Below the pieces are notes generated by a model. The model did not search any database. It was not told the origin of the DNA and saw nothing but the letters and a program-made list of their open reading frames with translations. Of a stretch of DNA of 48,583 nt, positions 1 through 48,583 are shown piece after piece. Origin of the DNA: Bacteroidota bacterium (GTDB taxonomy: Bacteria > Bacteroidota > Bacteroidia > Bacteroidales > M50B96); the NCBI GenBank assembly GCA_024762835.1, contig JANTGP010000003.1, positions 1 to 48,583 on the forward strand. Reading direction: 5' to 3'. How positions within the stretch are numbered: position 1 is the stretch's first letter; each line of letters starts with the position of its first letter. The position numbers and the translations under genes were made by a program.

Positions 1-963
1 GTAAACTCCGGTTTATACAGCGTAACTGCCTCAAATGGTTGTGGCGAATTTACTGATACAACTGAGGTTATTTCTTTGCTTACACCAAACATAAACATTG
101 GCAACGATACATTAATTTGCTCAACAGATTCTATTCTTTTAGATGCAACAAGTGGAACGCCAAGCGAAGTCGATCTGTGGTCAACAGGCGATACAGTTAG
201 TTCAATTTGGGTAAACCTTCCTGCACAATATTTTGTAACCGTATCAAATGCCTGTGGCACTGTAAAAGATAGTATAATAATAGAAAACGATAATCCTGCA
301 ATTGTTTCACTTGCCAACGACACATTTATTTGCTTTGGTGAAAGTTTGCAAATAGCACCTGAAATAATTGGCTCAGGAAACCTGCAATGGTCAAACGGCG
401 AGACAACTCAAAATATTGAAGTAGCCACCGATGGCGAATATGTTTTAACTCTTACAAATGCTTGTGGCGATTTTTCCGATACACTAAACCTGTGGGTACA
501 GATAAACGACTTTGCCTTTTCACAAGATACAGCGTTTATTTCAAATGCCAATTACGTTCAAATAAATGTTAATCCTACTTTTGAAAGCTATCTATGGTCA
601 AACGGCAGTACATATGCCAGCACATCGGCTTATGACCTAGGCACATATTACATCACAGTAACCGACACAATGGGCTGTGCAGTAACAGATAGTATTGTTG
701 TAACGTATCATGTTTCAATATCAGAACTATCATCATTACAAAACATTAAAATCTACCCAAACCCTGTAACAAGCATTTTAACAATTAAGGGATTGCAGGG
801 TAATGAAGAGATAAAGCTTATCGATATTTTAGGTAGAGAGTTAATTACTACATGTCAGATGAATCCAATTGCTATCGACTTTGCAAACCAACCGGCAGGA
901 GTTTATTTTTTAACAATTAAAAGCAATAGCGAGATTAAAGTTTTTAAGGTGGTTAAGAGATAG
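1..963 (+). CDS. T9SS type A sorting domain protein with repeated Ig/PKD-like modules; 5' end truncated by the window
   Basis: Frame is open from base 1 (VNSGLYSVTASNGCGEFTDT...). Repeated WS(T/N)G...Y.(V/L)T....CG...D(S/T) units. C-terminal IYPNP...GVYFL...FKVVKR CTD. Confidence 0.85.
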   Translation, partial: VNSGLYSVTASNGCGEFTDTTEVISLLTPNINIGNDTLICSTDSILLDATSGTPSEVDLWSTGDTVSSIWVNLPAQYFVTVSNACGTVKDSIIIENDNPAIVSLANDTFICFGESLQIAPEIIGSGNLQWSNGETTQNIEVATDGEYVLTLTNACGDFSDTLNLWVQINDFAFSQDTAFISNANYVQINVNPTFESYLWSNGSTYASTSAYDLGTYYITVTDTMGCAVTDSIVVTYHVSISELSSLQNIKIYPNPVTSILTIKGLQGNEEIKLIDILGRELITTCQMNPIAIDFANQPAGVYFLTIKSNSEIKVFKVVKR

Positions 964-1220
964 TGTTTTCAAAAATTGATTTTTTATTAATTTATCCTTT
1001 AGTAAAAAGGCGAAGAAAAATATTAATCAATCGTAGGCTTAGAAAACCTTTTGAATTATTTTATAATTTTATAAACAAAAATGTCGCATTTGCTGGTTGA
1101 ATCTACAGGAGAAAGATATTTTGAAATTATGGTTACAAAAAAATATTTACCACATACTTTAGTTTTAAAATCAGAATAAATTATCTTTACACAAAAAATA
1201 AATACATAAACTAAATCATA

Positions 1221-1739
1221 ATGAAGACAGGTATATTTTACGGACCCGAAGGTGGTTCAACAGAAAAAGTTGCAAAGTTAATTGCAAAAGAATTTGGTGA
1301 AGACAAGGTTGATTTAATCCTTGTAAAGAACTCAAATGCAAAAGAATTAGAGAAATACGACAAAATAATCTTTGGTATTTCAACCATTGGAAAAGAAACA
1401 TGGGATGCTCACCATCCGAATAATGATTGGGATGTATTCTTTCCAAACATTTCAAATATTGATTACTCAAACAAAACTATTGCCTTATTTGGTTTAGGAG
1501 ATAGCGTTTCGTACTCAGCTTATTTTGTTGATGCATTAGGAAAATTAGGTCGTAAATTATTAGAAAAAAATGCTAAGATTGTTGGACAAGTATCTACTGA
1601 TAATTATACTTATGAACATTCTGAAGCAGAAATTGATGGTAAATTTATCGGTTTACCTATTGATGAAGATTTTGAAGATCACATGACTGAAGAAAGAGTT
1701 GAAGCATGGGTTAAAGAAATAAGACCATTCTTTGAATAA
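1221..1739 (+). CDS. fldA: Long-chain flavodoxin
   Basis: GIFYGPEGGSTEKVA FMN-binding loop, IALFGLGDS, KFIGLPIDED, TEERVEAWV. Confidence 0.92.
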   Translation: MKTGIFYGPEGGSTEKVAKLIAKEFGEDKVDLILVKNSNAKELEKYDKIIFGISTIGKETWDAHHPNNDWDVFFPNISNIDYSNKTIALFGLGDSVSYSAYFVDALGKLGRKLLEKNAKIVGQVSTDNYTYEHSEAEIDGKFIGLPIDEDFEDHMTEERVEAWVKEIRPFFE

Positions 1740-1757
1740 TTAAATAATTTACAAAAT

Positions 1758-1790
1758 AGAAGGCTGTCTTTTTTAGATAGCCTTTTTTGT
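1758..1790 (+). terminator. Rho-independent terminator after flavodoxin
   Basis: AAGGCTGTCT-TTTTT-AGATAGCCTT hairpin followed by a T tract. Confidence 0.8.
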
Positions 1791-1842
1791 TTTTATAAAA
1801 TAGGTATAAAAACTATTACTTCACACTTTTGTTTGTTACTAT

Positions 1843-4254
1843 ATGAGTGCTAACATAAATATACACAAGATATTTCTCTCAATTATATTAGTATTTGTAA
1901 TTGAATCTTTATGGGCACAAGATATTTGCAAAGTAAATGCTTACGATTTAGAAGCACATGGGAGAATTATTCATCCGGTTGAACTGCCGTCTGGTGTTTA
2001 TTTTACTGATAATTACTCATCTGCAATTTATAAACTTTCTGACAATAATATTAATAAAGTATTGGTAGCAGAAAATTGCGGTTTATTTAATAGTTTTTCT
2101 GAGGATGGTAAAAAAATAGCTTTTAAAAAATTCTCTCCTTCAGGAAAACAAGCCCCGGCAATTCTTAATTTATCATCAAATAATGTTGAAATTTTGCATC
2201 CTTTCACGATGCAATGTGGCCAACCGGTTTTCTATGACAAGGGTAAAATTGCTTTTACAATTGCCGACACTCTTTTCCTGCAAAAAGCAAAATATGTCTT
2301 AGGAGTATATTCAAATATAATTGCTATCAGTCCTGACTCAAAGATTGTTGCATACTCAGATAGTAATCAGCAAATGTTTATTTACAATATGGCTACTCAA
2401 TCATCAAAACAGATCAGCTGTAATTCAACATCTTTTCTTTACCCTCAATGGTCGCCTGATGGTGAAAAGCTTAGCTACTCATCAATTGATGGCAGATTAT
2501 TTATTTATAGCTTACTGCAAGATACAACTATTGAATTAGCTTACGGAGGAAATCTCAAATGGTTCTCGAATTCTAATTTTGTTCTTTTTGAGCGTTCGCA
2601 TTTAAAAGAGTTTCAGTCATCCACTTCTGACTTGTATATTTCTGACTGGAAAGGTAAGAATATAAGCGTATTGTCAAACAATATTAATATTGATGAGTGT
2701 CAGGCATCAATAATATCCGGATCTGAAATTATATTTGCAAATCAAAGTAAACTTGAAATTTATAAAGCAGAGATTGATTTTTCATCATTCTCATTAGTAA
2801 ACCTCAGATTGATATATTCCCAGTCCCAGGCTTTGGATATTAGCTTTTACGATACAAAGAAATTTGCCAACACAAGAAGTATAGTTGATATTGGTTTCAT
2901 CCCTTACGTTCATCAGGTGTATGATACCCCCGATTTTCATGATGGCAGTGGCTCTTGTGGCCCAACAACTGCAGTAATGAATATAGCATATTATAATATT
3001 CTTCCACCATGGCCCACCGAAGTTAATAAGCTTTATACTCATTGGAACAGTTACGGGTCGTACGTGGCCGATCGCTATCATTATAACGAGTTTTACTACG
3101 ATACCTATACTAGTCCTTACGGTTCTGATTCGTGGGGAGCATATTCATTTATGTGGAGTACAGCTTCGCCAAGCTCTACCTTGAAGAACTATTATCAGCA
3201 ACATGGTTTTGATGCAAATCAGTCATGGACATATAATTGCAGTTTTGATGATACAAAGGCTGAAATTGACAGCGGCTTTCCTCACACAATTTGTCATTAT
3301 ATGACCACGGCAGGACATATTACACTTGCAAAGGGATACATCGAAGGGCAACATACACTCATGTTTCACGACCCTTTTGGTGATAAAAATACAGCAGGCT
3401 ACCCAAGTTATGACGGGCAAAATGTTTTTTACGATTGGCCGGGTTATAATAATGGCTTTCAAAACCTTGACCCTGATGGAAGTCATGGGGGAGTGGCATG
3501 GACAGTAACAAGTCATTTGACCCATCCTGTGTATAACGATACTATTATTAACGACCAGTCATTTGGTCATGGTTTTTATATGTTTAATAAACTTCCATCG
3601 CATCAAGGGTATTATCGCGACCAACTTGACGGTTACGGTGGTCATTCTTGGTGGACTTCCACCATTAATTCAATCAACGATGTCTGTTATGTAACTTGGC
3701 AACCAACATTGCCTGATAGCGGTTTGTATGAAGTCGCAGCTTTTATTCCTGCAAACTACTCAAATGCTAATTCGTCATATTACCGGATTCATTATTCCGG
3801 AATTGATACTACGGTTATTATAAATCAGTCTGCCTATTCTGATGAGTGGGTTTTACTTGGTTATTTTAATCTTAACCCAAATGACTCTTGCAGTGTTTAT
3901 CTTGGCGATAATACGGGAATTTATGGTGAGTATATGGCTTTTGATGCTATGCGTTTTAGCAGGGAGTTTCTTGTTGGGATAAAAGAGAATTACAAAGTTC
4001 ACGAAAAGTTAAAAGTATATCCCAATCCTGCTAATGATATGTTTACAGTATCAATGCCGCATAGTAATTCCGAAAGCAGAAGGTTGATAATTAATACAAT
4101 AAACGCTAAGATTGTTAAAATAATAAATGTTCCGCCTGGGATAAATGAATATTCATTGTCGGCAAAATCATTACATCTTTCACAGGGCAATTACCTTATT
4201 CGATTAGAAAGTAGTTCGCAAATATTTAAACAAAGATTAAGCATAATAGAGTAA
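1843..4254 (+). CDS. T9SS-secreted protein: TolB-like beta-propeller + C39-like cysteine peptidase domain + golvesin/Xly C-terminal-like beta-sandwich + CTD
   Basis: Signal peptide; SPDSK and PQWSPDGEK propeller repeats; PYVHQ...SCGPTTAVM...GHITLAKGY...FHDPFG (Q-C-H-D); GLYEVAAF...INQS...WVLLGYF...FDAMRF; VYPNPAND CTD. Confidence 0.75.
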   Translation: MSANINIHKIFLSIILVFVIESLWAQDICKVNAYDLEAHGRIIHPVELPSGVYFTDNYSSAIYKLSDNNINKVLVAENCGLFNSFSEDGKKIAFKKFSPSGKQAPAILNLSSNNVEILHPFTMQCGQPVFYDKGKIAFTIADTLFLQKAKYVLGVYSNIIAISPDSKIVAYSDSNQQMFIYNMATQSSKQISCNSTSFLYPQWSPDGEKLSYSSIDGRLFIYSLLQDTTIELAYGGNLKWFSNSNFVLFERSHLKEFQSSTSDLYISDWKGKNISVLSNNINIDECQASIISGSEIIFANQSKLEIYKAEIDFSSFSLVNLRLIYSQSQALDISFYDTKKFANTRSIVDIGFIPYVHQVYDTPDFHDGSGSCGPTTAVMNIAYYNILPPWPTEVNKLYTHWNSYGSYVADRYHYNEFYYDTYTSPYGSDSWGAYSFMWSTASPSSTLKNYYQQHGFDANQSWTYNCSFDDTKAEIDSGFPHTICHYMTTAGHITLAKGYIEGQHTLMFHDPFGDKNTAGYPSYDGQNVFYDWPGYNNGFQNLDPDGSHGGVAWTVTSHLTHPVYNDTIINDQSFGHGFYMFNKLPSHQGYYRDQLDGYGGHSWWTSTINSINDVCYVTWQPTLPDSGLYEVAAFIPANYSNANSSYYRIHYSGIDTTVIINQSAYSDEWVLLGYFNLNPNDSCSVYLGDNTGIYGEYMAFDAMRFSREFLVGIKENYKVHEKLKVYPNPANDMFTVSMPHSNSESRRLIINTINAKIVKIINVPPGINEYSLSAKSLHLSQGNYLIRLESSSQIFKQRLSIIE

Positions 4255-4361
4255 AAAATATTTTCTGTTTTTACTTTGAAAAGACACAATTAATTCAATA
4301 AATTTGAGTACTTTTAAAACACGAAATTAAGCTTATTTTAAACTATAAATATCAATATATT

Positions 4362-5384
4362 ATGAACAATACAGACTGGGGAAATTTGCCATTTGGTTAT
4401 ATGAAAACCAACTATAATGTGCGTTGCTATTTTAGAAATGGTAAATGGGGTGAATTGGAAATATCCTCTTCCGAAACAATTAATATTCACATGGCAGCTA
4501 CAAGCTTGCATTATGGACAGGAAGCTTTTGAAGGAGCTAAAGCATTTATGGGAAAAGACGGGAAAGTTCGATTATTCCGTTGGGAAGAAAATGCAAAGCG
4601 ATTAAGAAATTCTGCAAAAGGAATTATGATGGCTGAAGTGCCTGATGATTTATACTTTAGTGCAGTTAAAAAGGTAATTGAGTTGAATAAAGAATTTGTT
4701 CCTCCTTACGGTTCGGGAGCATCATTATACATTAGGCCTTTGTTAATTGGTACAGGAGCTCAGGTTGGTGTTAAACCTGCTGACGAATATTTATTTATGA
4801 TCTTTGTTTCTCCAGTTGGTCCTTATTTTAAATCAGGTTTTAAACCTGTTAATATGATGATTTGTCGCTCGTTTGATCGTGCTGCACCTCTTGGAACGGG
4901 GCATATTAAAGTAGGAGGTAATTATGCCGCCAGTCTTCAATCCTTAAAAAAAGGTCATGATGGAGGTTTTGCTTCTGTTATTTATCTTGATGCAAAGCAT
5001 AAAGAGTATATTGACGAATGTGGTCCCGCAAACTTCTTTGCAATCAAGGATAACACATATTTTACACCTGAGTCAAGTTCTATTCTTCCTTCTATTACAA
5101 ATATGAGTTTAATACAGGTAGCTGAAGATTTAGGTTATGAAACTTTACGCAGACCTATTCATATTGATGAGTTAAGTGACTTTGATGAAGCCGGAGCTTG
5201 TGGTACAGCTGCTGTTATCACACCAATTGCTAAAATTGTCGATGAGATTGAAAATAAAACTTACGAGTTTTCAACAGATGGTAAACCGGGAAAAATATCT
5301 ACCAAACTTTATAAAAGATTACAAGCAATACAAACAGGTGATGTGCCTGACGAACATAATTGGGTTGAATTATTGGATATCTAA
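4362..5384 (+). CDS. ilvE: Branched-chain amino acid aminotransferase
   Basis: LHYGQEAFEGAKA, LYIRP, KVGGNYAAS (PLP lysine), ILPSIT, CGTAAVITPI. Confidence 0.96.
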   Translation: MNNTDWGNLPFGYMKTNYNVRCYFRNGKWGELEISSSETINIHMAATSLHYGQEAFEGAKAFMGKDGKVRLFRWEENAKRLRNSAKGIMMAEVPDDLYFSAVKKVIELNKEFVPPYGSGASLYIRPLLIGTGAQVGVKPADEYLFMIFVSPVGPYFKSGFKPVNMMICRSFDRAAPLGTGHIKVGGNYAASLQSLKKGHDGGFASVIYLDAKHKEYIDECGPANFFAIKDNTYFTPESSSILPSITNMSLIQVAEDLGYETLRRPIHIDELSDFDEAGACGTAAVITPIAKIVDEIENKTYEFSTDGKPGKISTKLYKRLQAIQTGDVPDEHNWVELLDI

Positions 5385-5415
5385 TCTGTGTAATATTATT
5401 AGAAATCCCCTAAAG

Positions 5416-5449
5416 AAAAGCCTGTATTGTTACTCAATCAGGCTTTTTT
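5416..5449. terminator. Probable bidirectional terminator between convergent ilvE and rnc
   Basis: AAAAGCCTG-T-ATTG-TTACT-CAAT-CAGGCTTTT(TT) hairpin with A and T tracts. Confidence 0.7.
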
Positions 5450-6179
5450 GTTTTGTATAAATTACTTTCAAAGAAAGAAGAGCCTGTCCGGCTGCATTCT
5501 GTTCGGCTTCCTTTTTTGACTTCCCTTCGCCAAAGCCTGCAATTTCCTTTTCTATTCTGATGTAGGAGATAAACACTTCTTTATTTAGTGGATTATTATC
5601 GGTATCAATTGAAAGTTCTTTCTTATATTTCTGGGTCCACTCAATTAGTTGACTTTTGTAATTTGTGTTTGTTTTAACAAGTAAATCAAGGTCAACATGT
5701 TTGGCTATAAGGACATTAATGATATATTTGCGAGTAAACTCATAACCACGGTCGAAATATACTGCTCCAATAAATGCTTCGAGAGCATCACCATAAATGT
5801 GTTTTTTATTATTGTTATTATCAAGATGAGAGATTAATAATTTGTTAAGACCAATTTCTTTAGCAAGAGAATTCAGAAAATCGCGTTTAACAATTTTCGA
5901 ACGCATTTGCGTCAAGAAACCTTCGTTCTCATTTGGATATTTTGTAAAAAGGAAATCGGCGATTACAGAACCTAATATAGCATCACCTAAAAACTCTAGT
6001 CTTTCATTATTAATAAGAGTACCATCTTCGGTTTTTATTGAGGCAGAACGGTGTGTTAAAGCTATCTGGAATATTTTTTGATTATTTGGAGAAACACCTA
6101 ATTCAGACCTTATCTGATGATATATTTTTCTATTCTTTAGAAATAAATATTTTACCGGCCGTAAAAGTGATTTAATCAC
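5430..6179 (-). CDS. rnc: Ribonuclease III
   Basis: ALTHRS, NERLEFLGDAIL signature, dsRBD NYKSQL...SKKEAEQNAA. Confidence 0.97.
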   Translation of the reverse strand: MIKSLLRPVKYLFLKNRKIYHQIRSELGVSPNNQKIFQIALTHRSASIKTEDGTLINNERLEFLGDAILGSVIADFLFTKYPNENEGFLTQMRSKIVKRDFLNSLAKEIGLNKLLISHLDNNNNKKHIYGDALEAFIGAVYFDRGYEFTRKYIINVLIAKHVDLDLLVKTNTNYKSQLIEWTQKYKKELSIDTDNNPLNKEVFISYIRIEKEIAGFGEGKSKKEAEQNAAGQALLSLKVIYTKQKSLIE

Positions 6180-6184
6180 AAAAT

Positions 6185-7438
6185 TTATTCAGTAAATTTT
6201 TTAAAAATAATTGAAGCATTATGTCCACCAAAACCAAAGGTATTGCTAATTGCAATATTAATTTCTCTTGCTTGAGCCTTGTCAAAGGTGAAGTTAAGAT
6301 TATAATCAATATTTGGATCAGGTTCTTTAAAATTAATAGTTGGTGGAACCAAGTTGTTATTTATTGCTAAAATAGAAGCAATAGACTCAACTGCACCTGC
6401 CGCACCAAGAAGGTGTCCGTGCATTGATTTTGTTGAACTGATATTTAATTTAAATGCATGTTCGCCAAATACAGTTTTAATTGCTTTTACTTCAGAAATA
6501 TCACCTAAAGGAGTAGATGTTCCATGTACATTTACATAATCAACTTTATTTGGGGATATTCCGGCATCTTTAATTGCTCGTTGCATTACAAGCGAAGCAC
6601 CTAAACCATCAGGATGGGGTGCTGTTAAGTGATGAGCATCACCGGACATTCCTGCACCAACTATTTCGGCATATATTTTTGCTCCGCGGGCTTTGGCATG
6701 TTCATACTCTTCTAAAACAAGAGCACCTGCTCCTTCACCCATCACAAAACCATCTCGTGTTACATCAAATGGTCTTGAAGCAGTTTTATATTCATCGTTT
6801 TTTGTAGAAATAGCACGCATTGCATTGAAACCACCAACTCCAACAGGATTTAAAGCAGCCTCGGAACCACCGGTTATAAAACCAATTGCCATTCCTAAGC
6901 GAATATAGTTATAGGAATCGATAATTGCATTACTGGATGAAGCACATGCTGAGACTGTTGCGAAGTTAGGTCCTCTGAGACCGAGTCTCATAGAGATATG
7001 TCCTGCTGCAATATCAGCAATCATTTTAGGAATAAAGAAAGGGTTAAATTTTGGCATTCTGTTATTATCGGCAAACGAAGCAGCTTCTTCTAAAAATGTT
7101 TCAGCTCCTCCAATACCCGAACCCCAAATAACACCAATCTCATTTCTGTCAACCTCATTTAGCTCTATCCCCGAATCAAGCAATGCCTGATCGGATGCAA
7201 CTATTGCATACTGTGCGTAAGGGTCAAGCTTTCTGCGTTCTTTTCTATTGATGAAATCATCAATGTTGAAATTTTTTAATTCGCAGCCGAATTTTGTTTT
7301 GAAATTTGTGGCATCAAAACGAGTAAGTAGGCCGGAACCACTTACTCCATTAGAAAGTCCTTGCCAATATTCATCAACGTTATTGCCTAAAGGGGTAAGA
7401 GCTCCCAAACCTGTTACTACTACTCGTTTTAATTCCAT
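6185..7438 (-). CDS. fabF: Beta-ketoacyl-ACP synthase II
   Basis: RVVVTGLG, SACASS catalytic Cys, NVHGTST, GHLLGAAG, SNTFGFGGHN. Confidence 0.97.
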   Translation of the reverse strand: MELKRVVVTGLGALTPLGNNVDEYWQGLSNGVSGSGLLTRFDATNFKTKFGCELKNFNIDDFINRKERRKLDPYAQYAIVASDQALLDSGIELNEVDRNEIGVIWGSGIGGAETFLEEAASFADNNRMPKFNPFFIPKMIADIAAGHISMRLGLRGPNFATVSACASSSNAIIDSYNYIRLGMAIGFITGGSEAALNPVGVGGFNAMRAISTKNDEYKTASRPFDVTRDGFVMGEGAGALVLEEYEHAKARGAKIYAEIVGAGMSGDAHHLTAPHPDGLGASLVMQRAIKDAGISPNKVDYVNVHGTSTPLGDISEVKAIKTVFGEHAFKLNISSTKSMHGHLLGAAGAVESIASILAINNNLVPPTINFKEPDPNIDYNLNFTFDKAQAREINIAISNTFGFGGHNASIIFKKFTE

Positions 7439-7456
7439 AATAAAATAATCTTTAAA

Positions 7457-7693
7457 TTATTTCAATTCTTTTTCAATAAAAGATACTGCATCTCCTACAG
7501 TTCCAATACTTTCGGCTAATTCGTCAGGAATAGAAATATCAAATTCCTTTTCAAATTCCATGATTAATTCTACTGTATCCAGAGAATCCGCTCCAAGATC
7601 ATTTGTAAAACTTGCTTCTTGTGTTACTTCATCTTCTTCAACTCCTAGTTTATCAACTATGATAGCCTTTACTTTTTGTTCAATATCAGACAT
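7457..7693 (-). CDS. acpP: Acyl carrier protein
   Basis: [20 protein letters not shown] phosphopantetheine motif. Confidence 0.98.
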
Positions 7694-7936
7694 GAGTTTT
7701 AAAATTAATTATTATTAAACAATTTTCAACCATACAAAGAAATGAATAAACCAATAATTTACAAAAATTAAATTAGTTTTCTTATTAATGTATTGAGTTT
7801 TTATACCTATATCATATTAGTACAGACTCTTAAAAATGCTTGATATTTCTATGAATACACTATTTTTTATCTTTAATTTGAAGGATAAATTTAATATGAT
7901 AAATTTGTAGTGTACAATATGAAATAAATTAAATAA

Positions 7937-8512
7937 ATGAAGAAAATTGCAATTTTTGCTTCCGGGGCAGGAACAAATGCTCAAAACATATATGATCATT
8001 TTCGTAATAACTCAGGGATTGAAGTAAGTCTAATATTATGTAATAACCCTGATGCATATGTTTTAAGTAGAGCAAACGAAATAAATGTGCCTTCGATATT
8101 ATTTGACAGAAAACAGTTTTACAGTACAGATGTGGTGTTAAATGCTCTAAAAAGCAAAGAGATTGATTTGATTGTACTTGCAGGTTTTTTATGGCTGATC
8201 CCCGAAAACATATTAAGAAATTATACTGATAAGATTGTGAATATTCATCCTGCATTGCTTCCAAAATATGGTGGTAAAGGTATGTATGGCAATAATGTTC
8301 ACAAACAAGTAGTTAAGAATAATGAGAAACAATCGGGGATTACTATTCATTATGTAAATGAAAAATATGATGAGGGTAAAATAATTTTTCAGGCTTTTTG
8401 CGATTTATCAGCAGATGATAAACCCGAAGATGTTGCAAATAAAGTACATAAGCTTGAGTATTTACATTACCCCAAAATTATTGAAAGTATTTTACAAACG
8501 AAGAATAATTAA
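7937..8512 (+). CDS. purN: Phosphoribosylglycinamide formyltransferase
   Basis: IAIFASGAGTN, VLAGF, NIHPALLPKYGG, GITIHYV...YDEG. Confidence 0.96.
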   Translation: MKKIAIFASGAGTNAQNIYDHFRNNSGIEVSLILCNNPDAYVLSRANEINVPSILFDRKQFYSTDVVLNALKSKEIDLIVLAGFLWLIPENILRNYTDKIVNIHPALLPKYGGKGMYGNNVHKQVVKNNEKQSGITIHYVNEKYDEGKIIFQAFCDLSADDKPEDVANKVHKLEYLHYPKIIESILQTKNN

Positions 8513-8515
8513 AAA

Positions 8516-9211
8516 ATGGGAATTAGAAAATACATATTGAGTCTTGCTGTTGTTTTGTTCTGCCTTAGCATGGCGCATGCACAAAACGATAGTATTAGAT
8601 TAGTAAAATACACACCCGACTTTAAGTTTAATGACGGAATATTTTTAAATTTCAATCAGGTACTTAATAATAGTGCTATAGATAAATCGAAAATTGAAAC
8701 TAAAGAAGATTTGAATAGCATAGATTTTTTTAAAAATATTTTATCTGCAAAAACAATTATTCTTTATGATGCTAATGGTATGAAACGTGAAATACCCGTA
8801 AGCGATATTTGGGGTTACAGTAATCAGGGTGTTTTATATATTCAATATAATGATGAGTTTAGTAGAGTCCCCATTGTTGGAAGTCTTTCGCATTTTGTTA
8901 TGAATGTTACGGTACAAGAAAGTCGATTTGCTGACCCTTTTAATCCTTATTACAACCCGTATTTATACGACCCTATGCAGCAAGGCGGAAGATATTCATC
9001 AACTGAGCTTAGGCAATATATAATAGATTTTAAAACAGGCAATATCGTAGATTTTAGCAAAGCTAATCTTAAAATATTATTGATGCAAGATGCTGAGCTA
9101 TATGAAGAATACAATAATTTGAGCCGTCGAAAACAACGGAAAATGATTTTTTTCTTTTTAAGACGATTTAACGATAGAAATCCTTTACTTATACCCGTTC
9201 ATGAAAAATAA
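8516..9211 (+). CDS. Exported hypothetical protein
   Basis: 231 aa ORF with signal peptide (AHA-Q), 3 bp after purN; no family recognised. Confidence 0.75.
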   Translation: MGIRKYILSLAVVLFCLSMAHAQNDSIRLVKYTPDFKFNDGIFLNFNQVLNNSAIDKSKIETKEDLNSIDFFKNILSAKTIILYDANGMKREIPVSDIWGYSNQGVLYIQYNDEFSRVPIVGSLSHFVMNVTVQESRFADPFNPYYNPYLYDPMQQGGRYSSTELRQYIIDFKTGNIVDFSKANLKILLMQDAELYEEYNNLSRRKQRKMIFFFLRRFNDRNPLLIPVHEK

Positions 9212-10055
9212 ATTAGGGCTTACATATTTCATTGTCATTTTCTTTTCTTTTACTGCTTTGTCGCAAAGTTTACCTGATAAAGAAATTGTAAAGGCATTTT
9301 TAAAATCAAAAACCTATATTGTATTTGATGTTGGAATGTTTAGTTCGTATAATTTTTATATTAAGGATGTAATTGAGAAGGAATGGACTGTTACGCCATT
9401 TGAATTTATTTCGTATAGCGAGTTTGACAGTAAAAGAAAGGAAAGTAAGAGTAGTTTTTTGGTTTTAACTGATGTTGTTTTTACAGGAGACAAATCGCAA
9501 ACCGTTTATAATTTCCTTAATCTGGTTTTAGGAGGAAACTATCAATCAATTGATAATATGCCGGATATTATTAATTTTCCTCTTTCAGTTTCGGGGCAAG
9601 ATGAAGATTTATATGTGTATAAACTAAGTTCAATTATTAGATTTATTCAGAATCATGTATTAATGCTTAAGCAGCAACCTGAGCTGTGTGGTAAAAATAT
9701 TGAGGAAATATATCGAATAAAAAAAACAGGATTTGATGATAAAACATTTTATTTCTTAAAAGATGAACTTGCCCCCGAAATTAACTCAGTTAATAATATA
9801 AAAAGTTTTTTCCCTTATTCTGTGAAAATAACCGGTAAAGAAGAAATTGAAAAAGCAATTACAGAAAGGGCTAAGAATGTGATTTTTTTACATAAGGTGG
9901 GTAGTAGTGAGAAAAGTGGCAATAAACAATGTTTCGTAATCCTTTTGGGTGCAGACGACTCTGATATTTATTTTTATAGCCACCACAAGATTAGCAAAAG
10001 AGAAGGTGATTTTTTGACAAAGAAAGAATTATTAAAGATTGCCCATGTAAGATAG
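9201..10055 (+). CDS. Exported hypothetical protein
   Basis: 284 aa ORF with signal peptide (ALS-Q) overlapping the upstream stop; no family recognised. Confidence 0.75.
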   Translation: MKNKLGLTYFIVIFFSFTALSQSLPDKEIVKAFLKSKTYIVFDVGMFSSYNFYIKDVIEKEWTVTPFEFISYSEFDSKRKESKSSFLVLTDVVFTGDKSQTVYNFLNLVLGGNYQSIDNMPDIINFPLSVSGQDEDLYVYKLSSIIRFIQNHVLMLKQQPELCGKNIEEIYRIKKTGFDDKTFYFLKDELAPEINSVNNIKSFFPYSVKITGKEEIEKAITERAKNVIFLHKVGSSEKSGNKQCFVILLGADDSDIYFYSHHKISKREGDFLTKKELLKIAHVR

Positions 10056-10085
10056 GTATGATTTTAATATTAATATAAAAATACG

Positions 10086-11774
10086 ATGGCAGACGACAAG
10101 AAGATTATTTTTTCGATGGTTGGGGTAAATAAAATTTATCCGCCACAAAAGCAAGTGCTAAAGGACATATACCTTTCGTTTTTTTATGGTGCCAAAATAG
10201 GAATTATCGGTCTTAACGGCTCAGGAAAATCCAGCTTAATGAAAATTATTGCCGGACAAGATAAAGCTTATCAGGGAGAAGTTGTTTTTTCACCCGGCTA
10301 CTCTGTAGGGTATTTAGAACAAGAACCTCATTTAGATGATAATAAAACAGTTAAGCAGGTTGTAGAGGAAGGTGTGCAAGATGTAGTTGATGTTTTAAAG
10401 GCTTATGAGGATATTAATTTAAAGTTTGCTTTGCCCGAGGTTTATGAGAATCCCGATAAGATGGAAGCTCTTATGCAGGAGCAAGCTCTATTGCAAGATA
10501 AGATAGACCAATTTGATGCCTGGAATCTCGATACAAAACTTAATAGAGCAATGGATGCATTACGTTGTCCGGAAAGCGATAAGTCAGTAAAGGTGTTGTC
10601 TGGTGGCGAAAAACGCCGTGTAGCATTATGCAGACTTTTACTGAGCGAGCCCGATGTATTGTTGCTTGACGAGCCTACAAACCATCTTGATGCTGAGTCT
10701 GTTCAATGGCTTGAGATGCATCTTCAGCAATATAAAGGGACAGTAATTGCTATTACTCACGACCGCTATTTTCTTGACAATGTTGCGGGTTGGATACTAG
10801 AACTAGACAGAGGTGAAGGAATTCCTTGGAAAGGAAATTACTCGTCATGGCTTGAGCAGAAAACCACTCGCATGGCAATGGAGGAGAAAACAGCATCGAA
10901 ACGACGTAAAACACTTGAACGAGAATTGGAATGGGTACGTATGGCGCCAAAAGCACGTCATGCAAAATCCAAAGCCAGACTTGCATCTTACGACAAACTT
11001 TTAAACGAAGACATAAAACAGAAAGAAGATAAGTTGGAAATTTTTATACCAAATGGTCCTCGGCTTGGTAATCAGGTAATTGAAGCAAATTCTGTATTTA
11101 AGGCTTTTGATGATAAATTGTTATTTGAAAATCTGAATTTTATGTTACCACCTAACGGAATTGTTGGTGTAATAGGAGCAAACGGAGCAGGAAAAACTAC
11201 CTTATTTCGTATGATAATGGGGCTTGAAGATATTAATTCCGGTTCGTTTAAGGTGGGAGAGACGGTTAAGATTGGATATGTGGACCAGACTCATACAGCA
11301 ATTGACCCCAATAAATCTGTTTTTGAAGTAGTCTCCGGTGGTGCTGAAAATATTGCTGTTGGAGGTAAAGTGATAAATGCACGTGCTTATGTTGCACGCT
11401 TTAATTTTAGTGGTGCCGATCAGGGAAAGAAGTGCGGTGTTTTATCTGGTGGCGAAAGAAACAGGTTACATCTTGCTCTTACCCTGAAAGAGGAATCTAA
11501 TGTGTTATTGCTTGATGAACCGACAAACGATATTGATGTAAATACTCTTAGAGCACTCGAAGAAGGACTTCTTGATTTTGCCGGTTGTGCGGTAATTATT
11601 ACTCACGATAGATGGTTTCTCGATAGAGTAGCAACTCATATTCTTGCTTTTGAAGGAAATTCACAAGTTTATTATTTTGAGGGAAGTTATTCCGAATACG
11701 AGATTAATAAGAAAAAGCGATTGAACGATGCCGGACCAAGCAGGATTAGATATAAGAAACTTACAAAAGACTAA
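10086..11774 (+). CDS. ettA: Energy-dependent translational throttle ABC-F ATPase
   Basis: Two ABC domains (GLNGSGKS, GANGAGKT, LSGGE twice), SFFYGAKIG, RELEWVR linker. Confidence 0.96.
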   Translation: MADDKKIIFSMVGVNKIYPPQKQVLKDIYLSFFYGAKIGIIGLNGSGKSSLMKIIAGQDKAYQGEVVFSPGYSVGYLEQEPHLDDNKTVKQVVEEGVQDVVDVLKAYEDINLKFALPEVYENPDKMEALMQEQALLQDKIDQFDAWNLDTKLNRAMDALRCPESDKSVKVLSGGEKRRVALCRLLLSEPDVLLLDEPTNHLDAESVQWLEMHLQQYKGTVIAITHDRYFLDNVAGWILELDRGEGIPWKGNYSSWLEQKTTRMAMEEKTASKRRKTLERELEWVRMAPKARHAKSKARLASYDKLLNEDIKQKEDKLEIFIPNGPRLGNQVIEANSVFKAFDDKLLFENLNFMLPPNGIVGVIGANGAGKTTLFRMIMGLEDINSGSFKVGETVKIGYVDQTHTAIDPNKSVFEVVSGGAENIAVGGKVINARAYVARFNFSGADQGKKCGVLSGGERNRLHLALTLKEESNVLLLDEPTNDIDVNTLRALEEGLLDFAGCAVIITHDRWFLDRVATHILAFEGNSQVYYFEGSYSEYEINKKKRLNDAGPSRIRYKKLTKD

Positions 11775-11859
11775 TCCTAAAGATCTTCTGGGAAAGACCG
11801 TAGAACAATTGGTGTAATGTTAGTATGCCTGTATTAATGTTATCTGATAATATAAAATG

Positions 11860-13092
11860 TTAATACCCAAATCGCGGATTCACAACATTATTATAGATAG
11901 AACCAAAGCTGTATGAAATACCAAAATTGGTGTAATATGAATATTGTGTTGCCAGTTGTCTCTGCTGAAGCAAAACTTCTTCCTGTGTTGCAGCCAAGTT
12001 TGGCAATGATAACTGGTCGTGTATAAGATTGGCATTTAGATTCAGATTTATTGACAGACCTCTGAAAAGATTGAGGTTAATTTCTGTATTGACGTTCAGA
12101 TTATTTTTTGTAAAATCGTGGAGATATGCCCCTCCTGATACACCTGCCTCTAGTGAACCCCACTTGGTTATATATTTATAGGCAATATTCAATTCCTGAC
12201 GTATTAAATTCTCACTAATCTTATCATATAAGGTAGTGTCAATATAATCATTATGAGTGTATCCCGCTAAATAGAGTAAGCGTAATTGCTTTGTTGTTGA
12301 TTCGGAATACGGAAAGATATTATACTCAATAGCAGCATTTGCCGAATAATTGAGCTTCATATTATTGTAGGTTGAGCTTCCTAATTCTATTTGAGCACCC
12401 GAAGACCAATGTTCGCCCATACTTTTTACAACCAGACTTTCAAAACGTCTGTTTTTATTGATATTTACATAATCGCTATTTTCTAATTTATATACCGATT
12501 TGCTATTCCGGTTTGACAAAGACATCTCAATTTTCCAGTCTTCGGTTATCCTGTTTGCGGAGGCATTTGTCCAGATAGAAAAATTGCTATATGACTCTTC
12601 ACCATGTCCCCAGCCGCCCAAATTTAGTTCGTAAATCCAGTTGTCCCATTTATCAACAATCTCTGTTGTGGTTTCGTGGTTATAATCAACCGAGAACAAA
12701 TTAGCTAGTGGTGTTTTTGCGATATATCTTATCAAACCAAACTTTATTGTTCTAATTTGTCCATCTCTTATATCTTCTTCTGAGCTATTAGGCAGCGATA
12801 CAAACTTAATTGTATCAGTCATCTTACTAAAATTTCTCTGTCCGTTAAAGCTTATTGCAAATTCTTTGCCTCCCGCACCTGTTGTTTGCGATGTAATAAT
12901 AATATGTACATCAGCATCTTTTCTGTCGCGTACATAATTAACATAAGGTATCTCATTCTTAATATGATTGATATCACAAAAGTTACAGTCGATAAATACA
13001 CTTATTTTGTTTTGGTTTATAGTATCCTTTTGTGAAAATACTCCGGTTACAAAGACTAATAGTAAGAATGCTGTTGAAAGTATAATTTTCAT
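11860..13092 (-). CDS. Putative outer-membrane beta-barrel protein (DUF481-like) with N-terminal CxxC domain
   Basis: Signal peptide, FIDCNFCD, many amphipathic beta-strands, aromatic C-terminus (VVNPRFGY). Confidence 0.6.
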   Translation of the reverse strand: MKIILSTAFLLLVFVTGVFSQKDTINQNKISVFIDCNFCDINHIKNEIPYVNYVRDRKDADVHIIITSQTTGAGGKEFAISFNGQRNFSKMTDTIKFVSLPNSSEEDIRDGQIRTIKFGLIRYIAKTPLANLFSVDYNHETTTEIVDKWDNWIYELNLGGWGHGEESYSNFSIWTNASANRITEDWKIEMSLSNRNSKSVYKLENSDYVNINKNRRFESLVVKSMGEHWSSGAQIELGSSTYNNMKLNYSANAAIEYNIFPYSESTTKQLRLLYLAGYTHNDYIDTTLYDKISENLIRQELNIAYKYITKWGSLEAGVSGGAYLHDFTKNNLNVNTEINLNLFRGLSINLNLNANLIHDQLSLPNLAATQEEVLLQQRQLATQYSYYTNFGISYSFGSIYNNVVNPRFGY

Positions 13093-13360
13093 AATTAAAG
13101 TTTAGTTTATTTGAAAACAAAGAAATTAAGATTTTGGTATAATTAGTCGAGTAAATTTATCTTATAAATATATGTTCTAGATATTCCCATTCCTAGTAAT
13201 ATGAGTAAAGGTGATTATCTTTATATTAAAACGAAGCAAAAATATTTTTTGAAATGATACAATTAGTATGTAGCTAATCAAATGTAAAAATGTTTTATGG
13301 TTAATTTTTACCAGATAAGACTAAAGGGATAGTAGTTTTGAATAATCAGGGCTAAGATGT

Positions 13361-14059
13361 TCACAATATATTCATTCCGAAAACATCTGCAAATTTTAAT
13401 TTTACAATATTCTTGACAAAGTCAATATCTTGTTTTTTGCCAAGCTCTTTTTCAAGCGAAGTAACACCTTTATCAGTAAACCCACATGGGTTTATGTATG
13501 AAAAAAAATCAAGATTTGTGTTTATGTTAAATGCTAAACCGTGCATACTAACAAAACGGCTTGTTCGCACACCAATAGCACAAATCTTGCGGGCATTTGT
13601 TTTGCTGTCTGCATCGAGCCAAACACCGGTTGCCCCTTCAAGCCTTGATGATTCAATGTTAAATTCTTTAAGGGTTTGAATTATTACTTCTTCAAGAGCA
13701 TTGATGTAATCTTTAAGTCCAAGTGAGAAATTATCCAAATCAATTATCGGATATACAACGAGTTGTCCCGGACCATGATAAGTTATATCTCCGCCTCTGT
13801 TTGTTTTAAAGAATGTAACATCAAGCTTTTGCATTTCAACAAAACTTGTAAGCAAGTTGTTTTCCGAGCCACTTTTCCCTAAGGTGTAAACATTTGGGTG
13901 TTCGACAAAAAGCAAATAGTTTAGTGTTTCAACCTTTTTCTCAGATTTTTTATTTGCCAATTTCCTGGCAATTGTTTTATCAAATAGGTTTTCTTGATAA
14001 GCCCAAGCTTTTTTGTATTCTATCAACCCTAGGTCTTTAAATGAAACTTCTTTATTCAT
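13361..14059 (-). CDS. lipB: Lipoyl(octanoyl) transferase
   Basis: EHPNVYTLG, RGGDITYHGPGQLV, RKICAIG, HGLAFN, INPCG. ATG at 14059 (MNKEV) preferred to the ORF-track start at 14128. Confidence 0.95.
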   Translation of the reverse strand: MNKEVSFKDLGLIEYKKAWAYQENLFDKTIARKLANKKSEKKVETLNYLLFVEHPNVYTLGKSGSENNLLTSFVEMQKLDVTFFKTNRGGDITYHGPGQLVVYPIIDLDNFSLGLKDYINALEEVIIQTLKEFNIESSRLEGATGVWLDADSKTNARKICAIGVRTSRFVSMHGLAFNINTNLDFFSYINPCGFTDKGVTSLEKELGKKQDIDFVKNIVKLKFADVFGMNIL

Positions 14060-14174
14060 GTCTTTCAATAATTTTAAGCAATAAATTACACTAATTGATA
14101 AAGTTTCACAATGCGAACAACAAACCAAAAACCCTTGTCTCTAATATTGTTTCGCATTTCTCAACAATTAATAC

Positions 14175-15035
14175 TTAAACTACATGTTTTTCTGCATGGT
14201 AAGAGCTTCGTACAAGCGGACTGCTCTCAATATGTTTAAAGCCCTTTTCAATACCTGCCAATCTGTATTTTTCAAATATCTTTGGTTTTACATATTCCGA
14301 AACTTCAATATGGTTTTTTGTTGGTTGCAGATATTGACCTATCGTCATTACGCTAACTCCGACTTCTCGTAAATCATTCATACATTCAAGAACTTCTTGC
14401 TCTGTTTCGCCTAAGCCCAGCATAATACCCGACTTTGACACAAGACCGGATTCTGCTATTTGTTTTAACAGTTTTAAGCTAACATCATATTTGGCTTTAG
14501 TTCGTATTTCAGGTGTTATTCTGCGTACTGTTTCAAGATTATGTGAAATTACTTCAGGTCCGGCATCAATAATTTGTTGAATAAGCCGGGAGTTTCCATT
14601 AAAATCTGGAATTAGAACTTCCATCGTAACATTTGGGTTGTATTGCTTGATAGCCTTTATTGTTTGTGTCCAAATTTCAGCTCCACCGTCTGAAAGATCA
14701 TCGCGGTCAACCGATGTAATAACTACATGTTTTAGTTTTAGCAATTTAACTGATTCTGCAATTTTTTTCGGTTCGTCATAATCAACAGCTAATGGTTTGC
14801 CGGTTTTTACGTTACAGAATTTACATGCCCGTGTACAAATATCTCCAAGTATCATAAATGTTGCTGTTCCGTTTCCCCAACATTCTGCCTGATTAGGACA
14901 ACTTCCGCTTGTACATATAGTATTTAATTTGTGTTCGCGAATTATTCCACGAACCATTTTTACATTTTCGCCAAGAGGTAAACGTATCTTTAACCAATCG
15001 GGTTTACGTCGTGAGTTTTGCTTTTTTATTTCCAT
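14175..15035 (-). CDS. lipA: Lipoyl synthase
   Basis: KPDWLK, CTSGSCPNQAEC (CX4CX5C), CTRACKFC radical SAM motif, PLVRSSYHA. Confidence 0.97.
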   Translation of the reverse strand: MEIKKQNSRRKPDWLKIRLPLGENVKMVRGIIREHKLNTICTSGSCPNQAECWGNGTATFMILGDICTRACKFCNVKTGKPLAVDYDEPKKIAESVKLLKLKHVVITSVDRDDLSDGGAEIWTQTIKAIKQYNPNVTMEVLIPDFNGNSRLIQQIIDAGPEVISHNLETVRRITPEIRTKAKYDVSLKLLKQIAESGLVSKSGIMLGLGETEQEVLECMNDLREVGVSVMTIGQYLQPTKNHIEVSEYVKPKIFEKYRLAGIEKGFKHIESSPLVRSSYHAEKHVV

Positions 15036-15048
15036 TATATATGATAAA

Positions 15049-17223
15049 TCAATTAAGGTTTACCAAAGTCATCTCATCAACCAAATGTCCTGCTCCGGCA
15101 AACTTATCAATTACAAAAAGAACATAACGAATATCAACACAAATAGTTCGTTGTAAATCTTGCTCAAATGAAATATCTCCACTCATAGCTTCCCAGTTCC
15201 CATCGAAAGCCAGACCTATCAGGTTTCCTTCACCATCAATAACAGGGCTACCCGAGTTTCCTCCGGTAATATCATTTGTTGTAATAAAATTTACCTTCAT
15301 TTGGCCGTTTTTGTCACCATATCTGCCATAATCTTTCGTTTCGTAAAGTTCTTTCATTTTAGCAGGAAGGTCAAATTCCCAATTCCCCGGAATTTCTTTT
15401 TCAACAACACCTTTTAAAGTTGTATATTCTTTATAATGAACAGCATCACGCGGATAGTAATCTTCAACTCTCCCATAGGTAAGTCGCATTGTAAAGTTGG
15501 CATCGGGATAAAAAGTCTTATTATTTTCCATTTCTCTTAATCCTGCAATAAATAATCTATTGCCTTTATTTAGAAGCTCATTTGCTTCAACTTGCTTGTT
15601 TTGTGATACGATATAATTATTAATAAATGATCTCATCAATTTAAATGTAATATCCTTTGAAATGGACTTTGGATTCTCAACAAGCTCAAGTAGTTTCTCT
15701 TTATCGGCAAAGACAGATTTTTTAAATACTTTCTTTACAAATTTGTCAAATCCGGCATCTGTTTGTCCGGCTTTATATTTATGGGCTATCTTTTTAAATT
15801 CCTCAGGCTGAAGGCTATCCACAACGTTGTTATAATACATTGATAACATTGCCGAAAGGAGTTTTTTATCGGTTTGTAAGTCGTAATCTTTAAAATGTTT
15901 CTCAATCTTTTTTATTAGAGATGCTTTAGCTTTCTCAGCGTCCTTGGTCTTTCCTTTTGCCAGATTGTTTATTCCTTGAAGACTATATGCCAGTGGGATA
16001 ATTTCACTTCCCTGAAAAATAGCTTCCATAAAATACTCATCTGCTTTTTTGTATATCGATAATGTTTTATATGCTTTTTCAATATTACCAAGTGTATTTT
16101 TATAGATTTCTCTACGATTATGATTAAGATTAACCCAATCGGTAAATCTATCTTCAAGCTCCTTTTTCTTATCAACAACCTTGTTTTGTTTCAGTTGTTT
16201 AATTTCACCAATACTGTATTTCCAGTAGTTTGAAGTTCTTGCTTGCTTCGATGCATATTTAATCCTCACATCGTCGTTAGCATCCATGGCTTCGCGATAA
16301 ATGTCCAGTTTTTTTGTGCGTACATCTACAATTGTAGGTGCTGATTCATTTAGTTCCAATTCAACACCCCAAGAGGTAAGATAACGGTTGGTTCTGCCGG
16401 GATAACCCATTATCATAGCATAGTCGCCTTTTTTTACACCACCAAGCGATATAGGTAAATGATGCTTTGGTTTTAATGGAATATTATCAGGTGAGTATTC
16501 AGCAGGAGTACCGTCGGGTGCTGTGTACACCCTGAACATACAAAAATCGCCTTTATGACGTGGCCACATCCAGTTATCGGTATCAGCACCATATTTACCA
16601 ATTCCCCAAGGAGGAGTAGCAACAAGCCTGATGTCTTTAAATGTTTCGTACACAAAAAGGTAAAATTCATTACCCCCGAAAAATGACTTTACACGTGCAT
16701 CATAATGTGTATCTTTAACTGCCTCATCTTGTATCCTTTTAGAGATACGACGAATAATCATTTGCCTTTCTTCTTCAGATAACTGATTACCATTAGAGTT
16801 AATTAAACTATCGTTTATTTGTTTACTTACATCTTCCATCCTGATAAGAAACTTAACAGTTAAGCCCGGATTGATAAGCTCTTCGCTTTTATTCATCGAC
16901 CAAAAGCCATCTGTAAGATAATCATGTTCCATTGAGCTGTGTTCCTGAATCTGACCTAAGCCGCAATGGTGGTTTGTAAGAACAAGACCTTGCGATGAAA
17001 TAATTTCCCCTGTGCATCCACCTCCAAACTGTATAATAGCATCTTTAAGACTTGAGTGATTAACACTATATATTTCTTCGGGAGTAAGTTTACACCCCAG
17101 TTTTTGCATATCGGCATAGTTAAGTCTTTTGACAAACATAGGTATCCACATTCCTTCGTCGGCATTGCTAAATACGGGAAAAAGAAATACAGAAGTCAAT
17201 AGTAGTAATAGTAATCGTTTCAT
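15049..17223 (-). CDS. S46 family dipeptidyl-peptidase (DPP7-like)
   Basis: ADEGMW, TNHHC, DNWMWPRHKGDF, TGGNSGSPV catalytic Ser, FDGNWE. Confidence 0.93.
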   Translation of the reverse strand: MKRLLLLLLTSVFLFPVFSNADEGMWIPMFVKRLNYADMQKLGCKLTPEEIYSVNHSSLKDAIIQFGGGCTGEIISSQGLVLTNHHCGLGQIQEHSSMEHDYLTDGFWSMNKSEELINPGLTVKFLIRMEDVSKQINDSLINSNGNQLSEEERQMIIRRISKRIQDEAVKDTHYDARVKSFFGGNEFYLFVYETFKDIRLVATPPWGIGKYGADTDNWMWPRHKGDFCMFRVYTAPDGTPAEYSPDNIPLKPKHHLPISLGGVKKGDYAMIMGYPGRTNRYLTSWGVELELNESAPTIVDVRTKKLDIYREAMDANDDVRIKYASKQARTSNYWKYSIGEIKQLKQNKVVDKKKELEDRFTDWVNLNHNRREIYKNTLGNIEKAYKTLSIYKKADEYFMEAIFQGSEIIPLAYSLQGINNLAKGKTKDAEKAKASLIKKIEKHFKDYDLQTDKKLLSAMLSMYYNNVVDSLQPEEFKKIAHKYKAGQTDAGFDKFVKKVFKKSVFADKEKLLELVENPKSISKDITFKLMRSFINNYIVSQNKQVEANELLNKGNRLFIAGLREMENNKTFYPDANFTMRLTYGRVEDYYPRDAVHYKEYTTLKGVVEKEIPGNWEFDLPAKMKELYETKDYGRYGDKNGQMKVNFITTNDITGGNSGSPVIDGEGNLIGLAFDGNWEAMSGDISFEQDLQRTICVDIRYVLFVIDKFAGAGHLVDEMTLVNLN

Positions 17224-17467
17224 TTAATAATTTTTCATTTAATAATCCGTAATAGTTTTTAGTTTGCGAAGATAAAAAAAGGAATTTTTAGAACCCTCCT
17301 TAAATTACAATGTTTTTAATTTTAACCGCTTTCGCACGAATAATGATATTAAGAAAAGTACTTAAATACTCTACAAGTGAACAGTATTCAATTTATTTAT
17401 AAAACGCTCAAAATATCTGACAATTAACATACGATGTAATATCTATTGATAATTATAACGAATTCAG

Positions 17468-17475
17468 TATATTTG
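17468..17475 (+). promoter_or_regulatory. Bacteroidota -7 promoter box upstream of the TA pair
   Basis: TATATTTG matches TAnnTTTG. Confidence 0.5.
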
Positions 17476-17640
17476 TAGTATTAATAAATGGAATAATTAT
17501 CGAGACAGTTTGTAGTTTTATTTCTGATAATAAATCTCTTAGGTAATACGAAAAGTTGAAAAATTGTTAGCTGACAAAATTGAACTTGTAAAAGAGTTTA
17601 TAGATGCTTTTTTAAAATAAACATTAATTATAATGCTACT

Positions 17641-17889
17641 ATGAAAATACAACAAATACAAGCAGAAAAACTTGATCTAATTGGTTGGATTTATAATATT
17701 CAGGATATTTCTATTATTGAGAAATTAAAGAGTATACAGAAAAATACTATTCTTGAAAAATATGAAGTTTCGCTTAAACCAATGAGCGAGAAAGAACTAT
17801 TAGACCGGGCAAAAGAAGCAAATAAAGCTATTGAGAATAACGATGTAACTTTGCAAGACGATTTAAAAAAAGAAACTGAAAACTGGTAG
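17641..17889 (+). CDS. Putative type II antitoxin
   Basis: 82 aa ORF ending 1 bp before a RelE/ParE gene; acidic C-terminal end (DDLKKETENW). Confidence 0.7.
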   Translation: MKIQQIQAEKLDLIGWIYNIQDISIIEKLKSIQKNTILEKYEVSLKPMSEKELLDRAKEANKAIENNDVTLQDDLKKETENW

Positions 17890-17890
17890 A

Positions 17891-18184
17891 ATGAATATTA
17901 TTTGGACTAATCCGGCTAAAAATGATTTAAGAAAAATATTTAATTACTTTAAAAATAAAGTTTCTTTAAGATTAGCTCAAAAGATTGTTAATTCTATTCT
18001 TACGAATACCTCTATTCTTAAAACCCAAAACATTGGAACAAAGGAACTTTTACTTGCACAGCTTGAACAAGAACACCGTTTTATTATTGATGGTAACTAC
18101 AAAATAATTTATATTATTAAAGGCAATACTGTTTATATTACCCATGTTTTTGATACTCGCCAAAATCCTACTAAACTAAAATAA
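17891..18184 (+). CDS. Type II toxin, RelE/ParE family
   Basis: MNIIWTNPAKNDLRKIFNY...YKIIY...VYITHVFDTRQNP. Confidence 0.9.
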   Translation: MNIIWTNPAKNDLRKIFNYFKNKVSLRLAQKIVNSILTNTSILKTQNIGTKELLLAQLEQEHRFIIDGNYKIIYIIKGNTVYITHVFDTRQNPTKLK

Positions 18185-18203
18185 AGAACAATAATTTATT
18201 TTC

Positions 18204-18211
18204 TATCTTTG
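18204..18211 (+). promoter_or_regulatory. Bacteroidota -7 promoter box upstream of the OmpA/MotB gene
   Basis: TATCTTTG about 60 bp before the ATG. Confidence 0.6.
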
Positions 18212-18270
18212 TTCTCTCTTTTAGTAAAAGATAGAATTAATTAATCATGCTAAATACAATATAATACATA

Positions 18271-19320
18271 ATGAAGAATCTGATAAAAATAGCAATACTA
18301 ATGTTTCTTGGTGCAGTAGTATTTTCATGCGTGCCTTTAAATCAATTTAAAGAAGTAAAAACCCGTAATCTTGATTGTAGTCAGGAACGTGACTTGTTAA
18401 AAGTACAAAACGAACGATTGATTGTTGATACAACCGAAATGGGCGCTGAATTACGTTCACTTCTTGCCGACCAAAAGAATATGTTGAATGATACGGTTGA
18501 ATTGGGTAAGAAATACAGACGTCTTAAAGATTTATACAATAGTGCAGTTAAAATGAACGAAGATTTGACAGATAGTAAAAACGCTCTTGCAAGAGGAAGT
18601 GCTGCCGAGACAAAAAAGTTATTATCTGAATTGCAGTCTGCACAAGAAGACCTGCTTAGAAAAGAAGATGATTTACGCCGACTTGAAAGAGCTCTGAATA
18701 AGAAAAAAGAAAATCTGGACGCATTGCAAGCTGAGCTTGAAGACAGCAAGGCCATTTTGGCTCAGAAAAACCTGGAACTTGAAGAAAGAAACTCTCGTCT
18801 TATTGAGCTTGAGAATATGCTTAACAGAAAAGACTCGATTGTTAATGCTCTTAAAGATAAAGTTGCAGATGCTCTTGGCCAGTTTGAAAACGACGGTTTA
18901 AGCGTTGAGCTTAAAAACGGGAAAGTTTATGTTCGTCTCGAAGAGAAGTTATTATTTAAAACGGGGAAATGGGATGTTGACCCAAAAGGGAAAAAGGCAT
19001 TGGCAAAATTGGCTGCTGTATTAGAGCAAAATCCCGATATCTCAATTATGATTGAAGGACATACTGATGATGTACCTTTTAACGGAAAAAGTCAAATAAA
19101 AGACAATTGGGATTTAAGTGTAAAAAGAGCAACTTCAATTGTGAAAATATTGTTAGATGGTACAGGCATTGACCCTAAAAGACTTACAGCGTCAGGCAGA
19201 GGTCCGTATTTCCCTGTTGACCCTGCTAAAACGAAAGAAGCTCGTCAGAAAAATCGTCGTACAGAGATTATTCTTACCCCAAAACTTGATGAACTTTTTC
19301 AATTGCTTGAGAATAATTAG
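18271..19320 (+). CDS. OmpA/MotB-family peptidoglycan-binding lipoprotein with long coiled coil
   Basis: Lipobox VFSC; heptad-rich middle; IEGHTDDVP, NWDLSVKRA, KNRRTEI. Confidence 0.9.
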   Translation: MKNLIKIAILMFLGAVVFSCVPLNQFKEVKTRNLDCSQERDLLKVQNERLIVDTTEMGAELRSLLADQKNMLNDTVELGKKYRRLKDLYNSAVKMNEDLTDSKNALARGSAAETKKLLSELQSAQEDLLRKEDDLRRLERALNKKKENLDALQAELEDSKAILAQKNLELEERNSRLIELENMLNRKDSIVNALKDKVADALGQFENDGLSVELKNGKVYVRLEEKLLFKTGKWDVDPKGKKALAKLAAVLEQNPDISIMIEGHTDDVPFNGKSQIKDNWDLSVKRATSIVKILLDGTGIDPKRLTASGRGPYFPVDPAKTKEARQKNRRTEIILTPKLDELFQLLENN

Positions 19321-19437
19321 TAGCATGAAAGATTGCTAATATTTACAAGTTGGGTTGCATACAGTGAATCAATTCCAAGAAAGCATGTTGACCGATTAAC
19401 ATCTACCATAAAACTAAAGACCTTAAATTGTATAGAA

Positions 19438-19958
19438 ATGAGTTTAGAATTAACAAAACGAGAAAAATATTCAACCTTAGTTATAAGACCTAATAATATT
19501 AATTGGGGAATTGCAGGTTTCGTATCATTAATTTTTCTAGGATTTATTTATATCCTTATTCAGGCAATTATTCAATTGATAACTGGAGACTTAAACGTTT
19601 TATTTATAATATTTATAGGACTTTTCTTTTGGGGAGCCTATTACAATTTTTTCAACTTCTACTATATGATTTTAGGAAATGAAGTAATTGAAATTCATGA
19701 TAGTTTTATCAAGCAGACAAGAGCTGTTTGGAAAATAACTCATTCAAAAAAATATTTGAAATCCAGAATTAAAAAAATAGAAATAAATTATTCATCAAAT
19801 GAATTTGGATCAGTTGGACTTGAAATGTTTGGACTATCAAATATCAATGTGACCTTCAAATATGGAAAAAAAAAAGAATGATTGGTAAACAGATTAAAAT
19901 GGATGAAGCTAAAATTATTATTGGAGAATTGGAAAATAGAAAGTACGCAACCCAATAA
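19438..19958 (+). CDS. Hypothetical membrane protein (2 TM) carried by the cassette; frameshifted at A10 run 19866-19875
   Basis: ATG at 19438 (MSLELTK). As written it stops at 19881. One extra A gives YGKKKRMIGKQIKMDEAKIIIGELENRKYATQ*, ending at TAA 19956-19958 at the attC-like R'' box. Confidence 0.7.
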
Positions 19959-20074
19959 TGTGTATAGTGCATAAGGGTTTCAGAGGTTTTCGAGCGGTTT
20001 CACCCGTATCAATTTTGGGTAGTGATTTGATAGGTTTGAAGCACGCAATCCTTTACGACACCATACACTCAACG
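19950..20074 (+). repeat. attC-like imperfect palindrome (recombination site)
   Basis: R''-like ACCCAAT. GTGTATAGTGCATAAGGGTT pairs with AATCCTTTACGACACCATACAC with an unpaired base. Inner GCGGTTTCACCCGTATCAA pairs with TTGATAGGTTTGAAGCACGC. Confidence 0.75.
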
Positions 20075-20095
20075 ACAAAAGCTTATCTTGAGCGA

Positions 20096-20956
20096 TTACT
20101 TATCGTAGAAAAGGATTGAGACGTAATCAACAACCTTATCGGAAGGGTAGACTTCACCTGAGTGTCCTCGCTTAAGAATGTGGGCTTTAGGATTATTATT
20201 TGAGAGTTTTGAAAATTCCATCAAGCTCATTATCGGGCCGTAACCGCAGGCCGAAACATTATGCTTTTTAACTTGCTTAAAAACCCCCTTTGTATTCAAT
20301 TTTAGAACTTCATCCAAAACGTAATCGTCCTGTTGCCTGCCAAAATCGGGTTCTTCGTAATGGCTAAAATCAGACGAAGCAATAAACAAAACCTTCTTGC
20401 CGGAATCATTCATGGCTGAATAAACAGCATTAGCCACAAGCTTTGCATTTTCTACATTTTGCTTTTTCATACAAATTGGAACAATGCTAAACTCGTAATC
20501 AAGATAATATCTGAGAAATGGCAGCATTACTTCTGCAGAGTGTTCGTATTTATGAGCTATCCCTGAAAAGGGTAAATCCAACAAAGCGGCAAATTCAATA
20601 TCTACGCTTATGTTCCCAAGTGGACTTTCCCATTCTGTGTTGTCATCAATTGAAATTTCTTCGCCATATCCGGTGTGGTTAGGATTAACAATAACTATTG
20701 TATCAAAAACCTCTTTACCCTGTTTTAGTAATTCAAAAAAATGAATGGCCTGATAAGCTGAAAAAATATAACCGGCGTGAGGAATAACAGCACCAATAAT
20801 ATTGTTATTGGCAAGTGAATAATTAATATTATTTCTTTCGGCAAGAGCTACTTGTGCAATTAAACTTCTTAGCTCTTTTTCATTCGAAGGATAGAATTTT
20901 CCTGCAACAGCAGCCTTTCGTATAAGGCTATTATTTTTATTATTAAAGCTCAACAT
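20096..20956 (-). CDS. amrB: AmmeMemoRadiSam system protein B (MEMO1 family)
   Basis: RKAAVAGKFYP, PHAGYIFS, PNHTG, EHSAEV, ASSDFSHY, SACGYGPI, VVDYVS. Confidence 0.93.
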   Translation of the reverse strand: MLSFNNKNNSLIRKAAVAGKFYPSNEKELRSLIAQVALAERNNINYSLANNNIIGAVIPHAGYIFSAYQAIHFFELLKQGKEVFDTIVIVNPNHTGYGEEISIDDNTEWESPLGNISVDIEFAALLDLPFSGIAHKYEHSAEVMLPFLRYYLDYEFSIVPICMKKQNVENAKLVANAVYSAMNDSGKKVLFIASSDFSHYEEPDFGRQQDDYVLDEVLKLNTKGVFKQVKKHNVSACGYGPIMSLMEFSKLSNNNPKAHILKRGHSGEVYPSDKVVDYVSILFYDK

Positions 20957-21962
20957 AATTGTGATTTAAAATTGCCCGATTACAATACATACATTTTCCG
21001 CTTGAAGCTATTCCCAATAATTGTGTTGAATATCCTGTTCGGGAAATAAGAGTTTTTCCACATGATGGGCAAATGGTGTCACTACCTTTATTTGTTCTAA
21101 TATTTCCCAAATAAACATAATCGAGTTTTTTCCTTGCTCTATCGTAACAATTTTGTAAAGTGTTTAAAGGTGTAACATCTGTTTGCAGCTTATATTGCGG
21201 AAAATATCTTGAGATATGCAAGGGGACATCTTTACCAAGCTCATCTCTAATCCAGCTAATCATATTCTCAAAATCTTTGCAGTCATCATTTAATCCGGGA
21301 ATAATAAGGTTTGTTATTTCCAAATGCTTACCACTTCTTTTTATTGTTTTCAGGTTCTCTTTTACGGGTTCAATCCACGACGAAGTGTATTTCTTGTAAA
21401 AATAATTTGTGAAAGATTTTAAATCAATATTAAAAGCATCGACATAGTTAATGAGCTTGCTTAATGGTTCTTTATTGATAAAAGCATTACTTACCATGAC
21501 TGTTTTTAAGCTTATTTCTTTTGCCTTTTTTGCAACATCAAGCACAAACTCATACCATATCACCGGCTCGTTATACGTAAAAGCAATTCCAATATTTCCG
21601 GCTCTTGATTGTGCTATCTTAATTACCTCATCAGTATCATAATACCTTAACATGGGATACTCTTTTACAGAGTTTTGTGAAATCTCTGAATTTTGGCAAA
21701 AACTGCATTTTAAGTTACATCCAACTGTTCCTATTGAAAGAATCTCCTTAGAAGGAAAAAAGTGATAGAGAGGTTTTTTCTCAACCGGGTCAAAAGCCAT
21801 TGAGCTTACTTGTCCATAGTTTTCGGCGATAAGTTTTCCATCAATATTTCGGCGTACTTTACAAATACCTAATTTGCCATTTGAGATAATACAATTATGT
21901 GGGCACAATAAACATTGTACTTTATTATCTTTATGTTGTTCGTAAAATTCAGCCTCTTTCAT
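20943..21962 (-). CDS. amrS: AmmeMemoRadiSam system radical SAM enzyme
   Basis: CLLCPHNC N-terminus, DPVEKKPLYHF, GCNLKCSFCQN, FTYNEP, YVYLGN, CPSC...CMYC. Confidence 0.95.
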   Translation of the reverse strand: MKEAEFYEQHKDNKVQCLLCPHNCIISNGKLGICKVRRNIDGKLIAENYGQVSSMAFDPVEKKPLYHFFPSKEILSIGTVGCNLKCSFCQNSEISQNSVKEYPMLRYYDTDEVIKIAQSRAGNIGIAFTYNEPVIWYEFVLDVAKKAKEISLKTVMVSNAFINKEPLSKLINYVDAFNIDLKSFTNYFYKKYTSSWIEPVKENLKTIKRSGKHLEITNLIIPGLNDDCKDFENMISWIRDELGKDVPLHISRYFPQYKLQTDVTPLNTLQNCYDRARKKLDYVYLGNIRTNKGSDTICPSCGKTLISRTGYSTQLLGIASSGKCMYCNRAILNHNYVEL

Positions 21963-21970
21963 TTTCTTTA

Positions 21971-21987
21971 AATTTTTAGAAGTCCCC
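21971..21987 (+). repeat. Solo copy of the MITE terminal repeat
   Basis: AATTTTTAGAAGTCCCC is identical over 17 bp to 48563-48579. Confidence 0.7.
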
Positions 21988-21992
21988 GTAAG

Positions 21993-22529
21993 CTAATAGT
22001 AGCGTGTTGCCGTAAAACGGTACATTTTCAAACCGTACAGATTATCTTGAAATATTCCTGCTTTTTGCTTAACAATACGAATTTGTTCCTTTACTGTTTT
22101 AACAGATGGAAGAGCAGGTAACAAAACTCCTTTCCGGAATGAGCCATCTGAAATAATTAGCCCATACTTTGCAGGATTAAGCTCTGACACATCGTTTATT
22201 TCTACGGGAAGAGATAACACATCAACTGAAACTTCAATATCATCAAGTTCAGAAACACTTAGGGGTGAAAAGCGTGAATCTCTTGTGCAAGCCGCTATGG
22301 CATTTTCAATTATCTCAAAATACAGACTTTCTCTAACAGGTTCAATCGTACCAATACAACCACGCAATGAGCTATCTAATAGATGAAGAGTTACAAAACA
22401 AGCTTGCTTGGAGAGTAAGTTTTCCGGAATTTCCGCTTTGTATAAATAAGAAATATCCCGGTTTTTTACTGTGGCATCAATTACCTTGAGTGCAAGTTTT
22501 GTATAAATGCTTTTAGGTTTAAGTGACAT
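21993..22529 (-). CDS. amrA: AmmeMemoRadiSam system protein A (AMMECR1 family)
   Basis: ACFVTL...LRGCIGT, DSRFSP, VSVDVLS, GVLLP. Confidence 0.93.
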   Translation of the reverse strand: MSLKPKSIYTKLALKVIDATVKNRDISYLYKAEIPENLLSKQACFVTLHLLDSSLRGCIGTIEPVRESLYFEIIENAIAACTRDSRFSPLSVSELDDIEVSVDVLSLPVEINDVSELNPAKYGLIISDGSFRKGVLLPALPSVKTVKEQIRIVKQKAGIFQDNLYGLKMYRFTATRYY

Positions 22530-22638
22530 AAATTATTATTTGATAATCAATTTTTGTAAATTTACAAAAAATCAAAATAAGACCAATTCTTTCTCAAACT
22601 TTATGTATTACTTATTTTAACTTTAATAATCTTAAATT

Positions 22639-23136
22639 ATGGAGCACATCATTTATAAAGAATCACAGAAGTTCGGAAAAGCTTTAATTTGGATTGTATG
22701 CGGAAGTTTAACTGCTCTGTTTCTTTGGGCTATTATTCAACAATTGTTATTTGGTATTCCTTTTGGAAACAATCCCATGTCTGATGAAGGTTTATTTCTA
22801 ATGTTAATTATTCCGCTTTTACTTTTTATACTTTTCGTTAAAACTGAATTACAAAGCAGAATAGATGAAGCCGGAATTCATTACCGCTTATTTCCACTTC
22901 AAATAAAAACAAGAGATATAAAGTGGCATGAAATAGAGAAATTGGAAATTAGAAAATACAAAGCACTGAGGGAATTTGGTGGTTATGGTATAAGGATTGG
23001 CTTTTCGAGTAGGGCAATAAATGTAAGAGGTGATACAGGTATTCAGATTACATTTAAAAACGGGAAAAGACTTCTAATTGGTACCCAAAAACCACAAAAG
23101 ATAGAAGAAGTATTAAAGAAACTTGGGAAATTATAA
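22639..23136 (+). CDS. Hypothetical membrane protein (DUF6141-like)
   Basis: Two TM segments around FGNNPMSD; EFGGYGIR; LLIGTQKP. Confidence 0.7.
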   Translation: MEHIIYKESQKFGKALIWIVCGSLTALFLWAIIQQLLFGIPFGNNPMSDEGLFLMLIIPLLLFILFVKTELQSRIDEAGIHYRLFPLQIKTRDIKWHEIEKLEIRKYKALREFGGYGIRIGFSSRAINVRGDTGIQITFKNGKRLLIGTQKPQKIEEVLKKLGKL

Positions 23137-23193
23137 TAATGCAAAACCGAAAAAGAACAAGTATTCGTGCGTAAGTTTATGCTTGACTTGACA

Positions 23194-25107
23194 CTAGAAC
23201 TCTTCTTTATTTATCCAATCGCCATTTTCTTTAATAATCTTAATCAATTCAGATAAGGCATCTTTGGTAGGAATGTTTCTTTTTACAAGACTTTGTTTTT
23301 TATACAATGATATTTTTCCACGCCCCGATCCAACATATCCGTAATCGGCATCAGCCATTTCACCCGGTCCATTCACAATACAACCCATTATCCCAATTTT
23401 CAATGTTTTCAGATGAGACGTTTCAGCTTGAATTTTAGCAGTAACTTCTTGTAAATCGAATAAAGTACGCCCGCAACCCGGGCAAGAGATATATTCTGTT
23501 TTGGTAATACGAATACGGGCAGCCTGTAAAATTCCGAAAGCGACTGAGGCAACTTGCTTATTGCTTATTTCTCTTTTTGCAGAAATCATTATGCCATCGG
23601 CTAATCCGTCGATAAACAATGAACCGAAATCAAAGGATGATTGAATCTGTAAATCTTCAATATCTCTAACAGAATATTGTTTGTGGGGAATTACCGGATG
23701 AAAGCAATTATTCTCATTTAACTTTGAGATTAATGCCTTTTGTTCACCGGTCATATTTTCGTTTTCGCTATCACTTATAAGAACCAGATTTCTTTTATCC
23801 TTTATCTTATTTATCAATTTATCGCTTAAAGCTGATAAAGTGATATTGAGAAAACTAAGCTTAGAATGGTATTCTGATTCAGTAATAAAAGCTGAACTTG
23901 AGTAAATCGGATAAATATTGATTTGTCCTTGATAATGTTTAAGCCAAATATCAAAATCCGAAATAAATGAAATTCCCTTAAAATCCTTTGAGTCAATAAT
24001 GATTGACCCAATGTAAATGTAATCAGGGCATTGGTCGCCGGTTTTATTATATTCCCCATTGATAAAAGAATAACCTAAGCTTATTAAATCTTTATTTTTT
24101 AATTCTTCTAATGAGCTAAAATCAGCAATTACTACAGGAACATTTTTACCTGCTATGTTTAAAACTTCGTATGACTTCCGTCGCGAATAAGAAAATGGAT
24201 TATATGGTAAATGTTCTGTCAGAGAAATTTCTTTATGATTTTCTAAGTTGTCAACACATCTAATTAATTTCTTACAAACAGGAATTTCATTTTCAGGATC
24301 TTCTGTTAATGAAACTCGTATTGTATCGCCAATTCCTTCATTTAGCAAAGTGCCTATACCAACTGAAGATTTTATTCTTCCATCCTCACCTTCACCGGCC
24401 TCGGTAACACCTAAGTGTATTGGAAAATACAAATCTTCGGATTTTATTTGTTTTACAAGAAGACGATTTGCATAGACCATTACCCGGGTATTACTCGATT
24501 TAAGAGAAACAACTACATCGTAAAAATCTTCATCAGCAAGAATTCGTAAAAACTCCATTGTCGATTCAACCATGCCCTGAGGCGTATCGCCATATTTACT
24601 TAGTATTCTGCCGGATAATGAACCATGGTTTGTACCAATACGAATAGCCGTATTATGCTTCTTGCATTTTTTAATCAGAGGGATAAGTCGCTCTCTGATA
24701 TTTTTTAATTCTTGTTTGTATTCACTTTCGCTTAAATTAATTTTATCCGATTTCTTATCATAATAATTTCCCGGATTAATTCTAACCTTATCAACATACT
24801 CAGCTATTTGCTCAGCCAATTCGGGTTTAAAATGCACATCGGCGGATATTGCTTTTTTATAGCCGTCTTTTCTTAACTTATCAATAATTTTAATAATAGC
24901 ATTAGCCTCTTGGGTTGATGGTACGGTTATTCTTACAAGTTCAGCTCCATTGTCGAATATTCTTTTGCATTGCTCAACAGTTAAATCTATTTCTGAATTT
25001 GCTGTGTTTGTCATTGATTGAATACAAATTGAAGAATTGCCGCCTATTGTAGTCTTACCAACTTTTACAATTTGTGTCTTTATCCTGCGATAATTGTAAT
25101 CTGCCAT
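23194..25107 (-). CDS. ispG: (E)-4-hydroxy-3-methylbut-2-enyl-diphosphate synthase, long form
   Basis: IQSMTNT, RINPGN, RIGTNHGSLS, HLGVTEAG, SCPGCGRT...GCIVNGPGE. Start uncertain (25107-25131). Confidence 0.96.
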   Translation of the reverse strand: MADYNYRRIKTQIVKVGKTTIGGNSSICIQSMTNTANSEIDLTVEQCKRIFDNGAELVRITVPSTQEANAIIKIIDKLRKDGYKKAISADVHFKPELAEQIAEYVDKVRINPGNYYDKKSDKINLSESEYKQELKNIRERLIPLIKKCKKHNTAIRIGTNHGSLSGRILSKYGDTPQGMVESTMEFLRILADEDFYDVVVSLKSSNTRVMVYANRLLVKQIKSEDLYFPIHLGVTEAGEGEDGRIKSSVGIGTLLNEGIGDTIRVSLTEDPENEIPVCKKLIRCVDNLENHKEISLTEHLPYNPFSYSRRKSYEVLNIAGKNVPVVIADFSSLEELKNKDLISLGYSFINGEYNKTGDQCPDYIYIGSIIIDSKDFKGISFISDFDIWLKHYQGQINIYPIYSSSAFITESEYHSKLSFLNITLSALSDKLINKIKDKRNLVLISDSENENMTGEQKALISKLNENNCFHPVIPHKQYSVRDIEDLQIQSSFDFGSLFIDGLADGIMISAKREISNKQVASVAFGILQAARIRITKTEYISCPGCGRTLFDLQEVTAKIQAETSHLKTLKIGIMGCIVNGPGEMADADYGYVGSGRGKISLYKKQSLVKRNIPTKDALSELIKIIKENGDWINKEEF

Positions 25108-25185
25108 TTCAATCATTTTATTAAAAAACAAAAATACCTTTATTACTTCATAATTTAACTATCTTTAAAGCTGAAAACTTTATAT

Positions 25186-27516
25186 ATGAAAAGCCGGTAT
25201 AAAAATATACATTATTTGTTTCTCTTAATTCTGTTTCATTCAGGGATTATTGCCCAGCAACAATTTCCGGAAAACGAAATTGTTTTTCAGGATAATATCG
25301 TTCCTCGTATTGATATAATTATAGACAGCGACTCACTCAATCAGATTCTGGCACCCGGTAACGAAGACAGCAATCATGAGTTTCCGGCAACTTTTATTTT
25401 TTCAAATAATAGCTTTATTGATAGTGTGTTTAACGTAGGCTTTCGCTTAAGAGGAAATACTTCGAGATACTCGGCAAAAAAGTCATTTAAAGTTTCGATT
25501 AACAGTTTCGAGAATCAAAAATTCTATAATCTCGAAAAAATTAATATTAATGGCGAGCACAACGACCCCTCAATTATACGAACAAAACTTTGCTTTGATA
25601 TTTTTCGCGATTTTGGAGTAATCGCTTCAAGAGCAAATCATGTACAATTGTATATAAATAATGAATACAAAGGCTTGTATATAAATGTTGAGCATATTGA
25701 CGAAGAGTTTATTAAGCTTCGTTATGGGAATAATAACGGGAACTTGTATAAATGCCTTTGGCCTGCAGATCTTGATTATTTGGGTTCAAATCCCGATTTA
25801 TATAAAGATGCTCCATACGGACACCGAACTTATGATTTAAAAACAAATACGGACGCTGATGATTACAGCGATTTGGCTGAGTTTATTGATATATTGAATA
25901 ATACACCAATAGCTGATTTGCCCGAACAGCTCGAAGAAGTTTTTGATGTTTATACCTATCTTAAATATCTGGCAGTTGAGATTTTTACCGGGCACTGGGA
26001 TGGCTATTCTTATAATATGAATAACTTTTATTTATATGATAATCCCGTGACAGGACTATTTGAGTTTATACCTTATGATGTGGATAATACAATTGGTATT
26101 GACTGGATAGGACGCGACTGGGGTACACGGGATATTAACGACTGGGCTAAACATAACAATCCCCGTCCTTTAACAACACGGATACTTGAAGTTCCTGAAT
26201 ACCATGCACAGTTTAACTTTTTATTTAATAACTTGCTTAACAATGTTGTAAAGCCGGAAATAATTTTCCCGAAGATTGGTTCGCGAAGGAATTTGATTCA
26301 ATTTTTCGTTATTGATGATACATATCACTCGATGGATTATGGCTGGAGTTATCAGGATTTTCAGGATTCTTATCAATTTGATTTGGGAGGACATGTAGAC
26401 TATGGGGTATTGCCATATTTTACTACAAGGTATAATTATGCTGTTTCTCAGCTCGATATTTCTGATATTTCGCCAATTATTTCAAACTTGCAACATAACC
26501 AGCCCGGGCAGAATCAAAATGTTAATATTAAGGTAAGGGTTGAAGATGAAGACCCAAATCCTTTTGTAAGAATATATTACAAGATGAATTCAGAACCATG
26601 GGATTCAACATTGATGTATGATGACGGACAACATTCTGATGTTGGGACTAATGATAATACTTTCGGGGTATTGTTAAGCCCAACAGGCGAAAGCGGCACA
26701 CTCTCAATTTATATTCAGGCAAGTGATAATACCGGTAATATCAGTCGCTTTCCTTTAGCAGGAAATAAAACACTTACTGTTTTTCAAACAAGCGGTATTC
26801 CTCTTTTTATAAATGAGTTTATGGCAAAAAACAACAGTTTCATTTCAGATGAAGCCGGTGAATTTGATGATTGGTTTGAACTATTTAATGGAGGGACAAG
26901 CAGTATTTACCTTGGCGACAAATTTATTACGGATAATATTCTTTCGCCTGATAAATGGCAATTCCCCGACGAAAATTTATGCGCAGGTTGTTTTGTTTTA
27001 TTTTGGGCAGACAATACTGAGTCACAAGGTAATCATCATGCAAACTTTAAGCTTAGTTCCAGTGGAGAGCAATTAATTATCTTCGACACTGACACATCAA
27101 CAGTAATTGACCAAATAGATTTTAGCCTACAACAGGAAGATATTTCATACGGGAGATACCCAAATGGTGTTGGGCCATTTTTGTTTATGCATGAGCCAAC
27201 TCCTGCTTCTTCCAATATGCCTGATGGTATTGAAGAGGAAATTTTACAAAGCCCTGAACTAACAATTTATCCAAATCCTTTTAATTATTTCTGTAATATT
27301 AATTTACCCGATGAGGCAGAATCTAAGCTTTTAATTGAAATTTATAATAGTACGGGAACATTATTGTTTTCGCATGAAACCACAAATAAGAAATTTGTAT
27401 GGGATGGAACAGATTCTTTTAATAGAAAAGTAAGCAGCGGAATTTATTTAATTAAATTAAGATACACTAAGCAAGGTAAAACAGTTATCACAACAGGAAA
27501 ACTGGTAAAACTTTAA
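25186..27516 (+). CDS. T9SS-secreted CotH-family kinase with choice-of-anchor X-like motif and lamin-tail domain
   Basis: GFRLRGNTSR...KKSFK, GLYINVEHID, HWDGY...NNFYLY...IPYDVD; MYDDGQHSD; INEFMA...DWFEL LTD; IYPNPF CTD. Confidence 0.88.
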   Translation: MKSRYKNIHYLFLLILFHSGIIAQQQFPENEIVFQDNIVPRIDIIIDSDSLNQILAPGNEDSNHEFPATFIFSNNSFIDSVFNVGFRLRGNTSRYSAKKSFKVSINSFENQKFYNLEKININGEHNDPSIIRTKLCFDIFRDFGVIASRANHVQLYINNEYKGLYINVEHIDEEFIKLRYGNNNGNLYKCLWPADLDYLGSNPDLYKDAPYGHRTYDLKTNTDADDYSDLAEFIDILNNTPIADLPEQLEEVFDVYTYLKYLAVEIFTGHWDGYSYNMNNFYLYDNPVTGLFEFIPYDVDNTIGIDWIGRDWGTRDINDWAKHNNPRPLTTRILEVPEYHAQFNFLFNNLLNNVVKPEIIFPKIGSRRNLIQFFVIDDTYHSMDYGWSYQDFQDSYQFDLGGHVDYGVLPYFTTRYNYAVSQLDISDISPIISNLQHNQPGQNQNVNIKVRVEDEDPNPFVRIYYKMNSEPWDSTLMYDDGQHSDVGTNDNTFGVLLSPTGESGTLSIYIQASDNTGNISRFPLAGNKTLTVFQTSGIPLFINEFMAKNNSFISDEAGEFDDWFELFNGGTSSIYLGDKFITDNILSPDKWQFPDENLCAGCFVLFWADNTESQGNHHANFKLSSSGEQLIIFDTDTSTVIDQIDFSLQQEDISYGRYPNGVGPFLFMHEPTPASSNMPDGIEEEILQSPELTIYPNPFNYFCNINLPDEAESKLLIEIYNSTGTLLFSHETTNKKFVWDGTDSFNRKVSSGIYLIKLRYTKQGKTVITTGKLVKL

Positions 27517-27540
27517 TAGTGTTTTTGGAACAGTAGCAGC

Positions 27541-29736
27541 CTAATTACCCAATTCAGACATAAATTTTATACGTACCAATCGAATTTCAATTTCAGAATA
27601 TTCATCTTCTCCAAGTTCTTCAAGGGCATCTTCAATAGATTCAGACTCAGCTTCATCTTTAAAATATTCGTAAATATCCTCTTGTTTATCTTCGTCAACA
27701 ACCTGGTCGATATAATAATTGATATTTATTTTTGTTCCTGAATTAACAATTGCTTCAATTTCAGTTAATAGGGCAAGCATGTCTAAGCCTCGAGCATCAG
27801 CAATATCATCAAGAGAACGTTGTCTGTCGATATTTTGGATGATATAAACTTTTAAGCCGGATTTGTTTACAATTGATTTTACAACCATATCCTGAGGTCG
27901 TTCAATCTCATATTCTTCAACATATTTTTTTATTAAAGAAACCATTTCCTCGCCATAGCGTGTTGCCTTACCATGTCCAACTCCTGATATGTTTTTTAAT
28001 TCGTCAATTGTTATAGGATAATTAATTGCCATATCCTCGAGAGAAGGGTCAAGAAAGATAACAAAAGGAGGCAGCTTATGTCTTTGGGCTATTCTTTTTC
28101 TTTGGTCTTTCAACATCGAGAATAAAACAGGATCAACAGTGCTTGTTCCACCACCTGCTCCGTTTGACTTATCATCGAAGTCTTCGTAGTTGTGGTCTTG
28201 AGTGAGCATAAAAGATTTTGGGTCTTTCAGGTACTCATGACCTTTTGGTGTAAGGAAGAGTAAGCCGTAATTCTCAATGTCTTTGTCAATTAGTCCGGCA
28301 ATTAATGCTTGTCTGAAAACGGCATTCCAAAATTTATTATCTTTTTCGCGACCAATGCCAAACTCGGAAATATTGAAATGTCGATATGATTTAACAGCTG
28401 AAGAAAGATTTCCGGAAAGAATATCGGAAACATGGTCTGATTTGAATTTTTCTTTAACAGCAAGTATCACTTCGAGGGCTTTAATCATATATTCTTTACC
28501 TTCGAATTGAGTTTTTGGATTCAAGCAATTATCGCAGTTTCCACAATCATCTTCTTTATAAGTTTCGCCAAAATAATGCAATAGCAATTTTCTTCTACAT
28601 ACCGAAGACTCTGCATATGCAACTGTTTCAAGCAACAATTGTTTCCCAATTTCCTGTTCAGCAACAGGTTTTCCCTGCATGAACTTTTCTAATTTCTGAA
28701 TATCTTTATAGCTGTAGAAGGTAATACATTTACCCTCGCCACCATCACGACCAGCTCTACCCGTTTCTTGATAATATCCTTCTAAGCTTTTAGGTATATC
28801 GTAGTGTATAACATAACGAACATCGGGTTTGTCTATTCCCATTCCAAAAGCAATTGTTGCAACAATTACATCAACTTCTTCGAGCAGAAATTTGTCCTGA
28901 TTACCTGACCTTGTTGCGGAATCCATTCCTGCATGATATGGAAGAGCTTTTATTCCGTTAACCAACAATGTCTCCGCTAATTCTTCAACTTTCTTTCTGC
29001 TTAAGCAATATATTATCCCTGATTTACCGGGATTGTTTTTTATAAACTTTATTATCTCTTTCGATGCATTTTGCTTTGGACGTATTTCGTAATATAAATT
29101 AGGTCTGTTAAATGATGATTTAAAAACATTAGCATCTAAAATCCCAAGATTCTTTTGAATATCGTGCTGAACTTTGGGAGTTGCTGTTGCTGTAAGTGCA
29201 ATAATGGGTGAGCGTCCTATCTCGTTAACTATCGGACGAATTCTTCTGTACTCAGGACGAAAATCGTGTCCCCATTCCGAAATACAATGAGCTTCATCAA
29301 TAGCGTAAAACGAAACGTGTATTTGTTTTAAGAATAAAATATTTTCTTCTTTTGTAAGTGATTCGGGGGCAACATAAAGCAATTTTGTTACTCCACTTAA
29401 CACATCGTTCTTTACCTGTTCAATTTCAATTTTTGTCAATGATGAGTTAAGGAAATGAGCAACTCCGTCTTTCGAGCTGAAGTTACGCATTGAATCAACC
29501 TGATTTTTCATTAATGCTATTAAGGGCGAAATAACAATTGCTGTTCCTTCAAGCATTATAGAGGGTAATTGGTAACATAAAGACTTACCTCCTCCCGTGG
29601 GCATTAAAACAAATGTATCTCTTTTGGCAAGTACATTATTAATTACTTCTTCCTGATTTCCCTTAAAGGTATCAAAGCCGAAGTACTTTTTTAATGATCC
29701 ATATATTGATGTTTTTAATTCAAGTTCTGAATTCAT
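27541..29736 (-). CDS. recQ: ATP-dependent DNA helicase RecQ
   Basis: MPTGGGKS, DEAHCISEWGHDFRP, QETGRAGRDG, Zn-binding CRR...CGNCDNC, RQC and HRDC domains. Confidence 0.97.
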   Translation of the reverse strand: MNSELELKTSIYGSLKKYFGFDTFKGNQEEVINNVLAKRDTFVLMPTGGGKSLCYQLPSIMLEGTAIVISPLIALMKNQVDSMRNFSSKDGVAHFLNSSLTKIEIEQVKNDVLSGVTKLLYVAPESLTKEENILFLKQIHVSFYAIDEAHCISEWGHDFRPEYRRIRPIVNEIGRSPIIALTATATPKVQHDIQKNLGILDANVFKSSFNRPNLYYEIRPKQNASKEIIKFIKNNPGKSGIIYCLSRKKVEELAETLLVNGIKALPYHAGMDSATRSGNQDKFLLEEVDVIVATIAFGMGIDKPDVRYVIHYDIPKSLEGYYQETGRAGRDGGEGKCITFYSYKDIQKLEKFMQGKPVAEQEIGKQLLLETVAYAESSVCRRKLLLHYFGETYKEDDCGNCDNCLNPKTQFEGKEYMIKALEVILAVKEKFKSDHVSDILSGNLSSAVKSYRHFNISEFGIGREKDNKFWNAVFRQALIAGLIDKDIENYGLLFLTPKGHEYLKDPKSFMLTQDHNYEDFDDKSNGAGGGTSTVDPVLFSMLKDQRKRIAQRHKLPPFVIFLDPSLEDMAINYPITIDELKNISGVGHGKATRYGEEMVSLIKKYVEEYEIERPQDMVVKSIVNKSGLKVYIIQNIDRQRSLDDIADARGLDMLALLTEIEAIVNSGTKININYYIDQVVDEDKQEDIYEYFKDEAESESIEDALEELGEDEYSEIEIRLVRIKFMSELGN

Positions 29737-29937
29737 TTTGCTATTACATTTTAATATTACTGAAAAAGCATTTATTCTTATTATTTAAATATTAACATGA
29801 TTATGAATGCTTTTTAAATACCTTAGTAAAAATAAAAAAGATATACTAAATAACCAAACTTATGTTGTGTGTAATTCTTAAAAAATGTTTAAGGTCGTTT
29901 ATTTATAATATTTATACTTAAGCAAAAGCATCCAATA

Positions 29938-30781
29938 TTAAAGTAATTTCCATACTTTAATACTTAATTGATAGATTAATGGGGCGGTAATGATTCCTGC
30001 AATTACGTCGATAAAATAGTGTGCTTTTATATATATGGTGGCAGGGAATAAAATAATAACAAATGGAAGAATAAACCAAAACAGGACGGAAGAGTATTTT
30101 TTACTTATAATTAAAAAAATTATTGATATGCCGATATGTGAGCTTGGAAATGCACCGGTAGGCTGCTCGCCAACTGATTGAACAAATTTGACTGCTTCCC
30201 GAAAAAATCCTGCATCTGGTATTTGAGACATTGGCTGACTGAAATAATATTGAGGTACTACTTCGGGAAAGATTGAAAATATCAGGTAGTAAATATAGAA
30301 CGAAAAACTAATAATAAATATGACTTTAAATGACTGTTTCCTATTGCGTAAATAGATAATAAAGCAAACGAGAAATGTTAGAAAGTAATAAGAGAAATAA
30401 CCGAAATTCATTAGTTCATTAAACCAAAATTGATTAAAAATCTTGCTGAATTCAATGCTTGGTTGGAAACCAAATAGCCAGAAATCTGCTTTTAACAAAA
30501 ATGAATCGAAAGAATCAAAGATAATATTATTCATAAAAGCTGTTTCGCCATAGAACCACATAAATATAATTAGAGGATAAAAATTGCGGATAAAAGTAAG
30601 GATAGGCACAGGATACTTTTTTCGAATGCTGCGATTACAAAAATACTTGCAATTACAATTGCCCTAATTGCCAGATGAAAAGTGAAATTGTGTAAATGAT
30701 TTACACCAAACAGAATATATACTGCTGTTACAAGCATGTAGGCTATACTAACCTATCGATAGCTTTGAGTAGGGATTTCAT
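29938..30781 (-). CDS. PAP2-superfamily integral membrane protein (Aur1/IPC-synthase-like); 5' part broken by two frameshifts
   Basis: GAFPSSH and AHYFIDVIAG motifs. An N-terminus from ATG 30781 (MKSLLKAID...VSIAYMLVTAVYILFG...IAAFEK) joins the ORF-track ORF if one base is restored near 30754 and one in T6 at 30617-30622. Confidence 0.8.
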
Positions 30782-30794
30782 TAAAAATCTTTGT

Positions 30795-31784
30795 TTATAG
30801 CATCTTATGTTCTTTGTACCACTTAATAGTTTTGTTTAATCCATTTTCTAAGTCATATTGAGGATTATAGCCCAATTCTTTTTGGGCAGGACTAATATCG
30901 CATAACCAGTTTACTGCTTGTAACTCCTTTATTTTATCATGAGTGATAATAGATGGCGAATTACTGATTTTTGAGTACCACATAGAGATTGTGGCAATTA
31001 GCTTAACCATCCAGAATGGTAAATTAATGTTAATTGTTGATTTAGTAAGAATTTTTTTTGTGATTTCTGAGAAAGAGTCAGAGTTATAATGCTTGCCATC
31101 TGATATTAAATATTGCTTATTAGCAAAAGTCGATTCGAGTGCAAGAAAGATTGCAGATACTAAGTCTAATACATATACGAATGACAAAAATTGCTTATTC
31201 CTGCCGATTGATATTTTCAGATGATTGTTAATCAGCTTAATCATCATCAAAAAGTGTTCTTCGCGTGGGCCATAAACGCCAGTAGGGTTAATTATTATCC
31301 ATGGAAAATTTTCCAAAGAGCGTAAATATTCTTCTGCTTTAAATTTACTCTTACCATAATCAGTAAAAGGCTTTTGCTTATCTGTATTTGATATTGCTTT
31401 GCCATTTGGATTTCCTTGTCCATAGGCTGCTATACTGCTAATATAAATATACTTTTCAGGAATCTTGTTAGTTTCAAATAAAGCTTCGATAAGATTAACA
31501 CTTGCTTTTACATTAAAATCGTAAAACAAGGAGGGCTTAACGGCTTTTACAACTCCTGCATTATGGATGATATAATCGAAGCGAGCCTGGTTGTTTAATT
31601 TTGCTGTTAAGTCTTTCTTGTCATAAAAATCGAGAAAAATAAATTCTATTCTGTTATCTTTCAAAAAGCGTAATGAACTTGATTTTCTTACTGCTGCTAC
31701 AACATGAAAGTTTCTTCGCAAAGCCTCTTCAACAATAAAGCTTCCGATAAAACCACTTGCTCCTGTAATTAATATTCTTTTCAC
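30795..31784 (-). CDS. NAD-dependent epimerase/dehydratase-family oxidoreductase (candidate ceramide reductase CerR)
   Basis: ILITGASGFIG, IIHNAG, YISS, YGKSK (YxxxK), GVYGPRE. Confidence 0.85.
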   Translation of the reverse strand: MKRILITGASGFIGSFIVEEALRRNFHVVAAVRKSSSLRFLKDNRIEFIFLDFYDKKDLTAKLNNQARFDYIIHNAGVVKAVKPSLFYDFNVKASVNLIEALFETNKIPEKYIYISSIAAYGQGNPNGKAISNTDKQKPFTDYGKSKFKAEEYLRSLENFPWIIINPTGVYGPREEHFLMMIKLINNHLKISIGRNKQFLSFVYVLDLVSAIFLALESTFANKQYLISDGKHYNSDSFSEITKKILTKSTININLPFWMVKLIATISMWYSKISNSPSIITHDKIKELQAVNWLCDISPAQKELGYNPQYDLENGLNKTIKWYKEHKML

Positions 31785-31816
31785 TAAAATGTAAAAATAT
31801 TTATTTATTCCTTCAG

Positions 31817-32938
31817 CTAAATTTTAATTTTATATACGCGGTAAGTCTTGTATATTTTCCCGTTTATATTTTGCAAAACACGATTCATCATGAGATTATT
31901 TTCAAGTATCCATGAAGCTTCCCCGGTTTTAATACCAAGTTTTTTTGCTTCTGCAACAGTTTTTGCATAAAAACAAACATCAATTCCTCTTTTTCTGTAA
32001 TTCTCAACCGTACCCATTGTAAGTACTCTTACTGAATCGACCTTGTTTTTGTTAAGTAATAATTTGAACAAGCCCGTTGGAAATAAACGACCTCTTTTTA
32101 CATTAATAAGTATCTTGTTAATGTCGGGAATTGTAAGAGAAAAACCAACCGGTTTCCCGTCTTTTTCAGCCAAATAAAGGAAGTCAGGATTTACAATGCT
32201 TTTAAGATCCTTTGCCAGATGAAAAAATTCATTATCAGTCATTGGAACAAAACCCCAGTTTTTTTCCCATGCTGAGTTGTAAACTTCATGAATCTTTTTA
32301 ACCTCTGCATCAAAATTTTTCATTTCCGGTTTACGAATAACAAAGCCGTTTTTGTTAAGTCTTTCTTCAATTTTCACAGCTGCATCTAAGAGTCTTTGAG
32401 GCACTTCGTCAACCTGTAGCTGATATGCAACTAAATCCAGTGCTTTTGTAAAACCGTAATCTTCAACCAATTTATTATAATGTGGCTTATTATATGTCAT
32501 CATTACTACCGGTGGCGAATCAAAAGCATCGACAAGCATTCCCACTGTTTCGTTTGTTGAAAAATTTGCCGGACCAAGCATTGCATCAAGTCCTTCATTC
32601 TTGCACCATTCAACTGTGGTATCGAACAGTTGAGATGATATTTGCTTATTGTCAATACAATCAAAAAAGCCAAAAAAGCCTACATTTTCATTTGCATGTT
32701 TATTATGGTTATTATTTCTGATTGCTGCAATTCTCCCTACTATTTTCCCATTATCCAAAGCTAAAAAATAATCGGCTTTTGAGTGTTCAAAAAACGGACT
32801 TTTATTTTTTGACATAAGTGCCTTTTGACCCAGAAAAAGCTCAGGGACATAGTTAGGGTCATCTTTGTATAGCTCGTGAGGAAAGTCAATAAATTGTTTT
32901 AATTGCCTATTGTTGACTACTTTAATAATCTCAGCCAT
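31817..32938 (-). CDS. Tandem-GNAT N-acyltransferase (YghO-like; candidate bacterial ceramide synthase bCerS)
   Basis: FIDFPHELYKDDPNYVP, GRIAA, GFFGFFDC, YNKPHY, NWGFVPMT, SWILENN. ATG at 32938 (MAEIIK) lies downstream of a TAACTTTG box. Confidence 0.8.
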   Translation of the reverse strand: MAEIIKVVNNRQLKQFIDFPHELYKDDPNYVPELFLGQKALMSKNKSPFFEHSKADYFLALDNGKIVGRIAAIRNNNHNKHANENVGFFGFFDCIDNKQISSQLFDTTVEWCKNEGLDAMLGPANFSTNETVGMLVDAFDSPPVVMMTYNKPHYNKLVEDYGFTKALDLVAYQLQVDEVPQRLLDAAVKIEERLNKNGFVIRKPEMKNFDAEVKKIHEVYNSAWEKNWGFVPMTDNEFFHLAKDLKSIVNPDFLYLAEKDGKPVGFSLTIPDINKILINVKRGRLFPTGLFKLLLNKNKVDSVRVLTMGTVENYRKRGIDVCFYAKTVAEAKKLGIKTGEASWILENNLMMNRVLQNINGKIYKTYRVYKIKI

Positions 32939-32974
32939 TGTTTCTGTTATTTTGTTATGTAGAATTTGAAAAAT

Positions 32975-32982
32975 CAAAGTTA
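32975..32982 (-). promoter_or_regulatory. Bacteroidota -7 promoter box for the GNAT-reductase-PAP2 operon
   Basis: TAACTTTG on the minus strand, 36 bp before ATG 32938. Confidence 0.55.
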
Positions 32983-33096
32983 ATATAATTAAGATTACTT
33001 TCACTTTATAGGGAAAAACTGTCCTTAATATTTGGGCTATTATGCACTATCATTTTTATTAGAGTAGTCGACTTTTTCAACTGTCAAAAACATGAT

Positions 33097-33104
33097 TATC
33101 TTTG
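33097..33104 (+). promoter_or_regulatory. Bacteroidota -7 promoter box
   Basis: TATCTTTG about 40 bp before ATG 33147. Confidence 0.55.
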
Positions 33105-33146
33105 AATGAAATTATTCTTATCTAATTTATTCTTATTTTGATATAC

Positions 33147-34940
33147 ATGAATTTAAAAAAGAGCCTGTTAATTCTTATTATATTTAAATTTACATCATCA
33201 GCATTTGCTAATATTAATGATACTATTGTTACCTTTACAACTAATCCGCCTTTGTGTTATAACGACTCCAACGGTAGTATTTATAGTGATATAAATATGC
33301 TAGGCGTATTCGATTATCTTTGGTCAACCGGAGACACCGGCTCTTTTATTACCGCTGTTCCGGCAGGCATTTATCAACTGACTATTTCTGATGGAACAAC
33401 GCTTATTAATATATCTACTATTGAGTTAACTCAACCGGACTCATTGTCTGTTACGTCAAGTATTTCAAATCCATCATCCGCATCTGCAAATAACGGCTCA
33501 ATTCAGCTCCTCATTACAGGAGGGACAAGTCCGTATTCTTTTAACTGGTCGACAGGACAAACATCTTTTTCTATCTCAAATTTAGGCGCCGGAGATTACT
33601 TTTTCACGGTAGTTGATGATAATGCCTGCGAGTTAACAGATAGTATTGAGCTGGAATTACCGCCTTCTTCGCCCTGGGAAATTATTATTACAGGAAGTAA
33701 TCATACGATTTTAATTCCTACTACAGCAAACTTTCAGATTCTTGGCGATAGCATTTCAACTGATGATTTTCTTGGTGTCTTTTATGATTCTCTGGGTGTA
33801 CTAAAATGTGCCGGTTTTTCCGTTTGGCAAGGTGATAATACTGTGATTAGTGCATTTGGCAACGATCCCTCTTCGCCCGGATTACAGGGAATGGCAACAG
33901 GCGAAAACTTTAAGTGGCGAATATGGCGGGCAGCCGATAGCTGTATTTACGATTTAGCAGTAAGCTATTCAAATACTTTTCCTAACCTTGGGTCTTATGT
34001 TGATAATGGAATGAGCATGGTTGATAGTTTAAGTACCTTATCAATTGAAGGAAACCAGCTTTTAACTACAAAAGATTATTCAACGGGTATTGTTATGGCA
34101 AACAAACTTACAGATAATACATATCAAGCAGTTGCCTGGGAAGGTATTGATAATCTACATTATAAGATTGATGGACTTGAGTTTGGTACTTATATTGTTC
34201 ATGCTTTGCCAAATCCTTTTGTTAATTCATATAGTCCTGCATATTATCCCAATTACACAAACTGGTCTGATGCTGAAGAATTGGTATTAACAAGTCCTTT
34301 GGAAGAAGTTAATATAGTGTTTGAGAATTTAACAGATTCTCCAAATGGAGAAGGCTCAATAAATGGTGTTGTTTATGCGGATTATTCCGCTTCGTATGAG
34401 TTTGATATTTACACTTATGATTGGTTTGGGCAAGGAGAATACACTGATAGCTCATTTGCAATGAATATCCCAGTACTCTTATTTAACGATAATAATCAAC
34501 TTATTGATTATGCCCTTACCGATTCGACTGGTGCCTACTCTTTTTCTAATATTCCCGAAGGTAATTATACCCTTTATGCAGAGAAAACCGGCTTAAACAG
34601 TGACATATTTTCATTTGCCTTTTATAATGAGATGGTTCATTATACGGTTAATTTTCATATTCAGGAATCGGACATCTCATTTGAAAGTTACTCGGCAAAT
34701 TTTGTCGAGAATAATAAGATTACTTTGAATCCTAATCCTGTTTCAAATACTTTAATAATTGATGGGCTTGCCGGAAATGAAGATATTATAATAAACAATA
34801 TTGTTGGTAGAGAGATTTATTCTGCACAAATTACAGCCAAAACGGCATTTGTGAATTTTTCATCTCAGGCTAAAGGAATTTATTTTATTTCGATAATAAA
34901 AAATAACGAGAGATATGTTTATAAGCTTATTAAGCAATAA
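33147..34940 (+). CDS. T9SS-secreted protein with SprB repeats and carboxypeptidase-regulatory-like domain
   Basis: Signal peptide; PLCYNDSNGSI...YLWSTG and NNGSI...GGTSPYSFNWSTG SprB units; TDSTGAYSFSNIPEGNY; LNPNPV...YKLIKQ CTD. Confidence 0.85.
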   Translation: MNLKKSLLILIIFKFTSSAFANINDTIVTFTTNPPLCYNDSNGSIYSDINMLGVFDYLWSTGDTGSFITAVPAGIYQLTISDGTTLINISTIELTQPDSLSVTSSISNPSSASANNGSIQLLITGGTSPYSFNWSTGQTSFSISNLGAGDYFFTVVDDNACELTDSIELELPPSSPWEIIITGSNHTILIPTTANFQILGDSISTDDFLGVFYDSLGVLKCAGFSVWQGDNTVISAFGNDPSSPGLQGMATGENFKWRIWRAADSCIYDLAVSYSNTFPNLGSYVDNGMSMVDSLSTLSIEGNQLLTTKDYSTGIVMANKLTDNTYQAVAWEGIDNLHYKIDGLEFGTYIVHALPNPFVNSYSPAYYPNYTNWSDAEELVLTSPLEEVNIVFENLTDSPNGEGSINGVVYADYSASYEFDIYTYDWFGQGEYTDSSFAMNIPVLLFNDNNQLIDYALTDSTGAYSFSNIPEGNYTLYAEKTGLNSDIFSFAFYNEMVHYTVNFHIQESDISFESYSANFVENNKITLNPNPVSNTLIIDGLAGNEDIIINNIVGREIYSAQITAKTAFVNFSSQAKGIYFISIIKNNERYVYKLIKQ

Positions 34941-34942
34941 TA

Positions 34943-37210
34943 TTATTCAACAATAATTTCATCGGCAAAAAGCCATGAATTAGCTCCTGCAGCTTCATGC
35001 CATTCGGGATTGGGTCCCAAGCTCTTTGCAATAAGCCGTATATATCTACTACTTGTTTTATCAAACTCAACAGTAAATGTTTCAATAAATTTGTCTTCTA
35101 GGTGTGGGTCAGTATTTGTAATTAGGCTACCAAGTTTATGAAAATCTTTACCATCATACGAAGCATAGATAATAATTTCCTTTGGAATAAATATCCATGA
35201 TAACATACTTTGAAGAAATCCGGCTTTTATCCTACTGTAGCTTTCAATTTTCCCCATGTCAATATCAGCTACCAAATCAACACCATTAAAGCCTTGCCAT
35301 TTGCCATCTCTAAAGTTAGTTGTGCCACGCAATCCGTCAGTAAGGGCATTATCATTATTTCCGGTATAGTTCGGACTAAAAGGATATTTAAGTTTTACTG
35401 TAATTCCTGTTGCTTTATGTATAGAATATTTTTGATTAATGTATTTTTTTAAATCGCTGTTTTGTTTCTGAGCCAGTATCTTTAATTCAAGAGATTCAGT
35501 AATTTTAAGAGGTTTAATATATGATTCTGATTTATTTGTAGGTTCTGTTCCGTCAAGGGTATAATAAATATCAAAATCATTTTGTCCGGGGATAAGTTTT
35601 ACATTAAAGCTTTTCAACAGACTGTCAAAATCCGAAATAAGAGTAACAGTCTTTCCTTCAAATCCATATTTAACGCCAAGAAAATCCAGATTATTATAAT
35701 GATTCTGAACCCTTTCGTGAAAATCAAAGAAATTGCTTTTGTCTTTAAATGTCCAAAGCACTTCACTCATTGCTAAAATGCGAGGGAACATACGATTGTC
35801 AATTTCTTCCTGAGGAGCTCTTTCTGTCCACATATTACATTCGCCACCAAGAATATGGATTTCAAGCTCCGGCTTTAGCCCGCTTGGTACAGGCTCGAAA
35901 TAATAAACTTTTTTTAAATCTGTTGTTTCAACCGAATAATCAAAATATGCATGACTAGTGGGTGAAACTATTGCATCGTGCCCTTGTTTCGCGGCAGCCA
36001 TTGCACCTTTAAATCCCCGCCACGACTGTACAGTAGCCGATGGTGCTAAGCCTCCTTCCAATATCTCGTCCCAACCGATAATTCTTTTGCCATGATCATT
36101 GATATATTTCTCCATTCTCGAAATAAAATAGGATTGTAATTCATGTTCGTCTTTCAGTCCATTATCGGCTATTCTTTTCTGGCATTTTTTGCAATTTTTC
36201 CAGCGATATTTTGGTGCTTCGTCTCCGCCTATATGAATATACTCAAACGGGAAAAGTTGAAATACCTCATCAAGTACTTTTTCGAGAAACTCAAAACTCT
36301 TTTCATTACCTGCACAGTAAATATCTTTAAAAACTCCCCATTCATTACCCACCTCAAAAGGGCCACCGGTGCATGACAACTCGGGATAAGCAGCCAAAGC
36401 GGCTAATGAATGTCCGGGCATTTCAATTTCGGGGACGACTTCTATGAAGCGGGATTTTGCATAGGCAACAATTTCTTTAATATCATCTTGAGTATAAAAA
36501 CCTCCATAAACAGTTCCGTCTTTTTCTGTTCGCCAAGCAGATTTTTTTGTCAATTCGGGAAACTGTTTTATTTCAATTCGCCAGCCTTGGTCTTCGGTCA
36601 GATGCCAATGGAAACGATTCATTTTATGGTAGGCAAGCAAATCAATATATCTTTTAATAAATTCTTTATCCATAAAATGTCGACAACAATCCAATAACAT
36701 CCCTCGCCAGACAAAGCGGGGTTTATCTGTAATACTTACTAAAGGTACGCCCCATTCAATGCCATTTACAAGTCTACTACTCTCAATCTCAGAAGGTAAT
36801 AATTGCTGAAGTGTTTGCAGTCCGTAAAATATACCGGCAGGTTTATTTGCACTTATTTTTATATTATCATCAGTAACAAAAAAAGTATATCCCTCATTAC
36901 CTAACATTGCAGGACAATTACCTAGTTGTAGAATAATGCAGTTATTATCATCTTCTGAAGATTGTGCGGTTATTAGTTTAAAGCCGGCGGCTTTTTCAAG
37001 CTTTTCATTAAAAAACAAGGCTAACTGTTTTAAGTCCTCGTTATTATCATATAAAAATTTCGTTGTTTTATTAATAATAAATTTACCTTCGAAGACATTC
37101 ATTTCCTGTGGTAAAGGAATTATATTTGTCTTTATTTTTTCTTTTTTATCACATGAAAAAAAGATTGAAACAAATATTAAGAATACTATGGTTGAGATGT
37201 GTTTTTTCAT
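34943..37210 (-). CDS. GH20 beta-N-acetylhexosaminidase lipoprotein with Fn3-associated and discoidin (F5/8-like) domains
   Basis: Lipobox FFSC; PRFVWRGMLLD, FHWHLTEDQGWR, PEIEMPGH, HIGGDE, GWDE; IYYTLDGTEP; WLFADEI. Confidence 0.95.
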   Translation of the reverse strand: MKKHISTIVFLIFVSIFFSCDKKEKIKTNIIPLPQEMNVFEGKFIINKTTKFLYDNNEDLKQLALFFNEKLEKAAGFKLITAQSSEDDNNCIILQLGNCPAMLGNEGYTFFVTDDNIKISANKPAGIFYGLQTLQQLLPSEIESSRLVNGIEWGVPLVSITDKPRFVWRGMLLDCCRHFMDKEFIKRYIDLLAYHKMNRFHWHLTEDQGWRIEIKQFPELTKKSAWRTEKDGTVYGGFYTQDDIKEIVAYAKSRFIEVVPEIEMPGHSLAALAAYPELSCTGGPFEVGNEWGVFKDIYCAGNEKSFEFLEKVLDEVFQLFPFEYIHIGGDEAPKYRWKNCKKCQKRIADNGLKDEHELQSYFISRMEKYINDHGKRIIGWDEILEGGLAPSATVQSWRGFKGAMAAAKQGHDAIVSPTSHAYFDYSVETTDLKKVYYFEPVPSGLKPELEIHILGGECNMWTERAPQEEIDNRMFPRILAMSEVLWTFKDKSNFFDFHERVQNHYNNLDFLGVKYGFEGKTVTLISDFDSLLKSFNVKLIPGQNDFDIYYTLDGTEPTNKSESYIKPLKITESLELKILAQKQNSDLKKYINQKYSIHKATGITVKLKYPFSPNYTGNNDNALTDGLRGTTNFRDGKWQGFNGVDLVADIDMGKIESYSRIKAGFLQSMLSWIFIPKEIIIYASYDGKDFHKLGSLITNTDPHLEDKFIETFTVEFDKTSSRYIRLIAKSLGPNPEWHEAAGANSWLFADEIIVE

Positions 37211-37219
37211 AAGGTTTTA

Positions 37220-38773
37220 TTATATCATTCTTGATGCCATTTCTGCACAGCGTTGACCGTCGATTGCAGAAGAAACAATACCGCCGGCATATCCTGCTCC
37301 TTCGCCTGCAGGAAATAGTCCTTTTATCTGAGGATGCTCGAGACTTGCATTATCTCTTGGTATTCTGAGCGGTGAAGATGTTCGAGACTCCACGCCAAGA
37401 ATTACTGCTTCATTACTTAAATAGCCTTTTGATTTCTTTCCAAAATCTTTAAAGCCTTGTTGCAATCTTTGCTTAATATCTTTAGGCATCCATTCGTGCA
37501 TTGGCGACGAAACCGTACCACAATAGTAAGAGCTTTTGGGTAGATTGTTTGAAAATTTATTTTCTATAAAATCAATCATTCTTTGAGCAGGTGCTGTTTG
37601 GTCGCGATTAGCATTTTCAAATGCTAAATGCTCAAAATTCTGTTGAAACTTTAGACCGGCTAAAACGCCATATTGTTTATAATTTACCAAATCATCATTA
37701 TTAATTTCAACCACAATACCTGAGTTTGCAAATTCCGAGTTTCTTCCAGATGGCGACATTCCATTAACAACAACTTCGCCCGGCGATGTTGCCGCCGGAA
37801 CGATATAACCACCCGGACACATGCAAAAAGAATAAACACCGCGATTGTTTACTTGCGAAACAAAATTATACGAAGCAGCCGGCAAATAAGGGCTTCGAAT
37901 ATCACAATGATATTGTATTGAGTCAATAAGAGCCTGAGGATGTTCAACTCGCACTCCCATTGCAAAAGATTTTGCTTCAAGCAGGATACCTTTTTTGTGC
38001 AATAGTTCGTAAATATCACGTGCAGAATGACCTGTTGCAAGAATTACAGCTTTTGAATAATACTTATCACCTTTATTTGTTATTACTCCTTTTACAGCAT
38101 TATCTTTAATTATAAAATCAGTAACTCTTTTATTGAAATGAATCTCTCCTCCGGCTGATATTATGCTTTCGCGAATTGATGTTATGATTCGGGGTAAAAT
38201 ATTTGTCCCAATATGAGGGTGGGCATCTATAAGAATATCTTCTTTTGCTCCATGTAGCAGCAGAAGTTCAAGAACTCGTTTATTATTTCCTTTTTTCTTT
38301 GATCGTGTATAAAGCTTGCCATCGGAAAATGTACCTGCACCCCCTTCACCAAAGCAATAATTTGAGTCGGGGTTAACAATGTGTTCTCGTGCGAGGCTTG
38401 CAATATCTGCTTTTCGTTGACTAACAATTCTCCCACGTTCGATAATTACTGGTTTAACACCAATCTCAATTAATTTTAGTGCAGCAAACAGACCTGCAGG
38501 CCCTGCACCTACAATAATTATTTCCGGCTTATTGCTAACATTCTGAATATTAAACTCAGGCTTTTCATGTGAATAATAGTCATTGCCTGTTATAACTAAA
38601 ATGCGAAGATTGATTTTTACTTTACTTCGCCGGGCATCAATTGAGCGGCGAATAATTTTTATTGCAGTTATATCCTGTTCTTTAATATGAAGTTTCTGGG
38701 CAGATTTCTTTTTTATACTTGAATCCTGACTCGCTTCTTTGGGACTAAGAACAAGTTCAATCTCTTTTTGCAC
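37220..38773 (-). CDS. NAD(P)/FAD-dependent oxidoreductase (uncharacterised, COG2509-like)
   Basis: IVGAGPAG, FGEGGAGTFSDGKL, FCMCPGG, GEGAGYAGGIVSSAIDG. Confidence 0.9.
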   Translation of the reverse strand: MQKEIELVLSPKEASQDSSIKKKSAQKLHIKEQDITAIKIIRRSIDARRSKVKINLRILVITGNDYYSHEKPEFNIQNVSNKPEIIIVGAGPAGLFAALKLIEIGVKPVIIERGRIVSQRKADIASLAREHIVNPDSNYCFGEGGAGTFSDGKLYTRSKKKGNNKRVLELLLLHGAKEDILIDAHPHIGTNILPRIITSIRESIISAGGEIHFNKRVTDFIIKDNAVKGVITNKGDKYYSKAVILATGHSARDIYELLHKKGILLEAKSFAMGVRVEHPQALIDSIQYHCDIRSPYLPAASYNFVSQVNNRGVYSFCMCPGGYIVPAATSPGEVVVNGMSPSGRNSEFANSGIVVEINNDDLVNYKQYGVLAGLKFQQNFEHLAFENANRDQTAPAQRMIDFIENKFSNNLPKSSYYCGTVSSPMHEWMPKDIKQRLQQGFKDFGKKSKGYLSNEAVILGVESRTSSPLRIPRDNASLEHPQIKGLFPAGEGAGYAGGIVSSAIDGQRCAEMASRMI

Positions 38774-38824
38774 TTTTAAAAATTATAAATTGAAAATATA
38801 TGATTTTACGAAGATACATTATTT

Positions 38825-39046
38825 TCACTCAATCTTTATTGCTTTAGCAGGACATAATTCAACACATTCTTGTATTAAATCCATTTCGTATTCCTGTATC
38901 TCAAGAAAGAAAACACCTTTTTTCTCGACAGAACCTACCAAATCGCTTTTCCCGTCAGTATCATTCATATCCCAAAAAGCAGGAGCCAGCTCTACACAAT
39001 AATTACAACCTGTACACTTTGCTCTAAAATGCTTAACATTTGCCAT
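38825..39046 (-). CDS. Single-cluster ferredoxin
   Basis: CTGCNYC...CPAKAI. Confidence 0.9.
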   Translation of the reverse strand: MANVKHFRAKCTGCNYCVELAPAFWDMNDTDGKSDLVGSVEKKGVFFLEIQEYEMDLIQECVELCPAKAIKIE

Positions 39047-39063
39047 GCTTTAAACGAAATTTA

Positions 39064-40323
39064 TTATTGAGTTTTTGTTTGACCGGCATCAACAACCTTA
39101 TAGAGTTTATCAGCCCGTCGAATTTTTTCAGGAACAATAATCGAGAAGTTATCACCTTTTACCGCTTGCGAAACCTTTTTTCTTTCCACTCGAATTTCTT
39201 CAACTTTTAGTTCTATTGCACCTGTAGTAGGGCCTGTAATTAAGATGTCGTCTCCGGTTTTTAAATCTCCGGCTTCGAGTAAAAACTCACCAACCTTTAA
39301 ATTGCTAAAGTAGTTCATTCCTTTGCCGATATAAATTTTTCTTTTAGTAGCCTGAGAACCATATTCTTTACTCCATTCGCCAAGCTTACGTCCCATATAA
39401 TAGCCATCCCAGAAACCTCTGTTAAAAACTGTTGTCAGTTTTTCTTCATATTCTTTAGCTAATTTTTGATTATACTCGCCATCAATATATGCATCAACAG
39501 CCTGGCGGTATGTTTCAACTACTGTTTTAACGTATTCGGGTGCACGGGCTCTTCCTTCTATTTTTAGGACTCTTACACCGGCATCAATTATCTTATCAAT
39601 TAAACCGATGGTGCATAAATCTTTTGGCGACATAATATACTCGTTGTCAATTTCGAGTTGGTAGCCTGTTTCTTTTTCGGTAACAGTATATGCCTTACGA
39701 CAAGTCTGACCACATGAACCACGGTTTGCTGATGCATTTTGTTCGTGAAGACTCAAATAGCATTTACCCGACACAGCCATGCAGAGAGCTCCATGTACAA
39801 AAATCTCAATTCGAACAAGTTCACCCGAGGGGCCGGTAATATTTTCTTCTTTTATTGCCTGACTAAGTTTTTTTACCTGGCTCAGACTAAGCTCTCTTGC
39901 AGTTACCATTACATCGCAAAAGCGTGCAAAAAACTTTAATGCTTCAATATTACTGATATTTAACTGGGTTGATGCGTGAATCTCAACTCCTTTTTCAAAT
40001 GCATAATTAATAACAGCCATGTCGGAAGCAATTATGGCAGAAACACCGCTTTCTTTTGCAGTATCAATTATTTGCTTCATCAGAGTAATGTCATGGTCGT
40101 ATATAATTGTGTTTACTGTCAGATATGTCTTTACATTATTTTCTTTACAAGTTGCTATTATTGTTTTTAAATCCTCAGTCGTAAAATTATTTGACGACCT
40201 CGATCGCATATTAAGTTGCTCTATACCAAAATAAACGGAATTTGCTCCGGCATGTATTGCTGCTGCTAATGACTCAAAAGAACCAACAGGAGCCATTATC
40301 TCTATATCACTTTTATTTACCAT
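39064..40323 (-). CDS. U32 peptidase-family Fe-S protein (TrhP-like tRNA hydroxylation candidate)
   Basis: EIMAPVGS, HASTQ, EIFVHGALC with CX6CX15CX3C, SPKDLC, LKIEGR; C-terminal beta-barrel. Confidence 0.92.
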   Translation of the reverse strand: MVNKSDIEIMAPVGSFESLAAAIHAGANSVYFGIEQLNMRSRSSNNFTTEDLKTIIATCKENNVKTYLTVNTIIYDHDITLMKQIIDTAKESGVSAIIASDMAVINYAFEKGVEIHASTQLNISNIEALKFFARFCDVMVTARELSLSQVKKLSQAIKEENITGPSGELVRIEIFVHGALCMAVSGKCYLSLHEQNASANRGSCGQTCRKAYTVTEKETGYQLEIDNEYIMSPKDLCTIGLIDKIIDAGVRVLKIEGRARAPEYVKTVVETYRQAVDAYIDGEYNQKLAKEYEEKLTTVFNRGFWDGYYMGRKLGEWSKEYGSQATKRKIYIGKGMNYFSNLKVGEFLLEAGDLKTGDDILITGPTTGAIELKVEEIRVERKKVSQAVKGDNFSIIVPEKIRRADKLYKVVDAGQTKTQ

Positions 40324-40345
40324 TTCTTAGTTTTAAAATTGTCTG

Positions 40346-40353
40346 CAAAGGTA
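40346..40353 (-). promoter_or_regulatory. Bacteroidota -7 promoter box for the U32 cluster
   Basis: TACCTTTG(C) on the minus strand, 22 bp before the ATG. Confidence 0.65.
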
Positions 40354-40421
40354 TAATTTTGTTTTTGTACTTAGGTAATTGTAAAATGACTAAATCATAT
40401 CTGATAACCACTAATTAATTT

Positions 40422-40429
40422 TATATTTG
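40422..40429 (+). promoter_or_regulatory. Bacteroidota -7 promoter box for pyrE
   Basis: TATATTTG(C) 25 bp before the ATG. Confidence 0.65.
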
Positions 40430-40454
40430 CCGGATATACATAAAACAAAATTAA

Positions 40455-41087
40455 ATGAACAGTACAGCAAATAAACTCATAAGTCAACTCATAGAGATTG
40501 AAGCAATTAAGTTACAACCTGATAATCCTTTTACATGGGCTTCGGGCTGGAAATCACCAATATATTGCGACAACAGAAAAACATTATCTTATCCTGAAGT
40601 ACGTAATTTTATAAAGCAGCAGTTTGCCAATCAGATAAAAGAGCTTTATCCCGAAACTGAAGTAATTGCCGGTGTTGCAACGGGTGCTATTGCAATTGCT
40701 GCTATTGTGGCCGATTATTTAAATTTACCCTTTGTGTATGTTCGTCCTTCCCCAAAATCTCATGGTCTTGAGAACCTTGTAGAGGGAAATCTCGAAGAAA
40801 ATAAAAAAGTACTTATAATTGAAGACCTTATTTCAACAGGTGGAAGCAGCCTTAAGGCAGTTGATGCTATACGAAAAGCCAATTGCGAAGTCTTAGGCAT
40901 GTTAGCCATTTTTACCTATAATTTTCCTGTTTCCGAAGAAAACTTTAGGAAATCGGATTGTCAATTACACACAATTGCCAATTACAATTTATTAATTGAA
41001 TATGCTCTTGAGAAAGATTATATCAGTAAGGATATTTACGCTACACTTAACAGCTGGCGTCAATCACCGGGTACATGGAATAAATAA
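40455..41087 (+). CDS. pyrE: Orotate phosphoribosyltransferase
   Basis: FTWASGWKSPIYCDNR, IIEDLISTGGS PRPP motif. Confidence 0.97.
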   Translation: MNSTANKLISQLIEIEAIKLQPDNPFTWASGWKSPIYCDNRKTLSYPEVRNFIKQQFANQIKELYPETEVIAGVATGAIAIAAIVADYLNLPFVYVRPSPKSHGLENLVEGNLEENKKVLIIEDLISTGGSSLKAVDAIRKANCEVLGMLAIFTYNFPVSEENFRKSDCQLHTIANYNLLIEYALEKDYISKDIYATLNSWRQSPGTWNK

Positions 41088-41118
41088 TGGAGCAAATAAA
41101 CCTAATTGGAAATAAGCT

Positions 41119-41538
41119 ATGACACGATTTGAAAGTCACCAACGAAAAATTAACAAGCCGGCTGAAGTTATTTTTACTTTCCTTTCTGATTTTAATAATT
41201 TCCGTCAGGCTATTCCGGCTGATAAAGTAGAGGATTGGATCTCAGATTCGGATACTTGCAGTTTCTCGGTAAAAGGAGTGGGCAAAGTTGCTTTAAGGAT
41301 GATGGAAAGGACACCTTACAAATTGATTAAAATAGTGAATGACAAAGGAACAAAACATGAATTTAAAGTTTGGTTTCAGCTAAAACAAATAGATGCAAGC
41401 GACACACGCATTAGAATCATTCTCGATGCAAAATTACCTGCAATGGTAAAGATGGTAGCAAAAAAGCCTCTACAGAAATTTGTCACTACTTTGATTGACC
41501 AAATAGCTGACGGTTTTAATAATCAGGCTTCGGTTTAG
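41119..41538 (+). CDS. SRPBCC/CoxG-like protein
   Basis: IFTFLSDFNNFRQAIP N-terminus and C-terminal helix typical of the SRPBCC fold; directly follows pyrE. Confidence 0.7.
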   Translation: MTRFESHQRKINKPAEVIFTFLSDFNNFRQAIPADKVEDWISDSDTCSFSVKGVGKVALRMMERTPYKLIKIVNDKGTKHEFKVWFQLKQIDASDTRIRIILDAKLPAMVKMVAKKPLQKFVTTLIDQIADGFNNQASV

Positions 41539-41716
41539 TATTTTTACTGAATCTCCCTATTGATTTGTCAAATGTATAGGAGCTGTTTCTTAAAAGAAAG
41601 GAACCGAGTTTGCGAGCTCAACGAAGTTAATTATTATAATCCTCCTTAATGTTTTTTAAGAAATAGTGATAAAATTAATTTACTCTTTTTTGCTTAGATA
41701 TACTATAGTGAATTAC

Positions 41717-41724
41717 TATCTTTG
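41717..41724 (+). promoter_or_regulatory. Bacteroidota -7 promoter box for dxs
   Basis: TATCTTTG(C) 23 bp before the ATG. Confidence 0.65.
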
Positions 41725-41747
41725 CCATTGCTGAAAAGATAATTTGT

Positions 41748-43658
41748 ATGCAAATAAAACCGGGACAATTACTACGTAAAATCGATTCACCAGATGACTT
41801 AAAGAAGTTAAGTAGTGAAGAGCTTTTGCAATTATCTAAAGAGTTAAGACAATATATTATTGATATTGTTTCCTCAAATCCCGGACATTTCGGTGCCAGC
41901 CTAGGTGTTGTTGAATTAACAATAGCACTCCATTATGTTTTTAATACACCATACGATTTATTGGTTTGGGATGTCGGACATCAGGCATATGGACATAAGA
42001 TACTTACCGGAAGGCGTGATGTGTTTGAGACAAACAGAAAATACAAGGGAATAAGCGGATTCCCAAAGCCCGATGAAAGTATTTATGATTCTTTTGGCGT
42101 AGGACATTCATCAACATCAATTTCGGCTGCTCTTGGAATGGCTATTGCTGCAAAGCAAAAGGGTGAAGACGACCGACAGATAGTTGCAATAATAGGTGAT
42201 GGTTCAATGACAGCAGGACTTGCTTTTGAGGGTCTCAACAATGCAGGAATTGCAATGTCAAATATATTAGTCATTTTAAATGATAATAATATGGCTATTG
42301 ACCCTAATGTTGGTGCTTTTAAAGAATATTTGCTTGATATTACTACTTCGCAAACGTACAACAAGATTAAAGACGATATTTGGAGATTACTTGGTAAGCT
42401 TAGCAAGTACGGTCCTGATACACGTCGTATTGCTCAGAAAATTGAATCGGGTATTAAGTTGGCTATGCTTAAACAAAGCAATTTGTTCGAATCAATGAAC
42501 TTTAGATATTTTGGACCAGTTGACGGACACGATGTGATTTATCTTACAAAAGTGCTGGAAGACTTAAAAAATATTCCGGGGCCAAAATTGTTACATGTGC
42601 ATACAAAAAAAGGGAAAGGTTTTAAAACTGCCGAGCAAAACCAAACTGTGTGGCATGCACCAGGAAAATTTAATAAAGATACGGGCGAAATTCTCAAATC
42701 AGATTCAAAGCTGGAGTTGCCGCCAAAATATCAGGATGTTTTTGGTAATACCTTAGTAGAGCTTGCCGAAAAAAATGAAAAGATTATCGGAATAACACCG
42801 GCAATGCCAAGCGGGTCGTCAATGAATATTATGATGGAAAAAATGCCTGAGAGAGCTTTTGATGTTGGTATAGCAGAGCAACACGCCGTAACTTTTTCGG
42901 CAGGTTTGGCCATTCAGGGATTGATGCCTTTTTGTAATATTTATTCAAGCTTTATGCAAAGAGCCTACGACCAGGTTATCCACGATGTTGCATTGCAAAA
43001 TCTTAATGTTGTTTTCTGTCTTGACAGGGGAGGTTTAGTTGGTGCCGACGGTGCAACTCATCATGGGGTTTTTGATATAGCCTATATGCGTTTAATACCA
43101 AACCTTGTTGTTTCGTCGCCAATGAATGAAGAAGAACTCCGAAATTTAATGTTTACTGCTCAATTAGATAATCAAGGTCCTTTTGTGATTCGATATCCGC
43201 GAGGAAGGGGCACCACTGTTAATTGGAGAAGCCCGATGAAAGAAATAAAAACCGGCAAAGGCAGAATTATAAAAGAGGGAGAAGATCTTGCTTTTTTAAG
43301 CATTGGACCATTGGGGAATAATATTGTAAAAGCATGTGATATTTTAGGCAAAGAAAATATTTCAACAGCTCATTACGACTTGCGATTTGCAAAACCTCTT
43401 GATGAAGAGTTGCTACATGAAATATTCAATAAATTTGATAAGATAATAAGTATCGAAGATGGCACAATTATAGGCGGCTTTGGCTCGGCAATCCTTGAGT
43501 TTATGAATAGTAGTAACTACAATGCTAAACTTATTCGACTTGGTATACCCGATAATTTTATCGAACATGGCAGCCAGGACGAGTTGTATGCAGAGTGCGG
43601 TCTGGACGTAAAAGGAGTGGTGAAGACAGCAAAGGAGTTATTAGCACAAAAAGTGTAA
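41748..43658 (+). CDS. dxs: 1-deoxy-D-xylulose-5-phosphate synthase
   Basis: [24 protein letters not shown]...[25 protein letters not shown]. Confidence 0.98.
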
Positions 43659-43847
43659 CAAACACCTAAGCATTGGTATTGCCGCTACTTCGACAGGCTC
43701 AGTAAGCTACTTTGTCTAAGCTCAAAAATACGTCATGCTATATTCCTGAAAGAAATACACAAGCGAATAAATATACTTGGTTTTAATTGAGTTAATGAAT
43801 TATATATATTAATTTCAGTACATTGTCGAATGTGAAATGAAGGTGAT

Positions 43848-43882
43848 AAAAAAAGGGCTACTCAATCTGAGTAGCCCTTTTT
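43848..43882. terminator. Bidirectional intrinsic terminator between dxs and the large T9SS gene
   Basis: AAAAAGGGCTACTCA-ATC-TGAGTAGCCCTTTTT perfect stem. Confidence 0.9.
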
Positions 43883-43905
43883 ATTTATTATTCAAACTAC
43901 AAGTA

Positions 43906-46900
43906 TTACTTTACAACTTGCAATGAATTTGTTTTGCTTATAGTTGATGTGTTAAGTGTGTATAAATAAACACCAGCTTCGTAAGCAGATGTATTTAACA
44001 TTACTTTGTGTGTTCCTGCCAAAGTATATTCCGAAACTAATACCTCAACAACTTCACCAATTGAATTATAAACTGTTAAATTCACATAAGAGTCATTATC
44101 AATTGAATACTCAATCTCGGTATATGAAAGAGCAGGATTTGGATAGTTGTTTAAAGCTAAACCGTCAACCATGCTAAGTTTAGCTACTACACTTATGGCG
44201 TTATTTGCATAAATATCACTACCGCTTTCCCAACTCTCAACAATTACAGAACTCTCGTTTCCTGAGTTGTGATTCCAATTACGAATAGTAAATGAATTTC
44301 CTGTTTCACAAGCTGCGTTTGTAAATTCATCATTTCCCCATATTGTAATAGCAAGGTTTTCACCTGTAAATACGCTGCTGCCAACAAGAATTCCATTGGC
44401 ATTAAAAACACCAATCTCGTCACCAATTGAAGGTGTATTTTGCCATGCAGTTAGTGGAATACCAAGTGTCATGTTACTACCGGTATTAAGCTCATTTTGA
44501 AAATAAGTATTTGATGAACTGCTTTTTGCTGATTGAGCTAAAGGTCCGTTTGCAGGATAAGAATATGTTTGTGTAGTAATCATATTTAATTGATAACCTG
44601 CACCGGGAACCATATTTCCTATTGCATTAACACCATAAAGTGGCCAGTAAACCAAACCTTCACCGTTTTTACATAGAACCATATCAGCAGCTATAGGTGC
44701 AAATAAAACAGTAATATCAGCAGGGCTTGTTCTTAAGTAACCAATAATGCTCCATCCGGCAGTAAATGTCAATGGAGTTGTCTCAGGCACCACAGTTGTT
44801 CCTGTAATATCAAGTGTTTGTGCTGTAATTAAATTTATCTGATATCCTTCGCCAATTGTTAAATTGCCAATTGCATTTAATAGGAAAGCAGGCCAGAAAA
44901 CTAAGCCATCACCATCTTTAACTATACGAACTTCTGAAATAATAGGTGCAAAAATATCATCTAATGATGGAGTAAAAGGATCGATATAAGTTGAGAAAAT
45001 ACTCCATCCTGCAATTATTGAAATAGACTGTGCGTCACCAATAACAGTAATATCTTCGATATCAGCTGAGTCGCGAGGTTCAAGTTTGTAATTACCATAT
45101 GAGAAAGTAATAACACCTGTAACATTATATTGATTAGCTGAATCAGGTATGAAAGAGTAAATCAAATCGTCAACAGTACAAGCACCCGAACCATCATCAA
45201 TTACCCATTCGCCATATCCTGCATCAGGGTCAGTACATGTAGCTGCAACTGCCTGAACAAGTACACCTTCATATGCTTCTTCTGAATTCAAGTCGAATGT
45301 AGAAGTAACAGCGGCTGGAGGTAAAACATTACCCGAACTATTTAATGTATAGCTCAATAAGTTTTTAAGTTCAGTAAGGTTATAATATTCTGCAACCTCG
45401 GCAATAATAGTAATATTATCTCCAATGGCGGGTGAATTATTTGTATCATAAACATAAACGCCATTCCATGCACCTGTTCCGTCTTGTAAGAAATATCCAT
45501 ATGAAGTAAGAGCTGTAACAAGTCCTGTTGTTTGCACATTCTGACCTACATAAGGTGAATCACCGGATGGGTCGGTTGTATATTGAATATCGTAAATTGT
45601 AACAGCTGCACTAGGTTCTTCGTCGTTATACCAAAAATCAAGAACGTTTGCACCGCTTTGTACAATATAAGTCCTGTTTGGTCCACCACCTGGGAATTCA
45701 GATGTAGCCCAATCGCCGTTAATGCGGAATTTAAACTCTAAGGTATCACCAACTGTAACACCCGGGTAGGTAATGGAATAAATACCATCGGCATCAGGGT
45801 CGGCAAGTAAATCGCCTACCCATGAATTGTAATTACCTGCAACATCAAGAGAATCTGTTGCTGCAACAAAATTACCGATTGTTTCCTGATAAGTCATGTT
45901 TACATTAAATGTAACATCTTCGGTAGTTGAAAATACATGAGGATGGAAACCTAAATAATCAAATGTATTTGAATCAAATACAACCCACTCTGAGTTAGTT
46001 GCATCTGTTCCTTCTGAAGCAGTCCAATCGGTATTTCCTGTTCCAACAGTAGCTTTTCTTATTAGTGTATGGTTTGCAGTTGCAGTTGTAACTCCTGCTA
46101 CGTCCCAACCATCTCCAGGGTTAACAGATGGGTCACCAAAAACATCAATCATAAGAGTATCATTGCCAATTATTTTATATAATCCTCGGGCATCATTACC
46201 ATTAAATCCAACTACATATGCCGATTGATTGTAGGCGAATACCTCATCGGCAACAGCAAGAACTGCAGAGTCGGCAGAACTGTTTGCTATTACCCACACA
46301 GCACCGGGAGCTAAAGTTGCACCGGCAGGAAAAACATGATAACCACTCCAAGGATTACCATTATAGTTTGTGTAAATTAAATAGTTATCAAGGTAAGCGG
46401 TATCAGCTGTAGGATTATAAATTTCTAATGCTTTGTTATTACTTGAGCCTTCGATATACTCGGAAAAGAAAATATCATCAGGTAATGCAGGCATAGCATC
46501 ATCATACCAATGAGTTACTTCATTTGTTATATTGGCGTCAACTGTATATTGTCTGTTTCCTTGTCCTGCCAATTCCCAGTTTGTGTTAATTCTGAATTTG
46601 TATTCAACAAGGTCGGCATCATGAAATCCACCGATTGTTACAGAATAAATGCTGTCGCCATCAGGGTCAGCCATTGTTGTTCCACCAAAACCATTCATAC
46701 TACCGGCAACATCAACAGAGTCTACACCAATGGTGAAGTTTCCAAGTGTTATTTGATAGCTCATATTTACATTAAAAGTAACATCAATATTACCGGGAGC
46801 TGGAATTACATATGCAGTTTGTCCGGTATAAGTTCCGTCTGTGTTAACAGTAAAAGTCAGGTTGCTACCATCAATCAGCCAAAGACCATTAGGAGAACCA

Positions 46901-48078
46901 TCATTTTCAATAGCACCCCATTCATGATTGCCGCCTTCAACTGATAATATTACCGTCCATATATGGTCATTAGCAGTGACATCGCCATTTGTTCCATCGT
47001 CATACATTTGTTCGGTTGCCCAGCCTGTCATTGTTCCTTTTATTTCAATGTCAAGGTAAGAAGCGGTACCATCTTCAACTGTAAAAGTAACATCAACAGG
47101 ACCTGAGTTGTCATCATAATAATGATCAACAACATTAGTACCTGCTACAGTTGTATATGATCTGTTTGGTTGACCGTTAAGCTCTGCAGATGCCCAACTT
47201 CCGTTAATACGGAATTTGTATTCCCATGTTGTTCCTACTGCAATACCGGTAAATGTAGCAGAATATACGCCATCGCTATCAGGGTCAGCCATTGTAGTTC
47301 CGTTCCATGTATTCATATCGCCGGCAACATCAACAGAGTCAACTGCTGGGTCGAAATTACCAAGTGTTATTTGGTAGTTCATATCAACATTCATTGTTAC
47401 ATCAACAGTAGGTGTACCTGCATCTTCGTAAACCACAATATTGTCGAAAGCAATTTCTTCACTTCCTGAGTTCATTAAAAGACGAACTCTAACTACAATA
47501 GAACTTGCAGTTGGGTCGATATCATAAGAGAAAGTTTGGAAAGTAGCTGTTAATTGTGTTCCTGTTTCATTAGCAAATCCATCTAAATCTGTGTCTTCTC
47601 TCATGTCGCCATTAGTGGCATCGCCGTTTACCCAGTCGTGTCCGTAAAATGCACCAAGAGTAGTAAAAGTACCTGAGCCGTCTTTTTCATATTCAAAAAT
47701 AATATAATCGGCATCATCATATTTGTCTGTTCTGGGAGCAGCAAGCATAATTGATGCTTTTACATTTGAATATCCACTAACAGATACAGAAGGAAGAGTA
47801 ACTGAACATTCACCTGGCATACCGTCTGCGTCGGTATCTTCAGCACCAATGTAGTATAAACCATCCTCACCTGTAAGTGCTACCATTCCAAAATCGCCAT
47901 CCATTCCCCAAAGGAAATAATCGCCATATCCATCAGTTTGAAAGTCTGGAGTGTTTGTAATACTTAGAGTGTCGTCAAATGTTTCGGTATAAATTACCGT
48001 TTGACCAAACGAAAAACTTGCTATTAAAATAATTGCAAGAAAAGTTGAAAGTTTTTTTAAAAAATAATTCTTTTTCAT
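43906..48078 (-). CDS. Large T9SS-secreted multidomain protein: three CBM20/CBM48-like repeats, lamin-tail domain, OB-fold pair, CTD
   Basis: Signal peptide; three DVT.NV.M.YQ...DVAG...DPD.D..YS...(Y/F)KFRIN units; FFSEYIEGSSNNKALEIYNP; SPYVGQNVQTTGLVT...GYFLQD; NYPNP CTD. Confidence 0.88.
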   Translation of the reverse strand: MKKNYFLKKLSTFLAIILIASFSFGQTVIYTETFDDTLSITNTPDFQTDGYGDYFLWGMDGDFGMVALTGEDGLYYIGAEDTDADGMPGECSVTLPSVSVSGYSNVKASIMLAAPRTDKYDDADYIIFEYEKDGSGTFTTLGAFYGHDWVNGDATNGDMREDTDLDGFANETGTQLTATFQTFSYDIDPTASSIVVRVRLLMNSGSEEIAFDNIVVYEDAGTPTVDVTMNVDMNYQITLGNFDPAVDSVDVAGDMNTWNGTTMADPDSDGVYSATFTGIAVGTTWEYKFRINGSWASAELNGQPNRSYTTVAGTNVVDHYYDDNSGPVDVTFTVEDGTASYLDIEIKGTMTGWATEQMYDDGTNGDVTANDHIWTVILSVEGGNHEWGAIENDGSPNGLWLIDGSNLTFTVNTDGTYTGQTAYVIPAPGNIDVTFNVNMSYQITLGNFTIGVDSVDVAGSMNGFGGTTMADPDGDSIYSVTIGGFHDADLVEYKFRINTNWELAGQGNRQYTVDANITNEVTHWYDDAMPALPDDIFFSEYIEGSSNNKALEIYNPTADTAYLDNYLIYTNYNGNPWSGYHVFPAGATLAPGAVWVIANSSADSAVLAVADEVFAYNQSAYVVGFNGNDARGLYKIIGNDTLMIDVFGDPSVNPGDGWDVAGVTTATANHTLIRKATVGTGNTDWTASEGTDATNSEWVVFDSNTFDYLGFHPHVFSTTEDVTFNVNMTYQETIGNFVAATDSLDVAGNYNSWVGDLLADPDADGIYSITYPGVTVGDTLEFKFRINGDWATSEFPGGGPNRTYIVQSGANVLDFWYNDEEPSAAVTIYDIQYTTDPSGDSPYVGQNVQTTGLVTALTSYGYFLQDGTGAWNGVYVYDTNNSPAIGDNITIIAEVAEYYNLTELKNLLSYTLNSSGNVLPPAAVTSTFDLNSEEAYEGVLVQAVAATCTDPDAGYGEWVIDDGSGACTVDDLIYSFIPDSANQYNVTGVITFSYGNYKLEPRDSADIEDITVIGDAQSISIIAGWSIFSTYIDPFTPSLDDIFAPIISEVRIVKDGDGLVFWPAFLLNAIGNLTIGEGYQINLITAQTLDITGTTVVPETTPLTFTAGWSIIGYLRTSPADITVLFAPIAADMVLCKNGEGLVYWPLYGVNAIGNMVPGAGYQLNMITTQTYSYPANGPLAQSAKSSSSNTYFQNELNTGSNMTLGIPLTAWQNTPSIGDEIGVFNANGILVGSSVFTGENLAITIWGNDEFTNAACETGNSFTIRNWNHNSGNESSVIVESWESGSDIYANNAISVVAKLSMVDGLALNNYPNPALSYTEIEYSIDNDSYVNLTVYNSIGEVVEVLVSEYTLAGTHKVMLNTSAYEAGVYLYTLNTSTISKTNSLQVVK

Positions 48079-48314
48079 AATTCTCAGATTAATTAAACAT
48101 TATTTAAAAGTGTCTCTTTTATTTCAAAAATGAGCTAAGCAAGTTAGTTAAAAGCATTGGTTAAAACAAAATTTATTGCTAACAAGCTCTAATAACTTTT
48201 TAAACATATAAAAAGCACGCTTTGTTATTAGTTAAAAATAACTTAGCTTTTTGAATCATGACAAATATCTTGTTTATTTATCAACAATTTTTATTAATTT
48301 ACATTAATTTATTA

Positions 48315-48583
48315 TTAAGGGGACTTCTAAAAATTCATTCGCATCAAGATTATCATAATTTTTCATAGGCGATTTAATTTTTAGAAGTACTATCGGGATA
48401 ATACAATAAAAATTAAAGAAGTATATGGAAAATTATAAAAACCCTTTGGGAACAAATATATCAAACAATCTGACTGCCTAATATTTTATTTAATATAGCT
48501 CGCTATTATAAAAAAATATTAGTTGCATCTTATTTGTTATATTTTGTTTCTTGAAAGAAATGAATTTTTAGAAGTCCCCTTAA
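48315..48583. mobile_element. MITE (non-autonomous IS derivative) with 21-bp perfect TIRs flanked by TTAA
   Basis: TTAA-GGGGACTTCTAAAAATTCATT (48315-48339) is the exact reverse complement of 48559-48583; no transposase ORF inside. Confidence 0.85.

Follow-up and report, generated by a model that had tools for sequence, protein, structure and literature searches.

How did a single small gene, followed by a long imperfect hairpin, come to lie between two convergent chromosomal genes of this Bacteroidota genome? In the stretch of DNA analyzed here (48,583 nucleotides, called the window throughout), the segment from 19350 to 20074 on the forward strand had been described in an initial annotation, made from the letters alone, as a solitary integron-like cassette with a split attC site, and the coordinates given there were exact when rechecked. 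The analysis reported below makes it highly probable that this segment is a single integron-type mobile gene cassette and that it belongs to a cassette system common in its Bacteroidota order. The cassette is 725 nt long, has a G+C content of 29.5% (34.3% for the window) and consists, from 5' to 3', of TTGGGT..., a gene for a small two-helix membrane protein, and a 125-nt attC-like site ending in ...CAACG. Both neighboring genes lie outside it: on the left, a conserved chromosomal gene of the OmpA family (MotB-like, 18271 to 19320, forward strand; Pfam OmpA, 8.5e-19), and on the right, a Memo-like gene (AmrB-type, 20096 to 20956, reverse strand; Pfam Memo, 3.5e-58) that is convergent with the cassette.

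The 5' end of the cassette, TTGGGTTGCATAC (19350 to 19362, forward strand), corresponds to the distal half of an R' box and is complementary to 19943 to 19955. Together with the base before it, this end (19349 to 19362, GTTGGGTTGCATAC) forms an inverted repeat with 19943 to 19956 (GTACGCAACCCAAT) that is complementary at 12 of 14 positions (13 nt and 92% in the repeat search). When up to 2 mismatches are allowed, this 14-mer occurs 10 times in the 6,561,526 positions of the genome, a count that takes in the pair itself and amounts to approximately 0.0015 occurrences per kb and strand; at this rarity, a copy approximately 600 nt upstream and on the right strand is not due to chance. Comparison with other DNA placed both borders. 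A scaffold of Maribellus maritimus (L109) carries a homologous cassette that is approximately 84% identical from 19349/50 to the 3' end of the attC site and is unrelated outside these limits. At the other end, the spacer TCAAC and the crossover G (20069 to 20074, forward strand) precede the right junction, G|AC, at 20074|20075, and conservation stops at ...AACGTT, in this same column, in at least 31 of 35 aligned copies from other genomes. Two genomes that have a cassette in common (L046 and L047) diverge right after AACGTT, metagenome contigs of three sequencing runs (X2, X3, and X4) continue past 20074 with TTGTGCC, TTCTCGG, and TTATGGG, respectively, and a contig of a fourth run (X1) departs from the window sequence directly after 19351. 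These alignments show the borders of the cassette. The geometry that the initial annotation had read from the window (a unit from TT... to ...AACG and a crossover at G|TT) is borne out by the Maribellus cassette, the L046/L047 pair, the contig divergence points, and the closure of the circle described below.

The attC-like site itself begins with an R''-like box, ACCCAAT (19950 to 19956; nnnYAAC in the consensus of the family alignments), followed on the same forward strand by the L'' arm GTGTATAGTGCATAAGGG (19960 to 19977), which pairs with 20050 to 20068, a central part (19978 to 20049), and the L' arm CCTTTACGACACCATACAC (20050 to 20068), which is one base longer than L'' and takes part in two conserved A.C mismatches on the top strand. 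The R'' box agrees with RYYYAAC at 6 of 7 positions, the rebuilt R' box, GTTGGGT, conforms to GTTRRRY, and the family consensus for the pair is nnnYAAC ... GTTRnnn. Spacers of 5 nt on the R' side and 3 nt on the R'' side leave the unpaired surplus on the crossover arm (R'-L'). Rejoining 19950 to 20074 with 19350 to 19355 gives a site of 131 nt that, as the initial annotation had supposed, folds as one hairpin, with a bottom-strand energy of -26.2 kcal/mol (z = -4.6; 0 of 300 shuffles as good), compared with -21.5 kcal/mol for the top strand and -16.5 kcal/mol for the bottom strand left unjoined as in the window. The fold energy of the hairpin as it stands in the window is not unusual (z = -0.06 for the top and -1.30 for the bottom strand), and we accept the hairpin as real because of its conservation and covariation, not because of its energy. 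Among 37 copies, both sides have changed in 10 of the L helix's 20 pairs, and the inner helices hardly vary. Paired cells amount to 78.2% versus 74.2% in shuffled alignments (reached in 0 of 500) and 29% to 39% with a slid partner, and the covariation score is 0.162 versus 0.103 in shuffled alignments (again reached in 0 of 500) and 0.04 to 0.08 with a slid partner. The consensus fold of the family has an energy of -18.9 kcal/mol on the bottom strand versus -15.6 on the top strand, and columns 26/127 and 31/121, which are unpaired in 35 and 34 of the 37 copies, are A.C on the top strand and G.T pairs on the bottom strand. In these models, folding of the bottom strand is favored.

The central part of the site has a weak predicted structure and a sequence that stays 80% to 90% conserved from family to family, an unusual feature in attC sites. 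This could mean that the 125-nt element is instead a repeated structured element (a terminator, for example, a 3' UTR RNA, or a repeat of REP/MITE-like type), with the complementarity at 19350 to 19362 arising by chance, and it would fit that the element always follows an ORF and has one frame open throughout (ORF 19958-20119). However, the ATG of that frame is absent in variants, the element contains no terminator-like T run, and the Bacteroidota hairpin motifs of Rfam, to which the initial annotation had pointed, did not bear on it: no Rfam model matched 19940 to 20080 at E values up to 10 or any part of the window at gathering scores. Moreover, an RNA or a terminator would leave unexplained the borders, the circle closure, and the one-strand arrays beside recombinases, all of which fit recombination, and we consider a structured element of this sort very improbable. 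Metagenome sites elsewhere have the arms in common with the window site and a different 72-nt center.

A related hairpin family at gene ends elsewhere, to which the initial annotation had tied its proposal, was found. Of 401 genomes sampled from the order, BLAST detected the attC family in 49, 3' of a same-strand ORF in every locus inspected and with the covarying stem described above, showing that the window site belongs to a conserved site family. In the complete genome G036, at least 59 sites lie on one strand, the nearest of them 593 nt downstream of a tyrosine recombinase gene; sites also lie 3.6 to 3.7 kb from a recombinase gene in G278 and G310, and one site lies 0.9 kb from such a gene in G033. 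Arrays adjoin recombinases in these four genomes, which is not so in the window. The signature expected of integron circles is an R'' box complementary to the 5' end of its own cassette. In G036, this complementarity is perfect in 52 of 58 cassettes; in the closure test, these 52 of 58 matched the preceding site, versus a match to the own downstream box in only 18 of 59 and a match in 687 of 3306 random pairs (21%). In five other loci, the R'' box fits the 5' end of its cassette at 9 of 9 bases, and in the window ACCC/GGGT match at 4 of 4 bases, within the 12 of 14 of the longer repeat. These matches show the circle-closure rule in the bases compared.

The genome of the window (G000) was also searched for further sites, as the initial annotation had proposed, and several cassette loci were found on other contigs. 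A profile built from 11 copies picked out two weaker relatives of the window site, on contigs C256 and C11. Two pattern searches of the whole genome were uninformative as counts: a regular expression gave 33 matches versus 57 to 76 in shuffled sequence, and an arm-pairing finder gave 19 matches versus 42 in the reversed genome and missed the window site owing to its bulge. By inspection, real-looking sites were present on C72 (regular expression) and on C13 and C29 (arm-pairing finder). A BLAST search of this genome with the cassette returned no second copy. The absence of an integrase, an attI, and a second site from the 48 kb, noted at the outset, stood: the family profile matched once on contig C3, and no tyrosine recombinase match was found there. 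Cassettes away from a recombinase occur elsewhere too, with 2 to 3 cassettes without a complete recombinase gene beside them on C13 and C29 and in G033, and with one- and two-cassette insertions between housekeeping genes in G033.

What, then, did the cassette enter? The left junction, G|TT at 19349|19350, is preceded by the target half-site ATATTTACAAG (19339 to 19349, forward strand), which has 10 of 11 bases of ATATTTACTAG|TT, an attI-like core that forms the conserved end of at least 10 repeated elements in the window genome. These attI-like elements lie behind housekeeping genes, contain the decayed 3' end of a recombinase gene, and are each followed by cassettes, so that cassette clusters start with them. 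The repeated element (approximately 185 nt) was also considered as an attC site and rejected, as it has no end-to-end hairpin fold. With up to 1 mismatch, the target 11-mer occurs 150 times in 6.56 million positions. Judged by these bases, the target of the cassette is a mimic of the genome's own attI-like core. The initial annotation had described a non-attI chromosomal target with the triplet GAC; the triplet is confirmed, whereas the site is not an arbitrary one. The deduced empty site, ATATTTACAAG|ACAAAAGC, reads ...ACAAG|AC..., and its right junction, G|AC, differs from the G|TT or G|AT found at other junctions of the attC family; for IntI1, the statement on secondary insertion sites in bioRxiv 10.1101/2022.09.11.507474 gives GWT. 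Homologues of the OmpA-like gene in relatives and metagenome contigs align to its last residue at 40% to 80% amino acid identity, and the sequence past the stop differs in every relative. The alignment of the empty site in relatives that had been suggested yielded neither an empty site nor contradictory breakpoints: in the DNA of 41 relatives, 34 metagenome OmpA-like loci, and the 3' flanks of 8 relatives' genome loci, the OmpA-like and Memo genes were never adjacent.

The same resemblance allows a different history, in which the cassette is the last remnant of a decayed array or attI platform and the 11 bases before the left junction are what is left of an attI-like element. The genome does hold those many attI-like elements with cassettes behind housekeeping genes, approximately 17 of the 21 bases before the junction can be aligned, with gaps, to the end of such an element, and a minor contig of run X1 has another cassette start after ...CAAGTT. 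Against this, only 29 nt separate the stop codon of the OmpA-like gene from the junction, nothing upstream of the last 11 to 19 nt resembles the approximately 200-nt element, and the right junction falls exactly at the crossover G, as recombination leaves it and unlike a random deletion. We regard a decayed array as improbable, and insertion of a single cassette remains our preferred reading.

As the assembly is a metagenome-assembled genome of 317 contigs, the locus might also be a chimera joined via the repeated attC sequence. In run X1, the attC region reaches 4 to 8 times the depth of the flanks, and there are unitig breaks at 19351 and within the site. In the same run, however, the depth of the cassette (12.5 + 6.25) equals that of the flanks (18.5 to 19.4), and a contig of 9324 nt reaches from 19969 past the junction and on into Memo. 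Run X3 has a contig that covers 19893 to 20320 without a difference, and pieces of the locus are present in four runs from two studies. All four runs were available as contigs, not raw reads, and uncovered parts and small shares prove little; at the left junction, no contig among those listed has at least 31 bases on both sides. With these continuities, a chimera is most unlikely. Separately, run X2 has a 25-nt loose end before 19953.

The inserted gene has a history of its own. As assembled, the cassette ORF (19438 to 19881, forward strand) encodes 147 amino acids with two predicted membrane helices and no known family. Its reading frame is lost in a run of ten A's (A10, 19866 to 19875) that is one base short compared with the Maribellus copy, and the displaced C-terminal coding part (19876 to 19958), ...RMIGKQIKMDEAKIIIGELENRKYATQ and then TAA, has a translation that aligns to the C-termini of five homologues. 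Without the frame loss, the protein would have approximately 175 amino acids, and its homologues have 173 to 185. The initial annotation had assigned a single gene with a stop codon overlapping R''. The TAA at 19956 to 19958 does overlap R'', but it is reached only after the frame change in the A10 run, the last approximately 27 codons lying in another frame, so the loss of 1 nt has frameshifted the gene. A contig of run X2 has an A run that is one A shorter than in the window, an A9/A10 difference at 2.7x depth that proves little. The frameshift suggests that the insertion is not recent or that the gene is free of selection. A Pfam search of the cassette protein gave nothing significant, and its neighbors in a protein atlas are unnamed Bacteroidota proteins; the named families bPH_7, Ycf4, and Eros come near it at only 0.83 to 0.85 and are leads only. 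The cassette protein also has a weak similarity to the DUF6141 protein of the window (E = 0.004 over 23 residues). The cassette gene has the same orientation as the OmpA-like gene, with no predicted terminator between them, and read-through transcription from that side could express it.

Candidate enzymes were sought beside the arrays and in the window genome. The recombinases adjoining the arrays of G036, G278, G310, and G033 are without the IntI insert: 20 residues of the G036 enzyme face 63 of IntI4 (2a3v, residues 180 to 243), leaving approximately 43 residues without counterpart, and positions 182 to 238 of the IntI model are unmatched in the recombinases searched. The best solved relatives of the G036 enzyme are XerA-like proteins, followed by IntI4. 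Its score with TIGR02249 is 178 bits, below the cut-off of 265 bits that was reached in 0 of 6 genomes, and its score with NCBIfam NF040815 ("site-specific tyrosine recombinase/integron integrase") is 242 bits, above the cut-off of 220. A recombinase of the window genome itself, for which the initial annotation had recommended a search, was found on contig C114, where it is cut by the contig end; it is XerA-like, has HARP-like N-terminal modules and no IntI insert, and scores 162 bits with TIGR02249. The N-terminal extension of these recombinases comprises 230 to 300 amino acids, and HARP-like modules occur in 18 of 40 relatives of the enzyme of the window genome. Only one close relative came up in a word-based search with the N-terminal part of the G036 enzyme. 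Canonical IntI genes, above the TIGR02249 cut-off, are present in 7 of the 401 genomes of the order, and in a small tree the recombinases fall outside the well-supported clade of the four canonical IntI proteins of the order, with the backbone unresolved; two rows labeled G000 Xer in this tree were wrong ORFs (branch length 10) and were disregarded. A hand tally found a match to the G036-type recombinase in 35 of 48 attC-positive versus 129 of 352 other genomes, which carries little weight, since kinship among the genomes makes the counts interdependent and the threshold lets in other XerA-like recombinases. In G278 and G310, the recombinase copies have an internal stop. Recombination by these enzymes is a putative activity. 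The proposal that cassettes of Bacteroidota are scattered by a system possessing a tyrosine recombinase of its own gains support from outside the window, through the arrays beside recombinases lacking the IntI insert, the G033 insertions, and the cassette loci on other contigs of the window genome.

We propose the following course for the insertion. Most likely, the cassette was released from an array in circular form, with ...CAACG joined to TTGGGT.... Its attC site would have folded as a single-stranded hairpin, the bottom strand folding better, and a tyrosine recombinase of the system would then have carried out the strand exchange at G|TT. The partner in this exchange would have been a double-stranded chromosomal site lying where the OmpA-like and Memo/AmrB genes converge; the left half of this partner, ATATTTACAAG|, imitates the attI-like core ATATTTACTAG|TT. 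The enzyme was likely the genome's own XerA-like recombinase with HARP-like modules (C114) or a relative. We infer the acting strand, the acting enzyme, the timing, insertion rather than array decay, and expression of the gene. For a broader interpretation we see about even chances: the cassette would be a stray from an undescribed integron-like branch widespread in Bacteroidales/Marinilabiliales, with arrays of at least 59 cassettes and with XerA-like recombinases that lack the IntI insert and whose HARP-like modules (of fork-binding type) may replace it in reading folded attC hairpins; the unpaired bases would lie on the arm opposite to the classical one, and at least 10 dispersed attI-like landing pads with decayed recombinase 3' ends, together with look-alikes of these pads, would spread cassettes over the chromosome.

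What defines an integron is IntI with its special domain, the part that reads flipped-out bases of the folded attC site, and the standard detection tool seeks exactly this. The data suggest another picture, with a single attC family present in 49 of 401 sampled genomes of one order, large arrays situated beside a different kind of tyrosine recombinase, and a site geometry that is the reverse of the classical one. If so, folded single-stranded sites can capture cassettes without an enzyme bearing the IntI insert, most of the gene cassettes that marine and sediment Bacteroidota hold have gone unnoticed, and it becomes a testable question how a recombinase without the IntI domain picks strand and orientation. 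The window cassette would offer a clear case from nature of a cassette inserted away from any array, where the target imitates the attachment core of the system. A literature search of limited scope found no paper on Marinilabiliales/Prolixibacteraceae integrons or on HARP-domain recombinases, and the only complete integron that the IntegronFinder 2.0 paper names for the Bacteroidetes is that of Salinibacter ruber M1 (PMC9024848).

Compared with known systems, the cassette resembles those of classical integrons and Vibrio VCR arrays in pairing a promoterless ORF with an imperfect-hairpin site. As in classical integrons, R'' is nnnYAAC and R' is GTTRnnn, the crossover is at G|TT, joining the ends into a circle restores the site, and folding is better on the bottom strand; the 131-nt site lies within the known 57 to 141 nt of attC sites (PMC5027507). 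Sedentary chromosomal integrons likewise have long one-strand arrays with homogeneous sites and an adjoining tyrosine recombinase. Unlike in classical integrons, the adjoining recombinases have no IntI insert, their scores stay under the cut-off of the IntI model, and the recombinase gene is co-oriented with the cassettes in G036, G278, G310, and G033. The spacers are 3 and 5 nt, not 5 to 6 nt, and the center of the site is conserved across many families. According to Nivina et al. (2016, PMC5027507), classical attC sites carry their extrahelical bases on the arm across from the AAC triplet of the bottom strand, whereas here it is the crossover arm, R'-L', that bears the extra base and the longer spacer, and the IntI mechanism therefore cannot simply be transferred. 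The recombinases have catalytic and core-binding domains in common with XerA/XerC/XerD and IntI but differ from Xer and IntI in the long N-terminal extension, HARP-like in part of them, and from IntI4 in the residues without counterpart. C13, C29, and G033, with their few cassettes and no complete recombinase gene beside them, are like the clusters described in PMC4889954 (2016), from which the clusters of the window genome differ in starting with an attI-like element containing a decayed recombinase 3' end. The element in the window is most like a SALIN, with one CDS and one attC site in the chromosome, no integrase or other att site nearby, and junctions at the crossover base, and unlike a SALIN in that its target is GAC and not GWT, that the left half of this target copies the attI-like core of the system, and that host lineage and recombinase type are others. 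It is an element of this known kind in a probably undescribed variant system.

The segment at window 19349-20074 was found to be built as the initial annotation had described it. It begins with GTTGGGTTGCATAC (19349-19362), to which GTACGCAACCCAAT (19943-19956) is complementary at 12/14 positions, and the imperfect palindrome of the cassette ends ...CACTCAACG at 20074. The left neighbour is an OmpA-family gene (18271-19320, + strand) and the right neighbour a Memo-like gene (20096-20956, - strand), both assigned from ORF and Pfam, leaving spacers of 29 nt and 21 nt, respectively, beside the cassette. Because the genome holding the window (G000) has only 10 copies of the 14-mer, with up to 2 mismatches allowed, across 6.56 million positions, the copy approximately 600 nt upstream is not a matter of chance. 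A small gene pair upstream of the OmpA-like gene (17641-18184), the second member of which is a ParE-family toxin (Pfam, 5.8e-9), had no attC-like site seen around it.

The cassette had been annotated with a single gene ending in the R''-like box. This holds for the stop codon, a TAA at 19956-19958, but not for the reading frame, which is broken: the ORF as assembled (19438-19881, 147 aa) ends after an A10 run (19866-19875), and the last approximately 27 codons, reaching the TAA, lie in another frame. Protein alignment showed that 5 homologues of 173-185 aa, including proteins from Maribellus maritimus (83% identity) and an uncultured Carboxylicivirga, cover both ORF pieces. The A run is one base longer in the Maribellus DNA and is A9 in a contig of another study, and neither A9 nor A10 restores the frame; the break could be due to slippage, decay or an assembly error. 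The protein could be assigned to no known family using Pfam and protein-atlas neighbours. A DUF6141 protein encoded in the window (22639-23136, 165 aa) is similarly built, with 2 membrane helices and a small C-terminal domain, and shows weak local similarity to it (E = 0.004). A further homologue (54% identical) lies within a same-strand row of short ORFs on a scaffold of Algoriphagus sp. (L110, 4001-4531), which we take to belong to another order, and the sequence 3' of it is not obviously of the window's site family.

Sequence comparisons show the borders of the cassette to be real. An M. maritimus scaffold of 901 nt (L109) holds the same cassette, with approximately 84% DNA identity from GTTGGGTTGCATAC to the 3' end of the attC-like site and unrelated DNA beyond both points; upstream of its cassette, a different hairpin site comes to its end (...CCAACCG|TTGGGT). 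Two loci from two other genomes (L046 and L047) have the cassette end in common and differ from AACGTT on. Among public sequencing runs, where the evidence consists of contigs, those of 3 runs diverge from the window exactly after 20074, continuing with TTGTGCC, TTCTCGG and TTATGGG, and one contig diverges exactly after 19351 (...CAAGTT|ATGGCC...). In runs X2 and X3, contigs were also seen with both site arms (19957-19983 and 20055-20074) and a different 72-nt centre, and in run X1 the depth over the site (19957-20074) was 4-8 times that of the flanks.

The site is a member of a conserved family. In other families of the order, a search of relatives detected sequences 82-92% identical to window 19951-20074, compared with just 66-72% identity for the flanking genes. 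The site family was matched in 49/401 sampled genomes and 44/237 genera (E up to 1e-6), a count of genomes rather than copies, with 2 candidates scored per genome, and in every mapped locus the site lies 3' of an ORF on the same strand. The consensus of 35-37 aligned copies reads nnnYAAC-AAT-GTGTATAGTGCATAAGGG ... CCCTTACGACACCATACAC-TCAAC-GTTRnnn. Compensatory change supports the outer stem: its helix shows double changes at 10/20 pairs, 78.2% of cells are paired versus 29-39% when the partner is slid, and a second haplotype (11-16 sequences) has AATTC/AAATC for AGTGC/ACACC, 2 pairs being changed on both sides. Two A.C mismatches are kept in 34-35/37 copies and correspond to G.T pairs in the bottom strand, the better-folding one, consensus folding giving -18.9 kcal/mol for the bottom strand versus -15.6 for the top. 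Sequence conservation extends over the inner 70 nt, nearly without covariation, and Rfam contained nothing resembling the element.

The site family behaves as integron cassettes do. A simple pattern search of a complete genome (G036), with approximately 1 hit per 60 kb expected by chance from shuffles, detected 59 sites, all on one strand, at 490309-543035; 7 of them are long forms, and the majority belong to a short form of 67 nt whose boxes are the same. In 52/58 cassettes, the 4 variable R'' bases are perfectly complementary to the 4 bases after the preceding site's GTT, which are the cassette's own 5' end, whereas R'' matches its own downstream box in just 18/59 and random pairs match in 21%. 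A circle cut at G|TT would be expected to give this pattern. The 6 exceptions are mostly long-spaced, so sites between them may have been missed. In G021, G033 and G311, 5 loci likewise show closure at 9/9 bases, found 0.8-3.2 kb upstream of the site. For the window's cassette, ACCC(AAT) stands opposite (G)TTGGGT with complementarity extending 13 nt, and the cassette ends, rejoined by coordinates, fold as the single hairpin that had been foreseen (bottom strand -26.2 kcal/mol, z = -4.6). Together with the limits of identity and the divergence points, closure in the array upholds the G|TT geometry. Within the array (contig C1, L021-L023), 22/58 intervals measure 305-313 nt and hold the same ORF-less unit (R'' GCACAAC), which is also found after the attI-like junction and after a long site at 531132, and 3 identical lipoprotein cassettes (294 aa) stand in tandem at 507361-510225. 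As read from translations, a long-type site in G000 (C72, 13019-13901) is followed by a same-strand PIN-type toxin-antitoxin pair, beside which lies a paralogue of the S46-like peptidase encoded in the window.

The array of G036 ends 593 nt downstream of a same-strand gene for a 507-aa tyrosine recombinase. In G278 and G310, a related gene precedes long-type sites by 3.6-3.7 kb, and in G033 one precedes a site by 0.9 kb; in G244 (C81, 6235-9962), a recombinase match (-) and a family site (+) are divergent with 2.6 kb between them, the arrangement of classical integrons and unlike the same-strand layout elsewhere in the system. The array-linked recombinases have Phage_integrase and SAM-like domains. 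They pass the NCBIfam XerA model and fail the integron-integrase model (178 vs 265 bits), and since 20 of their residues face 63 of Vibrio IntI4 (2a3v) in an alignment, the IntI-specific domain is missing. IntI matches above the cut-off were found in 0/6 genomes with the site family and in 7/401 genomes of the order. In a small tree with an unresolved backbone (2 mis-picked rows ignored), those canonical IntI proteins group apart from the others in a clade with good support. Contig C114 of G000 opens with that genome's own recombinase (at least 552 aa, cut off at ...GHSDIKTTLI), which in its catalytic part shares 35% identity with the G036 enzyme. Outside the window, these arrays, sites and genes support the suggested Bacteroidota cassette system with its own tyrosine recombinase. 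The C114 family is large, the best 150 including approximately 60 full-length representatives, and 18/40 members have a Pfam HARP match in an N-terminal extension. HARP domains bind forked DNA. By hand count, recombinase genes have their 3' end 100-600 nt from the contig end in 28/67 minus-strand rows versus 4/83 plus-strand rows at contig starts, and in 3 plus-strand cases the gene ends with 0.18-1.3 kb of contig left. Repeat-rich arrays following the gene would be expected to give such a pattern, which suggests unassembled arrays downstream of it in many draft genomes.

At least 10 loci of G000 carry an element of approximately 200 nt ending ...GAGTATATTTGTCCATATATTTACTAG|TT, with copies on C13, C29, C45, C50, C93, C100, C110, C123, C135, C163, C172 and C293, followed by differing cassette-type starts (TTGTGTG, TTGTGCA, TTATGGG and others). 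Within it, the last 35-60 codons of the HARP-type recombinase gene are present in decayed form (...HSDIKTTLIYTH...SPIEYLGLKDKK...). Dispersed copies end ...ATATTTACTAG|TT, each with a different cassette after it and housekeeping genes before it (obg, adk, purE-like and aroK-like ORFs, named by reading translations); in C13 and C29 a cassette comes after the element, then a 121-nt site and then a second cassette. In G036, a similar region (...GACAAAAGAGGTATAT...ACCACTTAG|TT) precedes the first cassette. From this make-up and context, the element is read as an attI-like landing pad. Five copies have a common left edge with a terminal inverted repeat of 9 nt (CTAGTAAAT), and in this resemble a non-autonomous mobile unit.

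The cassette's target had been read as GAC at a non-attI chromosomal site. AC does follow the crossover G, versus TT in the landing pads, but the 11 preceding bases (ATATTTACAAG) are 10/11 identical to the end of the element, near-matches to which number 150 in 6.56 million positions of G000. The cassette therefore occupies a site that mimics the attachment core of its own system. Since the OmpA-like and Memo genes are adjacent in no sampled relative, no empty site was found among them; we infer insertion rather than array decay, as we do the strand used, the acting enzyme and current activity.

Altogether, the observation is confirmed and its interpretation supported with the corrections made here. 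The window element is an isolated integron-type cassette, a sort already described: one report presents isolated cassettes (SALIN) and insertion at genomic sites by IntI1, with target GWT (bioRxiv 10.1101/2022.09.11.507474), and two earlier ones discounted single attC sites as potential false positives (PMC4889954, PMC9024848). The IntegronFinder 2.0 paper names one complete integron within Bacteroidetes, that of Salinibacter ruber M1 (PMC9024848). No description of the present cassette system was found in the literature searched. The system to which the window's cassette belongs appears to be a novel variation on the integron principle. Classical attC sites carry extrahelical bases opposite the bottom-strand AAC triplet (PMC5027507), whereas the sites of the window's family have their surplus base and longer spacer on the crossover arm.
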